From Escherichia phage LH2: a DNA stretch of 64,000 bases. The translations under genes and the position numbers were made by a program. The notes under the pieces are model-generated. The model was not told the DNA's origin, did not search any database, and worked only from the letters and a program-made list of their open reading frames with translations. Positions within the stretch are counted from its first letter, which is position 1; every line of letters begins with the position of its first letter. The DNA lies in the sequence record OQ378934.1. The stretch is one strand, 5' to 3'. Of this stretch, positions 1-64,000 are shown piece after piece.

Positions 1-465
1 GTTGATCGTATTCTCGATTCGATGGAAAAAGGCGAAAACTTTGAATTTTATTTTCCGTTCCTGGAAAATCTGTTGGAAAACCCGAGCCAAAAAGCGGTAT
101 CTCGACTCTTTGATTTCTTGGTAGCAAACGATATTGAAATTACAGAAGACGGCTACTTCTATGCTTGGAAAGTAGTTCGCAGTAATTACTTTGACTGTCA
201 TTCAAATACTTTTGATAACAGTCCTGGTAAAGTAGTTAAAATGCCACGTACTCGTGTGAATGACGATGATACACAAACTTGTTCTCGTGGTCTGCATGTG
301 TGTTCTAAATCTTATATTCGTCACTTTGGCAGTTCAACCAGTCGAGTTGTAAAAGTTAAAGTGCATCCGCGTGATGTAGTATCAATTCCGATTGATTACA
401 ACGACGCTAAAATGCGTACCTGCCAATACGAAGTAGTTGAAGACGTTACTGAACAATTTAAATAA
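1..465 (+). CDS. rIIB: rIIB-like protein, C-terminal part (5' end lies outside window)
   Basis: Reading frame is open from nt 1 (no stop before the listed Met at 22); sits immediately upstream of denB/ndd as rIIB does in T4. Assigned by synteny only. Confidence 0.45.
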   Translation, partial: VDRILDSMEKGENFEFYFPFLENLLENPSQKAVSRLFDFLVANDIEITEDGYFYAWKVVRSNYFDCHSNTFDNSPGKVVKMPRTRVNDDDTQTCSRGLHVCSKSYIRHFGSSTSRVVKVKVHPRDVVSIPIDYNDAKMRTCQYEVVEDVTEQFK

Positions 466-492
466 GGGCTTGGCCCTTAAATAAGGAAAATT

Positions 493-687
493 ATGTTAGG
501 TTATCAAGCACGAGTAAAAGAAGAATACGAACAATTAATGCTCAAAATTAATGCATTGAGCAAATTTTTAGAAAGTGAAAAGTTTTCAACGGTTAATGCA
601 GTTGAGCAAGAATTACTGCTTTCGCAGTTTATCTCAATGAAATCTTATGCAGATTGTTTAGAGAAAAGAATTGCACAATTCAAATAA
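493..687 (+). CDS. hypothetical protein (64 aa)
   Basis: ORF with ATG start in compact early-gene array; followed by hairpin plus T-run at 691-714. Confidence 0.4.
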   Translation: MLGYQARVKEEYEQLMLKINALSKFLESEKFSTVNAVEQELLLSQFISMKSYADCLEKRIAQFK

Positions 688-773
688 AATAAAGGGCTTC
701 GGCCCTTTTGTTTTAAGGGAAACTATGATTTATTATACGAACATCAGTGATTCCGACGTAAAAGGAAAGTTTA

Positions 774-1331
774 ATGCAGAAAACGAATCCGGGTTTACAG
801 AGACTATTTCAGATTCCGACATTTACCCTATCGAACAGTGACTTGACTAGTGAAATGAAGGCTAAAATTGCTGATACAGCAAGATACTCTTTAAAACAAA
901 ATCCAAATCAGGATAAAGCAGAAGTTATTGAAAGATGCCGTATCGCTGTGTATGCAGAGTTTTTTGTAGCAGATTGGCTGAGCGGGTATGTTAATAAAGG
1001 TCAAGAGGATGTTAATGACCCGTATACATATGCGTGGGATGTACTGGCGCATCCAAAATACTGCGGGCTTCGTGTAGAAGTCAAAACACATCAAACTGAC
1101 TCACGTTGGATTTCGGTAACAACCGGATGCAGCGGAGAATATCCATACGGTTCTGGAATAAATCTAGGGCCCATTCTGAATCATCAGGTCGCTGACTGTA
1201 TAATTATATTCAACACTAAAGAAATTCATCCAGGTGTCATCCAGTACACTCCGAAGTTCATCGGTGATAGAGAAGACCTTCGTAAGGTTGTAAGAAAAAG
1301 CAACTACAACGGATGGTATCTTTCCATTTAA
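774..1331 (+). CDS. denB: endonuclease IV (DenB)-like protein
   Basis: 185-aa ORF, same length as T4 DenB, at the syntenic position between rIIB and ndd. Confidence 0.55.
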   Translation: MQKTNPGLQRLFQIPTFTLSNSDLTSEMKAKIADTARYSLKQNPNQDKAEVIERCRIAVYAEFFVADWLSGYVNKGQEDVNDPYTYAWDVLAHPKYCGLRVEVKTHQTDSRWISVTTGCSGEYPYGSGINLGPILNHQVADCIIIFNTKEIHPGVIQYTPKFIGDREDLRKVVRKSNYNGWYLSI

Positions 1332-1385
1332 AAATTTTCACAAAACAGTTTACATACCACAAGGACTGTGGTACTATACAACTAT
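1323..1385 (+). promoter_or_regulatory. T4-type early promoter (A/T-rich UP element, GTTTAC -35 at 1348-1353, TGnTACTAT extended -10 near 1369-1377)
   Basis: Sequence aaaaattttcacaaaacaGTTTACa...tgtggTACTATacaactatcaac matches the T4 early promoter consensus; the near-identical motif recurs at 4946-5006 and 22340-22400. Confidence 0.7.
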
Positions 1386-1411
1386 CAACTGATACGGATT
1401 TGGAGAATAAA

Positions 1412-1618
1412 ATGTTTACTACAGCTGAACTAAAACGAGCAAAAGCTAAGAAAGGGCAAGGAAAATATAAAGCTGAATTAGTTAAAGAACTTCAGTTTGC
1501 TGAGGCTGAATTGAATTCAATGATTATTCAAAATGCTCCAGAAACTGAAATTGCTCTTAAACGTATTGCGAATAAGTGTCTTCGTGATGCAATCGTCGAT
1601 CTTTTAGCGGATTATTGA
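1412..1618 (+). CDS. hypothetical small protein (68 aa)
   Basis: Internal ATG at 1412 preceded by ggag RBS and lying downstream of the early promoter; the upstream part of the listed ORF (from 1313) overlaps denB and the promoter. Confidence 0.4.
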   Translation: MFTTAELKRAKAKKGQGKYKAELVKELQFAEAELNSMIIQNAPETEIALKRIANKCLRDAIVDLLADY

Positions 1619-1811
1619 GTAAAATGAAAATCGTTGAGATTGAACTATGAGTTCATTATGGTGGTGTTTCGTTTGGTTAATTAGTATTCCATTAATTTGT
1701 TTAACATTTACTTTTGTGATGAGGTTATTATGAAAATTTTTAATTCTGTACTTATTGCTTGTGCGTGGTGGGTTGCGCAAGTTTCGGCAGTAGTGATTGG
1801 TATTCACATTT

Positions 1812-1870
1812 ATTACGAATATTTTTAAAAAAGTTGTTTACAAGACTGTTCCTCTGTGGTATTATTACCC
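1812..1870 (+). promoter_or_regulatory. T4-type early promoter (GTTTAC 1836-1841, TATTAT -10 at 1860-1865)
   Basis: aagttGTTTACaagactgttcctctgtggTATTATtaccctatcaactacggagg; same architecture as the other early promoters in the window. Confidence 0.6.
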
Positions 1871-1893
1871 TATCAACTACGGAGGAACAGAAA

Positions 1894-2007
1894 ATGAAAA
1901 AGATTGTTAAAGCTATATGGAATGTAGTTATAATACTAATAGTTTTGAGTATATTCCCAATCGTTTTAATGATTGATGTATTAAACGCTTACTTTGGATT
2001 TATGTGA
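1894..2007 (+). CDS. small hydrophobic membrane peptide (37 aa)
   Basis: ATG at 1894 after ggagg RBS; product MKKIVKAIWNVVIILIVLSIFPIVLMIDVLNAYFGFM is a single predicted transmembrane helix. Confidence 0.4.
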   Translation: MKKIVKAIWNVVIILIVLSIFPIVLMIDVLNAYFGFM

Positions 2008-2014
2008 GGAAAAT

Positions 2015-2212
2015 ATGAAGCGTAAACGCAGTGCTTTTACATTTATGGAATGGTTTTTCGATAATATTTTTCCGGCTTTATTCATTTTCATGCTGATTTT
2101 CGCCTTGGGGTCAGTTGTGGTTGGAATCTATTTGATGGCGGTTGTCGGAATGGATATTCACCAAAATGGTTTAAAATCTGTGGTTGAAACAATTTGGAAT
2201 GGTGTAAAATGA
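2015..2212 (+). CDS. small membrane protein (65 aa)
   Basis: ATG at 2015 with ggaaaa RBS; long hydrophobic stretch FPALFIFMLIFALGSVVVGIYLMAVVGM. Confidence 0.4.
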   Translation: MKRKRSAFTFMEWFFDNIFPALFIFMLIFALGSVVVGIYLMAVVGMDIHQNGLKSVVETIWNGVK

Positions 2213-2327
2213 TGAATTTGCTGAGTGGTTGGTTTTATATTCTCATGTTTTACATTGGTGCAAATTTCCCATATTGGATGGGATGGTCAACAACTGCATT
2301 TGGATTTTATACTCCCTGAGGTGAATT

Positions 2328-2543
2328 ATGAAAATTTTTAAAGATGTAAAGGTCGGTGAAATTTTTTGCTTAGATAATGGTGATCAGTTAATTCGTATTT
2401 CACCTCTTAAGAGCACTAGCGAGAAAATGACAGTTAACGCTACTTTAGCAAATAACAGTAATGAACGTTTCTGTATTGAAAATGATACTGAAACTTATAC
2501 TGTAGAAGAATTCTGGGAATTAAGTGTCGACTGCGACGATTAA
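2328..2543 (+). CDS. hypothetical protein (71 aa)
   Basis: ORF with gaggtg RBS in the ndd-proximal small-gene array. Confidence 0.45.
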   Translation: MKIFKDVKVGEIFCLDNGDQLIRISPLKSTSEKMTVNATLANNSNERFCIENDTETYTVEEFWELSVDCDD

Positions 2544-2602
2544 TTTATCGGCCGTATGTATTCATGCGGCCTTGGAGTAGAAAATAATTAGAGGAAATTA
2601 AC

Positions 2603-3058
2603 ATGAAATATATGACTGTTACTGATTTGAATAATGCAGGTGCAACTGTTATTGGTACAATCAAGGGCGGTGAATGGGTTTTTGGAACTCCGCATAAAGA
2701 CATTTTGTCTAACCCTGGATTTTACTTTTTAGTGAGTAAATTTGGTGGTCCATTTGATAGTCCGTGTGTATCTGCACGATTTTATGTAGGTAATCAGCGT
2801 TCTAAGCAAGGATTCAGTGCAGTTCTAAGTCATATTCGTCAACGTCGATCTCAGCTTGCGCGTACTATTGCAAATAACAATGTTCCATACACGGTATTTT
2901 ATCTACCTGCTTCTAAGATGAAACCTCTGACGACGGGATTTGGAAAGGGTCAGTTAGCTTTAGCATTTACTCGTAATCATCATTCTGAGTATCAAACACT
3001 TGAAGAAATGAACCGTATGTTGGCTGATAATTTTAAATTTGTTTTGCAGGCATATTAA
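2603..3058 (+). CDS. ndd: nucleoid disruption protein Ndd
   Basis: 151-aa ORF (T4 Ndd is 151 aa) directly upstream of stp/ac/52; gagg RBS; stop overlaps the stp start (TAATG). Confidence 0.75.
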
Positions 3059-3138
3059 TGAGCAATTTCCATAACGAACACGTGATGCAGTTCTATCGTA
3101 ACAATCTTAAAACTAAAGGCGTCTTCGGACGCCAGTGA
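3058..3138 (+). CDS. stp: Stp peptide (26 aa), activator of host PrrC anticodon nuclease
   Basis: Unlisted small ORF translating to [26 protein letters not shown], which I recognise as T4 Stp; syntenic with ac and gene 52. Confidence 0.8.
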
Positions 3139-3145
3139 GGAAAAT

Positions 3146-3295
3146 ATGAATATCGCAAAATTATTAGGAGTTATTTCATTTATTTGTTGGATAGTAGCAT
3201 GTGTTTTAACTATCTGTATTGATGTCAGCAGCGTGTTTTCGCAAGCTTTAGCTCAAGGGTATGTGTGCATGTTTAACATTTGCGTTGTTATCTAA
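3146..3295 (+). CDS. ac: acridine-resistance membrane peptide Ac-like (49 aa)
   Basis: Unlisted small ORF MNIAKLLGVISFICWIVACVLTICIDVSSVFSQALAQGYVCMFNICVVI, hydrophobic, positioned between stp and 52 as ac is in T4. Confidence 0.6.
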   Translation: MNIAKLLGVISFICWIVACVLTICIDVSSVFSQALAQGYVCMFNICVVI

Positions 3296-3435
3296 TGATT
3301 AAGAAAATCTTGGGCTACTCAGTAGCCCTTGCTGCTTTACTGGTAGCACTATATTATGGAGTAATGTTCGGATTAATTCAAGTCGTGCTTTTCATTTCTG
3401 ATGTTATTATGGCACTACATTCACTAGTATGGTAA
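3295..3435 (+). CDS. small hydrophobic membrane peptide (46 aa)
   Basis: Unlisted ORF MIKKILGYSVALAALLVALYYGVMFGLIQVVLFISDVIMALHSLVW, start overlapping the ac stop (TAATG). Confidence 0.4.
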   Translation: MIKKILGYSVALAALLVALYYGVMFGLIQVVLFISDVIMALHSLVW

Positions 3436-3439
3436 ATTT

Positions 3440-4768
3440 ATGCAACTGAATAATCGCGATTTAAAAAGTATCATTGATAATGAAGCATTGGCTTATGCTA
3501 TGTACACGGTTGAAAATCGTGCTATTCCAAATATGATTGATGGATTTAAGCCAGTTCAACGATTTGTTATCGCTCGAGCTCTTGATTTGGCACGAGGAAA
3601 TAAAGATAAGTTTCACAAACTCGCTTCTATTGCAGGTGGTGTAGCTGACCTTGGATATCATCATGGTGAAAACTCTGCGCAAGACGCGGGGGCTTTGATG
3701 GCTAATACTTGGAATAATAACTTTCCTTTGTTAGATGGTCAAGGAAACTTTGGTTCTCGTACCGTTCAAAAAGCAGCAGCAAGTCGTTATATTTTTGCTC
3801 GTGTAAGTAAAAATTTCTATAGTGTATATAAAGATACTGAATATGCTCCGGTACATCAAGATAAAGAACACATTCCGCCTGCTTTCTATTTGCCTATTAT
3901 TCCTACTGTTCTTCTTAATGGTGTTTCCGGTATTGCAACTGGTTATGCAACTTATATTCTTCCTCATAGTGTTTCTTCTGTCAAGAAAGCTGTACTACAA
4001 GCTCTTCAAGGAAAGAAAGTAACTAAACCGAAGGTAGAATTCCCAGAATTTCGTGGTGAAGTCGTTGAGATTGACGGGCAATATGAAATTCGTGGAACAT
4101 ATAAGTTTACTTCACGAACTCAAATGAATATCACTGAAATTCCGTATAAGTATGATCGTGAAACTTATGTGAGTAAAATCTTAGACCCGCTTGAAGATAA
4201 GGGCTTCATTACATGGGATGATGCTTGTGGTGAGCATGGTTTTGGCTTTAAAGTTAAATTCCGTAAAGAATATTCTTTGAGTGATAACGAAGAAGAACGC
4301 CATGCAAAAATCATGAAAGACTTCGGGTTGATTGAGCGTCGTTCCCAAAATATTACCGTTATTAATGAGAAAGGCAAGCTGCAAGTTTACGATAACGTAG
4401 TTGATTTAATCAAAGACTTCGTTGAAGTTCGTAAAACTTATGTCCAAAAACGAATTGATAACAAAATTAAAGAAACTGAATCAGCATTTCGTTTAGCCTT
4501 TGCCAAGGCGCATTTCATTAAGAAAGTAATTTCAGGTGAAATTGTTGTGCAGGGTAAAACTCGTAAAGAACTGACCGAAGAACTTTCTAAAATTGAGATG
4601 TATTCTTCTTATGTTGATAAACTAGTCGGAATGAATATTTTTCATATGACTTCTGATGAAGCAAAGAAACTTGCTGAAGAAGCTAAAGCTAAAAAAGAAG
4701 AAAACGAATATTGGAAAACTACTGATGTAGTTACAGAATACACCAAAGATTTAGAGGAAATCAAATGA
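3440..4768 (+). CDS. 52: DNA topoisomerase II medium subunit gp52
   Basis: 442-aa ORF (T4 gp52 is 442 aa) with the GyrA/ParC-like N-terminal segment (…AIPNMIDGFKPVQRFVIARAL…). Confidence 0.95.
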   Translation: MQLNNRDLKSIIDNEALAYAMYTVENRAIPNMIDGFKPVQRFVIARALDLARGNKDKFHKLASIAGGVADLGYHHGENSAQDAGALMANTWNNNFPLLDGQGNFGSRTVQKAAASRYIFARVSKNFYSVYKDTEYAPVHQDKEHIPPAFYLPIIPTVLLNGVSGIATGYATYILPHSVSSVKKAVLQALQGKKVTKPKVEFPEFRGEVVEIDGQYEIRGTYKFTSRTQMNITEIPYKYDRETYVSKILDPLEDKGFITWDDACGEHGFGFKVKFRKEYSLSDNEEERHAKIMKDFGLIERRSQNITVINEKGKLQVYDNVVDLIKDFVEVRKTYVQKRIDNKIKETESAFRLAFAKAHFIKKVISGEIVVQGKTRKELTEELSKIEMYSSYVDKLVGMNIFHMTSDEAKKLAEEAKAKKEENEYWKTTDVVTEYTKDLEEIK

Positions 4769-4914
4769 GTCCATTCATAGGTATTACAAGCGCGGCATTA
4801 GTATCTGGCGGCATTTTACTAGCGGGGGTAGGTGTTGTTCCAGCCGTAGCAGGAGGTCTTCTTGCATTCGGAATTCAACGTGTTATCATGACAGTTATCA
4901 CAGTCATGCAGTAA
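4765..4914 (+). CDS. small glycine/alanine-rich membrane peptide (49 aa)
   Basis: Unlisted ORF MSPFIGITSAALVSGGILLAGVGVVPAVAGGLLAFGIQRVIMTVITVMQ overlapping the gene 52 stop (ATGA). Confidence 0.45.
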   Translation: MSPFIGITSAALVSGGILLAGVGVVPAVAGGLLAFGIQRVIMTVITVMQ

Positions 4915-4918
4915 TTTT

Positions 4919-4946
4919 AGGGAGAGCCGAGGCTCTCCCTTTTTTA
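4919..4946 (+). terminator. rho-independent terminator (hairpin gggagagccgaggctctccc plus T6)
   Basis: Perfect GC-rich inverted repeat followed by TTTTTT immediately after the gene 52 operon. Confidence 0.8.
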
Positions 4947-5006
4947 TTTCAAAAATTTTTTCACAAAACGGTTTACAACCAAAGCATACTGTGGTACTAT
5001 ACAACT
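4946..5006 (+). promoter_or_regulatory. T4-type early promoter upstream of motA (GTTTAC 4971-4976, TACTAT -10 at 4995-5000)
   Basis: atttcaaaaattttttcacaaaacgGTTTACaacc...gtggTACTATacaactatcaac; near-identical to the promoters at 1323 and 22340. Confidence 0.75.
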
Positions 5007-5041
5007 ATCAACTACTGATACAGAATTACGGAGATTAGAAA

Positions 5042-5677
5042 ATGTCTAAAGTAACTTACATCATCAAAGCTTCTAACGATGTTCTGAATGAAAAAACTGC
5101 TGCGATTTTAATTACCATTGCTAAGAAAGATTTCATTACAGCCGCAGAAGTTCGTGAGGTGCATCCAGATTTAGGTAACGCAGTAGTTAATAGTAATATT
5201 GGGGTATTGATTAAAAAAGGCCTGGTGGAGAAATCTGGTGATGGATTAATCATTACGGGTGAAGCTCAGGATATTATTTCAAATGCGGCAACTTTATACG
5301 CACAGGAAAACGCTCCTGAACTGCTGAAAAAACGAGCAACTCGTAAAGCTCGCGAGATTACTTCTGATATGGAAGAAGATAAAGACCTCATGCTAAAACT
5401 TTTAGATGAAAATGGATTTGTTCTTAAAAAAGTTGAAACTTATCGTAGTAACTATCTCGCTATTTTAGAAAAACGCACTCACGGAATTCGTAATTTTGAA
5501 ATTAACAACAATGGAAATATGCGAATTTTTGGATACAAAATGATGGAACATCATATTCAGAAATTTACTGACATCGGTATGTCATGCAAAATCGCTAAAA
5601 ATGGTAATGTGTATCTTGACATTAAACGCTCAGCAGAAAACATTGAAGCTGTAATCACCGTAGCATCTGAACTGTGA
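5042..5677 (+). CDS. motA: middle-transcription activator MotA
   Basis: 211-aa ORF (T4 MotA is 211 aa) at the T4-syntenic position next to gene 52; gagatt RBS. Confidence 0.9.
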   Translation: MSKVTYIIKASNDVLNEKTAAILITIAKKDFITAAEVREVHPDLGNAVVNSNIGVLIKKGLVEKSGDGLIITGEAQDIISNAATLYAQENAPELLKKRATRKAREITSDMEEDKDLMLKLLDENGFVLKKVETYRSNYLAILEKRTHGIRNFEINNNGNMRIFGYKMMEHHIQKFTDIGMSCKIAKNGNVYLDIKRSAENIEAVITVASEL

Positions 5678-5687
5678 GGAATAAATA

Positions 5688-6017
5688 ATGAACAAGTTAG
5701 AAATTATCAATGAACTTCGTCGTTGTGCAGAACCCACTCAAGAGGGGTGGGATATCTGGTACCATGGAGCTTATCTTGGAACCATCGTAAAGATTAAGAC
5801 TGGCAAATACATGATTATTCGTGAAAGTAAAGATGCTCCAGTAGGTATTCGCAATAATTTCATGGCAGCGATAAGTTCCTTTACGGATTCAGCTTACGAA
5901 ATTTACCTTGCTGATTATAAAGAATTCCAGGAATCTCAACCAGTTATTCGCTCAATTGGTGTTAACAAAGCTCAACAGAAAACTTTGTGGCAACGTATTA
6001 AAGGATGGTTTAAATGA
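5688..6017 (+). CDS. hypothetical protein (109 aa)
   Basis: ORF in motA-arn interval; translationally coupled to the next ORF (ATGA overlap). Confidence 0.5.
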
Positions 6018-6475
6018 ATCCATTTATTAATCGTTTAAAAATGCTGAATGTTCCTTTATCTCGTGAGACTCCAGAAAGTCTTGCTGAAAAATTTAAAGCA
6101 CACGGTTATAAATGCACAGAAGAAGATATTCTAAAAGAAGTTCCTGAAATCTGTTGGCAGTCTGCATACTGGGATGAAAACCAAAAGTATCAACGACGAA
6201 TTGTCTGCGCAGCCAACCGTTTTAAATTAAAAGATGGACGAACTCTTATTATTCCAGGTGCTCGTCATTATTCTAAAGATATGGCAGAAGTTTTAGATGT
6301 AGTTAAACCTCAATTAGTTACTCAACAAGTTTGTGATGATGACCAAGGGTTTATTGACCAATATAGTAATTATTGGACACGTGAAGAAGCAATGATTATT
6401 GCAACTTACGCTGGACAAGTACGTATTGAACGCGGTGGTAGTGAAAAAGAACTTTACTCTGAGGACCTTTACTAA
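6014..6475 (+). CDS. hypothetical protein (153 aa)
   Basis: ORF in motA-arn interval; overlaps neighbours by 1-4 nt. Confidence 0.5.
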
Positions 6476-6771
6476 TGAATATTAAAAAGTTTCAAATTGA
6501 TGGAATTATGAATCAAATCCAGGCACTGGAATATGCCAATAAAATGATGTCAACTAATTGGGGAATTTATACCAATGAACCGGGATTTAAATTCTGTGAT
6601 ATGGAATTCACTAAAAAGCTCGTAGGAAAAGATTATGTATGTCCATTTAGTTCTCCAGTAAATGGAATGCTAAAACCTGCTTTGCGTGATCTTTATATTG
6701 CGATGAACGAAGAAATGATAAAAGAATTAAAACGTCAACTGAAGGTGATTCAATTTGGCCAGGGAAATTAA
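6475..6771 (+). CDS. hypothetical protein (98 aa)
   Basis: ORF in motA-arn interval. Confidence 0.5.
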   Translation: MNIKKFQIDGIMNQIQALEYANKMMSTNWGIYTNEPGFKFCDMEFTKKLVGKDYVCPFSSPVNGMLKPALRDLYIAMNEEMIKELKRQLKVIQFGQGN

Positions 6772-6973
6772 TTCAAAATCTGATTATTTTAATTCTCTCA
6801 ATGATAAAGATAAAAATCTAATACGGCATTTTATCGTTGAGATGGGATATACTGATACACGTGATTTAAGAGAACATATATTTGAATGTGGTGTAGCTAA
6901 AAAGTTTTCATTCACATGCAAATGTTTAAGAGAGGTAATTCAGCACTATGAACAATTTAGTCGCAAAACATAA
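6755..6973 (+). CDS. hypothetical protein (72 aa)
   Basis: ORF in motA-arn interval; overlaps the previous ORF by 17 nt. Confidence 0.4.
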   Translation: MAREINSKSDYFNSLNDKDKNLIRHFIVEMGYTDTRDLREHIFECGVAKKFSFTCKCLREVIQHYEQFSRKT

Positions 6974-7056
6974 TTTTAATAAAGCTTCTGTTCATAAAGA
7001 TAAGAAGAAAGCGTTTAAAGAATCTAATCGCAAACAGAAACATAAGGGGAAGGTCT

Positions 7057-7335
7057 ATGATTATTGATTCTCAATCTGTGGTTCAATATACAATCAAAAT
7101 TGACATTCTAGAAAAGCTATATAAGTTTCTACCAAATTTATACCACTCAATTGTCGATGAATTAGTTGAAGAACTACATCTTGAGAATAATGATTTCTTG
7201 GTTGGAACTTATAAAGATAACTCAAAGGCGGGATATTTTTACGTAATTCCAGCTCCAGGAAAAAGTATTGATGATGTATTAAAAACTATAATGATTTATG
7301 TCCATGATTACGAAATTGAAGATTATTTCGAATGA
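7057..7335 (+). CDS. arn: anti-restriction nuclease Arn
   Basis: 92-aa ORF (T4 Arn is 92 aa) at the syntenic position between motA and asiA. Confidence 0.75.
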   Translation: MIIDSQSVVQYTIKIDILEKLYKFLPNLYHSIVDELVEELHLENNDFLVGTYKDNSKAGYFYVIPAPGKSIDDVLKTIMIYVHDYEIEDYFE

Positions 7336-7496
7336 GTCATAATCTTGAAAAGGTAATCGAGCATAATGTAGCTCAGGAACGCGAGTCGTTCAAGGAATTC
7401 GTAGAAAAAATTTTTGAAGAAAATAACACAGACCAGTTTACAAATCAAGTGTCTGATGATATTATAATAAAGTCAACTAATTGAGTGGTATAGTTA

Positions 7497-7769
7497 ATGA
7501 ATAAAAACATTGATACAGTTCGTGAAATTATTACTGTTGCGTCTATTTTGATTAAATTTTCCAGAGAAGATATTGTTGAGAATCGTGCTAATTTTATCGC
7601 ATTTCTGAATGAGATTGGAGTAACGCATGAAGGTAGAAAGTTGAATCAGAATTCATTCCGTAAAATTGTTTCTGAATTAACTCAAGAAGATAAGAAAACC
7701 CTCATCGACGAATTCAACGAGGGTTTTGAGGGTGTATATCGATATCTAGAGATGTATACAAACAAATAA
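7497..7769 (+). CDS. asiA: anti-sigma70 factor AsiA
   Basis: 90-aa ORF (T4 AsiA is 90 aa) beginning MNKNIDTVREIITVASILIKFSREDIVENRANFIAFLNEIG; adjacent to t. Confidence 0.9.
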   Translation: MNKNIDTVREIITVASILIKFSREDIVENRANFIAFLNEIGVTHEGRKLNQNSFRKIVSELTQEDKKTLIDEFNEGFEGVYRYLEMYTNK

Positions 7770-8426
7770 TTATTTAGCCCGTCCTAATATTCTGGCCGCC
7801 TGAGAACATATTGATTCAAGGCGGTCATTACTTATATGATCATTTCTATACCAGTACATGGTTATTGTTCCAGCATAGATGTTATCCAAATTAAAATATG
7901 GACAACTGTACATGTAATTTATTTCGGGAGTAGGCTTTTTAGTTGGTAAAAAAGCAAATTTTGAATTGGAATAATAATGACGTCCATTTAAATGGACTGT
8001 ATATTCATCCATAGTTTTATCAACAGGATATCCTCCAAGTGATTTTTCACTTATTGTTGAAGGTAATTTTCCTTCATATGCTATAATATCAACAAAATAG
8101 TTTAAGTTTTTAGGGCGGAAAGAATACACCGCACTAAAGTCTGCCTCAGATGATATATGAACTATCTGGAGTTGTTCCAGGGCGACAGATTCAAAGCGTG
8201 CATTTCTTTCCTTTTCAATAATTTCACTGTATGTTTCATACTTTGATTGCTTATAGTACTCAAAGAAACTATCTCCCCTATACCAAACAATCGCCATTAT
8301 AAACAAAAGAATTACGACAGCTACCCGGGAAGCAAGAACTTTCCCGGTAGCGTTATCTTTGAACAAGCGATCTAGAACACCCAACAGAATATCAGAGGGC
8401 GAAAATGATATTCTAGGTGCTGCCAT
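7770..8426 (-). CDS. t: holin T
   Basis: 218-aa ORF (T4 holin is 218 aa) with one N-terminal transmembrane segment and a large periplasmic domain; convergent with asiA. Confidence 0.9.
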   Translation of the reverse strand: MAAPRISFSPSDILLGVLDRLFKDNATGKVLASRVAVVILLFIMAIVWYRGDSFFEYYKQSKYETYSEIIEKERNARFESVALEQLQIVHISSEADFSAVYSFRPKNLNYFVDIIAYEGKLPSTISEKSLGGYPVDKTMDEYTVHLNGRHYYSNSKFAFLPTKKPTPEINYMYSCPYFNLDNIYAGTITMYWYRNDHISNDRLESICSQAARILGRAK

Positions 8427-8456
8427 AGACCCTCCTTTTAAGGATATTTATTCAAA

Positions 8457-9248
8457 TTATACTCTTGCACCATATATTGTACCAACTTTAGTCCAAGTTG
8501 GAGCATTACCAGTAACAGCTTTACCCGCAGCACCACCCGAGTGAACAGTTCCTCCAGTACCGCCTTGAATATACGAAGACTTGCCAGCAGCTCCCAAATC
8601 TCCACCATTTCCTCCATAGTGAACCCCAGAAACAGTGCCTTTACCAGGAGCAGAAATTGTACCAGCAGATGCTGCCGACGCGCCGCCACCTGCTGCACCC
8701 GCTGCACCAAATGGACGACCTCCGCCGCCACCAAATATCATATCCATTTGAGGGAAAGGATGGTATCTAGCACCAGCGCCACCACCACCACCACCACCGA
8801 TAATACCATTATTGTTTATTCTTAAACGAGTTCCAATTCCGTTATTTATTGCAGTTCCTCCTGCTCCACCAGCAGAGTTACTTCCGCCATTTCCTCCTCG
8901 ACCTAATACATGAACCCCGCTATTAATATTTAAGGTAACGTATGCATTAGTTAATGAGCTAGGAAAATCTAAGCATGGAACACCAGTAGATTGAGAAACA
9001 ATATTTCCTGTAATAGTAACAACAACAGGAGTACTACCTTGAGATTTGAGATAATTTATTAGCGTGTCTTTATTATAAGAATTGCTAGCACCAATACTGT
9101 AATATACTTCTTTAGATTGTCCAGCCATTGAGCTCATCCAACCGGGAACTGAAACACGAACTGCTTTCATTGCAGCGTCCATCCAACGTTGTCCAGTTTC
9201 ATTCACGGCAGATTCACCAATCCAGCCAGGAACACCTACAATTGCCAT
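8457..9248 (-). CDS. 38: long tail fibre distal adhesin gp38 (T2/T6-type, glycine-rich motifs)
   Basis: 263-aa ORF immediately downstream of gene 37; N-terminus MAIVGVPGWIGESAVNETGQRW and multiple poly-Gly motifs (GGGGGGGAGA, GGGGGRPFGAAGAAGGG) separated by variable segments. Confidence 0.85.
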   Translation of the reverse strand: MAIVGVPGWIGESAVNETGQRWMDAAMKAVRVSVPGWMSSMAGQSKEVYYSIGASNSYNKDTLINYLKSQGSTPVVVTITGNIVSQSTGVPCLDFPSSLTNAYVTLNINSGVHVLGRGGNGGSNSAGGAGGTAINNGIGTRLRINNNGIIGGGGGGGAGARYHPFPQMDMIFGGGGGRPFGAAGAAGGGASAASAGTISAPGKGTVSGVHYGGNGGDLGAAGKSSYIQGGTGGTVHSGGAAGKAVTGNAPTWTKVGTIYGARV

Positions 9249-9259
9249 TAAAAATCCTT

Positions 9260-9277
9260 AGAGGGCCGAAGCCCTCT
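9260..9277 (-). other. intercistronic hairpin between genes 37 and 38
   Basis: Perfect GC-rich inverted repeat agagggccgaagccctct between the gene 37 stop and the gene 38 start. Confidence 0.5.
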
Positions 9278-9278
9278 T

Positions 9279-12200
9279 TTACATAAGTTTAGATTCAAGT
9301 TCTTTTACACGAGCAGAAAGTGTTTTCACAGCTTCAACCAGAAGAGCAATCTGGGCTTGAGAAGAAACAGTGAGTATTTTATTACCCTTGCTATCTTCTG
9401 TTTCACGGACAGCTTCTGGTAAAACGTCTTGTAACGTTTGAGCCACAATACCCGCTTCAGTTTCAATTGCCTCTCCACCGATGTATTCAGCTTTATCGTA
9501 AATGACACCGTTAAGTTTTTCAACTTTATCAAGTGCATTTTCGATAGGTTTAAAGTTGGATTTTAAACGAATATCAGAACGAATATAAACGTTTGGAGCA
9601 TTTATATTTTTATATGAGTACAAATCGCCGTTTTGGAAACGGAATACTTGTGCGCTGTTCGCATATATGTCTAATAATCCATCGCCATTTTGCTTAATAC
9701 CAGTATCGTTATCACCAAATGTTATACTATTTCCACCAAGTGCGTTTGATGTATTGACACCGAATGCTCTCGCAGATCCGCATGATAGTATAGGAGCATA
9801 AAATGTTCCATCCATATCAAAAGTCCAACGAGCCTGTTGCCCTGATGTACTGTCACCACGCATGCGAATAATGCCTTGACGCCAAGTACCAGAAACACCC
9901 AACCATCCAAATTCAAACGATTGTCGATAACCCGTGTCAGTTAAAAAACTGTATCCAGAAAATAGCGGGTAATAAGATTGACTTGTCTTGGAAATGCCGC
10001 CTGTATTCACTAAAAATGCAGAACGGTCACGAGTCACATCTGAAATATCAGAAAAGCCAACATTCCACTGTCCAGCAACTTTAACTCGTGAATTAATGTT
10101 TCCATTAATAGTAACATCTTTACCAAAAGAAGTATTTTCGTCAAGACGAACAGTACCAGCAGTCATATCAATTGAAAATGGTCGTTTTCCATTCCAACCA
10201 CCTTCTGTTGCTGTGTTATCGCCGTCTGAAGCGTTTTTGTCGGTCAGTAAAATATAGAAGGTTCCACCATCATTTCGAAATAAAGCAGAATTAGAACCTG
10301 ACCTATCAGAATTACTCGTAATACGAATACCGGTTTGGTTATTAATAGCAATTTCAGATTCTGCTACATAACGCTTAGGCCCGTTAGGCGTTTTTTGCAA
10401 GTTATTCAATATACTTGCAACTTGACCTTGAATTGCCGTCTCAGGAAGTTCAACTGCAGTTTCTGTGGCGCCGGATGAATCTGAAGCAAATATTTGATTA
10501 ACATTAGCGTTCGGTGTGGCATAATATGAAACAGCCAACGCCTGAGCGTATGTACCTACATTCACATAGATATCATAAACATCGCCTGATGTATTAACAG
10601 TGGCAACGTTTTTAATACCTTGAGCAACATCCAACGACCAAACAACAGCATTAATGCCTTTAGGATTGTTGTTAGAAGTTCTTAAAACAATTTGCGAAAT
10701 AACACACTGGTGAGGAGTGGAAACATTATACCCATTCCCGCCTGAAATTTCAAATTTAATAGTTGAGGTTGATTGCGGCATTGTCACCGTTGCTAATTTA
10801 TACCAGCCGCCAGTACCTGAATAAGAAACCATTCGGGTATTGACTTTACGGTCTAATGTCAAGTTCAAGTTAGCAAAGTTGGGTAATGAACCACCGGTGA
10901 TATTACCATCAGTGCCAAGAGTAGCAGCACCGGCAATAATTTTACCTGCCGCGCGGAAATCGCCTGTGCGACGGAATTCCCAACTCAAATCAGTGCCACC
11001 CGTACCGGTGCCTTGGCGGTAATGAACACGGAAATCTCCTTGAGAAATTAAGGTACCAATAGAATAAGTACTATCACCTTGTACGTAACGTTGTTTAACA
11101 ATAGGAATATATTCAGAAGGAGCAGTACGCTCTATATTCATATAAATCGGAGCTCTTACGTTTGCGTCATTCTGGGATGCAAATGAACCACACCCTGCTG
11201 GACGAATGCCGTCAGAAGCTTCAATATCTATATAAGCGTTTTGTCCTAATTGCATTCTAAAATTGGCATTAATGCGAGAGTTACTGTTTATTGTAGTTAA
11301 AGCATTATTTTGATCTACTATAAAAGAATCTCTTCCTAACCCAACCATGCCATCGTTTAATCCTATTCTCACAGGTCTCAAAGAGCTGTGAATGTCTCCG
11401 CTTTCGCCTTCATTTTGATTGGTTGGAATAATATAAAAGTTACCTTCCGAACGACGGAAAATAGCACCATATTCAGCGTTCCAAATTCTTAGTGCGTTTG
11501 CTGTTCCGCCAAATTTAGCTTGTCCATTTACAGACAATCCATTATTTGCAACTAAGCTTGATTCGGTTGTAATAGAACCAGAAGTAACAATATTACCTGA
11601 AGTTAATAAACCACCATTAACTCGGAGTTGAATAGGCCCGACAGTCGAACCAGGTGCAGGAGCTACGCGTTGAGAATAAAAATGGTAACCTTGCCCATCA
11701 GCTACTTCAAAAACGGTTTCACGATTACGATCACCAGATGCGTTAAATGAATTACCCCATGCTTTAACAGTTACATAACTCTTATTCTGGCCTGGTCGAG
11801 TACCGCCTTCCCACATGATTTGCTTAGTGCCGTCAATACCTGAAGCTGCTTTAAAAACTAGAGAAGCATTAGTTCCATCACCATTAAAATATAATCCATT
11901 ATTAAGTTTTAATGTTTGAACAGAAGCGATGGTACCATCAGCACGCAAACTTAATGTATTTGCTCCAGTTTTAATATCTAAAATTCCTGGTTCAACAATA
12001 AGTCCTTCGGCCATACTAACTGACATACGGCCCCGGCCACGGAAATAGTGATACATTTTAGAATTACTGTTATAACCGATATGAGTTTGCCCATCACCGT
12101 TATTATTGCCATCAGCATCGGTGCGTGCGGTAAACATTGCTTGGTTGTTATTTGGGAAATCCCAAGTAGAACCGGAATCTCGACTATAACCAACTGTCAA

Positions 12201-13289
12201 TTTCTTAGTGCTGTTAATACCGTTATTCAAAATGGTAGCAGTTGAAATACCGTTAGCCATCAGGTCATAAACGCCATCGCGAACCCATTTAATACCGGTA
12301 TCGTTATCGCCAATCGCAATACCAATAGAAATTGCAGAATCTAAAGGATAACGCCCATTTACACCATTATCAGGAAGACCTACTGAAATAGATTTACCTG
12401 CAGTAATACGACCAGAGGTATCAAAGGCCCACTGGAAAGACGAAGGTCCTACGCCGGTCCACCAAGAAATTTCTTGTGGCTTTCCCGAACGACAGTCAAC
12501 TATTTCATGGAAAATGCTAGAAGTATTTGAAGCTCGCATTTTACGCATATAGTTCAATCCGTTTGTATCACGGTCAGAACCATCTGCTGGTGGATTATAA
12601 ATCCAAGTAGGTAAAGAAACAATGTCATAACCCGCGTCATTATTCGGGATAAAGGTTTTAGAACTCAAGTTAATATTTTTAGTAACAACCTTTGGACCTG
12701 AAATATAACCGTTACGAGATTCTAAATTGCCGTAGGCCCATAGATTACCGGAACCAACAGCAAGGTCACCGGAATCAACCTGGAAATTACCATTACGATT
12801 AAAAGTCCAATATTTAGATTCACCTGCTTCACCAATGAAGTGAATTTTAAAACTGCCTTCGTTTACTAGTGTACCTGCTGAAAAAGTGCCGTCTTTATAA
12901 CGTTGCTTAATCAAAGGGTGGTATTCAGACACTGAGGTAGTTGAACTCAAATCTGTAAAGATAGGGGCCTTATTAAGATGTTGGTTAGCCCAGGCACCGT
13001 TACCGGCGGTCTTAGGTAAAAATTCAATATATTTACCGGCATAAACAAATTGGTTACCATTAAGATTAAATGTCCCGTTTTGTAAATAACTACCATTTTG
13101 AGTTACATTACCATTAATGTCCCCACCTTTAGCAAAACCAAGATCAATGATATTTCCTAAATCATCTTTAGTAAAAATTGTTCTATCTTTTAAGTTTATA
13201 GCCAATTCACCTTCGGCTAATACCGAAGCAGCAGGACGTGCACCTGCGGTTTTGCTTCTTTTAAATTGTATTTGTTTTAAAGTAGCCAT
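9279..13289 (-). CDS. 37: long tail fibre distal subunit gp37
   Basis: 1336-aa ORF starting MATLKQIQFKRSKTAGARPAASVLAEGELAINLKDRTIF (T4 gp37 N-terminus); longer than T4 gp37, as expected for gp38-adhesin-type phages. Confidence 0.9.
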   Translation of the reverse strand: MATLKQIQFKRSKTAGARPAASVLAEGELAINLKDRTIFTKDDLGNIIDLGFAKGGDINGNVTQNGSYLQNGTFNLNGNQFVYAGKYIEFLPKTAGNGAWANQHLNKAPIFTDLSSTTSVSEYHPLIKQRYKDGTFSAGTLVNEGSFKIHFIGEAGESKYWTFNRNGNFQVDSGDLAVGSGNLWAYGNLESRNGYISGPKVVTKNINLSSKTFIPNNDAGYDIVSLPTWIYNPPADGSDRDTNGLNYMRKMRASNTSSIFHEIVDCRSGKPQEISWWTGVGPSSFQWAFDTSGRITAGKSISVGLPDNGVNGRYPLDSAISIGIAIGDNDTGIKWVRDGVYDLMANGISTATILNNGINSTKKLTVGYSRDSGSTWDFPNNNQAMFTARTDADGNNNGDGQTHIGYNSNSKMYHYFRGRGRMSVSMAEGLIVEPGILDIKTGANTLSLRADGTIASVQTLKLNNGLYFNGDGTNASLVFKAASGIDGTKQIMWEGGTRPGQNKSYVTVKAWGNSFNASGDRNRETVFEVADGQGYHFYSQRVAPAPGSTVGPIQLRVNGGLLTSGNIVTSGSITTESSLVANNGLSVNGQAKFGGTANALRIWNAEYGAIFRRSEGNFYIIPTNQNEGESGDIHSSLRPVRIGLNDGMVGLGRDSFIVDQNNALTTINSNSRINANFRMQLGQNAYIDIEASDGIRPAGCGSFASQNDANVRAPIYMNIERTAPSEYIPIVKQRYVQGDSTYSIGTLISQGDFRVHYRQGTGTGGTDLSWEFRRTGDFRAAGKIIAGAATLGTDGNITGGSLPNFANLNLTLDRKVNTRMVSYSGTGGWYKLATVTMPQSTSTIKFEISGGNGYNVSTPHQCVISQIVLRTSNNNPKGINAVVWSLDVAQGIKNVATVNTSGDVYDIYVNVGTYAQALAVSYYATPNANVNQIFASDSSGATETAVELPETAIQGQVASILNNLQKTPNGPKRYVAESEIAINNQTGIRITSNSDRSGSNSALFRNDGGTFYILLTDKNASDGDNTATEGGWNGKRPFSIDMTAGTVRLDENTSFGKDVTINGNINSRVKVAGQWNVGFSDISDVTRDRSAFLVNTGGISKTSQSYYPLFSGYSFLTDTGYRQSFEFGWLGVSGTWRQGIIRMRGDSTSGQQARWTFDMDGTFYAPILSCGSARAFGVNTSNALGGNSITFGDNDTGIKQNGDGLLDIYANSAQVFRFQNGDLYSYKNINAPNVYIRSDIRLKSNFKPIENALDKVEKLNGVIYDKAEYIGGEAIETEAGIVAQTLQDVLPEAVRETEDSKGNKILTVSSQAQIALLVEAVKTLSARVKELESKLM

Positions 13290-13297
13290 AAGTCCTC

Positions 13298-13963
13298 TTA
13301 ATAATAGCCGAAATCTTGAACAGAATCCTTAATTACGATTTGGTCAAATCGTGGAACGTGTGAAGGTTGAGATGCGGGATTCTGCGAGAAAAAGTTTGGC
13401 GCGGTTAAATTACCTGTCATAGTGTCGCCAGAACGCAACACTCTAGAGTTCGCATTTGCTGTAACAGTATTTATTGCTCCATCAACATAGTCCTTTCTAG
13501 TAAGGTCATTTGCTGATACAGGAGAAACTGCATTACTTCTTATTTGACCTACTGCTGTCACAACGCCTTTTGTACTAATATCACCATTACGTGCATTAAT
13601 TACAACATTTCGTTCCGCTGAACCTTGTGATGATTTAAAACCAATACCATTCCACGAAACAATATCAATATTTGCTACAGCAAAAGTAGCATTATCACCG
13701 TTACCTGGATAAATACCACATTGGTTTGTGTTGTTTATAGCATACGGAACTTGTACGCCACCGTTAAATGTTACCTTTGATGCATAAGTACCACCATTAG
13801 CTTTAGAAACGAAATCGTTATCAGTTGCCTGTGGTTTATTATATTCTGAATATATTTTAAATGATTTATAGAGTACATCGTCACCGGCTGGATTCAATGG
13901 AAAATTTCCTTGATGCCAAATGACAGAGCCTCCGGATGTTGAACCTACTTTTAAATCAGCCAT
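13298..13963 (-). CDS. 36: long tail fibre hinge/distal connector gp36
   Basis: 221-aa ORF (T4 gp36 is 221 aa) between genes 35 and 37. Confidence 0.9.
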   Translation of the reverse strand: MADLKVGSTSGGSVIWHQGNFPLNPAGDDVLYKSFKIYSEYNKPQATDNDFVSKANGGTYASKVTFNGGVQVPYAINNTNQCGIYPGNGDNATFAVANIDIVSWNGIGFKSSQGSAERNVVINARNGDISTKGVVTAVGQIRSNAVSPVSANDLTRKDYVDGAINTVTANANSRVLRSGDTMTGNLTAPNFFSQNPASQPSHVPRFDQIVIKDSVQDFGYY

Positions 13964-13986
13964 TGTATGCCCCTTTATTTTAATAG

Positions 13987-13994
13987 TATTTATA
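13987..13994 (-). promoter_or_regulatory. late promoter TATAAATA for gene 36
   Basis: Plus-strand tatttata is TATAAATA on the - strand, about 25 nt upstream of the gene 36 start; preceded by a hairpin at 14003-14020. Confidence 0.65.
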
Positions 13995-14002
13995 AAGAAA
14001 AA

Positions 14003-14020
14003 GGGAGCCCGAAGGCTCCC
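14003..14020 (-). terminator. hairpin (gggagccttcgggctccc) plus T-run after gene 35
   Basis: GC-rich inverted repeat followed on the - strand by ttttc, between the gene 35 stop and the gene 36 late promoter. Confidence 0.55.
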
Positions 14021-14025
14021 TCAAT

Positions 14026-15141
14026 TTATACTTCTCTAAATTCTTGTCCAAACACTTTACCAGTTTTAGACGATGCTTGTGTAGGAAGTACCATTATATC
14101 CGGAGGTGAAGCGGATTCACAGATATAATTAACACGAATACCATTGACGCCAAATTCAGCAGGTTTCGAAATGCCGCCATTTCTTGATACTTCAGAAAAG
14201 CTTAAATTTCGCATACCGCCTTGTCCCGCTTGAGCAGTTCTCTGTGCGTATATCGTAAATCCTACTGCGTTTTCTGGAACAACTACATAATCTTCCTTTA
14301 ATTCCCATGACCCAGCTTGTCCAGTAAATTCAGCCTGCGTTGAAGAAATATATCTGTTAGATGCATCATAAAATCGAATGGATATATTCGTAGTTCCAAG
14401 AGCAAGTAAATCAGCATCGGCGTATAGCTGTGTTTTAAGATAAAGAACATCACCAGGAATTAAATTATAATCAGAGAGTTTACTTATTGCAGCCGAAGTT
14501 GGTAAACGCGCGATTTCGTTATTAGTTCCACCAACCGCTGACATAAATTGCTCAACGCTTTCATACGTTCTTCTTGGAAACCCGGTAGCTCCAACATCTT
14601 CTAAACTGTCAAATACAACATCTAAAATAGTTTGATAATCATCTGTGCTTTTTCTATTACTCAGTTTAACATGCTCTAATGCAATAGCTCTTTTAGAAGA
14701 AGTATAAAAAGCAGCATATGATACGTCAAATCTTGACAATATAGAGTCAGATGGAAAAGCAGACGTTCCTGCGGTTCTTAACCAAGATACTACTTCAGGA
14801 GGAAAATTAACCTTTCCGTTAGTTAATATAGCAACAAGTCTATTGCTTGAAATAGAATTCATGAAGCTAACAAAAGCGGCAGATGTAGTATCATTTGAAG
14901 TCGAAAAAGCATATGACTTACTATCAACTAATGCTCCGGTGGAAGGGTCAAAAACTCTTAAATGAAGGCCTGCGCTAAATGTTTGATTTCCGATAGGATT
15001 ATCCTGAAATTTAACGTATGGTCCTGCTGTAGAAAGCGGGCAAGAACCCGCTATGCTTATTTTGTATCTTACTGAATTGCTTTCCGATAAAAATGGCGTT
15101 TGGACATATCCTTGTCCAAACTCTGCCATAAATTTTTCCAT
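14026..15141 (-). CDS. 35: long tail fibre hinge gp35
   Basis: 371-aa ORF (T4 gp35 is 372 aa) between genes 34 and 36. Confidence 0.9.
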   Translation of the reverse strand: MEKFMAEFGQGYVQTPFLSESNSVRYKISIAGSCPLSTAGPYVKFQDNPIGNQTFSAGLHLRVFDPSTGALVDSKSYAFSTSNDTTSAAFVSFMNSISSNRLVAILTNGKVNFPPEVVSWLRTAGTSAFPSDSILSRFDVSYAAFYTSSKRAIALEHVKLSNRKSTDDYQTILDVVFDSLEDVGATGFPRRTYESVEQFMSAVGGTNNEIARLPTSAAISKLSDYNLIPGDVLYLKTQLYADADLLALGTTNISIRFYDASNRYISSTQAEFTGQAGSWELKEDYVVVPENAVGFTIYAQRTAQAGQGGMRNLSFSEVSRNGGISKPAEFGVNGIRVNYICESASPPDIMVLPTQASSKTGKVFGQEFREV

Positions 15142-15149
15142 AATACCTC

Positions 15150-18100
15150 TTATTCAACCCATTCAAATTTAACAGATTTATTCACTGGGTCAGGAACAAT
15201 GCGAACATTACCAATTCGTAAGAAATCACGAATAGTAAGATTCCCCATTGTAGCATTATCAGATGGTAAAGCACCGATATCAGATGGTTGAGGAGGGTTA
15301 CCTCCATCAAATACCTGAACAAAACTCGACCAAGAGTTTTTGGTTTTCTGCCATGTACGTGTCCAACGGGTTGTACGTGCTTCTGGAGTTGTTGGATAAG
15401 TAATCCAATCTTGGTAAAGCGAATCAAGTGTGTTACCAAACTGAGTCAGTGTACCAGGAGATTTAACTTCTTCGCCACGTTCTAAGTATGGAAGCCCAGT
15501 CACTTCATTAGTTTTTTCAACCATTTTAAAATAACCCGGGAATTGGTTATAAGTAGCTGAATCATTAATATCGATTGACCAGAATCCTACTGTATCAGAT
15601 GTTGGCGCACGGGTATATAAATCAGATGTTTTATTACCCTGAGAACGAATTCTCGAGTTAACAGTTAAGCCACCTGAGTTTATAGTAACACCTTTGGCAA
15701 CGATTAAGCCTTCACCAATCGTTACTTGACCAGATGCATTGTTAATAGCTAAAGGACGTAATCCATTAAATCCGCCAGTCTGATCACCAGATGCAGTGAG
15801 CATAAAATATGTGCTAACGCCATCATTCCTGATAAAGAATCCATAATTACCATTTATTGCTCTAAAGGCATTTGCTGATTTACTGGTGAATTCGCCATTA
15901 GCAGTAACTGAACGACCGAATGTTGCAACGCCATTCACATTCATCAAACCGGAAGCATTAATATTTATTGGCATTACAGTACCATTAATGCTAAACGCTA
16001 TATTCCCGTCTTTATTACGTTGAGAATAAAAGTGATAAGATGTTTCATCACCAACTTCAAATACAGTAGAACGTGCTGTATCTGATCCGCCACCAAACTG
16101 ATTTCCCCAAACTTTGATAGCCATCGTCTGCGCTGGGTTAGTTCCAGTCTGAGGTCCTTTCTCAAAAATCAGACGAGTTGCCGTTCCAGTATTAGAAATA
16201 GTTAATGTACTATTTGCCGAAACTGATCCACCAAACGTAGCAGTACTAGATGATACAAGAGGGGCACTCAGATTCATTTGTTGGGTTAAGGTTAGTGAAC
16301 CATTAACCGTCTGTGCAATATCCCTACGAATGAACTGAGATGAATCTAGACCATCCAATAAATTTGTATCAGCAGCTTTTGCTTTTAACGGCAAATAATT
16401 TGCTAATACACGGTTTAATTCATATGGTGATACCGCATAGCTATTTTTCTCATATGATTCTAATGGCTGTGTTGAACCTACCGTATCATTACCAACGAAT
16501 GTAATTGAACCAGATGAAGTTTTAACAAAACCTCTTATCGCAGTAGTAGCTGCCCAGGTAGGTTCACTCTGCACAATCCATTTTAAATTTTTTGGAGATA
16601 CAGCAGTATTTGCTGACGTTCCAGTCACAGTTTCAGACTGAGTTGCAACTTTAATAACACCTTCTTGTGCTTCAGTAGATTTAGTACCTAAAAGCTTTTT
16701 AGGAGTTATTAAAACATTATCTAATTTTCCTGCAGCAGCTTCAACCTGTGTAGCTACACGAAGTGTACCACGCTGTGTCTCATTTGCTTCAAGAATATTA
16801 AGTGTATAATGGTCCCAGAGAGTTCCTGATTCAACTAATCCAGATAGAGCAACAACAGAAGTACGATCAGTACTATTAAATCTAGTTTTAATTTTTAATG
16901 GTGTAGAGATACGAGTATCGTCGACGCCTGCGTCGAATTCAACTTGTGTAGCAATTTCAGCTATACCACTTAAACTTTCAGTTGCTCTACGGTCATTTAA
17001 AGTTTTAGGAGTGACTGCACGAGTATAATCAGTCCCAGCATTAGTTTCTGCTTGCGTAGCAATTTCAATTAAACCAATTCTTCCATCAGTTGATGTCTTT
17101 TTATGTAACGTTTCTGGCGTTACAACAGCATTTGCCCATCCTTGCTGACTTTGTCCAGCAATTACTTCACTTTCAACTGCTAAAATTACTGCACCCTGTT
17201 GAGTAGGCGTAGCTTTATACTGATCCAAAGCTTTAGGCGAAACAACTAAATTATTAGTGTTTTTATTATAAACATTCGTACCATTTAATTCACGGCTAGA
17301 AGCTGGAGTAGCACCTGCAGTAGATACAAAGGTTACAATACCAGATAATGATTCAGAACCTTGTCGAGCTTGAAGCTTTTTAGGAGTAATGATTGTAGTA
17401 TCATCAGTACCTGCATTAGTTTCTTGCTGCGTAGCAATTTCAGCAACACCTCTACGAGTTTCTGTAGCAGTTCTTTCATTCAGCTTTTTAGGAGTAATGA
17501 TAAGATCATCAGCAAAAGAGAATGTGGTGTTCTGATTCACTTGAGCAGTAGTTGCTATTCTTGCAATACCTCTGCGAGTTTCAGTAGCAGTACGATTAGC
17601 TAACGTTTCTGGAGTAATTGCTAATTCTTTTTGTGGAGAATTTTCTAAATCGACATTAGCTTGAGCTTGTGTAGCTAAAGCAATTACGCCTAATCTTGCT
17701 CTAGTAGAATCATTTAAAGAGTCTACTCTTTCTACAGTTGGAACGTTTTGCTGTACTACCCAGTATTTTCCATCAGAATCTTCTATATAAGCAAGTTGTA
17801 AAACTGGAACATAATTAGTTTCACCGTTAAAAACTAATTCTTGAACAGTCACCCATTTAGTTTCAGGCGGATACTCTGAACGTTTTGGGAATTGCAGCAA
17901 TTGAACTGAAGAAGCAATTTTATCTTCACCGGCAGCTTTGATTTTAACTGTTTGTCCTTTTCTCATGTAATTCATGGAAATTTTAACAGTATCACCAACA
18001 GAAATATCAGTCGGAAGCTGAAGTTCAATTGTCTGAGCTGTTCCGTTATTCGCACCAAATACCATAACTTCTTCATTTGGACGAATATTAGAATTAGTCG

Positions 18101-19019
18101 TTATAATGCGTAAACGCGCTTTATTATCCCCGTCAAACAATCTCCACAATTTCTCATTATCATCAAACATCAAGAAACCGTCAATCGTTGTACGGCCTTC
18201 AATGGAATGAGTTCCAACTTCTTGTATTGAAGTCGTTTCATCGTATGTAGTAACAATTGTATGATAAAGCGGATTTAGTTTATCTAAATCGACGAAATTA
18301 ATAATATCGCCATGATTAGCAAATCTTGGAAGTTTAACATTAATTGGTGCAGCAGAAGTAAATCTACGTACGATAAAATCGTTGGATTGCGCTTGATAAG
18401 TATTCGCTGGTGTTACAACTATAGCTTCTCTACTATAATCAGCAACATACATTTGCCACAGACGATTACTAAAAATTAAAACTAGCTGTGACTTTGGATG
18501 AGTCATTAGTACTGAACGTACTTGTTCACCTCTAAAGTTTACAATACTTTGCACTGGAGCTACAATTAAAACTTGGTTAACTCCAGGTTTTCCTCCAATA
18601 TCTTGGAGAATGATAGTATCACCATCAATTGGAGAAGACGGTAAAGTAAACGTAATGTCATTTCCAGCTGCAGTGTTAACCGAAATTGCTTCACCAGATT
18701 TTAATTGATATGAACCAGATGAAACCGTAATCCAGTTTGCATCGGTACGTAATGCTCTCCAGCGTCCGCTATTAAAAGCTCCTGCTGGTTTTGGAATATC
18801 ATTTATAGCAGCCCAAAAGCGGTTATCATAAATGATTACAAAATCTTTTAAATATCCACGAGTTGGATCATATTGTTGAACTGTATTTTCTTGAATTAAG
18901 TAATCAACGTTAACACCGTCAGTTCCTACGGTACGATCAGCTAAAGCTACGTTGATTATTTTATCACCACCTGCGTCCAGACCATCTTCTGCTCTGAACT
19001 TTCTTTTAATCTCGGCCAT
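15150..19019 (-). CDS. 34: long tail fibre proximal subunit gp34
   Basis: 1289-aa ORF (T4 gp34 is 1289 aa); N-terminus MAEIKRKFRAEDGLDAGGDKIINVALADRTVGTDGVNVDYL; contains internal ~40-aa sequence repeats. Confidence 0.95.
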   Translation of the reverse strand: MAEIKRKFRAEDGLDAGGDKIINVALADRTVGTDGVNVDYLIQENTVQQYDPTRGYLKDFVIIYDNRFWAAINDIPKPAGAFNSGRWRALRTDANWITVSSGSYQLKSGEAISVNTAAGNDITFTLPSSPIDGDTIILQDIGGKPGVNQVLIVAPVQSIVNFRGEQVRSVLMTHPKSQLVLIFSNRLWQMYVADYSREAIVVTPANTYQAQSNDFIVRRFTSAAPINVKLPRFANHGDIINFVDLDKLNPLYHTIVTTYDETTSIQEVGTHSIEGRTTIDGFLMFDDNEKLWRLFDGDNKARLRIITTNSNIRPNEEVMVFGANNGTAQTIELQLPTDISVGDTVKISMNYMRKGQTVKIKAAGEDKIASSVQLLQFPKRSEYPPETKWVTVQELVFNGETNYVPVLQLAYIEDSDGKYWVVQQNVPTVERVDSLNDSTRARLGVIALATQAQANVDLENSPQKELAITPETLANRTATETRRGIARIATTAQVNQNTTFSFADDLIITPKKLNERTATETRRGVAEIATQQETNAGTDDTTIITPKKLQARQGSESLSGIVTFVSTAGATPASSRELNGTNVYNKNTNNLVVSPKALDQYKATPTQQGAVILAVESEVIAGQSQQGWANAVVTPETLHKKTSTDGRIGLIEIATQAETNAGTDYTRAVTPKTLNDRRATESLSGIAEIATQVEFDAGVDDTRISTPLKIKTRFNSTDRTSVVALSGLVESGTLWDHYTLNILEANETQRGTLRVATQVEAAAGKLDNVLITPKKLLGTKSTEAQEGVIKVATQSETVTGTSANTAVSPKNLKWIVQSEPTWAATTAIRGFVKTSSGSITFVGNDTVGSTQPLESYEKNSYAVSPYELNRVLANYLPLKAKAADTNLLDGLDSSQFIRRDIAQTVNGSLTLTQQMNLSAPLVSSSTATFGGSVSANSTLTISNTGTATRLIFEKGPQTGTNPAQTMAIKVWGNQFGGGSDTARSTVFEVGDETSYHFYSQRNKDGNIAFSINGTVMPININASGLMNVNGVATFGRSVTANGEFTSKSANAFRAINGNYGFFIRNDGVSTYFMLTASGDQTGGFNGLRPLAINNASGQVTIGEGLIVAKGVTINSGGLTVNSRIRSQGNKTSDLYTRAPTSDTVGFWSIDINDSATYNQFPGYFKMVEKTNEVTGLPYLERGEEVKSPGTLTQFGNTLDSLYQDWITYPTTPEARTTRWTRTWQKTKNSWSSFVQVFDGGNPPQPSDIGALPSDNATMGNLTIRDFLRIGNVRIVPDPVNKSVKFEWVE

Positions 19020-19053
19020 TCTCCCGGGCTCCTATTGTGTTTTCAATAATAAG

Positions 19054-19061
19054 TATTTATA
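19054..19061 (-). promoter_or_regulatory. late promoter TATAAATA for gene 34
   Basis: Plus-strand tatttata is TATAAATA on the - strand, about 35 nt upstream of the gene 34 start codon. Confidence 0.7.
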
Positions 19062-19063
19062 CT

Positions 19064-19095
19064 TGTTTACTTTAAGATTTGGATGGTATATAATA
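19064..19095 (+). promoter_or_regulatory. early/middle-type promoter upstream of rnh (GTTTAC 19064-19069, TATAAT 19087-19092)
   Basis: GTTTACtttaagatttggatggtaTATAATagaaa with 17-nt spacing. Confidence 0.6.
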
Positions 19096-19123
19096 GAAAT
19101 CTCACTAATTGAACGAGGTTCAT

Positions 19124-20041
19124 ATGGATTTAGAAATGATGTTGGATGAAGATTACAAAGAAGGAATCTGCTTAATTGACTTTAGTCAAATTGCGCTTTC
19201 AACTGCTCTGGTAAACTTCCCAGATAAAGAAAAAATTAATTTATCAATGGTTCGTCATTTGATATTGAACTCAATTAAGTTTAATGTCAAAAAAGCAAAA
19301 ACTCTTGGATACACTAAAATTGTATTGTGTATTGATAACGCGAAATCTGGATACTGGCGTCGTGATTTCGCTTATTACTATAAGAAAAACCGCGGAAAAG
19401 CACGAGAAGAATCTACTTGGGACTGGGAAGGTTATTTTGAATCCAGCCATAAAGTTATAGATGAATTGAAAGCTTATATGCCATACATTGTTATGGATAT
19501 TGATAAGTATGAAGCAGATGACCACATTGCTGTTCTTGTTAAAAAGTTCTCTTTAGAAGGACATAAAATTTTAATCATTTCGTCGGATGGTGACTTTACT
19601 CAACTTCACAAATACCCAAATGTTAAGCAATGGTCACCGATGCACAAGAAATGGGTTAAAATTAAAAGCGGTTCTGCTGAAATTGACTGTATGACTAAAA
19701 TCCTTAAAGGCGACAAAAAGGATAACGTTGCTTCAGTTAAAGTACGATCTGACTTTTGGTTTACCAAAGTTGAAGGTGAACGAACTCCTTCAATGAAAAC
19801 TTCAATCGTTGAAGCTATTGCTAATGATCGTGAGCAAGCTAAGGTGCTTCTCACAGAATCTGAATATAATCGTTATAAAGAAAATTTAGTTCTAATTGAT
19901 TTTGATTATATTCCTGATAATATTGCTTCAAACATTGTGAATTACTATAATTCATATAAATTACCACCGCGTGGCAAAATTTATTCATATTTTGTAAAAG
20001 CGGGTCTTTCTAAATTAACTAATAGCATTAATGAATTTTGA
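19124..20041 (+). CDS. rnh: RNase H (5'-3' exonuclease, FEN family)
   Basis: 305-aa product from the MDLEMMLDEDYKEGICLIDFSQIALS start, matching T4 RNase H in length and sequence; the listed ORF begins 15 nt upstream at an alternative ATG. Confidence 0.95.
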   Translation: MDLEMMLDEDYKEGICLIDFSQIALSTALVNFPDKEKINLSMVRHLILNSIKFNVKKAKTLGYTKIVLCIDNAKSGYWRRDFAYYYKKNRGKAREESTWDWEGYFESSHKVIDELKAYMPYIVMDIDKYEADDHIAVLVKKFSLEGHKILIISSDGDFTQLHKYPNVKQWSPMHKKWVKIKSGSAEIDCMTKILKGDKKDNVASVKVRSDFWFTKVEGERTPSMKTSIVEAIANDREQAKVLLTESEYNRYKENLVLIDFDYIPDNIASNIVNYYNSYKLPPRGKIYSYFVKAGLSKLTNSINEF

Positions 20042-20049
20042 GGTGAATA

Positions 20050-20319
20050 ATGGCTAAAAAAGAAATGGTTGAATTTGATGAAGCTATCCATGGCGAAGAC
20101 TTAGCTAAATTTATTAAAGAAGCATCTGATCATAAACTGAAAATTTCCGGTTATAATGAACTGATTAAAGATATTCGAATTCGTGCTAAAGATGAACTTG
20201 GTGTTGATGGTAAGATGTTTAATCGTCTATTAGCTTTGTATCATAAAGATAACCGTGATGTGTTTGAAGCTGAAACTGAAGAGGTAGTTGAACTTTATGA
20301 CACAGTTTTCTCTAAATGA
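20050..20319 (+). CDS. dsbA: dsDNA-binding protein DsbA (late transcription enhancer)
   Basis: 89-aa ORF (T4 DsbA is 89 aa) between rnh and gene 33. Confidence 0.8.
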   Translation: MAKKEMVEFDEAIHGEDLAKFIKEASDHKLKISGYNELIKDIRIRAKDELGVDGKMFNRLLALYHKDNRDVFEAETEEVVELYDTVFSK

Positions 20320-20635
20320 TATTCGTCCGGTCGATGAGACCGGTCTTTCAGAAAAAGAACTTTCAATTAAGAAAGAAAAGGATGAAATAGCAAAGCTTCT
20401 TGATCGTCAAGAAAATGGATTTATTATTGAAAAAATGGTAGAAGAGTTTGGAATGAGTTATCTTGAAGCTACGACAGCATTCTTGGAAGAAAACTCTATT
20501 CCTGAAACTCAATTTGCTAAATTTATTCCTTCGGGTATAATTGAAAAAATTCAGTCAGAAGCTATCGACGAAAATCTTTTACGTCCTTCTGTTGTTCGTT
20601 GTGAAAAAACTAATACATTAGATTTTCTACTATGA
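20297..20635 (+). CDS. 33: late transcription co-activator gp33
   Basis: 112-aa product from the MTQFSLNDIRPVDETGLSEKELSIKKEKDEIAKLL start (T4 gp33 is 112 aa). Confidence 0.85.
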   Translation: MTQFSLNDIRPVDETGLSEKELSIKKEKDEIAKLLDRQENGFIIEKMVEEFGMSYLEATTAFLEENSIPETQFAKFIPSGIIEKIQSEAIDENLLRPSVVRCEKTNTLDFLL

Positions 20636-21285
20636 TTAAACTCCGCATGCCTGCTGGTGGTGAAAGATATATTGATGGTAAATCAGTTTATAAATTATAC
20701 TTAATGATAAAACAACATATGAATGGAAAGTATGATGTAATTAAGTATAATTGGTGCATGCGGGTGTCTGATGCCGCTTATCAAAAGCGAAGGGATAAGT
20801 ATTTTTTCCAGAAGTTATCAGAAAAATATAAATTAAAGGAACTTGCTTTAATCTTTATAAGTAATTTGGTTGCTAACCAAGATGCTTGGATTGGTGACAT
20901 CTCTGACGCTGATGCACTTGTGTTTTATCGTGAATATATCGGACGCTTAAAGCAAATTAAATTTAAGTTTGAAGAAGATATTCGCAATATTTACTATTTT
21001 AGTAAAAAAGTTGAAGTTTCTGCTTTTAAAGAAATCTTTGAATATAATCCAAAGGTTCAGTCAAGTTATATTTTTAAACTACTTCAATCGAATATAATTT
21101 CGTTTGAGACGTTTATCTTGCTTGATTCGTTTTTAAATATAATTGATAAACATGATGAACAGACTGATAATTTAGTCTGGAATAATTATTCTATAAAGTT
21201 AAAGGCTTATAGAAAAATTTTAAATATTGATTCACAGAAAGCTAAAAATGTTTTCATTGAAACTGTGAAATCTTGTAAGTATTAA
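20632..21285 (+). CDS. 59: helicase loader gp59
   Basis: 217-aa ORF (T4 gp59 is 217 aa) immediately upstream of gene 32. Confidence 0.85.
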   Translation: MIKLRMPAGGERYIDGKSVYKLYLMIKQHMNGKYDVIKYNWCMRVSDAAYQKRRDKYFFQKLSEKYKLKELALIFISNLVANQDAWIGDISDADALVFYREYIGRLKQIKFKFEEDIRNIYYFSKKVEVSAFKEIFEYNPKVQSSYIFKLLQSNIISFETFILLDSFLNIIDKHDEQTDNLVWNNYSIKLKAYRKILNIDSQKAKNVFIETVKSCKY

Positions 21286-21293
21286 TTGCTTAT

Positions 21294-21301
21294 TATAAAT
21301 A
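21294..21301 (+). promoter_or_regulatory. late promoter TATAAATA in the gene 32 leader
   Basis: Exact TATAAATA on the + strand about 85 nt upstream of the gene 32 start. Confidence 0.5.
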
Positions 21302-21339
21302 GATTATAATTATCTCACTGACCAGCTATGAGGTCATAC

Positions 21340-21384
21340 ATCGTCATAGCACCAACTGTTAATTAAATTAAAAAGGAAATAAAA
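21340..21384 (+). promoter_or_regulatory. gene 32 translational operator region (A/U-rich unstructured leader)
   Basis: Leader ...gttaattaaattaaaaaggaaataaaaATG is extremely A/T-rich with repeated TTAAA elements, as in the T4 gp32 autoregulatory operator. Confidence 0.5.
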
Positions 21385-22290
21385 ATGTTTAAACGTAAAT
21401 CTACTGCTGAACTCGCTGCGCAAATGGCTAAACTGAATGGCAATAAAGGTTTTTCTTCTGAAGATAAAGGCGAGTGGAAACTGAAACTCGATAATGCGGG
21501 TAACGGTCAAGCAGTAATTCGTTTTCTTCCGTCTAAAAATGATGAACAAGCACCATTCGCAATTCTTGTAAATCACGGTTTCAAGAAAAATGGTAAATGG
21601 TATATTGAAACATGTTCATCTACCCACGGTGATTACGATTCTTGCCCAGTATGTCAGTACATCAGTAAAAATGATTTGTACAACACTGACAATAAAGAGT
21701 ACGGTCTTGTTAAACGTAAAACTTCTTACTGGGCTAACATTCTTGTAGTAAAAGACCCAGCTGCTCCAGAAAATGAAGGTAAAGTATTTAAATACCGTTT
21801 CGGTAAGAAAATCTGGGATAAAATCAACGCGATGATTGCGGTTGATGTTGAAATGGGTGAAACTCCGGTTGATGTAACTTGTCCGTGGGAAGGTGCTAAC
21901 TTTGTACTGAAAGTTAAACAGGTTTCTGGATTTAGTAACTACGATGAATCTAAATTCCTGAATCAATCTGCGATTCCAAACATTGACGATAAATCTTTCC
22001 AGAAAGAACTGTTCGAACAAATGGTTGACCTTTCTGAAATGACTTCTAAAGATAAATTCAAATCATTTGAAGAACTGAGCACTAAATTCGGTCAAGTCAT
22101 GGGAACTGCTGTGATGGGCGGTGCCGCTGCAACTGCTGCTAAGAAAGCTGATAAAGTTGCTGATGATTTGGATGCATTCAATGTTGATGACTTCAAAACA
22201 AAAACTGAAGATGATTTTATGAGCTCAAGCTCTGGCAGTTCATCTAGTGCTGATGACACGGACCTGGATGACCTTTTGAATGACCTTTAA
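21385..22290 (+). CDS. 32: single-stranded DNA-binding protein gp32
   Basis: 301-aa ORF matching T4 gp32 in length and sequence ([51 protein letters not shown]…; acidic C-terminal tail). Confidence 0.97.
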
Positions 22291-22312
22291 TAGATTATAT
22301 TACTAATTAATC

Positions 22313-22339
22313 GGGGACCTCTAGGGTCCCCTTTTTTTA
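22313..22339 (+). terminator. rho-independent terminator (ggggacctctagggtcccc plus T7)
   Basis: GC-rich hairpin followed by TTTTTTT directly after the gene 32 stop. Confidence 0.8.
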
Positions 22340-22400
22340 TTTCAAAAATTTTTTCACAAAACTGTTTACATCCTTGTCCTTCCGTGGTACTATACAACTA
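22340..22400 (+). promoter_or_regulatory. T4-type early promoter (GTTTAC 22364-22369, TACTAT -10 at 22388-22393)
   Basis: atttcaaaaattttttcacaaaactGTTTACatcc...cgtggTACTATacaactatc. Confidence 0.75.
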
Positions 22401-22436
22401 TCGGCAATACTGCTGATAGTTAAAGAGGAAAATAAT

Positions 22437-22664
22437 ATGGCTAAAGTTGATATTGACATCGTTGATTTTGAATATATTGAAGAAATTATTCGTAATCGTT
22501 ATCCTGAACTTAGTATCACAAGCGTGCAAGATTCTAAGTTTTGGAGTATTCAAATCGTTATTGAAGGTCCTCTTGAAGACCTCACCCGTTTTATGGCTAA
22601 TGAATATTGTGATGGCATGGATTCTGAAGACGCAGAATTTTACATGGGACTGATTGAACAATAA
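22437..22664 (+). CDS. hypothetical protein (75 aa, frd.3-like position)
   Basis: ATG at 22437 with gagga RBS downstream of the early promoter; the listed longer ORF start at 22374 would overlap the promoter. Confidence 0.5.
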
Positions 22665-22694
22665 TTATCAAGGGGCTATTACAGTCCCGTTAAA

Positions 22695-23096
22695 ATGAGG
22701 AAAATCAAAATGGAAATCGGCAAAAAATATGAGTTAAATCCACACCGTATTAAATCTTTCATTGATATTAGTTCATCAAATGCTAATATGGTCAGCATCA
22801 TTCAAGAAAATGGCGGTTGGTTTGAAGTTAAATCAATATCAAGTTTAGATGGCTTTGATTATGTAACTGAAATCATTTGTGCTAATGGCGAAATCTATTA
22901 TAATGATGGCATAGGTGATGATTATTTTGAACTTAGTGAAGAAGAGTTTTATTGTTTCCGCGAGTATAAAGAACCGACTTCTGAAGAAGATGAAGTCGAA
23001 GACAAGATTTCTGGCGTAACAAAAATTCACTGCATTGTAGACGAAAACAATGTAGATGAAATCATTGAACTTTTGCGAAAAACTTTCAAAAAGTAG
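22695..23096 (+). CDS. hypothetical acidic protein (133 aa)
   Basis: ORF in the 32-frd interval. Confidence 0.5.
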   Translation: MRKIKMEIGKKYELNPHRIKSFIDISSSNANMVSIIQENGGWFEVKSISSLDGFDYVTEIICANGEIYYNDGIGDDYFELSEEEFYCFREYKEPTSEEDEVEDKISGVTKIHCIVDENNVDEIIELLRKTFKK

Positions 23097-23132
23097 TTTA
23101 CAGCAGGGTAGTAGTGTGATACTATTACCCTA
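23075..23132 (+). promoter_or_regulatory. T4-type early promoter (GTTTAC 23096-23101, TACTAT -10 at 23120-23125)
   Basis: agtaGTTTACagcagggtagtagtgtgaTACTATtaccctatcaactaaggag. Confidence 0.6.
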
Positions 23133-23150
23133 TCAACTAAGGAGAATAAA

Positions 23151-23393
23151 ATGAGATTACAACGTCAGAGCATTAAAGATTCAGAAGTTAGAGGTAAATG
23201 GTATTTTAATATCATCGGTAAAGATTCTGAACTTGTTGAAAAAGCTGAACGTCTTTTGCGTGATATGGGATGGGAAGATGAATGCGATGGATGCCCTCTT
23301 TATGAGGATGGAGAAAGCGCAGGATTCTGGATTTACCATTCTGACGTTGAACAGTTTAAAGCTGATTGGAAAATTGTGAAAAAGTCTGTTTGA
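23151..23393 (+). CDS. hypothetical protein (80 aa)
   Basis: ORF with aggag RBS in the 32-frd interval. Confidence 0.5.
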   Translation: MRLQRQSIKDSEVRGKWYFNIIGKDSELVEKAERLLRDMGWEDECDGCPLYEDGESAGFWIYHSDVEQFKADWKIVKKSV

Positions 23394-24186
<793 letters not shown>

Positions 24187-24187
<1 letters not shown>

Positions 24188-24738
24188 TGAAACAATACCA
24201 ATTTTTAATTAAAGATATCCTGGAAAACGGTTATGAAACCGATGACCGAACAGGCACAGGAACAATTGCTTTGTTCGGTACTAAATTACGCTGGGATTTA
24301 ACTAAAGGTTTTCCTGCAGTAACGACTAAGAAGCTTGCCTGGAAAGCTTGCATTGCTGAGCTCCTTTGGTTTTTATCAGGAAGCACAAATGTTAATGATT
24401 TACGATTAATTCAACACGATTCATTAATTCAAGGCAAAACAGTCTGGGATGAAAATTACGAAAATCAAGCAAAAGATTTAGGATATCATAGCGGTGAACT
24501 TGGTCCAATTTATGGAAAACAGTGGCGTGATTTTGGCGGTGTAGACCAAATTGTAGAAGTTGTTGATCGTATTAAAAAACTGCCAAATGATAGACGTCAA
24601 ATTGTTTCAGCATGGAATCCGGCAGAACTCAAGCAGATGGCATTGCCACCTTGTCATATGTTCTATCAGTTTAATGTGCGTAATGGCTATTTGGATTTGC
24701 AGTGGTATCAACGATCAGTAGATGTTTTCTTGGGTTAA
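24187..24738 (+). CDS. td: thymidylate synthase, exon 1
   Basis: MKQYQFLIKDILENGYETDDRTGTGTIALFG… through …QRSVDVFLG, ending at the canonical td intron 5' splice site (exon ends ...TTGGGT); the listed ORF begins 12 nt upstream at a TTG. Confidence 0.95.
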
Positions 24739-25751
24739 TTTAGGCCTGAGTATAAGGTGACTTATACTTGTAATCTATCTAAACGGGGAACCTCTCTAGT
24801 AGACAATCCCGTGCTAAATTGTAGGACTACCCTTTAATAAATACTTCTATATTTAAAGAGGTATTTATGAAAAGTGGAATTTATCAGATTAAAAATACTT
24901 TAAACAATAAAGTATATGTAGGAAGTGCTAAAGATTTTGAAAAGAGATGGAAGAGGCATTTTAAAGACTTAGAAAAAGGATGCCATTCTTCTATAAAACT
25001 TCAAAGGTCTTTTAACAAACACGGTAATGTGTTTGAATGCTCTATTTTGGAAGAAATTCCATATGAGAAAGATTTGATTATTGAACGAGAAAATTTTTGG
25101 ATTAAAGAGCTTAATTCTAAAATTAATGGATACAATATTGCTGATGCAACGTTTGGTGATACATATTCTGTACATCCATTAAAAGAAGAAATTATTAAGA
25201 AACGCTCTGAAACTGTTAAAGTTAAGATGCTTAAGCTTGGCTCTGATGGTCGGAAAGCTCTTTACGGTAAACCCGGAAGCAAAAATGGGCGTTGGAATCC
25301 AGAAACCCATAAGTTTTGTGAATGTGGGGTTCGTATACAAACTTCTGCTTATACTTGTAGTAAATGCAGAAATCGTTCAGGTGAAAATAATTCATTCTTT
25401 AATCATAAGCATTCAGACAAAACTAAATCTAAAATATCAGAAAAAATGAAAGGTAAAAAGCCTAATAATATTAAAAAGATTTCATGTGATGGGATTATTT
25501 TTGAATGTGCAGCTGATGCAGCTAGATATTTTGAAATTTCATCCGGATTAGTTACTTACCGTGTAAAATCTGATAAGTGGAATTGGTTCTACATAAATGC
25601 CTAACGACTATCCCTTTAGGGAGTAGGGTCAAGTGACTCGAAACGATAGACAACTTGCTTTAGCAAGTTGGAGATATAGTCTGCTCTGCATGGTGACATG
25701 CAGCTGGATATAATTCCGGGATAAGATTAACGACCTTATCTGAACATAATG
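24739..25751 (+). mobile_element. td group I self-splicing intron (1013 nt) carrying the I-TevI gene
   Basis: Intron 5' sequence taatttaggcctgagtataaggtgacttatacttgtaatctatctaaacgggg and 3' end ...ctgaacataatG match the T4 td intron; the exon 1 and exon 2 reading frames join across it. Confidence 0.9.
24867..25604 (+). CDS. intron-encoded GIY-YIG homing endonuclease I-TevI
   Basis: 245-aa [38 protein letters not shown]… with GIY-YIG catalytic domain, zinc finger and C-terminal HTH; length and sequence match I-TevI. Confidence 0.95.
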   Translation: MKSGIYQIKNTLNNKVYVGSAKDFEKRWKRHFKDLEKGCHSSIKLQRSFNKHGNVFECSILEEIPYEKDLIIERENFWIKELNSKINGYNIADATFGDTYSVHPLKEEIIKKRSETVKVKMLKLGSDGRKALYGKPGSKNGRWNPETHKFCECGVRIQTSAYTCSKCRNRSGENNSFFNHKHSDKTKSKISEKMKGKKPNNIKKISCDGIIFECAADAARYFEISSGLVTYRVKSDKWNWFYINA

Positions 25752-26063
25752 CTTCCATTCAACATTGCCTCGTACGCTGCCTTGACGCATATTGTAGCTA
25801 AGATGTGTAATCTTATTCCAGGAGATTTGATATTTTCTGGTGGTAATACTCATATCTATATGAATCACGTAGAACAATGTAAAGAAATTTTACGTCGTGA
25901 ACCTATGGATTTATGTGAATTACAATTAAAATTTCCAGATGAATTTGATGAATGGGGCACAGAATCTCAGGTATTTTGGTTGAGTCAATTCGCAAAGCCA
26001 CATAATTTTGTTCTTAACAACTATGTATCTCATCCGCCAATTAAAGGAAAGATGGCGGTGTAA
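25752..26063 (+). CDS. td: thymidylate synthase, exon 2
   Basis: Continues LPFNIASYAALTHIVAKMCNLIPGDLIFSGGNTHIYMNHVEQ… to …VSHPPIKGKMAV; in frame with exon 1 after intron removal (287 aa total). Confidence 0.9.
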   Translation, partial: LPFNIASYAALTHIVAKMCNLIPGDLIFSGGNTHIYMNHVEQCKEILRREPMDLCELQLKFPDEFDEWGTESQVFWLSQFAKPHNFVLNNYVSHPPIKGKMAV

Positions 26064-26074
26064 TTTTAATTTAA

Positions 26075-26332
26075 TTGAGAGGATATATGATTTTACGATT
26101 TAAGGATACTTCTGGTGTCGTTCTTTTTACACTTCCTAATCCAAGTGAACTGGAAGTTCCAGGGCCAGAACAGCCTATTATCATTTATGGCAAAAAATAT
26201 TATACTCATAAAATGACTCGTGAGTATTTTGATAATAAAATTTCTACAGTTAAAACTTCTTCTGATTGTTATTATGATATTACTGTTTTAACGGAAAAAC
26301 AATATGACGAATGCAGAACTTTAGCAGTATAA
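26075..26332 (+). CDS. hypothetical protein (85 aa)
   Basis: ORF with gagagga RBS between td and nrdA; its last 12 nt overlap the convergent GIY-YIG gene. Confidence 0.5.
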
Positions 26333-27052
26333 ATATGATTCCCAGCAATCTAGAGCGCATCTTTTAGATATAAGTTTTCTGCTTATTCCGGTTTGACGCA
26401 CAGCTTCTGCTATTGTTGGATATTCTACCCCATCTATACTTACTCTTAGATGGGGTTTCTTTTTACCTCTTTGCGAGTCAGAAATTCGTTTTCTAACTTC
26501 ATTGGTATGTGTCTGTCCATAATATGGGTTATTGATGCCTTTCATATTAAGTGCAGCGTTTCTTTCTTGGAACTTTTTGCTTATTTCTATAGCACGATCT
26601 AACCCATAGTGTTCTTCTATAGTTTTACCTTTGATATCTCTAGGTCTACCATGTTTTTGCTTAAGTTCTTCTGGTGATAATTTTGAATTATTATTTTTAA
26701 TTGCATTTGAAATTTTATTAAGGATTTCTTTCTTTCTTGGGTGATGAGATAAGGTATCCCCAAACGATGCGTCTGCTATATTATACCCATTTTCCTTTGA
26801 GTCATATTCATGCATCCAATAATTTTCACGTTCAATAATGATAGATTTTTCGTATGGAAGTTCTTCTATGATTTTACATACGAAAGCATCTTTCCCATGC
26901 TTATTATAAGAACGCTGCAGCTTTATTGAATGATGATTTCCATTATCTAAATCTTTAAAGTGTCGTTTCCATCGTTCTTCAAAATTAATTGCACTTCCTA
27001 TATAGTGCTTATTGGTTTTAGTGTTTATAATAGCATATATTCCAGATTTCAT
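26321..27052 (-). CDS. free-standing GIY-YIG homing endonuclease (I-TevI-like, seg-type)
   Basis: 243-aa [38 protein letters not shown]… whose N-terminal ~95 aa closely parallel I-TevI; C-terminus has NUMOD3-like ([20 protein letters not shown]) and NUMOD1-like HTH ([24 protein letters not shown]) motifs. Confidence 0.85.
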
Positions 27053-27074
27053 TATATTCTCCTATATAAAATTA

Positions 27075-27082
27075 TATTTATA
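27075..27082 (-). promoter_or_regulatory. late promoter TATAAATA upstream of the free-standing GIY-YIG gene
   Basis: Plus-strand tatttata is TATAAATA on the - strand, about 23 nt upstream of the endonuclease start codon. Confidence 0.55.
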
Positions 27083-27107
27083 TGGGGTAACTTACTATAG
27101 AGGACTT

Positions 27108-29372
27108 ATGCAATTAATTAATGTTATCAAAAGTAGTGGTGTTTCTCAGAGCTTTGATCCACAAAAAATTATTAAAGTTTTATCTTGGGCAGCTGAAGGA
27201 ACATCTGTAGATCCTTATGAATTATATGAAAATATTAAATCATATCTCCGTGATGGAATGACCACTGATGACATTCAAACCATTGTAATTAAGGCTGCTG
27301 CGAATTCTATTTCAGTTGAAGAGCCTGATTATCAATACGTAGCTGCACGCTGTTTAATGTTTGCTCTTCGTAAGCATGTTTACGGGCAATATGAACCACG
27401 TTCATTTATTGACCATATTTCTTACTGCGTAAATGAAGGTAAATACGACCCTGAATTGTTGTCAAAATATTCTGCAGAAGAAATTACATTTTTAGAATCA
27501 AAAATTAAGCACGAGCGGGATATGGAATTTACTTATTCCGGGGCGATGCAATTAAAAGAAAAATATCTCGTTAAAGATAAAACCACTGGTCAAATTTATG
27601 AAACTCCACAGTTTGCATTTATGACTATTGGAATGGCATTGCATCAAGATGAACCTGTTGATAGACTAAAACACGTTATTCGTTTTTATGAAGCAGTATC
27701 TACTCGACAGATTTCATTACCAACTCCTATTATGGCTGGTTGCCGTACTCCAACTCGGCAGTTTAGTTCATGCGTTGTTATCGAGGCGGGTGATTCGCTG
27801 AAGTCTATCAACAAGGCTTCCGCTTCAATTGTTGAATATATCTCCAAACGCGCTGGAATTGGTATTAACGTTGGTATGATTCGTGCTGAAGGTTCTAAGA
27901 TTGGCACAGGTGAAGTACGTCATACTGGTGTTATTCCTTTTTGGAAACATTTTCAGACTGCTGTTAAATCATGCTCACAGGGTGGAATTCGTGGCGGCGC
28001 TGCTACTGCTTATTATCCTATTTGGCATTTGGAAGTTGAAAATCTTCTCGTTTTGAAAAATAACAAAGGTGTAGAAGAAAACCGTATCCGTCATATGGAT
28101 TATGGTGTTCAGCTGAATGACCTAATGATGGAACGATTCGGAAAGAACGATTACATTACTTTGTTTAGTCCGCATGAAATGGGTGGCGAGCTTTATTATT
28201 CTTATTTTAAAGACCAAGACCGTTTCCGCGAATTATACGAAGCAGCAGAAAAAGACCCTAATATTCGCAAAAAGCGTATTAAAGCCCGTGAACTATTTGA
28301 ATTACTCATGACTGAACGATCAGGAACAGCAAGGATTTATGTACAGTTCATTGATAATACGAATAACTATACTCCATTTATTCGTGAAAAGGCACCTATT
28401 CGTCAGAGTAACTTGTGTTGTGAAATTGCTATTCCAACAAATGATGTGAATAGTCCTGATGCTGAAATCGGATTGTGTACCCTTAGCGCATTTGTGTTGG
28501 ATAACTTCGATTGGCAAGACCAAGATAAAATTAATGAATTGGCAGAAGTCCAAGTTCGCGCTCTTGATAATCTTTTGGATTACCAAGGATATCCAGTTCC
28601 TGAAGCAGAAAAAGCTAAAAAGCGTCGAAATCTTGGTGTAGGTGTTACTAACTATGCAGCTTGGCTGGCAAGCAACTTTGCTTCTTATGAAGATGCTAAC
28701 GATTTAACACATGAACTATTTGAGAGACTACAGTATGGACTCATTAAAGCATCCATTAAGCTCGCCAAAGAAAAAGGACCTTGCGAATATTATTCAGACA
28801 CTCGTTGGTCTCGAGGCGAATTACCTATCGACTGGTACAATAAAAAGATTGACCAAATCGCAGCTCCAAAATACGTTTGTGACTGGTCGGCGCTGCGGGA
28901 AGACCTTAAGCTCTTTGGCATCCGTAATAGCACATTATCAGCACTTATGCCATGTGAGTCATCTTCCCAAGTTTCTAACAGTACAAACGGTATCGAGCCT
29001 CCACGTGGACCAGTCTCTGTTAAAGAGTCAAAAGAGGGTTCCTTTAATCAAGTCGTGCCCAATATTGAACATAACATAGACCTCTATGATTATACGTGGA
29101 AATTAGCTAAGAAAGGTAATAAACCTTATCTTACGCAGGTAGCTATTATGCTGAAATGGGTATGTCAATCAGCTTCAGCGAATACATATTATGACCCGCA
29201 GATTTTTCCAAAAGGAAAGGTTCCAATGTCTGTAATGATTGATGACATGCTATACGGATGGTATTATGGCATTAAAAACTTCTATTATCATAATACCCGC
29301 GATGGTTCTGGTACTGATGATTATGAAATAGAAACTCCAAAAGCTGAAGATTGTTCATCCTGTAAATTATGA
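27108..29372 (+). CDS. nrdA: aerobic ribonucleotide reductase large subunit NrdA
   Basis: 754-aa product from the MQLINVIKSSGVSQSFDPQKI start (T4 NrdA is 754 aa); ATP-cone N-terminus and class I RNR motifs. Confidence 0.95.
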   Translation: MQLINVIKSSGVSQSFDPQKIIKVLSWAAEGTSVDPYELYENIKSYLRDGMTTDDIQTIVIKAAANSISVEEPDYQYVAARCLMFALRKHVYGQYEPRSFIDHISYCVNEGKYDPELLSKYSAEEITFLESKIKHERDMEFTYSGAMQLKEKYLVKDKTTGQIYETPQFAFMTIGMALHQDEPVDRLKHVIRFYEAVSTRQISLPTPIMAGCRTPTRQFSSCVVIEAGDSLKSINKASASIVEYISKRAGIGINVGMIRAEGSKIGTGEVRHTGVIPFWKHFQTAVKSCSQGGIRGGAATAYYPIWHLEVENLLVLKNNKGVEENRIRHMDYGVQLNDLMMERFGKNDYITLFSPHEMGGELYYSYFKDQDRFRELYEAAEKDPNIRKKRIKARELFELLMTERSGTARIYVQFIDNTNNYTPFIREKAPIRQSNLCCEIAIPTNDVNSPDAEIGLCTLSAFVLDNFDWQDQDKINELAEVQVRALDNLLDYQGYPVPEAEKAKKRRNLGVGVTNYAAWLASNFASYEDANDLTHELFERLQYGLIKASIKLAKEKGPCEYYSDTRWSRGELPIDWYNKKIDQIAAPKYVCDWSALREDLKLFGIRNSTLSALMPCESSSQVSNSTNGIEPPRGPVSVKESKEGSFNQVVPNIEHNIDLYDYTWKLAKKGNKPYLTQVAIMLKWVCQSASANTYYDPQIFPKGKVPMSVMIDDMLYGWYYGIKNFYYHNTRDGSGTDDYEIETPKAEDCSSCKL

Positions 29373-29388
29373 TATAATTACCACAAGG

Positions 29389-30981
29389 ATGTGGTTAACT
29401 AAGAATAACGCTATGTTTGATAATATATACAAAAACGGAAAGTTTCTTCCATTTGGAGAAGAAAAACTTAAATCTAGACTAACAGAAGAAGATAAAGCTC
29501 TTCTAACTGATGGAATAGATTTTAAGCTCAATGTGTTCCAAATTATGGAAGGCATTGACATTAACGATCTAAAATGTGCAGTTTGTGGAAATTTCATTTC
29601 TCTGAAAACAGCAAAGAAACGTGTATTTCCAGCAACATGTAGTAAATCCTGCGCAGGGATATTTTTCGCGGATAAGAGAATTCAAAGCCGTGATACAAAT
29701 TTTGGCGGAAAAGAAAAATATAAAAAATATTTGTCTGAACTTCAACACAAAAATTCTTTAGAAAAATATGGAACAACTCATCAAAAAATTTCAAGAAATA
29801 AAAATAGAAAAACTTTAATTGAACGATATGGGGTAACGCATAATTCACAATTAGAAAGTGTGAAAGAAGCGAGAAAAGTTATAGAAAACGGTAAATCAGT
29901 TGATATTCTGCATTCTAGAAAATCTCGCGAAAAATCTAAGAAGACTAAATTAAATTGGACTAAAGAATATAAGGCATCGTTATATTCATCTATAGGAAAA
30001 TCTATTAAAAATAACGGTCATATTAATCATGATATACTAGATAAAATCAATTACAAAATTTCTATAGAAGAACTACAACAATTAGCAAATTGTTCTCGGA
30101 TGACGGCTTATAGAGCTCTTTCATCCAAAGGACTAATTGACGTTCATTATACTCAAAGTTCTATAGAGCAGTTCATTTTAGATCTAGGATTTGATTGCGT
30201 AGAAACTAGAAAAATTATTCCTCCGTATGAATTAGATATTTACATTCCTGAGAAAAAATTGGCTATAGAATACGATGGAATTTATTGGCATTCTAGCGGG
30301 TCAAAGGAAACAGATAAAATTAAAGAAACTTATCATTTGATGAAGACAGAGATGTGTGAAGCACAAGGAATTCAATTACTTCACATCTTCGAAAATGAAT
30401 GGATTGATGATACAAAAAGAGAGATCTGGAAATCCATTATAAAGCATAAATTAGGATTATCAGAAAGAATACCAGCCCGAAAATGCAAAGCACGGTTTGT
30501 TAATAAGGATGAGGCAAAAGAATTTATTAATAAGAATCATCTTCAAGGATTTTGCTCAGGAGCTCATACGTATAAAGGACTTTATTACAATAATGAGTTA
30601 GTTCAAATTATTTCTATCGGTAAATCTAGATATAGCTCAGGTGATGAACTTTTAAGGATGTGTTCAAAATTAGGGGTTTGTGTTGTAGGAGGAGCCTCAA
30701 AATTATTAAAAGGAATTAATTGTCTATCTTATGGCAATCGAAGATGGTGCAGTACATTATCAAATGTTTATGACTCTGTCATGGAATTTAGTCATATCTC
30801 TGAGCCATGTTATTGGTACGTCGATAAAGGAGAGGTATTTCACCGCTCAAGCTATATGAAACATAAGCTTAAAAACAAGCTTAAAAATTATGATGATACA
30901 ATAACTGAAGTAGAAAATTGTTATGCAAATGGTCTTAGAAGAATCTGGGACTGTGGAAATTTAGTTTACAGGACAAAATAA
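29389..30981 (+). CDS. putative free-standing homing endonuclease with Vsr-like PD-(D/E)xK nuclease motif (530 aa)
   Basis: Large AT-rich ORF filling the nrdA-nrdB gap; N-terminal Cys cluster (CAVCGNF…CSKSC), internal KYGTTH/RYGVTH repeats, and a central motif ELDIYIPEKKLAIEYDGIYWHS resembling the Vsr/DUF559 FxDGxxWH endonuclease signature. Confidence 0.55.
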   Translation: MWLTKNNAMFDNIYKNGKFLPFGEEKLKSRLTEEDKALLTDGIDFKLNVFQIMEGIDINDLKCAVCGNFISLKTAKKRVFPATCSKSCAGIFFADKRIQSRDTNFGGKEKYKKYLSELQHKNSLEKYGTTHQKISRNKNRKTLIERYGVTHNSQLESVKEARKVIENGKSVDILHSRKSREKSKKTKLNWTKEYKASLYSSIGKSIKNNGHINHDILDKINYKISIEELQQLANCSRMTAYRALSSKGLIDVHYTQSSIEQFILDLGFDCVETRKIIPPYELDIYIPEKKLAIEYDGIYWHSSGSKETDKIKETYHLMKTEMCEAQGIQLLHIFENEWIDDTKREIWKSIIKHKLGLSERIPARKCKARFVNKDEAKEFINKNHLQGFCSGAHTYKGLYYNNELVQIISIGKSRYSSGDELLRMCSKLGVCVVGGASKLLKGINCLSYGNRRWCSTLSNVYDSVMEFSHISEPCYWYVDKGEVFHRSSYMKHKLKNKLKNYDDTITEVENCYANGLRRIWDCGNLVYRTK

Positions 30982-31656
30982 TGAGTACAGTTTTTAATAC
31001 TAAACAGGTCGATGTTTTAAAAGAACCTATGTTTTTTGGTTCAGGTCTTGGTATTGCGCGTTATGATATTCAACGGCATCGAGTATTTGAAGAACTTATT
31101 GAACGTTCGCTCTCGTTTTTCTGGCGTCCGGAAGAAGTAAACTTGATGATGGATGCTGCACAGTTTAATAAGCTTCCTCAGTATCAACAAAATATTTTTA
31201 CTAATAATCTGAAGTATCAATCATTACTTGATAGTATTCAAGGTCGTGCGCCGTCTGCTGTACTTATGCCATTGCTTTCAGACCCAAGCCTTGATACATG
31301 GGTTGCTACATGGACTTTTAGTGAAACTATTCACAGTCGTTCATATACTCATATCATGCGAAATCTTTATACTGATCCGTCAAAGGTATTTGATGAGATT
31401 GTATTAGATGAAGCTATTATGAAACGCGCTGAATCCATTGGGCGTTATTATGATGATGTTCTGATTAAAACCCGTGAATGGGAAAATGCTAAAGAATTTG
31501 TAGAACTAGCTAAAGAATCTCCTGATGCCGACTTTCGTTTAAACCGAGCTATTAAACAAGAAGCCGAAGCTAAACGTGCTTTAATGAAATCTCTTTATCT
31601 CTGTTTGCACGTTATTAATGCCTTAGAAGCTATTCGTTTTTATGTATCTTTTGCGT
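30981..31656 (+). CDS. nrdB: ribonucleotide reductase small subunit NrdB, exon 1
   Basis: MSTVFNTKQVDVLKEPMFFGSGLGIARYD… to …EAIRFYVSFA; the frame is interrupted by a stop that is removed once the intron is excised. Confidence 0.9.
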
Positions 31657-32247
31657 AAAATGCGCCTTTAAACGGTAACGTTTATCGAAAACTCCTTTAA
31701 TTGCTGGAAAGTCCTTTATAGGAAAACTAGCAGCCAAGGTTTTGCTTGCACCTTTAATTAGTATAATATGATTATACTTTTAAGAGGATGCACAATTGAA
31801 CTATAGAAAAATTTGGATAGATGCTAACGGACCTACCTAAAGATTCTGATGGAAGACCATAAGAAAAGAACATCAGCAAAAACATTAGAAATGGTTAAGA
31901 ATGGGACCCATCCTGCACAAAAAGAAATCACATGTGATTTCTGCGGTCACATTGGTAAAGGTCCTGGATTTTATCTAAAACATAATGACAGATGTAAATT
32001 AAATCCAAATAGAATTCAATTGAATTGTCCATATTGTGATAAGAAAGATTTATCACCATCAACATATAAACGATGGCACGGCGACAATTGCAAAACAAGG
32101 TTCAACGACTAGTCTTCGGACGTAGGGTCAAGCGACTCGAAATGGGGAGAATCCCTCCGGGATTGTGATATAGTCTGGACTGCATGGTAACATGCAGCAG
32201 TTCATAAGAGAACGGGTTGAGAATTAGCGAGCTCAATCGAACATACG
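31657..32247 (+). mobile_element. nrdB group I intron (591 nt) with decayed homing endonuclease ORF
   Basis: Exon 1 ends in T and the intron ends in G (…acatacG|gtacc…), restoring codon TGT and the conserved NrdB junction FAC-TFNFH; size is close to the T4 nrdB intron. Confidence 0.8.
31849..32112 (+). pseudogene. I-TevIII-like endonuclease remnant (87-aa zinc-finger C-terminal fragment)
   Basis: Intron-internal ORF with CxxC…CxxC zinc-finger (CDFCGH…CPYCDKKD) but no HNH catalytic domain; consistent with a deleted I-TevIII. Confidence 0.55.
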
Positions 32248-32750
32248 GTACCTTTAACTTCCACAAAAACATGGAAATCATGGAAGGTAATGCCAAGATT
32301 ATGAAGTTCATTGCTCGTGATGAGCAGCTTCACCTTAAAGGCACTCAATATATTATTCGTCAACTTCAATCCGGTACTGATGGCGATGAATGGGTTAAAA
32401 TTGCTCAAGAGTGTGAACAAGAAGCAGTTGATATTTTCATGGAAGTTAACCGCCAAGAAAAAGATTGGGCAGTTCATTTATTTAAAGATGGCGATGTTCC
32501 TGGATTAAATACAAATAGCATGTGGAGCTTTATTGATTACTTAACTGTATCTCGTATGAAACAGTGTGGTCTTCCATGTCCAATTACCGATGCTCCGGTT
32601 AAACATCCATATCCTTGGATTCGTGAATATCTTAATTCTGATAATGTTCAATCCGCGCCACAAGAAGTAGAACTTTCATCTTACCTTGTAGCACAGATTG
32701 ATAATGATGTTGATGATAAAGTTATGATGAGTTTTAAAAAATATTTTTAA
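32248..32750 (+). CDS. nrdB: ribonucleotide reductase small subunit NrdB, exon 2
   Basis: …TFNFHKNMEIMEGNAKIMKFIARDEQLHLKGTQ… in frame with exon 1 after splicing (392 aa total). Confidence 0.9.
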
Positions 32751-32777
32751 GGAGTGGGCCGCAAGGCCCATTTTATT

Positions 32778-34405
<1,628 letters not shown>

Positions 34406-34429
34406 CTGACATAACATGAGGACTTTATG

Positions 34430-34933
34430 ATGGATTTACAGCTTATTACTACTGAAATGGTCGTTGAAGCATACGGTGATACTACAGATGGGATTTCTGT
34501 ATTTAAAGGAAATCGTCGAGTTGGATATATCACCGATCTTAAGAAAGATTTAGCTAAGCAAGTCAAGCGGAAAACGACCATTAAAGAATATCGAAATCGT
34601 CGTCTTGAGCAAGCCCGTGATATGCTTCCTGATGCAGTTGAGGAGATGAAAGTCTTTTTAGAAAATCAGCTTGCGAAATATGATTGTGATGTGTTCATTA
34701 ATCAGACTCAACCTAATGTTCATATCAATAATTGTAAATGCTACATCATCGTTAATCCTTTGACGGGAAAACATCGTCTTGGAATTAGTAATCCAAATCG
34801 TAGCGCATCGGATATGGCAGAAGATGTTGCGGCATGCTTTAAAATTTCTAAATCTCCGGCGGAACATCATATTTTAATTAACGGTCTTTCTCAAGACGAT
34901 ATTATAGAGGTTATTAAAACTTTATGCATGTAA
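34430..34933 (+). CDS. alc: Alc (host transcription elongation inhibitor)
   Basis: 167-aa product from the MDLQLITTEMVVEAYG start (T4 Alc is 167 aa); between rnlA and pseT. Confidence 0.8.
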   Translation: MDLQLITTEMVVEAYGDTTDGISVFKGNRRVGYITDLKKDLAKQVKRKTTIKEYRNRRLEQARDMLPDAVEEMKVFLENQLAKYDCDVFINQTQPNVHINNCKCYIIVNPLTGKHRLGISNPNRSASDMAEDVAACFKISKSPAEHHILINGLSQDDIIEVIKTLCM

Positions 34934-35277
34934 GTAATTTTACAGCTGGATTGCTATTACTTGTAATAGCATTTGGCGGAACATCTATTATTTTAAAAAA
35001 TAAGGTAGAAAGATTAGAAACATCAGTTACTGAAATTACAAAAACAGCCAATGAAAACGCCTTAGCATTAAATAATTTGCGAATTCAGTATAATTATATT
35101 GATGCGATGAATAATAAAAATCGTGAGGCAATTGCTGCTATTGAGCGTGAAAATGAAAAACTGCGCAAAGATGCAAAGAAGGCGGACGTGGTGGCTCATA
35201 AGCCAGGATTGGTTGAAAAACAAATCAACAAATCCTTCAACAAGTTCGCAGAAGACATCCAGGACCTTTCTAAATGA
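34924..35277 (+). CDS. hypothetical membrane-anchored coiled-coil protein (117 aa)
   Basis: N-terminal hydrophobic helix GLLLLVIAFGGTSIIL followed by a charged, helical region. Confidence 0.5.
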   Translation: MHVSNFTAGLLLLVIAFGGTSIILKNKVERLETSVTEITKTANENALALNNLRIQYNYIDAMNNKNREAIAAIERENEKLRKDAKKADVVAHKPGLVEKQINKSFNKFAEDIQDLSK

Positions 35278-35573
35278 TTAAACTATCAGCAGTAATATTA
35301 TCTATTGGTCTTCTAGTTGGTTGTTCGACAAAGCCTCTAGAAGTAAAGAAAGAAACAGTTCATCCTAATTGGCCAGTACAAATAAAGTCATACGATGAAG
35401 CTAAACTATCTTGGCAGGTTAAAGTTATTGATGGTAAAGCTTGGGTCGGTATGCCATTCGAAGATTCTCAGGAATTTCGTATTTGGCTTAATGATGTAAA
35501 ACGATATGTACATGACCAGAAAACTATGATATGTTATTATCGTCAAGAGTTAAAAGAGGATAAATGTAAATGA
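35274..35573 (+). CDS. putative lipoprotein (99 aa)
   Basis: Signal peptide with lipobox LLVGCS (MIKLSAVILSIGLLVGCSTKP). Confidence 0.5.
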   Translation: MIKLSAVILSIGLLVGCSTKPLEVKKETVHPNWPVQIKSYDEAKLSWQVKVIDGKAWVGMPFEDSQEFRIWLNDVKRYVHDQKTMICYYRQELKEDKCK

Positions 35574-35797
35574 TTTCATGGCATCAATTTGAACATCTCA
35601 AAGGATTGATTTATGAATCCGAGATGGCTGCAATGATTTATGGACGCCAGATTCAGCGGTTAGAATCTTTACCTCCAACTAATGATGTTTTATTAGCTCA
35701 ATCACGTGCTAATCTCAAAAATGAATATCAAAATAAGTGGGGTAAAGCATCTAAAAACCTACATGATTATATTCAATCATTAGTTGAGAAAAAATAA
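35570..35797 (+). CDS. hypothetical protein (75 aa)
   Basis: ORF overlapping neighbours by 4 nt, immediately upstream of pseT. Confidence 0.5.
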   Translation: MISWHQFEHLKGLIYESEMAAMIYGRQIQRLESLPPTNDVLLAQSRANLKNEYQNKWGKASKNLHDYIQSLVEKK

Positions 35798-36702
<905 letters not shown>

Positions 36703-36703
<1 letters not shown>

Positions 36704-36900
36704 TGGCGTGGCATCATGAAACTTGGTCTATTGTTATTGTAAATAGTGGTTTAGTTGGTACTAGTAATGGGCAATTTTGTGTATTCACTAGTGAAATCAG
36801 AGCTTGGGAGGAATGCCTTAAATTAAGAGAAAAGAATCCTGATGTTGAACTAACAGTAAAGAAAACTAAACTGCCTTTACCATGGAAAACTTATGAATAA
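36703..36900 (+). CDS. hypothetical protein (65 aa)
   Basis: ATG overlapping the pseT stop (TAATG). Confidence 0.45.
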
Positions 36901-37093
36901 CATAGAAAAGATTTATCAACTTTGCGATAAAATTGAAAAAGAAAAGAAATATCTATTTTGTTTATGGCCTATTGTTGATGGAAGAATAGACTTAGATATT
37001 CTTGATTATGAAACAGAAGACATAGTAGATGGTTCAACTTTTGATAATGCGTTGGATGTTATTAATTGGCTTGAAGAAAATTATGTGGGGTGA
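36893..37093 (+). CDS. hypothetical protein (66 aa)
   Basis: ORF in pseT-cd interval. Confidence 0.45.
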   Translation: MNNIEKIYQLCDKIEKEKKYLFCLWPIVDGRIDLDILDYETEDIVDGSTFDNALDVINWLEENYVG

Positions 37094-37371
37094 ATATGTT
37101 TCCGACTTATTCTAAAATCGTAGAAGTAGTGTTTAGCCAAATTATCGCTAATAATATGTTTGAAAAGCTTGATAACGCAGCCGAGCTTCGAATTCATGCT
37201 CAAGTGACTCATGTATTGAACACTTTGCTTCCAGACCAGGTGGATTCTATTGCCATTACGCTGTATCCAGGTTCCGCGCATATCATTGTCGTATTTGGTC
37301 TTGATGCTGAGCTAGTCATCAAAGGCGATATTCGTTTTGAATCGCAGACATCAGAATTCAAAGCAATTTAA
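37090..37371 (+). CDS. hypothetical protein (93 aa)
   Basis: ORF in pseT-cd interval. Confidence 0.45.
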   Translation: MNMFPTYSKIVEVVFSQIIANNMFEKLDNAAELRIHAQVTHVLNTLLPDQVDSIAITLYPGSAHIIVVFGLDAELVIKGDIRFESQTSEFKAI

Positions 37372-37410
37372 TAGTTTACTTTACGGTAGAGTTGTGATAT
37401 TATAGCTCTA
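37350..37410 (+). promoter_or_regulatory. T4-type early promoter (GTTTAC 37375-37380, -10 tattat near 37398-37404)
   Basis: atagTTTACtttacggtagagttgtgaTATTATagctctacc upstream of the ORF at 37434. Confidence 0.55.
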
Positions 37411-37433
37411 CCAAAACAAACGAGGAAATTGAA

Positions 37434-37961
37434 ATGAGCGAATGGTTTGAAGAAGATAAGGTTTATCGCTTTAAAACTGGGTATAAAGATATTTTTAATG
37501 AAACTTGCGGGGCTAATAAACGAATTGCCCAGTTTATTGGGGAAAATTCATTTAAAGTAAAAATTGACCCTGCAAAGAATGTTATTAGCATTAAACGCGA
37601 AATTGATGACTGCTGGTATAAAGCTGTTGATGTAATGGGCGAATCTTATAAAGTTAGCCCGTTATTTTCAATTGCTTATATGTCAGAATATTCTTTTTTC
37701 GAAGAAGTTCAAAAAGATGATTCTGTCAGTAAATTTGAAATTAAAACTGATAAAGAAATTAAGTGGAAAGTAGTAGGTATTACTGGTTGTATGTTTTATA
37801 TCTATGCTCAAACTGATACGAAGGAAGAAGCTAAAAAGAAAGCTCTAGAATATCTTGAAGAGTATGAAGAAGGCCCGGTAATGATTACTCAAGATGCTGA
37901 ATTAGTTTCTGTCAAATTAGTTAAAAACGTTGAAAGTAAGGAGCTGGGATCAACATGCTAA
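37434..37961 (+). CDS. hypothetical protein (175 aa)
   Basis: ORF with gagga RBS in pseT-cd interval. Confidence 0.5.
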   Translation: MSEWFEEDKVYRFKTGYKDIFNETCGANKRIAQFIGENSFKVKIDPAKNVISIKREIDDCWYKAVDVMGESYKVSPLFSIAYMSEYSFFEEVQKDDSVSKFEIKTDKEIKWKVVGITGCMFYIYAQTDTKEEAKKKALEYLEEYEEGPVMITQDAELVSVKLVKNVESKELGSTC

Positions 37962-38191
37962 GTGAAAAACCAATTACTGTTAAAGAATTCCAAGAAAAAG
38001 TTAAACTATTTGCACAGGAATTAGTAAATAAGGTTTCTGAACGATTTCCTGAAACATCGGTTCGTGTTATTACCGAAACTCCTCGTTCAGTATTAGTAAT
38101 TGTGAATCCAGGTGATGGCGATCAAATAACGCATCTTAAACTGGATTTTGATGGATTAGTTGAAGCACAAAGGGTGTATGGCGTACTATGA
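37955..38191 (+). CDS. hypothetical protein (78 aa)
   Basis: ORF in pseT-cd interval. Confidence 0.45.
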   Translation: MLSEKPITVKEFQEKVKLFAQELVNKVSERFPETSVRVITETPRSVLVIVNPGDGDQITHLKLDFDGLVEAQRVYGVL

Positions 38192-38526
38192 TGAATTTAA
38201 CTGATATAATTGATAATTGTCTTGAAAATGATACTGGTGATCATAGAGCGCTTGACTCTGAAACAGCAAAGTTCATTAGAATAACTTTAATGAATGACAC
38301 TCTAGTGAATAGTATTCATCCTTCTGTGTATGATGCTATTATTGTGACGAAGTATCCAGTTGAGCTTCACAAAAAGATGACTGGCGCAGTTTTTATTGAT
38401 AAGAAAAACCGCTTTAAAGATGGGCAGAATATAATTAGTTCTGTTATTAAAAGTATAACTAAACTTCGTCACGAAATTTATCGTGTTGAAACTGCTAAAT
38501 CTGCTTATCTGGTGATTATGAAATGA
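38188..38526 (+). CDS. hypothetical protein (112 aa)
   Basis: ORF in pseT-cd interval. Confidence 0.45.
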   Translation: MMNLTDIIDNCLENDTGDHRALDSETAKFIRITLMNDTLVNSIHPSVYDAIIVTKYPVELHKKMTGAVFIDKKNRFKDGQNIISSVIKSITKLRHEIYRVETAKSAYLVIMK

Positions 38527-39104
38527 AAGCGAGTACAGTACTTCAAATTGCATATTTAGTATCGCAGGAATCAAAATGTTGCTCCTGGAAGGTAGGAGCA
38601 GTAATTGAAAAGAATGGACGTATTATTTCTACTGGGTATAATGGTTCCCCCGCAGGGGGTGTGAACTGTTGTGATTATGCTGCTGAGCAAGGTTGGTTGT
38701 TGAATAAGCCTAAACATACTATCATTCAAGGTCATAAGCCTGAATGCGTATCATTTGGTTTAACTGATCGTTTTGTCTTGGCGAAAGAACATCGTAGTGC
38801 TCACTCGGAATGGTCATCTAAAAATGAAATTCATGCTGAACTAAATGCAATTTTGTTTGCTGCACGAAATGGTTCTTCTATTGAAGGTGCTACTATGTAT
38901 GTAACACTTTCTCCTTGTCCGGATTGCGCAAAAGCGATAGCTCAATCTGGTATTAAAAAGCTAGTTTATTGTGAAACATATGATAAAAATAAACCTGGCT
39001 GGGATGATATTCTGCGAAATGCAGGTATTGAAGTGTTTAATGTTCCTAAGAAAAACTTGAATAAGTTAAACTGGGAAAATATCAACGAATTCTGTGGTGA
39101 ATAA
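38523..39104 (+). CDS. cd: dCMP deaminase
   Basis: 193-aa ORF (T4 Cd is 193 aa) with zinc-binding deaminase motifs HAELNA and SPCPDCAKAI. Confidence 0.95.
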   Translation: MKASTVLQIAYLVSQESKCCSWKVGAVIEKNGRIISTGYNGSPAGGVNCCDYAAEQGWLLNKPKHTIIQGHKPECVSFGLTDRFVLAKEHRSAHSEWSSKNEIHAELNAILFAARNGSSIEGATMYVTLSPCPDCAKAIAQSGIKKLVYCETYDKNKPGWDDILRNAGIEVFNVPKKNLNKLNWENINEFCGE

Positions 39105-39340
39105 TGAAATTTCGTTTGGTACAACTCACAGCAATTAGTTCTTATTCTAATGAGAACATTTCATTTGCTGTAGAGTATAAGAAATATTTTTTCTCTAAAT
39201 GGAAACAGTATTATAAGTCAGAATGGGTTTGTATTGATAGGCCGTATAGTTGGAAATCTGATTTAGAAAAATGCCAAAAGTTGCTTTCCACTCTTAAAGA
39301 ACGTGGAACAACTCATATTAAAACTGTAATAGGTAAATAA
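39104..39340 (+). CDS. hypothetical protein (78 aa)
   Basis: ORF between cd and gene 31. Confidence 0.45.
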   Translation: MKFRLVQLTAISSYSNENISFAVEYKKYFFSKWKQYYKSEWVCIDRPYSWKSDLEKCQKLLSTLKERGTTHIKTVIGK

Positions 39341-39649
39341 ATGAAACTGACGACTGAGCAAAAAGTAGCAATTCGTGAAATTTTGAAAACTAAATTGTCC
39401 ATGGGTATTTCAAACGTGGTTTTTGAAAAGTCTGATGGTACTATTCGTACTATGAAAGGCACCCGTGATGCTGACTTTATGCCAACTATGCAAACCGGTA
39501 AATTGACTGAATCTACTCGGAAAGAATCTACTGATATGATTCCGATATTTGATGTTGAACTCGGTGCATGGCGAGGTTTTTCTATTGACAAATTGATTTC
39601 CGTTAATGGCATGAAAGTTGAGCATTTGCTTCAATTTATTGGTAAATAA
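39341..39649 (+). CDS. hypothetical protein (102 aa)
   Basis: ORF between cd and gene 31. Confidence 0.45.
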   Translation: MKLTTEQKVAIREILKTKLSMGISNVVFEKSDGTIRTMKGTRDADFMPTMQTGKLTESTRKESTDMIPIFDVELGAWRGFSIDKLISVNGMKVEHLLQFIGK

Positions 39650-39652
39650 ATG

Positions 39653-39685
39653 CTTTAAGAATTATTTGTTATTATTAATTCATCT
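39653..39685 (+). promoter_or_regulatory. candidate middle promoter for gene 31 (MotA box TGCTTTA)
   Basis: aaaTGCTTTAagaattatttgttattattaat: MotA-box-like element followed about 12 nt later by an A/T-rich -10. Confidence 0.4.
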
Positions 39686-39705
39686 GTTAACAAAAAGGAA
39701 AAACG

Positions 39706-40041
39706 ATGTCTGAAGTACAACAGCTACCAATTCGTGCTGTCGGTGAATATGTTATTTTAGTTTCTGAACCTGCGCAAGCCGGTGATGAAGAAGTTACAGA
39801 ATCAGGACTTATTATTGGTAAACGTGTCCAAGGTGAAGTTCCTGAACTGTGTGTAGTTCACTCTGTTGGTCCTGATGTTCCTGAAGGTTTCTGCGAAGTT
39901 GGTGATTTGACTTCTCTTCCAGTTGGTCAAATTCGAAACGTTCCTCATCCTTTTGTAGCTCTGGGTCTTAAGCAGCCAAAAGAAATTAAACAAAAATTCG
40001 TAACCTGTCACTATAAAGCTATTCCGTGTCTTTATAAGTGA
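39706..40041 (+). CDS. 31: co-chaperonin gp31 (GroES analogue)
   Basis: 111-aa ORF (T4 gp31 is 111 aa) next to rIII. Confidence 0.9.
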
Positions 40042-40188
40042 TATAAATAATAATATGAATTGGGTGTCGGAATAATAAGTTAACCGAACAATTCTATGTG
40101 GTAGTCTACAACTGAGAGATCTGTCGAAAGAAGATGAAATTCAGAAGAACGTGACTACCGAGTTTTAATCTCTAACGAGAATTTTTAA

Positions 40189-40437
40189 ATGATTAAACAA
40201 TTACAACACGCTCTTGAACTGCAACGAAACGCATGGAATAATGGTCACGAAAACTATGGCGCATCTATTGATGTTGAAGCCGAAGCTCTTGAAATCCTGC
40301 GTTATTTCAAACATCTGAATCCTGCTCAAACTGCATTAGCCGCTGAGCTTCAGGAAAAAGATGAACTTAAATATGCTAAGCCTCTGGCTTCTGCCGCACG
40401 AAAAGCAGTTCGTCACTTTGTGGTAACACTGAAGTAA
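40189..40437 (+). CDS. rIII: lysis inhibition accessory protein RIII
   Basis: 82-aa ORF (T4 RIII is 82 aa) downstream of gene 31. Confidence 0.8.
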   Translation: MIKQLQHALELQRNAWNNGHENYGASIDVEAEALEILRYFKHLNPAQTALAAELQEKDELKYAKPLASAARKAVRHFVVTLK

Positions 40438-40835
40438 TTTATTGGAGAGTCACTGCCTTAGTGTGAAGTTAAAACGAGGAGCCGTCGAACTGTCTGATTA
40501 ATGATTTGCGAATCATTATAGTTTTAAGACCCCGGCAGTTTTACGGTGTACCTCTTGAATGTTATTCTTATAGCGGCAAGTGCATGCTACCCCGAGGTGA
40601 TGGCTAATCGGGAGTACGCCTCAAGGCCTATATATCCATCAGTATATATCTTATCCTCGAGAAATCGGACCCGGAACCTTTAAGCTAACGGTGTGCAACA
40701 GATAAGAGCTATAAGGTATGATGACGGGTTTATGGTTATCCTGGTCGTTAAATATTCAAAAACCTATGTTCCCCTTGAGGGCTTGCGCAGGCAATGCCAA
40801 TAAGTCCTGCATTTTCATTTAAAAGAGAATTTATA

Positions 40836-41012
40836 ATGGCAAAACAAGCTAAAGCAAAGAAAGCAGTTGAAAAGAAAGTTGGTGATTCTAAACGCGCTGG
40901 TTACAAGCGTGGGTCGAACTCTCGTATCAATCAAACTGTTGAGAAGATCATGCGCCGAGCACGTGCGGTTCTTCGAGATGATGCTTCTCGTTTTGGTAAG
41001 CAGAAAGCATAA
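40836..41012 (+). CDS. small highly basic protein (58 aa)
   Basis: MAKQAKAKKAVEKKVGDSKRAGYKRGSNSRINQTVEKIMRRARAVLRDDASRFGKQKA; strongly Lys/Arg-rich; followed by a strong terminator. Confidence 0.45.
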   Translation: MAKQAKAKKAVEKKVGDSKRAGYKRGSNSRINQTVEKIMRRARAVLRDDASRFGKQKA

Positions 41013-41017
41013 GTTAA

Positions 41018-41046
41018 GGACTCCTTCGGGAGTCCTTTTTTATTTT
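41018..41046 (+). terminator. rho-independent terminator (ggactccttcgggagtcc plus T-run)
   Basis: GC-rich hairpin followed by tttttatttt. Confidence 0.8.
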
Positions 41047-41100
41047 CCAAAGATTGCACAAAGTTGTTTACAGTATGGTTCCTTTGTGATAGTATTATCT
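41041..41100 (+). promoter_or_regulatory. T4-type early promoter (GTTTAC 41066-41071, TAGTAT -10 at 41090-41095)
   Basis: aagttGTTTACagtatggttcctttgtgaTAGTATtatcttacacaaacaaaggag. Confidence 0.6.
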
Positions 41101-41182
41101 TACACAAACAAAGGAGAATAAAATGAAAACGATTAATCGGGTTACGGTCATTGGGCTGATGTTGAAATTATAAGTATTAAAG

Positions 41183-41641
41183 ATGTCTGAATTAGAGATT
41201 AGAAGCAATTTTAGATGGCCATCATGTGCATTAAGCAATTTCGCCCAATGGCCTTTCGTTATGGATGGTATCCAATTTGGAGGTCTCGAAGGATTCCTCC
41301 AAGGATGTAAGGTGAAAAATGTTGAACACCAACGTCGTATATTTGGGTTATCTGGGCTTGCCGCCCAACAAGCTGGAAGGTCTTATGCTAGAGCTCAGGA
41401 CCGTGGCACGTTGTTCTGGCTTGGAACTCCGTTTTCAAGATACTCCTCAGCGTGGAAAGAATTATACACAAATGCATATTTTGAAGCAGCGTTCCAAAAC
41501 AAGGGCTTTCGTGATGCATTACAAGTCTCGAAAGGAAAAGTTTTGAAGCACAGCATGGCTAGTGGTCTAACAAAAGATGATACAATACTAACCGAAGCTG
41601 AATTTATTGATGTGTTAAACCTATTAAGAGACTCTCTATGA
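41183..41641 (+). CDS. NADAR (YbiA/DUF1768)-like protein, putative ADP-ribose-processing enzyme
   Basis: 152-aa ORF with the NADAR-type signature …LSNFAQWPFVMDGIQF…LEGFLQ… that parallels E. coli YbiA (…FSNFAAWPIKVDGKTW…SEHYFQAQKF). Confidence 0.55.
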   Translation: MSELEIRSNFRWPSCALSNFAQWPFVMDGIQFGGLEGFLQGCKVKNVEHQRRIFGLSGLAAQQAGRSYARAQDRGTLFWLGTPFSRYSSAWKELYTNAYFEAAFQNKGFRDALQVSKGKVLKHSMASGLTKDDTILTEAEFIDVLNLLRDSL

Positions 41642-42501
41642 AGCCTACTATTTTAACTGATATTGATGGAGTATGTTTAAGCTGGCAATCAGGTCTTCCT
41701 TATTTTGCTCAGAAATATAATCTTCCATTAGAACATATTTTAAAAATGATCCAAGATGAGAAATTTATTTCTCCGGGTAAACTCTTTAATTGTGATGAAG
41801 AACTTGGCGTCAAGTTAATTGAAAAATACAATCGTTCAGATTTTATTCGTTACTTGTCTCCGTATAAAGATGCCCTGTGTGTAATTAACAAATTAAAAGA
41901 AGATTATAATTTTGTAGCTGTTACAGCATTGGGTGATTCTATTGACGCTCTGTTAAATCGTCAATTTAATTTGAATGCTCTTTTTCCTGGTGCCTTCTCA
42001 GAAGTAATGATGTGTGGTCATGATTCTTCAAAAGAAGAGTTATTCAAAAAGGCAAAAGAGAAATATAACGTAATTTGTTATATTGACGATCTCGCTCACC
42101 ACTGTGACCACGCGAGTGAAATATTGAATGTTCCTGTTTATTGGATGGCTCGAGGAGAGCGTGACAATATTCCAAAAACTGCGCAGCGAGTTTATACATG
42201 GAATGATGTAGAAAATAAGCTTTTTTCGCCGAAGGAAAATAAAGAAAGTTTTGATAGTGAAAAAGCTATAAAAGATGTAATTGAGAAGATGGTTAAAAAC
42301 GATTCTTTTCGTTGGAACACTACCTGGAGAACTCCTGGATTTAATCCGTATAATCCATATTATACACATCCATATAATCCATATTATACACACCCGTATC
42401 ATATGAATCCATTCCATACGTGGAGTTATACTAAGCCTGGTGATGCAGGGTATTTTAATAGATTTACTAGTGGTGATAATATTTTCCAAGGAGCATTCTA
42501 A
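41638..42501 (+). CDS. HAD-superfamily hydrolase-like protein with Pro/Tyr-rich repeat tail (287 aa)
   Basis: N-terminal HAD motif I ILTDIDGV; C-terminus carries tandem PYNPYYTH repeats. Confidence 0.5.
   Translation: MKPTILTDIDGVCLSWQSGLPYFAQKYNLPLEHILKMIQDEKFISPGKLFNCDEELGVKLIEKYNRSDFIRYLSPYKDALCVINKLKEDYNFVAVTALGDSIDALLNRQFNLNALFPGAFSEVMMCGHDSSKEELFKKAKEKYNVICYIDDLAHHCDHASEILNVPVYWMARGERDNIPKTAQRVYTWNDVENKLFSPKENKESFDSEKAIKDVIEKMVKNDSFRWNTTWRTPGFNPYNPYYTHPYNPYYTHPYHMNPFHTWSYTKPGDAGYFNRFTSGDNIFQGAF
42349..42392 (+). repeat. 24-bp tandem duplication (2 copies) encoding the PYNPYYTH repeat
   Basis: tataatccatattatacaca occurs at 42349-42368 and 42373-42392 with a 24-nt period, in frame. Confidence 0.7.
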
Positions 42502-42770
42502 TGTTTGTCGTTCACACTATTTATGAAAATGAAGGTAATACTACACGTGATTACGGTCACGTAAATCAATTTTTTAGATGCAATCCAGAATTCCGAGCTC
42601 AAAAAGACGAACGAATTTTTAAAAAATGTGTAGAGCAAGGTTTCATTTACGTCAAGCACTGGATGCAAGGAAATAAAGTTAGAACTACATATCATAAGTC
42701 TTTGCCTGAGCTTAATGATGAATTGATTTATAATAGAGCTGTAAATCAAACTCTGAAGGATGAACAATGA
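42501..42770 (+). CDS. hypothetical protein (89 aa)
   Basis: ORF immediately upstream of gene 30, overlapping neighbours (ATGA/TAATG-type coupling). Confidence 0.45.
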   Translation: MFVVHTIYENEGNTTRDYGHVNQFFRCNPEFRAQKDERIFKKCVEQGFIYVKHWMQGNKVRTTYHKSLPELNDELIYNRAVNQTLKDEQ

Positions 42771-44227
42771 TTCTTAAAATTCTGAATGAAATAGCATCTA
42801 TTGGATCAACTAAGCAGAAGCAAGCAATTCTTGAAAAGAATAAAGATAATGAATTGCTTAAACGGGTATATCGTCTGACTTATTCTCGTGGGTTACAGTA
42901 TTATATCAAGAAATGGCCTAAACCTGGTATTGCTACCCAGAGTTTTGGAATGCTGACTATTACCGATATGCTTGACTTCATTGAATTCACGTTAGCTACT
43001 CGGAAATTGACCGGAAATGCTGCAATTGAGGAATTGACTGGATATATCACCGATGGTAAAAAGGATGATGTTGAAGTTTTGCGTCGAGTGATGATGCGAG
43101 ACCTTGAATGCGGTGCTTCAGTATCTATTGCAAACAAAGTTTGGCCAGGTTTAATTCCTGAACAACCTCAAATGCTGGCAAGTTCTTATGATGAAAAAGG
43201 CATTAGTAAGAATATCAAGTTTCCAGCTTTTGCACAGTTAAAAGCAGATGGAGCTCGGTGTTTTGCTGAAGTCCGAGGTGATGAATTAGATGATGTTCGT
43301 CTTTTATCACGAGCTGGTAATGAATATCTAGGATTAGATCTTCTTAAGGAAGAGTTAATCAAAATGACTGCTGAAGCCCGCCAGATTCATCCAGAAGGTG
43401 TGTTAATTGACGGCGAATTGGTATACCATGAGCAAGTTGAAAAGGAACCAGAAGGCCTAGATTTTCTTTTTGATGCTCCTGAAATCAGTAAAGCTAAAGA
43501 GTTTGCCGAAGTAGCTGAATCTCGTACTGCTTCTAATGGAATCGCCAATAAATCTTTAAAGGGAACTATTTCAGAAAAAGAAGCCAAATGCATGAAGTTT
43601 CAGGTCTGGGATTATGTTCCGTTGGTAGAAATATACGGTCTTCCGGCGTTTCGTTTAAAATATGATGTACGTTTTTCTAAACTAGAACAAATGACATCAG
43701 GATATAATAAAGTAATTTTAATTGAAAACCAAGTAGTAAATAACCTAGATGAAGCTAAGGTAATTTATAAAAAATATATTGACCAAGGTCTTGAAGGTAT
43801 TATTCTCAAAAATACCGATGGATTGTGGGAAAATGCTCGTTCAAAAAATCTCTATAAATTTAAAGAAGTAATTGATGTTGATTTAAAAATTGTAGGAATT
43901 TATCCTCACCGTAAAGACCCTACTAAAGCAGGTGGATTTATTCTTGAATCAGAGTGTGGAAAAATTAAAGTAAATGCAGGTTCAGGCTTAAAAGATAAAG
44001 CCGGTGTAAAATCACATGAACTTGACCGTACTCGCATTATGGAAAACCAAAATTATTATATTGGAAAAATTCTAGAGTGCGAATGCAACGGCTGGTTAAA
44101 ATCTGATGGCCGCACTGATTACGTTAAATTATTTCTTCCAATTGCGATTCGTTTACGTGAAGATAAAACTAAAGCTAATACATTTGAGGATGTATTTGGT
44201 GATTTTCATGAGGTAACTGGTCTATGA
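42767..44227 (+). CDS. 30: ATP-dependent DNA ligase gp30
   Basis: 486-aa ORF (T4 ligase is 487 aa) beginning MILKILNEIASIGSTKQKQAILEKNKDNELLKRVYRLTY, with adenylation motif KADGAR. Confidence 0.95.
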   Translation: MILKILNEIASIGSTKQKQAILEKNKDNELLKRVYRLTYSRGLQYYIKKWPKPGIATQSFGMLTITDMLDFIEFTLATRKLTGNAAIEELTGYITDGKKDDVEVLRRVMMRDLECGASVSIANKVWPGLIPEQPQMLASSYDEKGISKNIKFPAFAQLKADGARCFAEVRGDELDDVRLLSRAGNEYLGLDLLKEELIKMTAEARQIHPEGVLIDGELVYHEQVEKEPEGLDFLFDAPEISKAKEFAEVAESRTASNGIANKSLKGTISEKEAKCMKFQVWDYVPLVEIYGLPAFRLKYDVRFSKLEQMTSGYNKVILIENQVVNNLDEAKVIYKKYIDQGLEGIILKNTDGLWENARSKNLYKFKEVIDVDLKIVGIYPHRKDPTKAGGFILESECGKIKVNAGSGLKDKAGVKSHELDRTRIMENQNYYIGKILECECNGWLKSDGRTDYVKLFLPIAIRLREDKTKANTFEDVFGDFHEVTGL

Positions 44228-44412
44228 AAGCTTACTTAGAAACAATTGTCATTGCTCAAAAAGAAGGTGGAGATGTTTCTACTTCTGTATCACAAATCGT
44301 TCTTGAATTTGTAGATGCATATGCTTATAATAAATTCACAGAAACATTTGATGCCTATGAAAAAGGTCCAAAGTTTGAAATATATCGTACTCTCTTACCA
44401 TTAGATTATTAA
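44224..44412 (+). CDS. hypothetical protein (62 aa)
   Basis: ORF overlapping the gene 30 stop; followed by a hairpin. Confidence 0.45.
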   Translation: MKAYLETIVIAQKEGGDVSTSVSQIVLEFVDAYAYNKFTETFDAYEKGPKFEIYRTLLPLDY

Positions 44413-44435
44413 AGGCCTTCGGGCCTTTAATTTTA
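44411..44435 (+). terminator. hairpin (aaaggccttcgggccttt) plus A/T-run
   Basis: GC-rich inverted repeat directly after the stop at 44412. Confidence 0.55.
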
Positions 44436-44441
44436 TAAATA
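44434..44441 (+). promoter_or_regulatory. late promoter TATAAATA upstream of alt
   Basis: Exact TATAAATA about 30 nt upstream of the alt start; alt is a late, virion-packaged protein in T4. Confidence 0.6.
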
Positions 44442-44470
44442 GAATAAGAATAAACACTAGAGAGGATATG

Positions 44471-46525
44471 ATGGAACTCATTACAGAATTATTTGACGAA
44501 GATACTACTCTTCCGATTACAAACTTAAATCCAAAGAAGAAAATACCGCAAATTTTTTCAGTTCATGTTGATGACGCAATTGAACAACCAGGCTTTCGTT
44601 TATGTACCTATACATCTGGAGGTGATACTAACCGTGATTTAAAGATGGGCGATAAAATGATGCATATTGTTCCTTTTACATTAACTGCTAAAGGTTCAAT
44701 TGCTAAATTAAAAGGTCTCGGTCCAAGCCCAATTAATTACATCAATTCAGTTTTTACTGTTGCGATGCAAACGATGCGTCAGTATAAAATTGATGCCTGC
44801 ATGCTTCGTATTCTTAAGTCTAAAACCGCTGGTCAAGCTCGACAAATTCAAGTTATTGCTGATAGACTTATCCGCAGTCGTTCAGGTGGCAGATACGTCC
44901 TTCTTAAGGAACTCTGGGATTACGATAAAAAGTATGCATATATTCTTATACATCGCAAAAATGTATCGCTAGAAGACATTCCAGGAGTTCCGGAAATTAG
45001 TACCGAGCTCTTTACTAAAGTTGAATCGAAGGTCGGCGATGTTTATATCAATAAAGATACTGGAGCTCAAGTAACTAAAAATGAGGCAATTGCAGCATCT
45101 ATTGCGCAAGAAAATGATAAACGTTCTGACCAAGCTGTAATCGTTAAAGTTAAAATTTCCCGTAGAGCAATTGCACAAAGTCAGTCATTAGAATCTTCTA
45201 GATTTGAAACACCAATGTTTCAAAAATTTGAGGCTTCAGCGGCAGAATTAAATAAACCCGCCGACGCACCTTTAATTTCTGATGCTAACGAATTAACTGT
45301 TATTTCTACTTCAGGATTTGCATTAGAGAATGCTCTTAGCAGTGTTACAGCTGGGATGGCATTCAGAGAAGCTTCTATAATTCCTGAAGATAAAGAATCC
45401 ATTATTAATGCAGAAATAAAAAATAAAGCTTTAGAAAAATTACGAAAAGAATCTATTACTTCAATAAAAACTTTAGAAACTATTGCTTCTATCGTCGATG
45501 ATACTTTAGAAAAATATAAAGGTGCTTGGTTTGAAAGAAATATTAACAGACATTCGCATTTAAACCAAGATGCTGCAAATGAGTTAGTACAAAATTCTTG
45601 GAATGCAATAAAAACAAAGATTATTCGAAGAGAATTACGTGGATATGCTCTTACCGCTGGATGGTCATTACATCCTATAGTCGAAAATAAAGATTCATCT
45701 AAATACACACCAGCGCAAAAACGCGGAATTCGTGAATATGTAGGTTCAGGATATGTAGACATAAATAATGCTCTTTTGGGATTATATAATCCAGATGAGC
45801 GTACAAGTATTTTAACAGCACCTGAAATAGAACAAGCCATTGATAATTTAGATTCAGCCTTTAAAAATGGTGAACGATTACCAAAAGGTATTACTTTGTA
45901 TCGTTCACAACGAATGTTACCTTCAATATATGAAGCAATGGTAAAAAATCGAGTTTTTTATTTTAGAAACTTTGTGTCAACATCATTATATCCAAATATT
46001 TTTGGTACTTGGATGACTGATTCATCTGTGGGTGTTTTACCAGACGAAAAGCGTTTAAGTGTTTCTATTGATAAAACTGATGAAGGGCTTGTTAATTCTA
46101 GCGATAATTTAGTCGGAATTGGATGGGTTATTACTGGGGCTGATAAAGTCAATGTTGTTTTACCCGGTGGAAGTTTAGCGCCTTCAAATGAAATGGAAGT
46201 CATTTTGCCACGTGGATTAATGGTCAAAGTTAATAAAATAACCGATGCATCTTACAACGATGGAACAGTTAGAACTAACAACAAGCTTATTCAAGCTGAA
46301 GTTATGACCACAGAAGAACTCACCGAATCGGTAATCTATGACGGAGACCATTTAATGGAAACTGGTGAATTGGTTGCAATGACAGGTGATATTGAAATAG
46401 AAGACAGAGTTGACTTTGCATCATTTGTTTCATCAAACGTTAAACAGAAAGTAGAATCATCTCTCGGAATTATTGCGTCTTGCATAGATATTGCAAACAT
46501 GCCTTACAAGTTCGTTCAAGGATAA
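44471..46525 (+). CDS. alt: ADP-ribosyltransferase Alt
   Basis: 682-aa product from MELITELFDEDTTLPITNLNPKKKIPQIF (T4 Alt is 682 aa); the listed ORF has one extra N-terminal Met. Confidence 0.9.
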   Translation: MELITELFDEDTTLPITNLNPKKKIPQIFSVHVDDAIEQPGFRLCTYTSGGDTNRDLKMGDKMMHIVPFTLTAKGSIAKLKGLGPSPINYINSVFTVAMQTMRQYKIDACMLRILKSKTAGQARQIQVIADRLIRSRSGGRYVLLKELWDYDKKYAYILIHRKNVSLEDIPGVPEISTELFTKVESKVGDVYINKDTGAQVTKNEAIAASIAQENDKRSDQAVIVKVKISRRAIAQSQSLESSRFETPMFQKFEASAAELNKPADAPLISDANELTVISTSGFALENALSSVTAGMAFREASIIPEDKESIINAEIKNKALEKLRKESITSIKTLETIASIVDDTLEKYKGAWFERNINRHSHLNQDAANELVQNSWNAIKTKIIRRELRGYALTAGWSLHPIVENKDSSKYTPAQKRGIREYVGSGYVDINNALLGLYNPDERTSILTAPEIEQAIDNLDSAFKNGERLPKGITLYRSQRMLPSIYEAMVKNRVFYFRNFVSTSLYPNIFGTWMTDSSVGVLPDEKRLSVSIDKTDEGLVNSSDNLVGIGWVITGADKVNVVLPGGSLAPSNEMEVILPRGLMVKVNKITDASYNDGTVRTNNKLIQAEVMTTEELTESVIYDGDHLMETGELVAMTGDIEIEDRVDFASFVSSNVKQKVESSLGIIASCIDIANMPYKFVQG

Positions 46526-46528
46526 ATC

Positions 46529-46914
46529 GTGGAACTTATTACAGAATTATTTGACGGCGCTTCGGCGCCGGTTGTTAACTTAAATCCTAAGCATAAAATA
46601 CCACAAATTTTTGCTATTCAAGCCGGCGAAGAAAGCGTGCTTCCTGGATTTAGATTTTGTACATACACCTCTGGCGGTGATACAAATAAAACGTTAAACC
46701 AGGCGACAAAATGATGCATATCGTAATGATAGGTGTTAATGAGAAACTATCATTAGTTAAGCTTAAAAACTTGGGTGGAAATCCAATTGGTGTCATTAAT
46801 GCTGTTTTTGATACTGCTCTTCAAACAATGAAACAGTATAAAATCGACGCATGCCTATTACGCGTACTAAAAAGTTCAAAATGTAGTTTACAAGTCCCTC
46901 GTGTTGTGTTATAA
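46529..46914 (+). pseudogene. frameshifted partial duplicate of the alt 5' region (alt N-terminal paralog remnant)
   Basis: Two consecutive short ORFs (61 and 67 aa) in different frames: the first parallels Alt residues 1-55 (MELITELFD…PGFRFCTYTSGGDTN), the second Alt residues about 63-125 (MMHIV…LKNLGGNPIGVINAVFDTALQTMKQYKIDAC). Confidence 0.6.
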
Positions 46915-46922
46915 TAATCTTA
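46865..46922 (+). promoter_or_regulatory. T4-type early promoter, second copy of the 34369 cassette (GTTTAC 46886-46891, TATAAT 46910-46915)
   Basis: taGTTTACaagtccctcgtgttgtgtTATAATaatcttactgacataacacgagga; shares a ~55-nt near-identical block with 34369-34425. Confidence 0.6.
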
Positions 46923-46946
46923 CTGACATAACACGAGGAACACAAA

Positions 46947-47237
46947 ATGAAATCTTCTTTGCGCTTTTTAGGTCAAGAACTTGTAGTTGAAGGCGTTATT
47001 CCTGCTGATAATGCTTTTAATGAAGCAGTTTACGATGAATTTATCAAAATTTTTGGAACAGATAAAAAGTTCGGAATTTTTCCTTCTGAAAATTTTTCAA
47101 AGCCAGAGCAGACTGAAAGTATTTTCCAAGGTGTAGTAACAGGTAAATTTGAGTCAGAAGCTCCGGTAAAAATTGAAGTTTATATTGAAGACAGTTTAGT
47201 TGCTTCAGTTGCTGCTTTTATTTCATTCCGTAAATAA
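46947..47237 (+). CDS. hypothetical protein (96 aa)
   Basis: ORF with cgagga RBS downstream of the duplicated promoter cassette; followed by a bidirectional hairpin. Confidence 0.5.
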   Translation: MKSSLRFLGQELVVEGVIPADNAFNEAVYDEFIKIFGTDKKFGIFPSENFSKPEQTESIFQGVVTGKFESEAPVKIEVYIEDSLVASVAAFISFRK

Positions 47238-47239
47238 AA

Positions 47240-47270
47240 ATATGGGGACCGAAAGGTCCCCATTGTTATA
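47240..47270. terminator. bidirectional hairpin terminator (atggggaccgaaaggtccccat) between convergent genes
   Basis: GC-rich hairpin flanked by A/T runs on both sides, between the + strand ORF ending 47237 and gene 54 (-) ending 47266. Confidence 0.65.
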
Positions 47271-48231
47271 TTGCTCCTAATATTTTACTTTGCGAGTTGA
47301 CAATTCCCGTCATAGTATTAATGTTTGAAATGCTTCCTGAGGTTCCTCCTAGTCTACTAAGTCGTGAAAGCGAATTAGATAGTCCAGTAACACCTCCACT
47401 ATTTCCGAGAACGCTTTGAATGCCATTTATAGCAGCAGATTCAAGCCACTCAAGCGCAGCTTGTCTATCAACCGACCCAGCCTGCATGACTCTATACGCA
47501 AAAGTAACATCAAATGTAGTTATTTGGTTATCTCCATCATATGATAACTCAGGAGCGCTCACTGACACTGGAATGCATCCGGTGAACATCACAGCAGTAT
47601 GAGGTAATCCATTACGAGCATGAAGATTAACCTGAATGTCTGCTTCAACATCTTGCGGCAAAGCACGTAATCCAGTTACTGGGTCTTGAACAGCGTTAAC
47701 CCAGTCTTGCATCGCACGATAATTACATGCTTCTGAATCCATCCTAAATGAAATAACCAAAGGGTCTAATTCTCTCCCAGTTATACGAATATTAGGAGAA
47801 TTATAGTTCCAGTCAGTTTCATAGGATAATCTATTCTCTGGCATTTTTACAGAATATATCATCAATCCAGATGAGTTATATGCCATGTTAAAGAAGTCAA
47901 TTAAATATGTACCAACCGTAAATGAGCCTAATAAACTTTGAACTGTGCGTTGACTCATGGCACCAATAAGATATTTACTGACTCCTGATTTTCTTATTAG
48001 TTTTTGTGTGCCAGCTGTAATTAGCGTGGTAATTCCCTGATTAATATCACCTTGAGTTAATCCTAACCAATTTGAATTTAGGCCCAAGTTATTATAAGAA
48101 AAGTTGCTAATTGAACTTATCAACGAAGAGCTTTTAGTTGATGGAGTTGTCGCAAAAACGCAGCTAAACATATTATTACGTTGGAAATCTGCGTTTATTG
48201 CTTGATTATTAAATTCCTCTAAAGAATACAT
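47266..48231 (-). CDS. 54: baseplate tail-tube initiator gp54
   Basis: 321-aa ORF (T4 gp54 is 320 aa) at the end of the 51-27-28-29-48-54 operon. Confidence 0.9.
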   Translation of the reverse strand: MYSLEEFNNQAINADFQRNNMFSCVFATTPSTKSSSLISSISNFSYNNLGLNSNWLGLTQGDINQGITTLITAGTQKLIRKSGVSKYLIGAMSQRTVQSLLGSFTVGTYLIDFFNMAYNSSGLMIYSVKMPENRLSYETDWNYNSPNIRITGRELDPLVISFRMDSEACNYRAMQDWVNAVQDPVTGLRALPQDVEADIQVNLHARNGLPHTAVMFTGCIPVSVSAPELSYDGDNQITTFDVTFAYRVMQAGSVDRQAALEWLESAAINGIQSVLGNSGGVTGLSNSLSRLSRLGGTSGSISNINTMTGIVNSQSKILGAI

Positions 48232-49325
48232 TAAAAAGTCCCCGCATATAAAGAAGCACGGTTTAACGTGATAATTTCTCTCATAGTAATCTCAAGAGTA
48301 AATGTACTAGAGAGGTTTGGAGCAATAGCTAATCCATTAAAGTTACCGTTAGGCGTTTTATCAAATCTAATGCTCTGTATTTGACATGGGCCAAATATTT
48401 CCGTTTTTCCATCAAACTTAGATGTTGCACCAAAGTTTTTCACCATCCAAACTGTCGGGTTTGAAACTACTAGAACGTTCGTTAAACTTGCTGTCATTTT
48501 CTCAAATAGTGTTTTATTTTTAGCCGCGTCTTCCGGAGATAAAGGTTCAATTAACGTAGAACGATACCAATCATCCAAATACCCCTTTATTTCAGCAGCG
48601 TATTGAGATTTACCTGTTTCGCCATAAGAAAAATAGTTAAAATATTGATAGATATTAATAATAGCCATTAAATCTTCTGTTGAACGTGGAGTCAAATCCC
48701 ATGTAAACACTTTAGTTCTATTCTCAGCACCACCATACATACTTCTGGCTGTTGTATAAATCTGTTCATTATTATCAGCCATTATACCTTGCGTTATACT
48801 TTCCAGTGCCCCAAACACTGCAGTTGAAGCAATATTACTTAGCACACCAGTAGCAGTACCTCCGCCTCTGCTGATAAGACTTTCTTGAACATCATTAAAT
48901 CTATGTGATGATGTATCAACGTCAGATTTAGATCTCGGCAAAAGAATATTTGCAACAGGTGCTTTACTTATTGTTCCTGAATTATTATCTGATATTAATC
49001 CATTTGATAGTTTTGATACTGTACTACTAATAGTGTTTCTGGCTGTACGTAAAATACTCGAAGATGAAGAAGAGTAGTTAGATCTCATCGATCTAAGACT
49101 TCCAGAATCCCTAGATGACATATTGTATGCAGTAAATAATAATCCATTCTTATATAGATCTGTTACCTGGAAGTCCCCTGTAGTGTCATTACCACTAGCA
49201 CGCCCAGTTGGAAACTGGGCAGTGTATGTTTTAGTTGCTACTTCTGATTTAGTACTCTGTCCGGCTGAAATTTTCTCACCGGACTTTTTAATTAAATCAG
49301 CAGTTATTTCTTTAACAATTGCCAT
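48231..49325 (-). CDS. 48: baseplate tail-tube cap gp48
   Basis: 364-aa ORF (T4 gp48 is 364 aa). Confidence 0.9.
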   Translation of the reverse strand: MAIVKEITADLIKKSGEKISAGQSTKSEVATKTYTAQFPTGRASGNDTTGDFQVTDLYKNGLLFTAYNMSSRDSGSLRSMRSNYSSSSSSILRTARNTISSTVSKLSNGLISDNNSGTISKAPVANILLPRSKSDVDTSSHRFNDVQESLISRGGGTATGVLSNIASTAVFGALESITQGIMADNNEQIYTTARSMYGGAENRTKVFTWDLTPRSTEDLMAIINIYQYFNYFSYGETGKSQYAAEIKGYLDDWYRSTLIEPLSPEDAAKNKTLFEKMTASLTNVLVVSNPTVWMVKNFGATSKFDGKTEIFGPCQIQSIRFDKTPNGNFNGLAIAPNLSSTFTLEITMREIITLNRASLYAGTF

Positions 49326-49333
49326 ATTATTCC

Positions 49334-51106
49334 TTAATTAACTCCAGTCGCATCAAATACACCAGGAGCAGTCGTGCTCGTTACAGGTGTCATATTATGA
49401 ACGACAGTATTTTTCTTAATAACATTATTAGTATTATTGATCGAAGGAGATGCTTGTTGAACAGGAGCTTGCTGTGCTTTGTTCTTTTCTATTACCTGGA
49501 CTTGTTTTGCTTCTGGCGATTTAGCAGAAGTTTCAGGTTTGGCATTAGGTTGATTTTTCTTGAGCTCTTGATAAGTAGCATCAATTTTAGAAAATCTAGC
49601 AGCAAGTTCTTTTTTAACTGCCGGTGAATTATTTAAATCCGGGTCATCCATCCGTTTTTTAAGGTCTTCATAGGCAGCTTCAACTGATTTAACCGTTGAG
49701 TCTTTACTCATATCAGCTGAATTAGCGTATTCATCAAAACGATTCATAGCAGCACGAGCTTCATTAGCTTTCATTAAAGCAATTTTAGCTTCCTCCGGAG
49801 AAAGTTGCTTTAATTTTTCTTCTTCCTCTGCTCTCTCTTCATCAGTCGTTAGTGCTTCTTTATTATCAACGCCACGAATCCAGTTAGATGCACGAGTTTT
49901 CCAGTTCGCAATCTTGTCTAACCCTTTTGCTATCGGACCAAGTTCTCCATTCATTCTTTTATATTGATAGTTTGCAACTTTTTCTTGGTCTTCTTTGTTA
50001 AGAGAAGCATTTGTAGTATTTTGGAAATTTTCTAGTGCTCTTCCTTCTACTTCATCAGCAGTATCCTTCATGCCAGGAATAACTCGAAGAATTGCCGCAG
50101 ATAATTTAGCCATTCCAAGCTGAATAAGTTCTCCTAAATTATAAAGAACCTTTCCAAGCCCTTCTACAATAGCTACCGTCAAACCGCCCCAATCTCCCTC
50201 TTCCCAGAATTTTTTAATTTCATCAATAGAACTAAAGATGCTATGTAATAAAGGACCCCATGTTCCGGTTTCGCTAGAGAATTTAGTAAAGTCTGTACTG
50301 AACAAATCCCAAGCCTGTGAAAATTTATCTGACCAATATTTAAAGTGAACCATCAGCAGGTCTATTCCGACAACAACAGCCAATATCATTGCTGTCATTT
50401 TAGCAGCTTCAATAGCAGCACTGACGGTATACTTAAATAACATGCTTGATATTTTATCAGTAATTGAAATGGATTTCTTAAATCCAAAATCAACAGTCTT
50501 TGTTAATTTATCTAAAGCTTGAGATAATTTTAAGTTAAATGCGTCTTTTTTCTGTTTTTCTTCTGGCGATTCTTGTTTGGGCTCAACTGGCTGAGGGGTA
50601 GGGAAAAAATCAGCATCAGGATCATTATTAACTGCTTCAGGAGCCGGTAATAAAGGACCCACAGATTCAGCTGTATCATCCTCAACAACTTTAACAGGAA
50701 TAGCGCTTTCAACCGTGGCTAAACTGGTTCCTGTTTGTTGAATTCCAGCTGTCTGAATTTTTTGCTCTAGTAAACTTGTTAATTTATCTAATTTGCTCCC
50801 GAGTGATTCACCGATTTCTTTATTAATATTGTTGCCAATTTCAACAGTTTCAGCAATTAACTCAGAACCGGCAGTAGTATCACTCACTGCGTTTTCTACG
50901 TTGTCAATTGCTCCAATTATTTCATTCGATTTTTCTTCGACAGTTTGAGCAATTAATTCAGAAGCAGCTTGAGCATCATCCAATTTCGTAGATATATCGT
51001 TAAGTCCAGATAAAGTGTTAGAAGCGGATTTAGCCGCTTCCTGTGTTGGTTTATTATCTGAAATAACTTTTCTACGCATCGTTTGCATTTCTTGTGGCTT
51101 TTTCAT
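49334..51106 (-). CDS. 29: tail tube tape-measure protein gp29
   Basis: 590-aa ORF (T4 gp29 is 590 aa), largely alpha-helical and low complexity. Confidence 0.9.
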   Translation of the reverse strand: MKKPQEMQTMRRKVISDNKPTQEAAKSASNTLSGLNDISTKLDDAQAASELIAQTVEEKSNEIIGAIDNVENAVSDTTAGSELIAETVEIGNNINKEIGESLGSKLDKLTSLLEQKIQTAGIQQTGTSLATVESAIPVKVVEDDTAESVGPLLPAPEAVNNDPDADFFPTPQPVEPKQESPEEKQKKDAFNLKLSQALDKLTKTVDFGFKKSISITDKISSMLFKYTVSAAIEAAKMTAMILAVVVGIDLLMVHFKYWSDKFSQAWDLFSTDFTKFSSETGTWGPLLHSIFSSIDEIKKFWEEGDWGGLTVAIVEGLGKVLYNLGELIQLGMAKLSAAILRVIPGMKDTADEVEGRALENFQNTTNASLNKEDQEKVANYQYKRMNGELGPIAKGLDKIANWKTRASNWIRGVDNKEALTTDEERAEEEEKLKQLSPEEAKIALMKANEARAAMNRFDEYANSADMSKDSTVKSVEAAYEDLKKRMDDPDLNNSPAVKKELAARFSKIDATYQELKKNQPNAKPETSAKSPEAKQVQVIEKNKAQQAPVQQASPSINNTNNVIKKNTVVHNMTPVTSTTAPGVFDATGVN

Positions 51107-51636
51107 TCAAATAATCCAATAATATTGCCAATTCCGGTTATTGGACCATTAGGGCCAGGAATTGCTAAAGTTGTAAAAATATCATTTGCCCATTTTAAAA
51201 CGAATGCTGGCATCTCAAGAAAATTAATTTCTTTAACTTCATCATTGACCTTAAGCAAGCACTTGGATAACATATCGCTCACCGTTAAAAATTGTTCAAA
51301 TTTTCCAGGAGGTCTAAAATAAAATGTATTTCCTTGGTATTGAAATTCCAATCTTTGGCATACATAAACATCATTAATGTCATAAGTATAACCATCTATT
51401 TCTTTACGAGATTTAATTTTTCCATTAAATTCCAATAAATGAATAGAAACGAAATCAACTTCTGCCGGTGATAAATTTGGACAAATAGAATCAATAAGAA
51501 GTTTTAAATTTTCATCGGGTCCTTTAACATCTTTTAAAATGTTATAATGTTTAAGACCCATTTTAGGAATAGAAACTTCTTTATTGCTTATTGGAAGAAC
51601 TACTTTCTTCAGTGGTAGTATCAGATTTAAATTCAT
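51103..51636 (-). CDS. 28: baseplate hub distal subunit gp28
   Basis: 177-aa ORF (T4 gp28 is 177 aa). Confidence 0.85.
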
Positions 51637-52756
51637 TTTTAACCTTAACTGGGTCTATTGTTTCCAGTTTCGTTGCATTAGTGAACATATATAGATGAGT
51701 TACTGAATTATTATTGGATAATTCGTGGATAACTTCATCAACGTAAAATTCTGTTTTAAATTGGTTTTTACTATCATTAAAAATAATTTTAACGCCAGGG
51801 GTTAAGTTAAAATTACCGACAGTAGAACATTTAGCATAGCCATCGTATTGTGCCATAGTTTGAAGACGAATAGCTTCTTCATATCCATTCCTATAAGTCA
51901 TTTCAGAATAAGCACCTGACCTTGACACTACAATAGAGTTTTCGCCTTTTCCTGTAGTAATCATTGGCAATGAAGAATCTAAAAATGAATGCGCATAGAT
52001 AGTAGCGTTTTTCATTGGGTCGCGTTTGTGAGGATTCGATTTAGTCAACCAAACGAAATCATATGCTAATGGATATTTTAATTCTTGGATGAATTGACCT
52101 ATTAAAGATGGCTCACCGACAATCATTGGATACGGTTCTTGATTTATCATCATATCATAGTCCATCATGTTAACTCCCATGATGTCTTGCCATACAAATA
52201 CAAATTTGTCACTTCCTACAGCTAGAGCAACTTCTCTGACATACGACAAATAGTTTTCAAATGTACTAGTCCACGGAATATCAGGAACATAAGCATTTAT
52301 AGCATTTATCGCTGGAGTTAATAGCGTGCGGTCTTGATAAATGACACCAAGCATTTCCTTTATAGATTCACCTGCATCAGGGAAAAACGGTCTGCCAAAT
52401 TTAAGATTTTCTATAGAATGAATAGTTCCCAATTCAATAGCAATGATGTTATCACCTTTTGAATCTACTGACACTGAAAAATGCTTACATCCATAAATTC
52501 TTGTTTTAACATTATTAATATCGTTTGCATTAGCTACAGAAATCTGAATTATTTCATTTCCATCCATTTTTGTATGGATATTTTTAGAATCATAAAACTG
52601 CAGCATTCCTTCATTTCGGCCATAAAGAGAATCCCGCATAGTTAATGTTGTAATAGTAGCAGCTAATTCAACAAATCTATTATTACTCCAAGCGTCGTAG
52701 CTATCAAACAATTTAACGCTGAGATTTGGATATCCTGGGCGTTGCAACATACTCAT
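51581..52756 (-). CDS. 27: baseplate hub subunit gp27
   Basis: 391-aa ORF (T4 gp27 is 391 aa). Confidence 0.9.
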
Positions 52757-53505
52757 TATTGTTTATCCTTCTCAATCAGTTTTAATACGAATCCGCGCTC
52801 GGCAGGAATCATTTTCATTATTGAATTTAAGCTATAATTACTTTTTACGAGTGTGTGATTAATTTGATAAAAAGTAAATATCTCATCTGGGTTAACTAAT
52901 AGCTTAAACACATCTACTATATCAGTGTATTTTTTTACATACTTATCACAGCAGGACATGTGTAGCGTTAAATTAATAGGATTCATTGCATCAAGAATTT
53001 TTTCTAATGTTTCTATCTCGATGGCATCAACAAGTTCTATTTGACTTGATTCACTAATTTCCTTCCAATCATACCATGTTTCATCTACTTGAACAGAATG
53101 AATATTTTCAGTAATCATCTTTGCTTTATTTTCATAAAACTCAGAAGGAAACTTTAATTTAATTTTAACATTAGCTACATCAAAAACAGGTTCCTTTAGT
53201 TCTTTTTGATATATTTCAAATGGAACTGTCTTTTCTTTTTTACATTTTGGACATACAAATGTGACCGGTACTTTAGTTTTACCTATTGACCCTACAAATA
53301 CCTGCAAAAATATAAATGGCTGCCAAGTCTTCGGATAGTCTCCAAAATAATCGGCAATTAAATCAGCAATTATTTCTTTTTGTTCTTGTGGTGACCGATG
53401 TTCTATATCGTTTCGAACTAACAAAAAATCTCGATAATCTTCTACCGTAAATGGTTTAAAACGATGAACACCATCTGGTAATTTACAACGAATAATGTTT
53501 GCCAT
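52756..53505 (-). CDS. 51: baseplate hub assembly catalyst gp51
   Basis: 249-aa ORF (T4 gp51 is 249 aa); first gene of the minus-strand baseplate operon. Confidence 0.9.
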
Positions 53506-53522
53506 AGATGCTCCTTTTATTC

Positions 53523-53534
53523 TATTTATAAATA
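53523..53534. promoter_or_regulatory. divergent late promoters for genes 51 (-) and 26 (+) within a 12-bp palindrome TATTTATAAATA
   Basis: tatttataaata is its own reverse complement and contains TATAAATA on both strands, centred between the divergent start codons at 53505 and 53556. Confidence 0.7.
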
Positions 53535-53555
53535 TGATAAATAAAGGAGCTAAAT

Positions 53556-54182
53556 ATGTATGAATACAAATTTGACGTGAGAGTTGGTTCTAAAATAATC
53601 AACTGTCGTGCATTTACTCTTAAAGAATATCTAGAACTTATTACTGCTAAAAAGAACGGTTCAGTCAAAGAGATTGTTAAAAAGCTAATCAAAGACTGCA
53701 CAAATGCAAAAGATTTAAACCGCCAAGAATCAGAACTACTGCTGATTCATTTATGGGCACATTCTCTTGGAGAAGTTAATCACGAAAACTCCTGGAAGTG
53801 CACCTGTGGAACTGAAATACCAACCCATATAAATCTATTACATACACAAATAGATGCACCAGAAGACCTCTGGTATACACTGGGTGACATTAAAATTAAG
53901 TTCCATTACCCTAAAATTTTTGATGATAAAAACATAGCCCACATGATAGTATCATGTATAGAAACAATTCATGCTAACGGTGAAAGCATTCCAATTGAAG
54001 ACTTGAATGAAAAAGAGTTGGAAGATTTATATTCTATCATCACAGAGTCAGATATTGTAGCTATAAAAGATATGCTTTTAAAGCCTACTGTTTATTTGGC
54101 TGTTCCAATTAAGTGTCCAGAGTGTGGAAAATCTCACGCTCATGTAATAAGAGGACTCAAAGAATTCTTTGAGCTATTGTAA
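53556..54182 (+). CDS. 26: baseplate hub subunit gp26
   Basis: 208-aa ORF (T4 gp26 is 208 aa). Confidence 0.9.
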
Positions 54183-54580
54183 TGGCAAATATTAATAAGC
54201 TTTATTCTGACATTGACCCAGAAATGAAAATGGATTGGGACAAAGACGTTTCCAGATCTCTTGGATTAAGGTCAATTAAAAATAGTCTTTTAGGAATTAT
54301 TACAACCAGGAAAGGGTCAAGGCCATTTGACCCAGAATTTGGATGCGATTTATCTGATCAGCTTTTTGAGAATATGACTCCTCTTACGGCTGATACAGTT
54401 GAGCGTAACATTGAAAGCGCAGTAAGAAACTACGAGCCACGTATTGATAAATTAGCAGTTAATGTAATACCGGTTTATGATGATTATACTCTGATAGTAG
54501 AAATACGCTTTTCGGTCATCGATAATCCTGATGATATTGAGCAGATAAAACTGCAACTGGCTTCTAGTAACAGAGTATAA
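54182..54580 (+). CDS. 25: baseplate wedge subunit gp25
   Basis: 132-aa ORF (T4 gp25 is 132 aa). Confidence 0.9.
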   Translation: MANINKLYSDIDPEMKMDWDKDVSRSLGLRSIKNSLLGIITTRKGSRPFDPEFGCDLSDQLFENMTPLTADTVERNIESAVRNYEPRIDKLAVNVIPVYDDYTLIVEIRFSVIDNPDDIEQIKLQLASSNRV

Positions 54581-54606
54581 TGCTTCACGTGTAAACGTGG
54601 TATAAT
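54581..54606 (+). promoter_or_regulatory. uvsY middle promoter (MotA box TGCTTCA 54581-54587, TATAAT 54601-54606)
   Basis: aTGCTTCAcgtgtaaacgtggTATAAT with 13-nt spacing; in T4 this promoter region also functions as replication origin ori(uvsY)/oriF. Confidence 0.7.
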
Positions 54607-54646
54607 GAATCTAAGTCCATCCAATAACAATTGAATAGAGAACAAT

Positions 54647-55060
54647 ATGAGATTAGAAGATCTTCAAGAAGAATTGAAGAAAGATGTGTTTATAGATTCG
54701 ACTAAATTACAGTATGAAGCAGCTAATAATGTGATGTTATATAGTAAATGGCTTAATAAGCATTCAAGTATTAAAAAGGAAATGCTTAGAATTGACGCAC
54801 AGAAAAAAGTTGCTCTTAAAGCTAAATTAGACTACTACTCGGGACGAGGAGATGGTGATGAATTTAGTATGGACCGTTATGAGAAATCAGAAATGAAGAC
54901 AGTTCTATCAGCTGATAAGGATGTTTTAAAAGTTGATACTTCATTACAATATTGGGGAATTTTATTAGATTTCTGTAGCGGAGCTCTTGATGCTATTAAA
55001 TCACGTGGATTTGCTATTAAGCATATTCAAGACATGCGAGCATTTGAGGCTGGAAAATAG
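54647..55060 (+). CDS. uvsY: recombination mediator UvsY
   Basis: 137-aa ORF (T4 UvsY is 137 aa). Confidence 0.95.
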   Translation: MRLEDLQEELKKDVFIDSTKLQYEAANNVMLYSKWLNKHSSIKKEMLRIDAQKKVALKAKLDYYSGRGDGDEFSMDRYEKSEMKTVLSADKDVLKVDTSLQYWGILLDFCSGALDAIKSRGFAIKHIQDMRAFEAGK

Positions 55061-55209
55061 TGAGGTTAATTATGAAAGAAAATATTAGTAAGATTCTTGA
55101 TGAGATGGTGATTTCTGCTAATCGTATTACGGAAATCGTTAATGAAATGAAAGCCAGAGCAGCTGTTATGAAGGCTAATAAATAGATATATAATTCAGAG
55201 GAGACAATC

Positions 55210-55377
55210 ATGTCAGATAAGATTTGTGTTGTCTGTAAAACTCCAATCGATTCTGCATTGGTTGTTGAAACAGACAAAGGTCCTGTACATCCTGGGCCTT
55301 GCTATAATTACATTAAAGAACTACCAGTTTCAGAAAGTTCGGAAGAACAATTAAATGAAACACAACTTTTGCTATAG
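55210..55377 (+). CDS. small Cys-containing ORF (55 aa, zinc-ribbon-like)
   Basis: Unlisted ORF MSDKICVVCKTPIDSALVVETDKGPVHPGPCYNY… with CxxC…C spacing and aggagacaatc RBS. Confidence 0.3.
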   Translation: MSDKICVVCKTPIDSALVVETDKGPVHPGPCYNYIKELPVSESSEEQLNETQLLL

Positions 55378-55433
55378 TGTGACCTTTAGTCTATAGTTTT
55401 GGCCCTTCCTTTTTGGTTGGGCCTTTTTTTAAT

Positions 55434-55676
55434 TTAAAAGCTTTCTTCTACTTCATCGTCTGAATCTTCTAATTCAGCTCTTTTTCCTGCCAAAGCATCT
55501 CTCACAGAGATGTCATCAGTATCTTTTAATTCAGTTTCTTTAACTCTTTTCTTATAATAAGCTTCAAGTTCTTCTAGACCTTCTAATGTTTGGCAAGAGG
55601 CAATTTTACCCATAAATTCATCAATAGAAGCTTCATAAAGAAATTGTTTAAATTCTAGTAACATCTTTTTCTCCAA
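55434..55676 (-). CDS. uvsW.1: UvsW.1 (small acidic protein downstream of uvsW)
   Basis: 80-aa ORF (76 aa from the second Met) directly downstream of uvsW on the - strand, separated from it by a hairpin. Confidence 0.7.
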   Translation of the reverse strand: MEKKMLLEFKQFLYEASIDEFMGKIASCQTLEGLEELEAYYKKRVKETELKDTDDISVRDALAGKRAELEDSDDEVEESF

Positions 55677-55689
55677 AGGGCCGAAGCCC

Positions 55690-57198
55690 TTATAAATTAA
55701 CTGTTTTCATTACGTAATTAAATTTTTCATCTGCGTAGCGCTGAATACGATCAATGCCGTGTTTTAAAAGATAGTTCAAATGCGAGTATTTTTTAGAAGA
55801 TGTTTTTGATTTAGAAACTACGCCCGCGTCATCTATGAGGTCCCAGACCGTTGCGATTGTTTTAGAACCATGCTTACGTAATACGCGACCTATTGTTTGC
55901 AATACAATAATTTTAGATTTAACACCGTGCGCTAAAACAACGTGATGCAGATTTTTAACTGAAATACCAGTAGAAAATACACCATAACTCGCTACTATAA
56001 TTATTCCTTTACCATTTTCAGCTAAGGTTTTCATTATATTGCGGGTTTCGGTATCAACTTCCCCTGATACGTAATAAACTTTATCGTATTCATTTTTAAT
56101 TAAATCGAAAATAGCTTTACCGTGCGATACATGTTTAAACATGACAAAAGCGTTTTCATCTTTTTGTGCAAGCTTAATAGCTAATTTAGCGATCCATTTA
56201 TTTCTTTTACTGAGCCCAGTAATAATTTTTATTTCTTCTTGGTAAGTTTTTCCCTTTAATTTAGTAGTGAACTCATCGGGATAGCGAAGAAAAATACTAT
56301 TAATTTTTAGCTCAGTTACTTGTCCATCTTCCATTAATTTAGAAGTCGTTACTGGCTTAAATATTTCACCAAACATTCCAACATACTGCATGATATTGGC
56401 TTTGCCATCACGTAATGAACCGGACAAACCAAATTTAAACATGCAGTTATTTAAACCTGATATGATAGATGAAATACTTTTTCCTGTAGCAAGATGGCAT
56501 TCATCATTCATCATCATTCCAAACTGTGAGAACCATTCTTTCGGTTGTTTTACTACAGTTTGCCATGTACCAACAACGACTGGTGCATCATTTTTATATT
56601 TATCATCTTTTGATGCTCCACCACCAATTTTCTTTATCATTGCATGACTGAATAAACGATAGTCAACAAAGTCATCAGCCATCTGAGTTGTCAGAGCAGT
56701 TGTTGGAACAATGATAAGAATTTTACCTTCATAATTTTCCAAATAATATCGAGCAAGCAAAGCTTGAATTAAGGATTTACCTGCGGATGTTGGAAGATTA
56801 AGAATTCTACGACGATTAACTAATCCTTCGAACACTGCATCTTTTTGATACCAATGCGGTTCAATTCTTTTATTTCCTGAATAGATTTCTAATTTAGAAA
56901 GCCATTCATCAAAATCTTTTCTTGATAATTCTTCTTTTTCGTTAATCTGTGGGTCAATCCAGGCTTTATAGCCAAAGTTATCACAGAACTTTTTAATTTG
57001 CCCGACTAAGCCGAATGGAAGAAGACGATTATAATCTAAAAGACGGATTCGTCCATCCCAGTTGCCATATCTGAAGCGAGGATTAAACCTATATCCATCG
57101 GCCTCAAACGAAAAGAAATCTCTTAATTCGTGGAACGTGCTCTCTTCACAATCGATGCGTACATGACTGAAGTCGTGAAAATGTACTTTAATATCCAT
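55690..57198 (-). CDS. uvsW: RNA-DNA and DNA-DNA helicase UvsW
   Basis: 502-aa ORF with SF2 helicase motifs (Walker A TSAGKS, DEAD-box-like MMNDECH). Confidence 0.9.
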   Translation of the reverse strand: MDIKVHFHDFSHVRIDCEESTFHELRDFFSFEADGYRFNPRFRYGNWDGRIRLLDYNRLLPFGLVGQIKKFCDNFGYKAWIDPQINEKEELSRKDFDEWLSKLEIYSGNKRIEPHWYQKDAVFEGLVNRRRILNLPTSAGKSLIQALLARYYLENYEGKILIIVPTTALTTQMADDFVDYRLFSHAMIKKIGGGASKDDKYKNDAPVVVGTWQTVVKQPKEWFSQFGMMMNDECHLATGKSISSIISGLNNCMFKFGLSGSLRDGKANIMQYVGMFGEIFKPVTTSKLMEDGQVTELKINSIFLRYPDEFTTKLKGKTYQEEIKIITGLSKRNKWIAKLAIKLAQKDENAFVMFKHVSHGKAIFDLIKNEYDKVYYVSGEVDTETRNIMKTLAENGKGIIIVASYGVFSTGISVKNLHHVVLAHGVKSKIIVLQTIGRVLRKHGSKTIATVWDLIDDAGVVSKSKTSSKKYSHLNYLLKHGIDRIQRYADEKFNYVMKTVNL

Positions 57199-57200
57199 AA

Positions 57201-57818
57201 TTATGCCTTACTAAATTTGCCTTTAGAGTCTCTTTTCATGAGACGACCTTTAATAAATCCGTCGGGAATAATACCGTCTGGTTGTATTAATTTATTTATT
57301 GCTCCATTATTGACCCAAAAAGTTCCTGTGGTAGTCGGTTTGACTTTACATCCTTTTCTGGACTTTCTATTAAGATGAACCATCCCTTTTACAAATCCTT
57401 CTGGAACAAGTTCTCCAGGTTTAATAAAAATATTTTTAGTTCCATTAGTGTAACAAGTTGTACCTAATACCGTGCCCGGTGAGTTTTCAAATCTCTTAGC
57501 GGAAGATTCTTTCATCTTTGCTATAACCTCTGCAGTCATAACAATTCCACCAATTCCACCAGGTTTCATATTATAATAATTTTTGCTTTTTATTAGTTCA
57601 GGAGTTATAATTTCTTCTTCATACATGTACGCTTCTTCGGAAGTTTTAAACTCTTTTAGTATTGTTCTAGAGAAATTCTTTTCACCATATTTCTTTATAG
57701 CCTGCTGAATTGCCTTACCGGAACCAAGGTAGCCATCATTCAAGTCATCAGTAGAGTGTTTTCCTATATACTTTTTACCATTTATTAGATTTGTCGTTTC
57801 ATATACAAAGTGATACAT
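57201..57818 (-). CDS. segE: GIY-YIG site-specific endonuclease SegE-like
   Basis: 205-aa ORF with N-terminal GIY-YIG motif (YHFVYETTNLINGKKYIGKH) at the T4 segE position between uvsW and inh. Confidence 0.75.
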   Translation of the reverse strand: MYHFVYETTNLINGKKYIGKHSTDDLNDGYLGSGKAIQQAIKKYGEKNFSRTILKEFKTSEEAYMYEEEIITPELIKSKNYYNMKPGGIGGIVMTAEVIAKMKESSAKRFENSPGTVLGTTCYTNGTKNIFIKPGELVPEGFVKGMVHLNRKSRKGCKVKPTTTGTFWVNNGAINKLIQPDGIIPDGFIKGRLMKRDSKGKFSKA

Positions 57819-57846
57819 ACTATTTTCCGAGTAATAAATATATCTA

Positions 57847-57854
57847 TATTTATA
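57847..57854 (-). promoter_or_regulatory. late promoter TATAAATA upstream of segE
   Basis: Plus-strand tatttata is TATAAATA on the - strand, about 30 nt upstream of the segE start. Confidence 0.5.
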
Positions 57855-57867
57855 CTGAGGAAATATT

Positions 57868-58548
57868 ATGATAGATAAAGATTATATTGCAGAGCTGAAG
57901 GCTCTTGATGATAATAAAGAAGCTAAGGCTAAATTAGCTGAATATGCTGAACAGTTTGGTATAAAGGTCAAAAAGAATAAATCTTTTGATAATATCGTTA
58001 TTGATATTGAAGAAGCCCTCCAGAAGCTCGCTAGTGAACCTATGCCAGAGACTGATGGGTTATCTATTAAAGACTTAATCAATGCTGCTGATGCCGCAGA
58101 GGGGTTAAAATATGACGATGAAGAAGTCAATCCAGAGGCAGCACTTCTGATTGATTCTCCGGTTAAATCTGATATTAAAATTGAAGTAGTCGAAACGGAT
58201 AAAATTCCCGAAAATACCGATGTTTTGATTGAAGATACTCCTTTTGTTGAAGAAAAATTCGAACAGGCTATAACTGAGATTATTGAATCTGAAAAGCCGT
58301 CTGTATTTACTCTTCCGGAAAACTTTAGTCCTAATCTTCAGCTGATTGGAAAAAATCCAGGATTCTGCACTGTTCCTTGGTGGATTTATCAATGGATTGC
58401 TGAAACTCCGGATTGGAAATCTCACCCAACTAGTTTTGAACACGCGTCGGCACATCAAACTTTATTTAGCTTAATTTACTACATTAACCGTGACGGATCA
58501 GTTCTAATTCGTGAAACACGCAATTCTTCTTTCGTAACATTAAAATAA
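57868..58548 (+). CDS. inh: Inh-like protein (inhibitor of prohead protease)
   Basis: 226-aa ORF (T4 Inh is 226 aa) immediately upstream of hoc. Confidence 0.7.
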   Translation: MIDKDYIAELKALDDNKEAKAKLAEYAEQFGIKVKKNKSFDNIVIDIEEALQKLASEPMPETDGLSIKDLINAADAAEGLKYDDEEVNPEAALLIDSPVKSDIKIEVVETDKIPENTDVLIEDTPFVEEKFEQAITEIIESEKPSVFTLPENFSPNLQLIGKNPGFCTVPWWIYQWIAETPDWKSHPTSFEHASAHQTLFSLIYYINRDGSVLIRETRNSSFVTLK

Positions 58549-58557
58549 GGATAACTT

Positions 58558-59688
58558 ATGGCTTTTACAGTTGATATAACTCCTAAAACACCTACTGGAG
58601 TTATAGATCAGACCCAGCAGTTTACTGCTACACCCAGTGGTCAAACTGGAGATGGACCTATTACATATGCTTGGACTGTAGATGATGTTCCACAAGATGG
58701 AGCTGAAGCAACTTTTAATTATGTACTAAAAGGACCTGCCGGTCAAAAAACTATTAAAGTAGTTGCAACAAACCCAGTTCCAGATACTGATGCTGAAACA
58801 GCAGAAGCTACTACAACTATCACAGTTCAAAATAAGACACAGACAACTACCTTGGCAGTAACTCCTGCTAGTCCTGCTGCTGGAGTGATTGGAACTCCGG
58901 TTCAATTTACTGCTGCCTTAGCTTCTCAACCTGATGGAGCGTCTGCCACGTATCAGTGGTATGTAGATGATTCACAAGTTGGTGGAGAAACTAACTCTAC
59001 ATTTAACTATACTCCAACTACAAGTGGAGTAAAAAGAATTAAATGCGTAGCCCAAGTAACTGCAGAAAATTATAATGAAAAGGAAGTTACTTCTAATGAA
59101 GTATCACTGACTGTTAATAGGAAGACAATGAATCCACAGGTTACATTGACTCCTCCTTCTATTAATGTTCAGCAGGATGCTTCGGCTACATTTACTGCTA
59201 ATGTCACTGATGCCCCGGAAGAAGCGCAAATTACGTATTCATGGAAGAAAGATTCTTCTCCTGTAGAAGGATCAACTAATGTATACACCGTTGATACATC
59301 ATCTATTGGAAGTCAAACTATTGAAGTTACTGCAACTGTTACAGCAACTGACTATGATAGCAAAACTATTACAGCAGAAGGTCAAGTTCAGGTAACTGAT
59401 AAAGTTGCTCCGGAACCGGAAGGTGAATTGCCTTATGTTCATCCTCTTCCACATCGTACTTCAGCTTATATCTGGTGCGGTTGGTGGGTTATGGATGAAA
59501 TCCAAAAAATGACTGAAGAAGGTAAAGATTGGAAAACTGACGATCCAGACAGTAAATACTACCTGCATCGTTACACTCTCCAGAAGATGATGAAAGACTA
59601 TCCAGAAGTTGATGTTCAAGAATCGCGCAATGGATACATCATTCATAAAACTGCTTTAGAAACTGGTATCATCTATACCTATCCATAA
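58558..59688 (+). CDS. hoc: highly immunogenic outer capsid protein Hoc
   Basis: 376-aa ORF (T4 Hoc is 376 aa) composed of repeated Ig-like segments (…TPSGQTGDGPITYAWTVDD…, …QPDGASATYQWYVDD…, …PEEAQITYSWKKD…). Confidence 0.9.
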   Translation: MAFTVDITPKTPTGVIDQTQQFTATPSGQTGDGPITYAWTVDDVPQDGAEATFNYVLKGPAGQKTIKVVATNPVPDTDAETAEATTTITVQNKTQTTTLAVTPASPAAGVIGTPVQFTAALASQPDGASATYQWYVDDSQVGGETNSTFNYTPTTSGVKRIKCVAQVTAENYNEKEVTSNEVSLTVNRKTMNPQVTLTPPSINVQQDASATFTANVTDAPEEAQITYSWKKDSSPVEGSTNVYTVDTSSIGSQTIEVTATVTATDYDSKTITAEGQVQVTDKVAPEPEGELPYVHPLPHRTSAYIWCGWWVMDEIQKMTEEGKDWKTDDPDSKYYLHRYTLQKMMKDYPEVDVQESRNGYIIHKTALETGIIYTYP

Positions 59689-59691
59689 TCT

Positions 59692-59720
59692 TAGGGGCTT
59701 CGGCCCCTTTCTTCATTTTG
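59692..59720 (+). terminator. rho-independent terminator (aggggcttcggcccct plus T-rich run)
   Basis: GC-rich hairpin followed by tttcttcatttt after hoc. Confidence 0.7.
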
Positions 59721-59776
59721 AAAGCACACAAAACACAATCAGAAAATGATGTATATAATGGCACCAACTCGATAAC

Positions 59777-59992
59777 ATGAGATTGATTATGAGAACTGAG
59801 GTTGTGGTGTTTACTCTTCATGAGTCTGGAAAGTCATTCATTGAAATTGCTCGTGAATTGAACTTACAGGCGAAAGAAGTGGCTGTATTATGGGCTCGAG
59901 CTATGACTGCTAAAAATAAATTTGAGACTCGAGAAAAAGTTGTCTATAGAAAAAGACATATTAATAAAAAGGTGAAAAATGGAACAGTATGA
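59777..59992 (+). CDS. small HTH-like protein (71 aa)
   Basis: Contains helix-turn-helix-like segment ESGKSFIEIARELNLQAKEVAVLWARAM. Confidence 0.4.
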   Translation: MRLIMRTEVVVFTLHESGKSFIEIARELNLQAKEVAVLWARAMTAKNKFETREKVVYRKRHINKKVKNGTV

Positions 59993-60257
59993 TCTTTATG
60001 AAAATGAATCTTTTGCTAATCAATTACGCGAAAAAGCACTTAAAAGTAAACAGTTTAAACTAGAGTGTTTTATTAAAGATTTTTCGGAACTTGCTAATAA
60101 AGCAGCTGAACAAGGTAAAACATATTTTAGTTATTATTGCACTACTCGCGATAAATTGATTACTGAAGAAATTGGTGATTGGCTGAGAAAAGAAGGATTT
60201 AGCTTTAAAGCCAATAGTGATCAGCGTGATGGTGATTGGTTAGAAATTACATTTTGA
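59979..60257 (+). CDS. hypothetical protein (92 aa)
   Basis: ORF upstream of rnlB. Confidence 0.45.
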   Translation: MEQYDLYENESFANQLREKALKSKQFKLECFIKDFSELANKAAEQGKTYFSYYCTTRDKLITEEIGDWLRKEGFSFKANSDQRDGDWLEITF

Positions 60258-60266
60258 GGATTAATT

Positions 60267-61271
60267 ATGTTTAAAAAATATAGCAGTCTTGAAAATCATT
60301 ACAATTCTAAGTTCATTGAAAAACTTTACAGTTTAGGATTGACTGGCGGCGAATGGGTAGCTCGTGAAAAGATTCATGGCACAAATTTCTCACTGATTAT
60401 TGAACGCGATAAAGCAACTTGTGCTAAACGTACTGGACCGATTCTTCCTGCTGAAGATTTCTTTGGGTATGAAATTATTCTAAAGAATTACGCTGATTCC
60501 ATTAAAGCAGTACAAGATATTATGGAAACTTCGGCAGTTGTATCTTATCAAGTCTTCGGCGAATTCGCTGGACCTGGCATTCAGAAGAATGTCGATTATG
60601 GTGATAAAGATTTTTATGTATTTGACATTATTGTTACTACAGAAAGTGGTGATGTGACTTATGTCGATGATTATATGATGGAATCATTCTGTAATACATT
60701 CAAATTTAAAATGGCTCCACTTTTGGGTCGTGGTAAATTTGAAGAACTTATTAAATTGCCAAATGATTTAGATTCTGTCGTCCAGGATTATAATTTTACA
60801 GTAGACCATGCTGGATTAGTTGATGCAAATAAATGCGTTTGGAATGCCGAAGCAAAAGGCGAAGTATTTACTGCTGAAGGATATGTATTGAAACCTTGTT
60901 ATCCTTCTTGGATGCCTAATGGCAATCGTGTCGCTATTAAATGCAAGAACTCTAAATTTAGCGAAAAGAAAAAGTCTGATAAGCCTATTAAAGCTAAAGT
61001 TGAGTTGTCAGAAGCTGATAATAAATTGCTGGGAATTTTAGCTTGCTACGTTACACTGAACCGAGTAAATAATGTTATTTCTAAAATTGGCGAAATTGGT
61101 CCAAAAGATTTTGGAAAGGTGATGGGACTAACTGTTCAAGATATTTTGGAAGAAACTTCTCGTGAAGGTATTACTTTAACTCAAGCGGATAATCCTTCTT
61201 TGATTAAAAAGGAATTAGTTAAAATGGTACAAGATGTACTTCGTCCGGCTTGGATTGAATTGGTAAGTTAA
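60267..61271 (+). CDS. rnlB: RNA ligase 2
   Basis: 334-aa ORF (T4 Rnl2 is 334 aa) with nucleotidyltransferase motif I KIHGTN. Confidence 0.9.
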
Positions 61272-61273
61272 AT

Positions 61274-61304
61274 AAAAAGGGACCTTTCGGTCCCTTTGTT
61301 TTAT
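61274..61304. terminator. bidirectional hairpin terminator (aaagggacctttcggtcccttt) between rnlB (+) and gene 24 (-)
   Basis: GC-rich hairpin flanked by A/T-runs on both strands between convergent stop codons. Confidence 0.7.
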
Positions 61305-62584
61305 TCATCAACGATAATTTTTGGTAGTTTAACACCTAATAAAACAGACAAATCTGAACGACCCGCCATTTTATCCATGTCTCCACCATCAATTATTCTT
61401 GCTTCTTTTTCATCTTTTGCTACAGTGTAAGGATTTGCAGATAAAGCATATCTAACCAATAAACCGATAGATGGCTGCAAACTTTCTGGATCAACTACAA
61501 CTTTAAATGCACCTACATGTTCAGGGTCATCTAAGTCAAGACCTTCTGTATACGGAGCATAGAAAATTGATCCAACAATTTCTTTTTCGCCAATATTTTC
61601 TACCACACCAACGATTACATAATCTAATGGGCTGTTAGTATCGCAATAAAGCGGTAAACCATTAGCTAAGAACCCGTAGGCATTTTGTGAAAGATATTTA
61701 TCATCTTCTGGTTTATGTTTTAACCAACCTGATGCAGCAAGAATCGCAGCGGCACGAGCTGAAGCAACACAGAACGTTGCTGTATAAGTTGATTCTTTTT
61801 GGATATGCGAAACCATTTCACACACCATTCGATATAATGAACGACCAGCTTCAGGCGCAGATGCATAACTCAAATCAATGAATCCAGTATCAGTAATTCC
61901 TGTAACTTTATAGCGTTTTGACACTGTAATCAAAGACTGCAGAATATCTTTATTGATTTCATCCGCCATTTCAGTTGCAAGCAAATCTTCCAAGAAATTA
62001 GGAGCATCGAATCCATTTGCTTCTAAATCTTGTGCTAATTCAACTGTGATGCCAGTTTTAAGTTTACGAGATTTAACTGCGGTTTGCCATTTATTAATCT
62101 GGAATCTAGCATCCGCAATTTCGCTATCAGAGCTTTCAAATTTGCTTGTTGATGCTGCATCAGAAAATAGACGAACCTTTAAAAGAACAATTGCAATCTG
62201 AAGAGCTAATTCTAAATCGCTTTCTTCAATATCAGCAAATGGTGTATCTTCTAATACTTTATAAACGATATTATTATATTTGAATAAATCGCCTTTATTG
62301 AGAGTTAATTTAGACTCTTCTGTTAATTCTGTGATTTGTTCTCGGTCTACGTACCCAGCTTCGCCAGCGTAAGTAGCACCAGTTTTAAATGTAAATTCGT
62401 TATCTGGGTTAAGGTATTTGATACCATAAAAAGCAGCAACAGGTTGATTAGTTCTTTGCGTTGCTACAATGTCAGAATATATTAATTTAGTGGTAGCGCG
62501 AGTCAAAGCAACGAGATTTGGGCGACCGATTGAGTTGCTATTCGTTGTGGTTGATTCGCGCAGAAGTTCGTTGATTTTAGCCAT
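61301..62584 (-). CDS. 24: head vertex protein gp24
   Basis: 427-aa ORF (T4 gp24 is 427 aa), paralogous to the adjacent major capsid protein. Confidence 0.9.
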   Translation of the reverse strand: MAKINELLRESTTTNSNSIGRPNLVALTRATTKLIYSDIVATQRTNQPVAAFYGIKYLNPDNEFTFKTGATYAGEAGYVDREQITELTEESKLTLNKGDLFKYNNIVYKVLEDTPFADIEESDLELALQIAIVLLKVRLFSDAASTSKFESSDSEIADARFQINKWQTAVKSRKLKTGITVELAQDLEANGFDAPNFLEDLLATEMADEINKDILQSLITVSKRYKVTGITDTGFIDLSYASAPEAGRSLYRMVCEMVSHIQKESTYTATFCVASARAAAILAASGWLKHKPEDDKYLSQNAYGFLANGLPLYCDTNSPLDYVIVGVVENIGEKEIVGSIFYAPYTEGLDLDDPEHVGAFKVVVDPESLQPSIGLLVRYALSANPYTVAKDEKEARIIDGGDMDKMAGRSDLSVLLGVKLPKIIVDE

Positions 62585-62611
62585 TGCGCTTTCCTTTTGG
62601 TTTATATGATT

Positions 62612-62619
62612 TATTTATA
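62612..62619 (-). promoter_or_regulatory. late promoter TATAAATA for gene 24
   Basis: Plus-strand tatttata is TATAAATA on the - strand, about 28 nt upstream of the gene 24 start. Confidence 0.7.
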
Positions 62620-62620
62620 C

Positions 62621-62654
62621 CATAAAAACAACTAAAGGGACCCGAAGGTCCCTT
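62621..62654 (-). terminator. terminator/attenuator hairpin downstream of gene 23 (gggaccttcgggtccc plus T-run)
   Basis: GC-rich hairpin followed on the - strand by ttgtttttatg, between the gene 23 stop and the gene 24 late promoter. Confidence 0.65.
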
Positions 62655-62667
62655 AAATCGTCAAAGA

Positions 62668-64000
62668 TTAGATACCTTTAACATATACACGGCGGAAGTA
62701 AGCGTTTTTACCAAGGCTATTCAGAATAGAAGGCATACCGCTCTGGATGCGAGAAGCCGGAGCTTGAGCAGCGGATTCTGCAAATGGGTTGATACCGATA
62801 CCGTAACGAGTTTTGAATCCCATTACTGGTTGGAAGTTCTTCGGATCGGAACCACGCAGCGGAGTCAGAGCTACATATGGAGCATAGTAAATACCAGCAT
62901 CCATTTCGTTCGGACCTTTATAACCTACAGTGAAATAATCCTGTTTAGCATACTGGTCGATATATACACGGTATTTACCACCCAGAACACCAGCAAATAC
63001 TGACTTGGTAGTATCAGTGTTAAAGCCGGTAGCCAGACCCTGTGCAGCATAAGAAATGCCAGTATCAACTGAAGCCAGAACGTTAACTACGTTACGGGAA
63101 GCGATAATGAAGTTACCTTCACCACGACCGGTCTGACGAGCAATTTCAACTGCTTCTTTGTCAATCTGGAACAACAGAGCTTTAAAGGATTCACCCGCCC
63201 AGCGAGCACCACGAATATCAATCGGATCCTGGAAGTCAAATACACCAGCTTTAGAACCTGGAGTCAGGGTCATACCAGATTTACCAACCTGAGCCGAGTA
63301 GTTAATCCAATCAACAACTTCACGGTTGATTTCCAGCATGATTTCGGTAGCCAGAATACCAGACAGTTCGGCATCAGCATCCATACCGTGAACAGCGCGG
63401 AGGTCTTGTGCTAATTCGATAGAGTAAGCAGCTTTCAGCTGGCGAGATTTAGCTTCGATAACTTGTTTATCGATACGGAAGCCCATTTCATTCCATGGGT
63501 TATCGGTAGAACCGTTGAAACCTTCCTGGAGTTCAGCGATAGAAGTAGCCATACCTTCAGCGATTTCTACCAATGCACCAGCTTCCATTTGTTTCTTAAT
63601 TTCAGCATCTAATTTAGCTGCATCAGTTGCGCTTGCACTAATTGTTACTTGAGCAGAAGCCTGCAGATACACAGTACCAGTGTCCTGGAAGAAGTGAGTA
63701 TAGATATCACCTACTGTGGTTTCTGTGCTAGCAGCCAGAGCCGGGAATTTCTTAGCAGCACCCTGACCAGAGAACATTGCATCTGGGCCATACATTGGGT
63801 GGAATGCTTCTTTAGCACCGGAAGCGATTGGGTCTTTACCATATACTGCGCGCAGTGCGAATACCTGGCCAGTCGGGCTGTTCATCGGCTGAACACCGCA
63901 AATATCGAAAGCAATCAGGTTAGGAATAGCACGACGTACCATACCCATAACAGCTGGGCCAATCTGAGTTACTGCGCCAGAAGTCTGACCAGCAGCGATG
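62668..64000 (-). CDS. 23: major capsid protein gp23, C-terminal ~444 codons (5' end outside window)
   Basis: Frame is open to the window edge (…IAAGQTSGAVTQIGPAVMGMVRRAIPNLIAFDICGVQPMNSPTGQVFALRAVYGKD…), matching T4 gp23. Confidence 0.95.
   Translation of the reverse strand, partial: IAAGQTSGAVTQIGPAVMGMVRRAIPNLIAFDICGVQPMNSPTGQVFALRAVYGKDPIASGAKEAFHPMYGPDAMFSGQGAAKKFPALAASTETTVGDIYTHFFQDTGTVYLQASAQVTISASATDAAKLDAEIKKQMEAGALVEIAEGMATSIAELQEGFNGSTDNPWNEMGFRIDKQVIEAKSRQLKAAYSIELAQDLRAVHGMDADAELSGILATEIMLEINREVVDWINYSAQVGKSGMTLTPGSKAGVFDFQDPIDIRGARWAGESFKALLFQIDKEAVEIARQTGRGEGNFIIASRNVVNVLASVDTGISYAAQGLATGFNTDTTKSVFAGVLGGKYRVYIDQYAKQDYFTVGYKGPNEMDAGIYYAPYVALTPLRGSDPKNFQPVMGFKTRYGIGINPFAESAAQAPASRIQSGMPSILNSLGKNAYFRRVYVKGI

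Follow-up and report, generated by a model that had tools for sequence, protein, structure and literature searches.

Escherichia phage LH2 (sequence record OQ378934.1) exhibits, upstream of gene 30.1 and the DNA ligase gene, an ORF whose predicted N-terminus resembles hydrolases of the HAD superfamily and whose C-terminus contains a repeated octapeptide, PYNPYYTH. This raises the question of which enzyme the ORF encodes, and whether the repeat is a recent change of any consequence for the protein. We addressed it within a window of 64,000 nucleotides, the whole stretch of DNA analysed, to which all positions refer (Table 1).

Gene identity and genomic context

The ORF 41638-42501 begins with the ATG at 41638 and ends with the TAA at 42499-42501. 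Its product exhibits a full-length match to PHROG 420, the orthologous group of T4 gp30.2 (residues 1-276, E-value = 3.3e-89 in a PHROG profile comparison). The ORF is located upstream of 30.1/DNA ligase, and the T4 gene order 30.3-30.2-30.1-30 is kept in the window with 94.5% DNA identity over the 30.3-to-ligase block. Judged by sequence and position, it is thus the ortholog of T4-phage gene 30.2, a gene already known: T4 30.2 has been catalogued for decades, and a HAD-like label already stands in several GenBank and UniRef entries. Synteny at the locus comprises T4, HY01 and phages of Acinetobacter, Shewanella and Erwinia, and an enzyme of the gp30.2 type, strongly conserved, is found in 1,439 phage records.

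The gene overlaps both neighbours. The adfN stop and the 30.2 start share ATGA (41638-41641), and the 30.2 stop and the 30.1 start share TAATG (42499-42503). The function of AdfN, a NADAR DNA ADP-ribosylglycohydrolase directed against DarTG1, has been described (PMC11825919). The promoter-like site upstream of adfN is a candidate start of the 30.3-30.2-30.1-30 transcription unit. An Rfam search for structured RNA in 40300-42600 returned nothing above threshold. Two further ORFs, one of 149 aa in antisense (42040-42489) and one of 41 aa in the +2 frame (42281-42406), were discarded as genes, both being by-products of the low-complexity repeat with no annotated T4 counterpart. A fusion link between 30.2 and 30.1 was also set aside: the fusion of a 30.2 core with DUF3045 (P0014) lies on a single 1.4-kb read-assembly contig, which is too thin a basis. 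The long C-terminus of the 30.2 homolog in Yersinia phage phiR1-RT exhibits no similarity to 30.1.

Table 1. Coordinates of features at the gene 30.2 locus of phage LH2
Feature	Position	Strand	Basis
Terminator-like hairpin before promoter-like site	41016-41037		Consensus scan
Promoter-like site TTTACA-17-TAGTAT, with TG, upstream of adfN	41067..41095	+	Consensus scan only
adfN (T4 30.3), NADAR DNA ADP-ribosylglycohydrolase, upstream neighbour	41183..41641	+	Pfam PF08010, E 1.1e-67
CDS of 287 aa; T4 gene 30.2 ortholog (HAD-like hydrolase, variable tail)	41638..42501	+	ORF and PHROG 420
HAD Rossmannoid core and C1 cap, residues 1-195; sole family-wide conserved part	41638..42222	+	
HAD motif I, D8-I-D10-G-V12 (nucleophile Asp and Asp+2 general acid/base)	41659..41673	+	
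Helical C1 cap, residues about 14-75, inserted after strand 1	41677..41862	+	AlphaFold helices and conservation
HAD motif II, T96, end of strand 91-96	41923..41925	+	At least 90% conserved
HAD motif III, K132, before helix 133-142	42031..42033	+	Invariant
HAD motif IV, D150-D151 (Mg2+ ligands), end of strand 145-150	42085..42090	+	Invariant
Linker helix from core to tail, residues 202-220	42241..42297	+	AlphaFold H202-220, moderate pLDDT
Aromatic/Pro-rich tail, predicted disordered, residues 223-287	42304..42498	+	pLDDT, composition, pN/pS
First conserved tail motif W230-R-T-P-G234 (W-x-x-P-[GD])	42325..42339	+	Recurs in distant T4-like phage tails
Repeat unit 1, CCGTATAATCCATATTATACACAT, PYNPYYTH, residues 237-244	42346..42369	+	TRF
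Repeat unit 2, CCATATAATCCATATTATACACAC, PYNPYYTH, residues 245-252	42370..42393	+	TRF
Partial third repeat copy, CCGTAT	42394-42399	+	TRF
Residues 268-287, GDAGYFNRFTSGDNIFQGAF, degenerate copy of conserved C-terminal motif	42439..42498	+	Allele and tail alignments
30.1 (DUF3045), downstream neighbour	42501..42770	+	Pfam PF11243, E 5.6e-63
DNA ligase (gene 30), ATGA overlap with 30.1	42767..44227	+	Pfam PF01068; T4 annotation

HAD core and subfamily

The initial annotation had recognised HAD motif I, LTDIDGV, at the N-terminus. This sequence occupies residues 6-12; D8 and D10 do not vary among 55 sequences, and the strand E4-7 just precedes the motif in the AlphaFold model. Motifs I-IV, the sequence features characterizing the phosphatase branch of the superfamily, were all identified. 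Their residues (D8/D10, T96, K132, D150-D151) are conserved over 55 homologs at 34-94% identity, T96 being replaced by Ser in one homolog shown. The model reaches pLDDT >90 for residues 1-195 and exhibits a Rossmannoid alpha/beta core with a cap insertion. The C1 cap is formed by helices 16-26, 32-40, 46-49 and 54-65, with W16, S18 and Y64 invariant and F43 nearly so. Structural matches of the model are confined to HAD enzymes, C1-capped. With the four conserved motifs and a confident model matching HAD enzymes only, the assignment to HAD-like hydrolases is well founded. The core exhibits pN/pS of 0-0.05. The gene is under strong purifying selection, yet it is dispensable on laboratory E. coli K-12: in T4, insertions were obtained at 72 of 72 transposon sites in 30.2, which was classed as non-essential (HIDEN-SEQ preprint 10.1101/2025.11.20.689424, Ext. 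Data Table 6).

The LH2 sequence matched neither Pfam (E-value ≤10) nor NCBIfam, and thus did not reach the threshold of Pfam NT5C (PF06941). Among members of its family, NT5C is the most frequent Pfam match, 13 of the 55 matching it weakly (best E-value = 1.2e-4). A phmmer search against the PDB gave RanGAP alone, which was rejected as a chance match. In a profile search of the PDB the sole sequence-level match was mouse cdN (2jao), and in this marginal alignment (E-value = 0.047) W16, F43 and Y64 of the cap stand opposite Phe, Phe and Tyr of cdN. Aromatic cap residues sandwich the nucleobase in NT5C-type enzymes, and the three cdN residues are reported to stack on the base in the cdN/mdN structures; W16, F43 and Y64 may do likewise. 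The modelled fold leans toward 5'(3')-deoxyribonucleotidases.

The 24-bp duplication and its length alleles

The tail had been described as built from a recent 24-bp tandem duplication at 42349-42392. The duplication is real: its two units are identical at 22 of 24 positions, with both differences synonymous. The interval first given corresponds to the near-exact core, whereas the in-frame units extend over 42346-42393. TRF reports a repeat of period 24 at 42344-42399 (2.3 copies, 90% matches, score 98), the top-scoring tandem repeat of the window, and none of 40 dinucleotide-preserving shuffles reached this score (shuffle maximum 74). A degenerate 9-bp period, TAATCCATA, i.e. x-Pro-Tyr, is nested within it (TRF). 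The duplication contributes only 8 extra residues, and the repeat units together account for 16 of about 65 tail residues; the tail is therefore not built from the duplication.

The comparison of copy number among related phages, which the initial annotation had proposed, revealed alleles with one and with two units. Ten close Tequatrovirus alleles were aligned; in-frame lengths are 277, 278, 279, 282, 284, 287 and 289 aa, and all ten exhibit an identical GDNIFQGAF end despite upstream indels. HY01 and Shfl2 carry the two-copy allele with the identical pair of synonymous differences between copies, and PuKrd-SF5 carries it with one extra substitution in the first copy. The second unit is missing in T4, L001-L004 and Ozark, the repeat region being shorter than in LH2 by 30 bp (T4, Ozark), 27 bp (L003/L004) or 15 bp (L001/L002). 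Neither the ten aligned alleles nor the listed record spans included a three-copy allele. End-to-end matches to the 131-bp repeat region at ≥95% identity came from about 70 GenBank phage records, each of the matches listed spanning exactly 131 bases of the record, and about 60-70 records under many phage names carry the two-copy allele. Since this allele recurs in so many phages and the identical 287-aa protein is present on 115 public contigs, the repeat is neither a sequencing artefact nor private to LH2. With the allele and its pair of synonymous differences shared in this way, the expansion is not recent in this genome. Sister alleles without the second unit are far commoner: of the 349 records that match the repeat region, 237 are in the 90-95% identity band, where the matches listed reach over no more than the first ~45-50% of the query. 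As a length variant, the 24-bp duplication is ordinary and present in dozens of sequenced phages; it is a minor polymorphism.

The C-terminal tail

Beyond the linker helix, of which an equivalent but longer one is seen in the model of a Klebsiella-phage homolog, the tail of LH2 gp30.2 is predicted to be intrinsically disordered, the AlphaFold pLDDT falling from 57-59 at residues 221-240 to 36-43 at 251-287. The last 65 residues contain 13.8% Y, 12.3% P, 12.3% T, 10.8% F, 10.8% N and 6.2% H, compared with 5.1, 4.1, 2.6, 4.6, 6.7 and 2.6%, respectively, in the core. The earlier label of a Pro/Tyr/His-rich tail is appropriate for Pro and Tyr, but His accounts for only 4 of 65 residues; Tyr/Pro/Thr/Phe/Asn-rich is a better description. 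The tail exhibits pN/pS of 0.2-0.4, against ≤0.05 in the core. The protein or nucleic-acid contacts that the initial annotation ascribed to such tails are putative here.

Two motifs, W-x-x-P-G and a GxxEYLxxQPT type, recur in tails of Klebsiella, Enterobacter and other T4-like phages and are conserved within class A tails. The intact C-terminal motif reads GGIEYLYNRPTCGDNIFQGAF in T4 and GTGIEYLNRQPTA... in other genera; the LH2 allele has AGYF-NRF against the intact IEYLYNRP. A variable Pro/aromatic spacer sits between the two motifs, and the duplication lengthens this spacer only. On the sequence comparisons, the tail is an old appendage, older than the duplication. In most clades it is missing or of another kind: among 100 cluster representatives, 38 are tail-less, and the remainder exhibit several unrelated tail classes. 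When 5.8 billion proteins were searched with a profile built from 14 class-A tails, no other protein type carrying it was identified; the search returned four short fragments of 64-110 aa only, the closest being 70-98% identical to the query tail. Docking of the tail onto its own core was rejected, as residues 224-289 of the Klebsiella-phage homolog, which has an intact GTGIEYLNRQPTA and was modelled from a class-A-only alignment, still exhibit pLDDT <50.

Proposed function

We consider it fairly probable that gp30.2 is a C1-capped HAD phosphomonoesterase leaning toward nucleotides, with a disordered docking tail and a near-neutral duplication in it. Of this, the fold, the motifs, the orthology, the polymorphism and the dispensability of the gene are shown by the data, whereas catalytic activity, a nucleotide substrate, partner binding and neutrality we infer. 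The protein would be an accessory Mg2+-dependent enzyme, in which D8 would be the nucleophile acting on the phosphate of a small substrate, giving an aspartyl-phosphate intermediate, and D10 would act as general acid/base, with the phosphoryl group held by T96 and K132 and Mg2+ by D150/D151. As the active site is closed over by the cap, a small metabolite is the most likely substrate, our best guess being a (deoxy)nucleoside monophosphate, as for the NT5C-type 5'(3')-deoxyribonucleotidases. A dNMP phosphatase seems counter-productive for a phage that recycles host dNMPs. A literature search returned no paper on gp30.2 function and no biochemical data for any gp30.2 homolog.

Through the two short conserved motifs of its C-terminal ~65 residues, the enzyme probably docks to a partner specific to the lineage, an idea weakened for LH2 by the degenerate C-terminal motif of its allele. 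The (x-Pro-Tyr)n micro-repeat forms the variable spacer between them, and the duplication is best explained as a product of in-frame slippage or unequal recombination inside this degenerate micro-repeat. It belongs to a set of at least seven length alleles circulating in Tequatroviruses; near-neutrality is probable.

Alternative explanations

The enzyme might instead be a generic subfamily-I HAD phosphatase with a non-nucleotide substrate, such as a sugar phosphate, phosphoglycolate or an ADP-ribose-derived phosphate. We hold this possible but doubtful, given that cdN is the only sequence-level match in the PDB and the three cap aromatics align with it, that NT5C is the most frequent Pfam match and that NT5C-type superpositions give the lowest rmsd. 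Dehalogenases lack the Asp+2 residue, the presence of which excludes dehalogenase chemistry by established HAD enzymology; L-2-haloacid dehalogenase was thus rejected, Asp+2 (D10) being present and invariant in gp30.2 and the DD pair of motif IV being present as well. The genomic setting evokes a PNKP-like repair module, a 3'-phosphatase acting on polynucleotide ends and readying nicks for the ligase two genes downstream. A 30.2 homolog lies directly 5' of the DNA ligase gene, with or without 30.1, in Escherichia, Acinetobacter, Shewanella and Erwinia T4-like phages, gp30.2 weakly matches a polynucleotide kinase PHROG (phrog_415, E-value = 0.0012), and PNKP phosphatase domains are among the distant viral fold matches. 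The adjacency is weak evidence because T4-like genomes are broadly syntenic, and these phages already encode PseT/PNKP nearby. By the general HAD rule (Burroughs et al. 2006; Allen and Dunaway-Mariano), capped enzymes act on small molecules and macromolecule-directed ones, e.g. PNKP, are capless (C0). The model of gp30.2 lacks the open active site of the C0 type, exhibiting a confident helical insertion of ~60 residues after strand 1, which makes a polynucleotide-end phosphatase quite improbable. Still harder to believe is a catalytically dead HAD-fold scaffold with its function in the tail. No activity has been reported for the family and the tail has conserved linear motifs, but the catalytic residues are all invariant or nearly so over 34-94% identity, the very low pN/pS of the core counts for a live enzyme, and 38% of the clusters keep the core without a tail.

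As for the duplication, the doubled PYNPYYTH might be a doubled binding epitope or a retuned spacer serving a host- or phage-specific partner, spread by selection and recombination. The allele is common to phages of many names with E. coli, Shigella and Yersinia as hosts, the pN/pS of the tail is below 1, and the tail alleles have a mosaic look (in Ozark a short repeat is joined to the GDAGYF end, and both duplications are present in Shfl2), which suggests exchange by recombination. However, conservation along the tail alignment is lowest where the duplicated block is situated, alleles without the second unit predominate as counted above, three copies were not seen in the alleles aligned or the spans listed, the tail is dispensed with in the tail-less clusters, and T4 30.2 knock-outs exhibit no phenotype under the conditions inspected; we regard an adaptive duplication as unlikely. 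A role beside AdfN was also considered. AdfN-T4 has been inferred to be fully active only in Tevenvirinae infections, and an additional phage factor has been postulated (PMC11825919); gp30.2 could be this T-even factor, stabilising or localising AdfN against DarTG1 through its tail, in keeping with the ATGA overlap and with the adjacency of the pair in Acinetobacter phages also. Published transposon data argue against gp30.2 as this missing helper: in a T4 library exposed to DarTG1, 30.3 insertions disappeared (log2FC -7.25, adjusted p 0) whereas those in 30.2 were unaffected (log2FC -0.12, p 0.61; HIDEN-SEQ Data S6). Moreover, no 30.3 is recognisable in Shewanella phage Thanatos-1 or Erwinia phage Cronus, both of which have 30.2. 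On these insertion data and the incomplete co-occurrence the cofactor role is rejected, being largely refuted and by far too improbable to retain. A further reading, to which we give little credence, is a conditionally important, tail-tethered 5'-nucleotidase with a nucleotide-sanitising or counter-defence role, removing particular (modified) dNMPs set free as the phage breaks down host DNA. These would include danger signals of nucleotide-sensing defence systems, e.g. m6-dAMP for PUA-Cal-HAD (PMC12871103). Strong purifying selection on a gene dispensable on laboratory E. coli K-12 would be compatible with such a role. If the counter-defence reading were true, the clade-specific tails, the duplicated one included, would track different docking partners or hosts.

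Returning to the capped, nucleotide-leaning phosphomonoesterase, the locus carries little weight as a discovery: the gene is known, the protein is already public and the repeat is a minor polymorphism. The gain is a cleaner annotation, namely that of a HAD phosphatase with a C1 cap and the full set of catalytic residues, closest to NT5C nucleotidases, whose disordered clade-variable tail bears two conserved linear motifs.

Comparison with known systems

The cdN/mdN and bacterial NT5C-like enzymes (PF06941; 2jao, 2i7d, 1mh9, 3bwv) exhibit, like gp30.2, a HAD core with a four-helix C1 cap. Common to both are motif I DxDGVL, followed by an aromatic residue at +8 and SGL, and the DD of motif IV. 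These structures provide the best PDB sequence-profile match and the lowest-rmsd superpositions on the gp30.2 model, with only 13-21% identity. The strongly conserved LNRQFNLNALFPGAF block, in which R, two N's, L, F, P, A and F are invariant, is specific to the gp30.2 family relative to NT5C, and the solved NT5C-type chains matched, at 167-200 residues, are all too short to carry a tail. Subfamily-I HAD hydrolases (B. subtilis YfnB 3i76, phosphoglycolate phosphatases, beta-PGM-like enzymes, L-2-haloacid dehalogenases) are 11-19% identical to gp30.2 and gave no sequence-level match in PDB searches. The HAD domain of T4 PseT/polynucleotide kinase-phosphatase is likewise a phage-encoded phosphatase of the same genomic neighbourhood, and its similarity to gp30.2 is that of the weak phrog_415 match; PNKP phosphatase domains have no cap and are directed at polynucleotide ends, whereas gp30.2 has a C1 cap.

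T4 gp30.2 (NP_049815, 278 aa, annotated "hypothetical protein") occupies the same slot between 30.3/adfN and 30.1/ligase. Its HAD core is near-identical to that of LH2, with 4 non-synonymous differences in 195 codons, and the two proteins agree in tail architecture and in their last 9 residues. The T4 protein has a single NPYNPYHPYQTHPF stretch without the 24-bp duplication, and its C-terminal motif is intact (GGIEYLYNRPT), in contrast to GDAGYFNRFT in LH2.

Gene identity and context

The window is a segment of a T4-like (Tequatrovirus) genome, and the ORF that the initial annotation delimited at 41638-42501 (287 aa) was confirmed to the exact base. It matches PHROG 420 ("unknown function", E-value = 3.3 × 10-89). 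It is flanked by a Pfam PF08010 protein (gp30.3) on one side and a DUF3045 protein (gp30.1) on the other, then DNA ligase, in the T4 order 30.3-30.2-30.1-30-alt.1-alt, with 94.5% DNA identity to T4 across the 30.3-to-ligase block. Because of this match, gene order and identity, sequence comparison identifies the ORF as the ortholog of T4 gene 30.2 (NP_049815, 278 aa, "hypothetical protein"). Public databases already contain this gene in this position and the exact protein (the 287-aa sequence on 115 public contigs, named phages among them), and "HAD-like" annotations exist there too. Homologs occur in 1,439 of 50,697 GenBank phage records (Escherichia, Klebsiella, Aeromonas, Acinetobacter, Vibrio and other T4-like phages). 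Almost all carry the annotation "hypothetical", and a few are called "HAD-like hydrolase" or "5'-3' deoxyribonucleotidase".

Features of the gp30.2 region (window coordinates)
Feature	Position	Strand	Remark
Terminator-like hairpin	41016-41037		just before promoter-like site
Promoter-like site	41067-41095	+	directly after hairpin
30.3/30.2 stop/start overlap	41638-41641	+	ATGA
gp30.2 ORF	41638-42501	+	ATG at 41638, TAA at 42499-42501, 287 aa
Repeat unit 1	42346-42369	+	PYNPYYTH, residues 237-244
Repeat unit 2	42370-42393	+	PYNPYYTH, residues 245-252
Partial third copy	directly after unit 2		CCGTAT
Indel spot 1			x-Pro-Tyr micro-repeat
Indel spot 2			3-bp (GTA) indel
Indel spot 3			independent 6-bp TAGTGG duplication
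30.2/30.1 stop/start overlap	42499-42503	+	TAATG
30.1/DNA ligase stop/start overlap	42767-42770	+	ATGA

The overlapping stop and start codons that chain adfN (30.3), 30.2, 30.1 and the DNA ligase gene suggest translational coupling over the whole block. Since a promoter-like site also follows the hairpin, 30.3-30.2-30.1-30 plausibly form one transcription and translation unit. Compared with T4 and the related phage HY01, LH2 misses about 1.43 kb with genes 30.8, 30.7, 30.6, 30.5 and most of 30.4; at the junction (41138-41143) the alignment passes from 41138 to 41143 while T4 and HY01 skip the block. This loss places 30.9 and the terminator- and promoter-like sites directly upstream of adfN. 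A stretch of higher GC content (about 155-278 bp; 40440-40717), located between rIII and 30.9, is missing from HY01 and partly from T4; 178 phage records contain all of it. Its sole ORF encodes 45 aa from a GTG start, and Rfam gave nothing above the gathering score for it. Two further ORFs, a 149-aa antisense one (42040-42489, -) and a 41-aa out-of-frame one (42281-42406, +; IHIIHIHIIH...), lie across the 3' half of 30.2. Both arise from the AT-rich repeat as low-complexity by-products, and the T4 annotation has no counterpart of either.

Some database entries are irregular. The 90%-identity cluster of 30.2 proteins also includes 152-aa AdfN/gp30.3 proteins, a clustering oddity that probably stems from gene calls fused or read through at the ATGA overlap. 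In PP355090.1 (Escherichia phage 232Ecol030PP), 863 of the 864 bases of the gene are matched and tblastn returns an otherwise 100%-identical protein in two pieces, likely reflecting a 1-bp frameshift or a sequencing error in the deposit. A protein (P0014) of one short assembly contig (Logan SRR21148734, 1378 bp; gene 234-1142) joins a tail-less 30.2 core to a DUF3045 (30.1) domain (Pfam E-value = 8.3 × 10-15); it could be a true gene fusion or result from a frameshift artefact.

HAD fold and candidate substrate

Residues 6-12 (LTDIDGV) provide HAD motif I (D8-x-D10-x-V12), as initially noted, and we regard the HAD fold and motifs as practically certain. The subfamily leans to the NT5C-type 5'(3')-deoxyribonucleotidases, on evidence that is not decisive. 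The only sequence-profile match in the PDB is mouse cdN (2jao, E-value = 0.047), a marginal alignment that sets DGVLxxWQSGL against DGVLADFESGL and W16, F43 and Y64 opposite Phe, Phe and Tyr of cdN. Among the top Foldseek matches, cdN, mdN and 3bwv structures have the lowest rmsd; the top target TM-score is that of 3bwv (0.70), with cdN/mdN at 0.61-0.66. No Pfam model draws more weak matches from the family than NT5C (13 of 55 members, best E-value = 1.2 × 10-4), and, beyond the family, most named viral fold neighbours carry the label "5' nucleotidase". The predicted capped fold argues against a role as DNA-end phosphatase. Most probably, gp30.2 is a dispensable HAD phosphomonoesterase that depends on Mg2+ and has a small phosphorylated metabolite as its substrate. 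That it is an active phosphatase is likely; the foremost candidate substrate, a nucleoside or deoxynucleoside monophosphate, has about an even chance of being correct. A literature search on gp30.2 function found no paper.

Relation to AdfN

DNA ligase is a more constant neighbour of 30.2 than 30.3 is; given the broad synteny of T4-like genomes, however, this adjacency carries little weight. The upstream gene 30.3 encodes AdfN, a NADAR DNA ADP-ribosylglycohydrolase countering DarTG1, inferred by its discoverers to need another T-even factor for full activity (PMC11825919). As the 30.2 start overlaps the adfN stop, permitting translational coupling, gp30.2 was an obvious candidate for this factor. 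T4 HIDEN-SEQ transposon data (bioRxiv 10.1101/2025.11.20.689424) argue against such a helper role: 30.2, hit at 72 of 72 sites, is non-essential (Extended Data Table 6), and DarTG1 challenge leaves insertions in it unaffected (log2FC -0.12, p = 0.61) while those in 30.3 vanish (log2FC -7.25). In addition, Thanatos-1 of Shewanella and Cronus of Erwinia carry 30.2 with no recognisable 30.3. Insertions in T4 30.4, a gene that LH2 naturally lacks for the most part, are also depleted under the challenge (log2FC -1.79, adjusted p = 0.014; Data S6), probably a polar effect on adfN.

The 24-bp duplication and its alleles

The initial annotation described a 24-bp tandem duplication that looked like recent slipped-strand expansion. 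The duplication was confirmed as two in-frame units, identical at 22 of 24 positions, both differences being synonymous. Tandem Repeats Finder reports it at 42344-42399 (period 24 bp, 2.3 copies, 90% matches, score 98), the top-scoring tandem repeat of the 64-kb window; 40 shuffles of the window that preserved dinucleotides yielded at most 74. Beneath the repeat region lies a degenerate 9-bp period (TAATCCATA, i.e. x-Pro-Tyr), within which slippage or unequal exchange generated the duplication.

A sequencing artefact is contradicted by the copy-number comparison among related phages. HY01 and Shfl2 carry the two-copy allele with the same two synonymous inter-copy differences as LH2, and in the two-copy allele of PuKrd-SF5 the first copy has one extra substitution. 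End-to-end matches to the 131-bp repeat region at ≥95% identity come from about 70 records, the matches listed spanning exactly 131 bases; at the protein level, about 61 records reach an identity of at least 95%. The shared allele therefore shows the duplication to be real. Slippage (or unequal exchange) stands as its origin; recency does not, the same allele being found across so many records that the duplication must predate the divergence of a sizeable clade.

Ten closely related alleles encode proteins of 277, 278, 279, 282, 284, 287 and 289 aa, differing by in-frame indels at three spots (Table), and all ten end in the same nine residues (GDNIFQGAF). Downstream of the 24-bp repeat region, IMG/VR UViG_3300010279_000005 (L002) and Shigella phage Shfl2 (L018) have the TAGTGG duplication, which adds Ser-Gly; in Shfl2 it is combined with the 24-bp duplication in a 289-aa protein. 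No three-copy allele was seen among the ten aligned alleles or the record spans listed. The alleles look mosaic, suggesting recombination among them, and the 24-bp duplication looks like an ordinary length variant, one of several.

Tail architecture

Family-wide conservation ends near residue 195. Among 100 cluster representatives, 38 have no tail; the others divide into unrelated classes: 21 (class A, T4 included) carry a C-terminal motif of the GIEYLxxQPT type, 12 terminate in L[RK]AYY, about 10 in ..LLN or LLGM, and 17 have tails of other types. The last 65 residues of gp30.2 are rich in Tyr, Pro, Thr, Phe and Asn, so that the initial description of a Pro/Tyr/His-rich tail holds for Pro and Tyr, not for His (4 of 65). 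AlphaFold predicts a disordered tail, with pLDDT <50 over most of its length and 57-59 at residues 221-240; the tail of a Klebsiella-phage homolog whose motif is intact, modelled from a class-A-only alignment, is also mostly <50. A pN/pS of 0.2-0.4 over the tail of the close alleles indicates a region that is relaxed yet still constrained.

The predicted disordered tail, with two short conserved motifs, would dock gp30.2 to a lineage-specific partner, a putative function that we consider at most about as likely as not. The duplication adds eight residues to the spacer between these motifs, and is likely near neutral. The tail polymorphism is a minor descriptive addition for this widespread, well-conserved T4-like enzyme. 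Aligned class-A tails of distant genera share the plan W-x-x-P-[GD], a variable Pro/aromatic spacer, then (G)TGIEYLxxQPTA. The duplicated PYNPYYTH sits in that spacer, and the terminal motif is degenerate in LH2 (GDAGYF-NRFT) compared with GGIEYLYNRPT in T4.

Follow-up and report, generated by a model that had tools for sequence, protein, structure and literature searches.

The alt.-1 and alt.-2 reading frames of a T4-like phage are very probably the decayed remnant of a full-length second alt gene

The alt locus and its two short reading frames

We analyzed a stretch of 64,000 nucleotides from Escherichia phage LH2 (OQ378934.1; hereafter, the window), which its ORF map and sequence identify as a T4-like phage (Tequatrovirus), with a T4-like gene order in the orientation opposite to that of the T4 reference record (Table 1). 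The product of its intact alt gene is 98.2% identical to T4 Alt, whose start corresponds to the second ATG of the window gene (44471), and carries the Pfam domain ADPrib_exo_Tox (PF03496) at residues 374–614 (E 1.4e-34). A putative late promoter, TATAAATA (44434–44441), lies ~30 nt before alt and directly 3' of a terminator-like hairpin; judged from the sequence, its position would fit late synthesis of Alt for packaging. In all layouts seen, alt.-3 comes after either the second alt gene described below (altB) or its remnant. Between alt.-3 and the converging gene 54, a GC-rich hairpin with a 9-bp stem (47242–47263) scores as a terminator on either strand, and the annotation of phage fPS-2 marks terminators for each strand at the corresponding position.

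Table 1 Features of the alt locus in the window, with the second copy of the promoter cassette.
Feature	Position	Strand	Description
Second promoter and stem-loop cassette copy	34369–34423	+	Between two ORFs read as rnlA and alc
DNA ligase	42767–44227		From the ORF map
alt.1			62-codon ORF (T4 alt.1), between DNA ligase and alt
Putative late promoter, TATAAATA	44434–44441	+	Match to the T4 late-promoter consensus, read from sequence
alt (altA)	44468–46525	+	Intact ADP-ribosyltransferase gene; 685 codons from first ATG
alt.-1	46529–46714	+	First piece of the altB remnant; 61 codons, GTG start, 186 nt with stop
A4 run	46688–46691	+	A5 in intact altB; 1-nt loss gives frameshift (alignment with wV7 altB)
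alt.-2	46711–46914	+	Second piece of the altB remnant; 67 aa, 204 nt with stop
Deletion junction, CTAAAAAGT	46867–46875	+	One copy left of a 9-bp direct repeat (alignment with wV7)
Last 11 nt of original altB, TCAAAATGTAG	46876–46886	+	TAG stop at 46884–46886
Early-type sigma-70 promoter of alt.-3	46886–46915	+	GTTTAC, then TGTTATAAT; 11/12 consensus matches, TG extension
Stem-loop	46894–46941	+	RNA fold; 3' arm holds the alt.-3 Shine-Dalgarno GAGGA (46935–46939)
alt.-3 (DUF5498)	46947–47237	+	Intact gene downstream; 96-codon ORF; Pfam PF17602, E 1.4e-64
Genes 54 and 48			After alt.-3, other strand

The two short ORFs between alt and alt.-3 are the T4 genes alt.-1 (NP_049810) and alt.-2 (NP_049809). 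A sequence-only reading of the window had seen in them two frames that re-encode the start of Alt, and BLASTP bears this out: Alt.-1 aligns with Alt residues 2–63 (37/62 identities, 60%, E 1e-23) and Alt.-2 with residues 64–118 (34/55 identities, 62%, E 2e-21). The N-terminal 118 residues of T4 Alt, the head-packaged NAD-protein ADP-ribosyltransferase, are homologous to the remnant at the same 60–62% identity. The likeness is also present in the DNA, for which the same reading had proposed a comparison with the 5' end of alt: identity between 44471–44824 and 46529–46877 is ~66% in a simple global alignment. The frame of alt.-2 is −1 relative to that of alt.-1, and the TGA of alt.-1 and the ATG of alt.-2 overlap as ATGA. 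Each piece has sequences unique to it (for instance GASAPVVNLNPK in Alt.-1 and LSLVK...GGNPIGVINAVFDTALQTMK in Alt.-2). The likeness to alt ends at ~46875 (Leu-Lys-Ser, codon 118). With the frame repaired, the fragment is 128 aa long and has no Pfam match; since it lacks the ADP-ribosyltransferase catalytic domain PF03496, which is present in the Alt of the window and in the AltB of phage wV7, it cannot be an ADP-ribosyltransferase.

The pair alt.-1/alt.-2 is already known from T4 annotation and the literature. The part of the T4 RefSeq note that describes them explains alt.-1 and alt.-2 together by an old duplication of the beginning of alt, which then received a stop codon. Nolan et al (2006; PMC1524935) agree on an old duplication of the alt start and also describe duplicates of alt, both full and partial, in 44RR and RB49. 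In the portion of the fHoEco02 note available to us, residues 1–54 are described as like T4 Alt.-1 and residues 62–112 as like another T4 protein; the PaulHMueller record names its second alt gene Alt2, and the fPS-2 record labels the fragment a putative pseudogene. A literature search for 'Alt2' found nothing relevant, and T4 head reviews contained nothing specific on the Alt N-terminus. Position, lengths (186 and 204 nt), frameshift and deletion junction are all shared between the T4 genes and those of the window. At protein level, the only difference between the window and several T4 strain sequences is the residue invented to bridge the frameshift of the query, and the T4 reference record differs at codon 17; in the DNA, the window has GTG rather than ATG at the start of alt.-1 and a few synonymous differences. 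More broadly, 90 phage records have the full 901-bp layout in common with the window at 97–98% identity. A sequencing error as the source of the frameshift is ruled out, as the same two-piece 383-nt layout occurs in more than 40 independent records, many T4 sequences among them.

An intact second alt gene in relatives

With tblastn, the frame-repaired fragment gave an uninterrupted 96–97% match to residues 1–116 of AltB in many Tequatrovirus genomes, and the genes holding these matches are annotated as Alt-like ADP-ribosyltransferase. In 398 of the 488 records with this sequence, including T2, T6 and wV7, it is the start of an intact 685-aa altB. Record counts given here are from GenBank phage records; a search of IMG/VR with the alt.-3 protein yielded five loci. 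The locus of wV7 consists of ligase, alt.1, a 697-codon altA, a 685-codon altB 3 nt further on, and alt.-3, and T2, T6, phiD1, RB6, fHoEco02 and PaulHMueller share its layout (altA, a 2,058-bp altB, then alt.-3). Record labels for the full-length second gene are 'Alt-like RNA polymerase ADP-ribosyltransferase', 'alt.-2' or 'Alt2'. In T2, T6, RB6, wV7 and the BASEL phages, this gene lies in the same place as the fragment, between altA and the alt.-3 promoter, and its first 116–118 codons and last 11 nt are the sequence of the window, which differs in lacking 1,699 bp (the PF03496 domain included) and in having a frameshift added. Set against altB, alt.-1 contains codons 1 to ~54, after which the frame is lost, and alt.-2 contains codons 62–118. 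An intact altB, being 3 nt after altA, would be on the same transcript from TATAAATA.

In wV7 both proteins have the PF03496 domain (residues 416–620 in AltB), and altA and altB are ~41% identical over their full length, so the paralogy is old and full-length. Their C-terminal halves are ~35–40% identical, which contradicts an origin of altB by recent fusion of the fragment with alt 3' sequence. These comparisons also bear on the reading of the fragment as a primary partial tandem duplication of the first ~120 alt codons that later gained a stop and a new start. That is how the T4 RefSeq note has it, it is all that one genome alone can show, and the sequence-only reading likewise spoke of a partial duplication. 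We consider it extremely improbable: the fragment shares ~97% identity with the start of a full-length paralog (398/488 records) but only ~60% with the neighboring alt, its last 11 nt before the promoter are the 3' end of that paralog, a 9-bp repeat flanks the missing segment at both ends, and a fragment cannot regrow a diverged 567-codon body with a catalytic domain. What was duplicated would instead have been the full-length gene, now an old paralog, which a 1,699-bp deletion later cut. The other half of the sequence-only reading, that this is a decayed paralog, holds, with ~97% protein identity to the first 116 residues of the intact second Alt, disabling mutations and relaxed selection (see below), and the comparison with T4 and relatives that it suggested shows the T4 genes alt.-1 and alt.-2 and the intact altB that most relatives keep. 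Taken as a whole, 46529–46914 is very probably a pseudogene: what is left, truncated and frameshifted, of the 5' part of altB, once a second alt gene of full length.

The alt genes vary in other ways as well. There are two classes of altA allele (682–684 aa and 695–697 aa). Identity between them is ~100% in the first ~200 residues and close to the C-terminus, but falls to 21–31% in the central region and 44–73% over the catalytic part. As either class occurs both with intact and with deleted altB, the locus is a recombination mosaic. Phage vB_EcoM_KAW1E185 (positions 5001–7058 of locus L004) has a single alt, of which the first ~85% is altA-like and the last 10% is 97% identical to wV7 altB; by these identities it looks like an altA–altB fusion from a different deletion at the same locus. 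In other T4-related genera too, for example in IME08 (with its 'altb'), LQ5, dhaeg and Aeromonas and Shewanella phages, two or three places per genome resemble the Alt N-terminus. Within the subfamily, alt thus seems to have been expanded in tandem and lost more than once.

The deletion junction and the promoter cassette

Nine intact genes have 2,057 nt between the altB start and the promoter (the same in two further metagenome-derived loci as in seven annotated intact records), and remnants without the frameshift have 358 nt, which leaves 1,699 bp missing. When aligned with wV7, the window is nearly identical from the altB start to CTAAAAAGT, and it matches again from another CTAAAAAGT located 11 nt short of the end of altB. 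Intact altB has CTAAAAAGT twice, 1,699 bp apart, with the left copy at codon 116–118. The right-hand copy is present in 9/9 intact altB genes examined; the left-hand repeat is exact in six of the nine and reads CTAAAGAGT in three. Beyond the joint, TCAAAATGTAG (46876–46886) is identical to the altB 3' end in wV7, T2 and T6, and the G of the altB TAG stop is the first base of the −35 element GTTTAC. Junction-specific searches found the deletion joint in 90 records (including T4) and 398 records continuous there, and all 90 share one 1,699-bp internal deletion. Lost with it were altB codons 119 to ~681, including the ADP-ribosyltransferase domain. As 1,699 cannot be divided by three, the remnant is read past the old stop: the last 13 codons of alt.-2 are junk that crosses the 11 nt left from the altB 3' end and enters the promoter, where the TAA within TATAAT (46912–46914) ends the frame. 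Replication slippage and short-homology recombination would both be expected to leave a joint of this kind, between short direct repeats, and one of them was presumably the molecular mechanism of the altB deletion.

The promoter at 46886–46915 is the first half of a repeated ~55-bp cassette. The sequence-only reading had called this cassette duplicated, and it is: the promoter half recurs at 34369–34398 with one mismatch in 30, a match of which none is expected by chance. The ORFs on either side of this second copy (34369–34423) we take, from their translations, to be rnlA (gene 63) and alc. Both copies (34369–34423 and 46886–46941) combine an early promoter, a stem-loop and a ribosome-binding site. 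At the alt locus, the stem-loop folds at −23.2 kcal/mol (z = −4.9), and 0/200 shuffles were as stable. As predicted from this fold, the hairpin would hide the downstream Shine-Dalgarno in a read-through RNA; a transcript from the cassette's own promoter would be without the 5' arm, leaving the Shine-Dalgarno exposed.

In its strong sigma-70 promoter and stable stem-loop, repeated elsewhere in the genome, 46886–46941 resembles the promoter-early stem-loop (PeSL) cassettes described in T4-type phages (Arbiol et al, 2010; Comeau et al, 2014; PMC2839356, PMC4122927). It differs from them in that the stem-loop is not a separate terminator but extends over the −10 element and the ribosome-binding site downstream. 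A role in insertions and deletions of T4-type genomes has been proposed for PeSL cassettes (PMC2839356, PMC4122927), and this one recurs at 34369. The deletion could be imagined as recombination at the repeated promoter and stem-loop (PeSL-type modular shuffling), and the sequence-only reading suggested the cassette as the breakpoint. We give this next to no credence. The cassette adjoins the altB stop identically in intact and deleted genomes, no copy of it is found at altB codon 118, and 11 nt of altB 3' coding sequence stand between it and the joint; unlike in a PeSL-mediated indel, the joint is outside the cassette, inside altB at CTAAAAAGT. The cassette at 46886 is a neighbor of the remnant, not its cause.

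Decay of the remnant and what it means

For the comparison of lesions, 20 sequences were used, consisting of 11 remnants (the window included) and 9 intact genes. The loss of 1 nt from the A5 run, which makes the two-ORF look, was found in 7/11 remnants (including the window and T4) and 0/9 intact genes. A second lesion, a change of Glu6 from GAA to TAA, puts a stop at codon 6 in 4/11 remnants. The Lutter remnant has both the codon-6 stop and the frameshift, and that of F25 has a second 1-nt deletion, late in the alt.-2 frame. The change of the start codon from ATG to GTG is limited to the window, being absent from the 19 other aligned sequences, and none among 490 records is identical to the window over 46499–46559. 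Phage N2 and several others have a single open frame of 128 codons and no frameshift. The sequence-only reading had left room for one intact gene after sequence correction; in N2, where there is no frameshift to correct, the frame stops at these 128 codons and has no catalytic domain. Since the lesions are distributed incongruently among remnants, recombination among lineages or recurrent slippage is indicated. Programmed frameshifting was also considered as an explanation of the two frames and was rejected on inspection: the A4 run shows no canonical −1 slippery heptamer, and the lesions vary from remnant to remnant.

Substitutions give a similar picture. Those private to remnants comprise 8 nonsynonymous and 3 synonymous changes, and those private to intact genes 0 and 16, respectively (Fisher p = 7e-5; a small sample of 20 sequences and 27 private substitutions, with recombination left out of the model). 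The nonsynonymous/synonymous ratio of the remnants is near the neutral expectation, although recombination between lineages blurs which substitutions postdate the deletion. On these sequences, the N-terminus of intact altB appears strongly conserved and that of the remnant not; this points to relaxed selection, the direction of which is clear. Of the private amino-acid changes, 2 are in the alt.-2 part and 6 in the alt.-1 part. The ATG start of alt.-2 is kept in 11/11 remnants, and its frame is unbroken in 10/11, with F25 as the exception. The remnant persists in at least 90 sequenced genomes.

Persistence could be taken to mean that one or both ORFs are functional small proteins, for example an N-terminal Alt-like peptide that is packaged in the head or disturbs the packaging or activity of Alt, or a product of translational recoding that joins the alt.-1 and alt.-2 frames. 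The first nine residues of the remnant, MELITELFD, are identical to those of Alt, presumably the processing and packaging end of that protein. An AGGA stands 6 nt upstream of the start codon, translation of the two frames could be coupled through the ATGA overlap, and the one break in the alt.-2 frame, in F25, is near the 3' end. As the remnant is part of the alt transcript and has a usable ribosome-binding site in front of it, short peptides may still arise; they might be made late and enter the head or modulate Alt packaging, and the alt.-2 ORF might be the selected part of the remnant. Against this, there are several independent lesions, the A4 run is not part of a canonical −1 slippery heptamer, and 398 relatives keep the full gene instead. 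The codon-6 stop, the loss of the window's ATG start and the surplus of amino-acid changes relative to the intact copies speak against function, at least for alt.-1. We thus regard small proteins as a very unlikely reason for the remnant to have been kept, and there is similarly only a slim chance that the T4 lineage retained the AltB N-terminus as one or two of them after the enzyme domain was lost. We infer that the leftover ORFs are without function.

The findings fit a history in which altB was lost by deletion. The ancestor of the T4 genus would have had two diverged tandem genes, altA and altB, of ~685–697 codons each and each with an ADP-ribosyltransferase domain, 3 nt apart and probably co-transcribed, followed by the early promoter/stem-loop cassette and alt.-3. 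In the lineage of T4 and the window, a deletion of 1,699 bp between the two 9-bp CTAAAAAGT repeats would have left a 128-codon ORF with no catalytic domain. This remnant would then have drifted unconstrained, with the 1-nt loss in the A5 run producing alt.-1 and alt.-2, and in the window the start codon would have changed further, from ATG to GTG. Three hallmarks of a pseudogene are found here, namely an intact orthologous gene at the same locus in relatives, disabling lesions and relaxed selection, and the remnant is very probably an ordinary pseudogene. To the earlier accounts, the present comparison adds where the remnant came from (a deletion within a full-length altB), the exact position of the joint and the evidence for neutral decay.

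In T4 and ~90 related genomes, alt.-1 and alt.-2 are labeled variously as 'hypothetical protein' or 'ADP-ribosyltransferase', and it would be better to annotate the two together as a single pseudogene, derived from the second alt gene. The locus is a clean case of gene loss in a phage, by a deletion at 9-bp direct repeats that was followed by neutral decay. In having a single Alt enzyme, T4 is atypical of its genus, as T2, T6 and ~80% of the sequenced relatives with this sequence have two diverged ones, and this is relevant when results on host ADP-ribosylation by T4 are extended to other phages.
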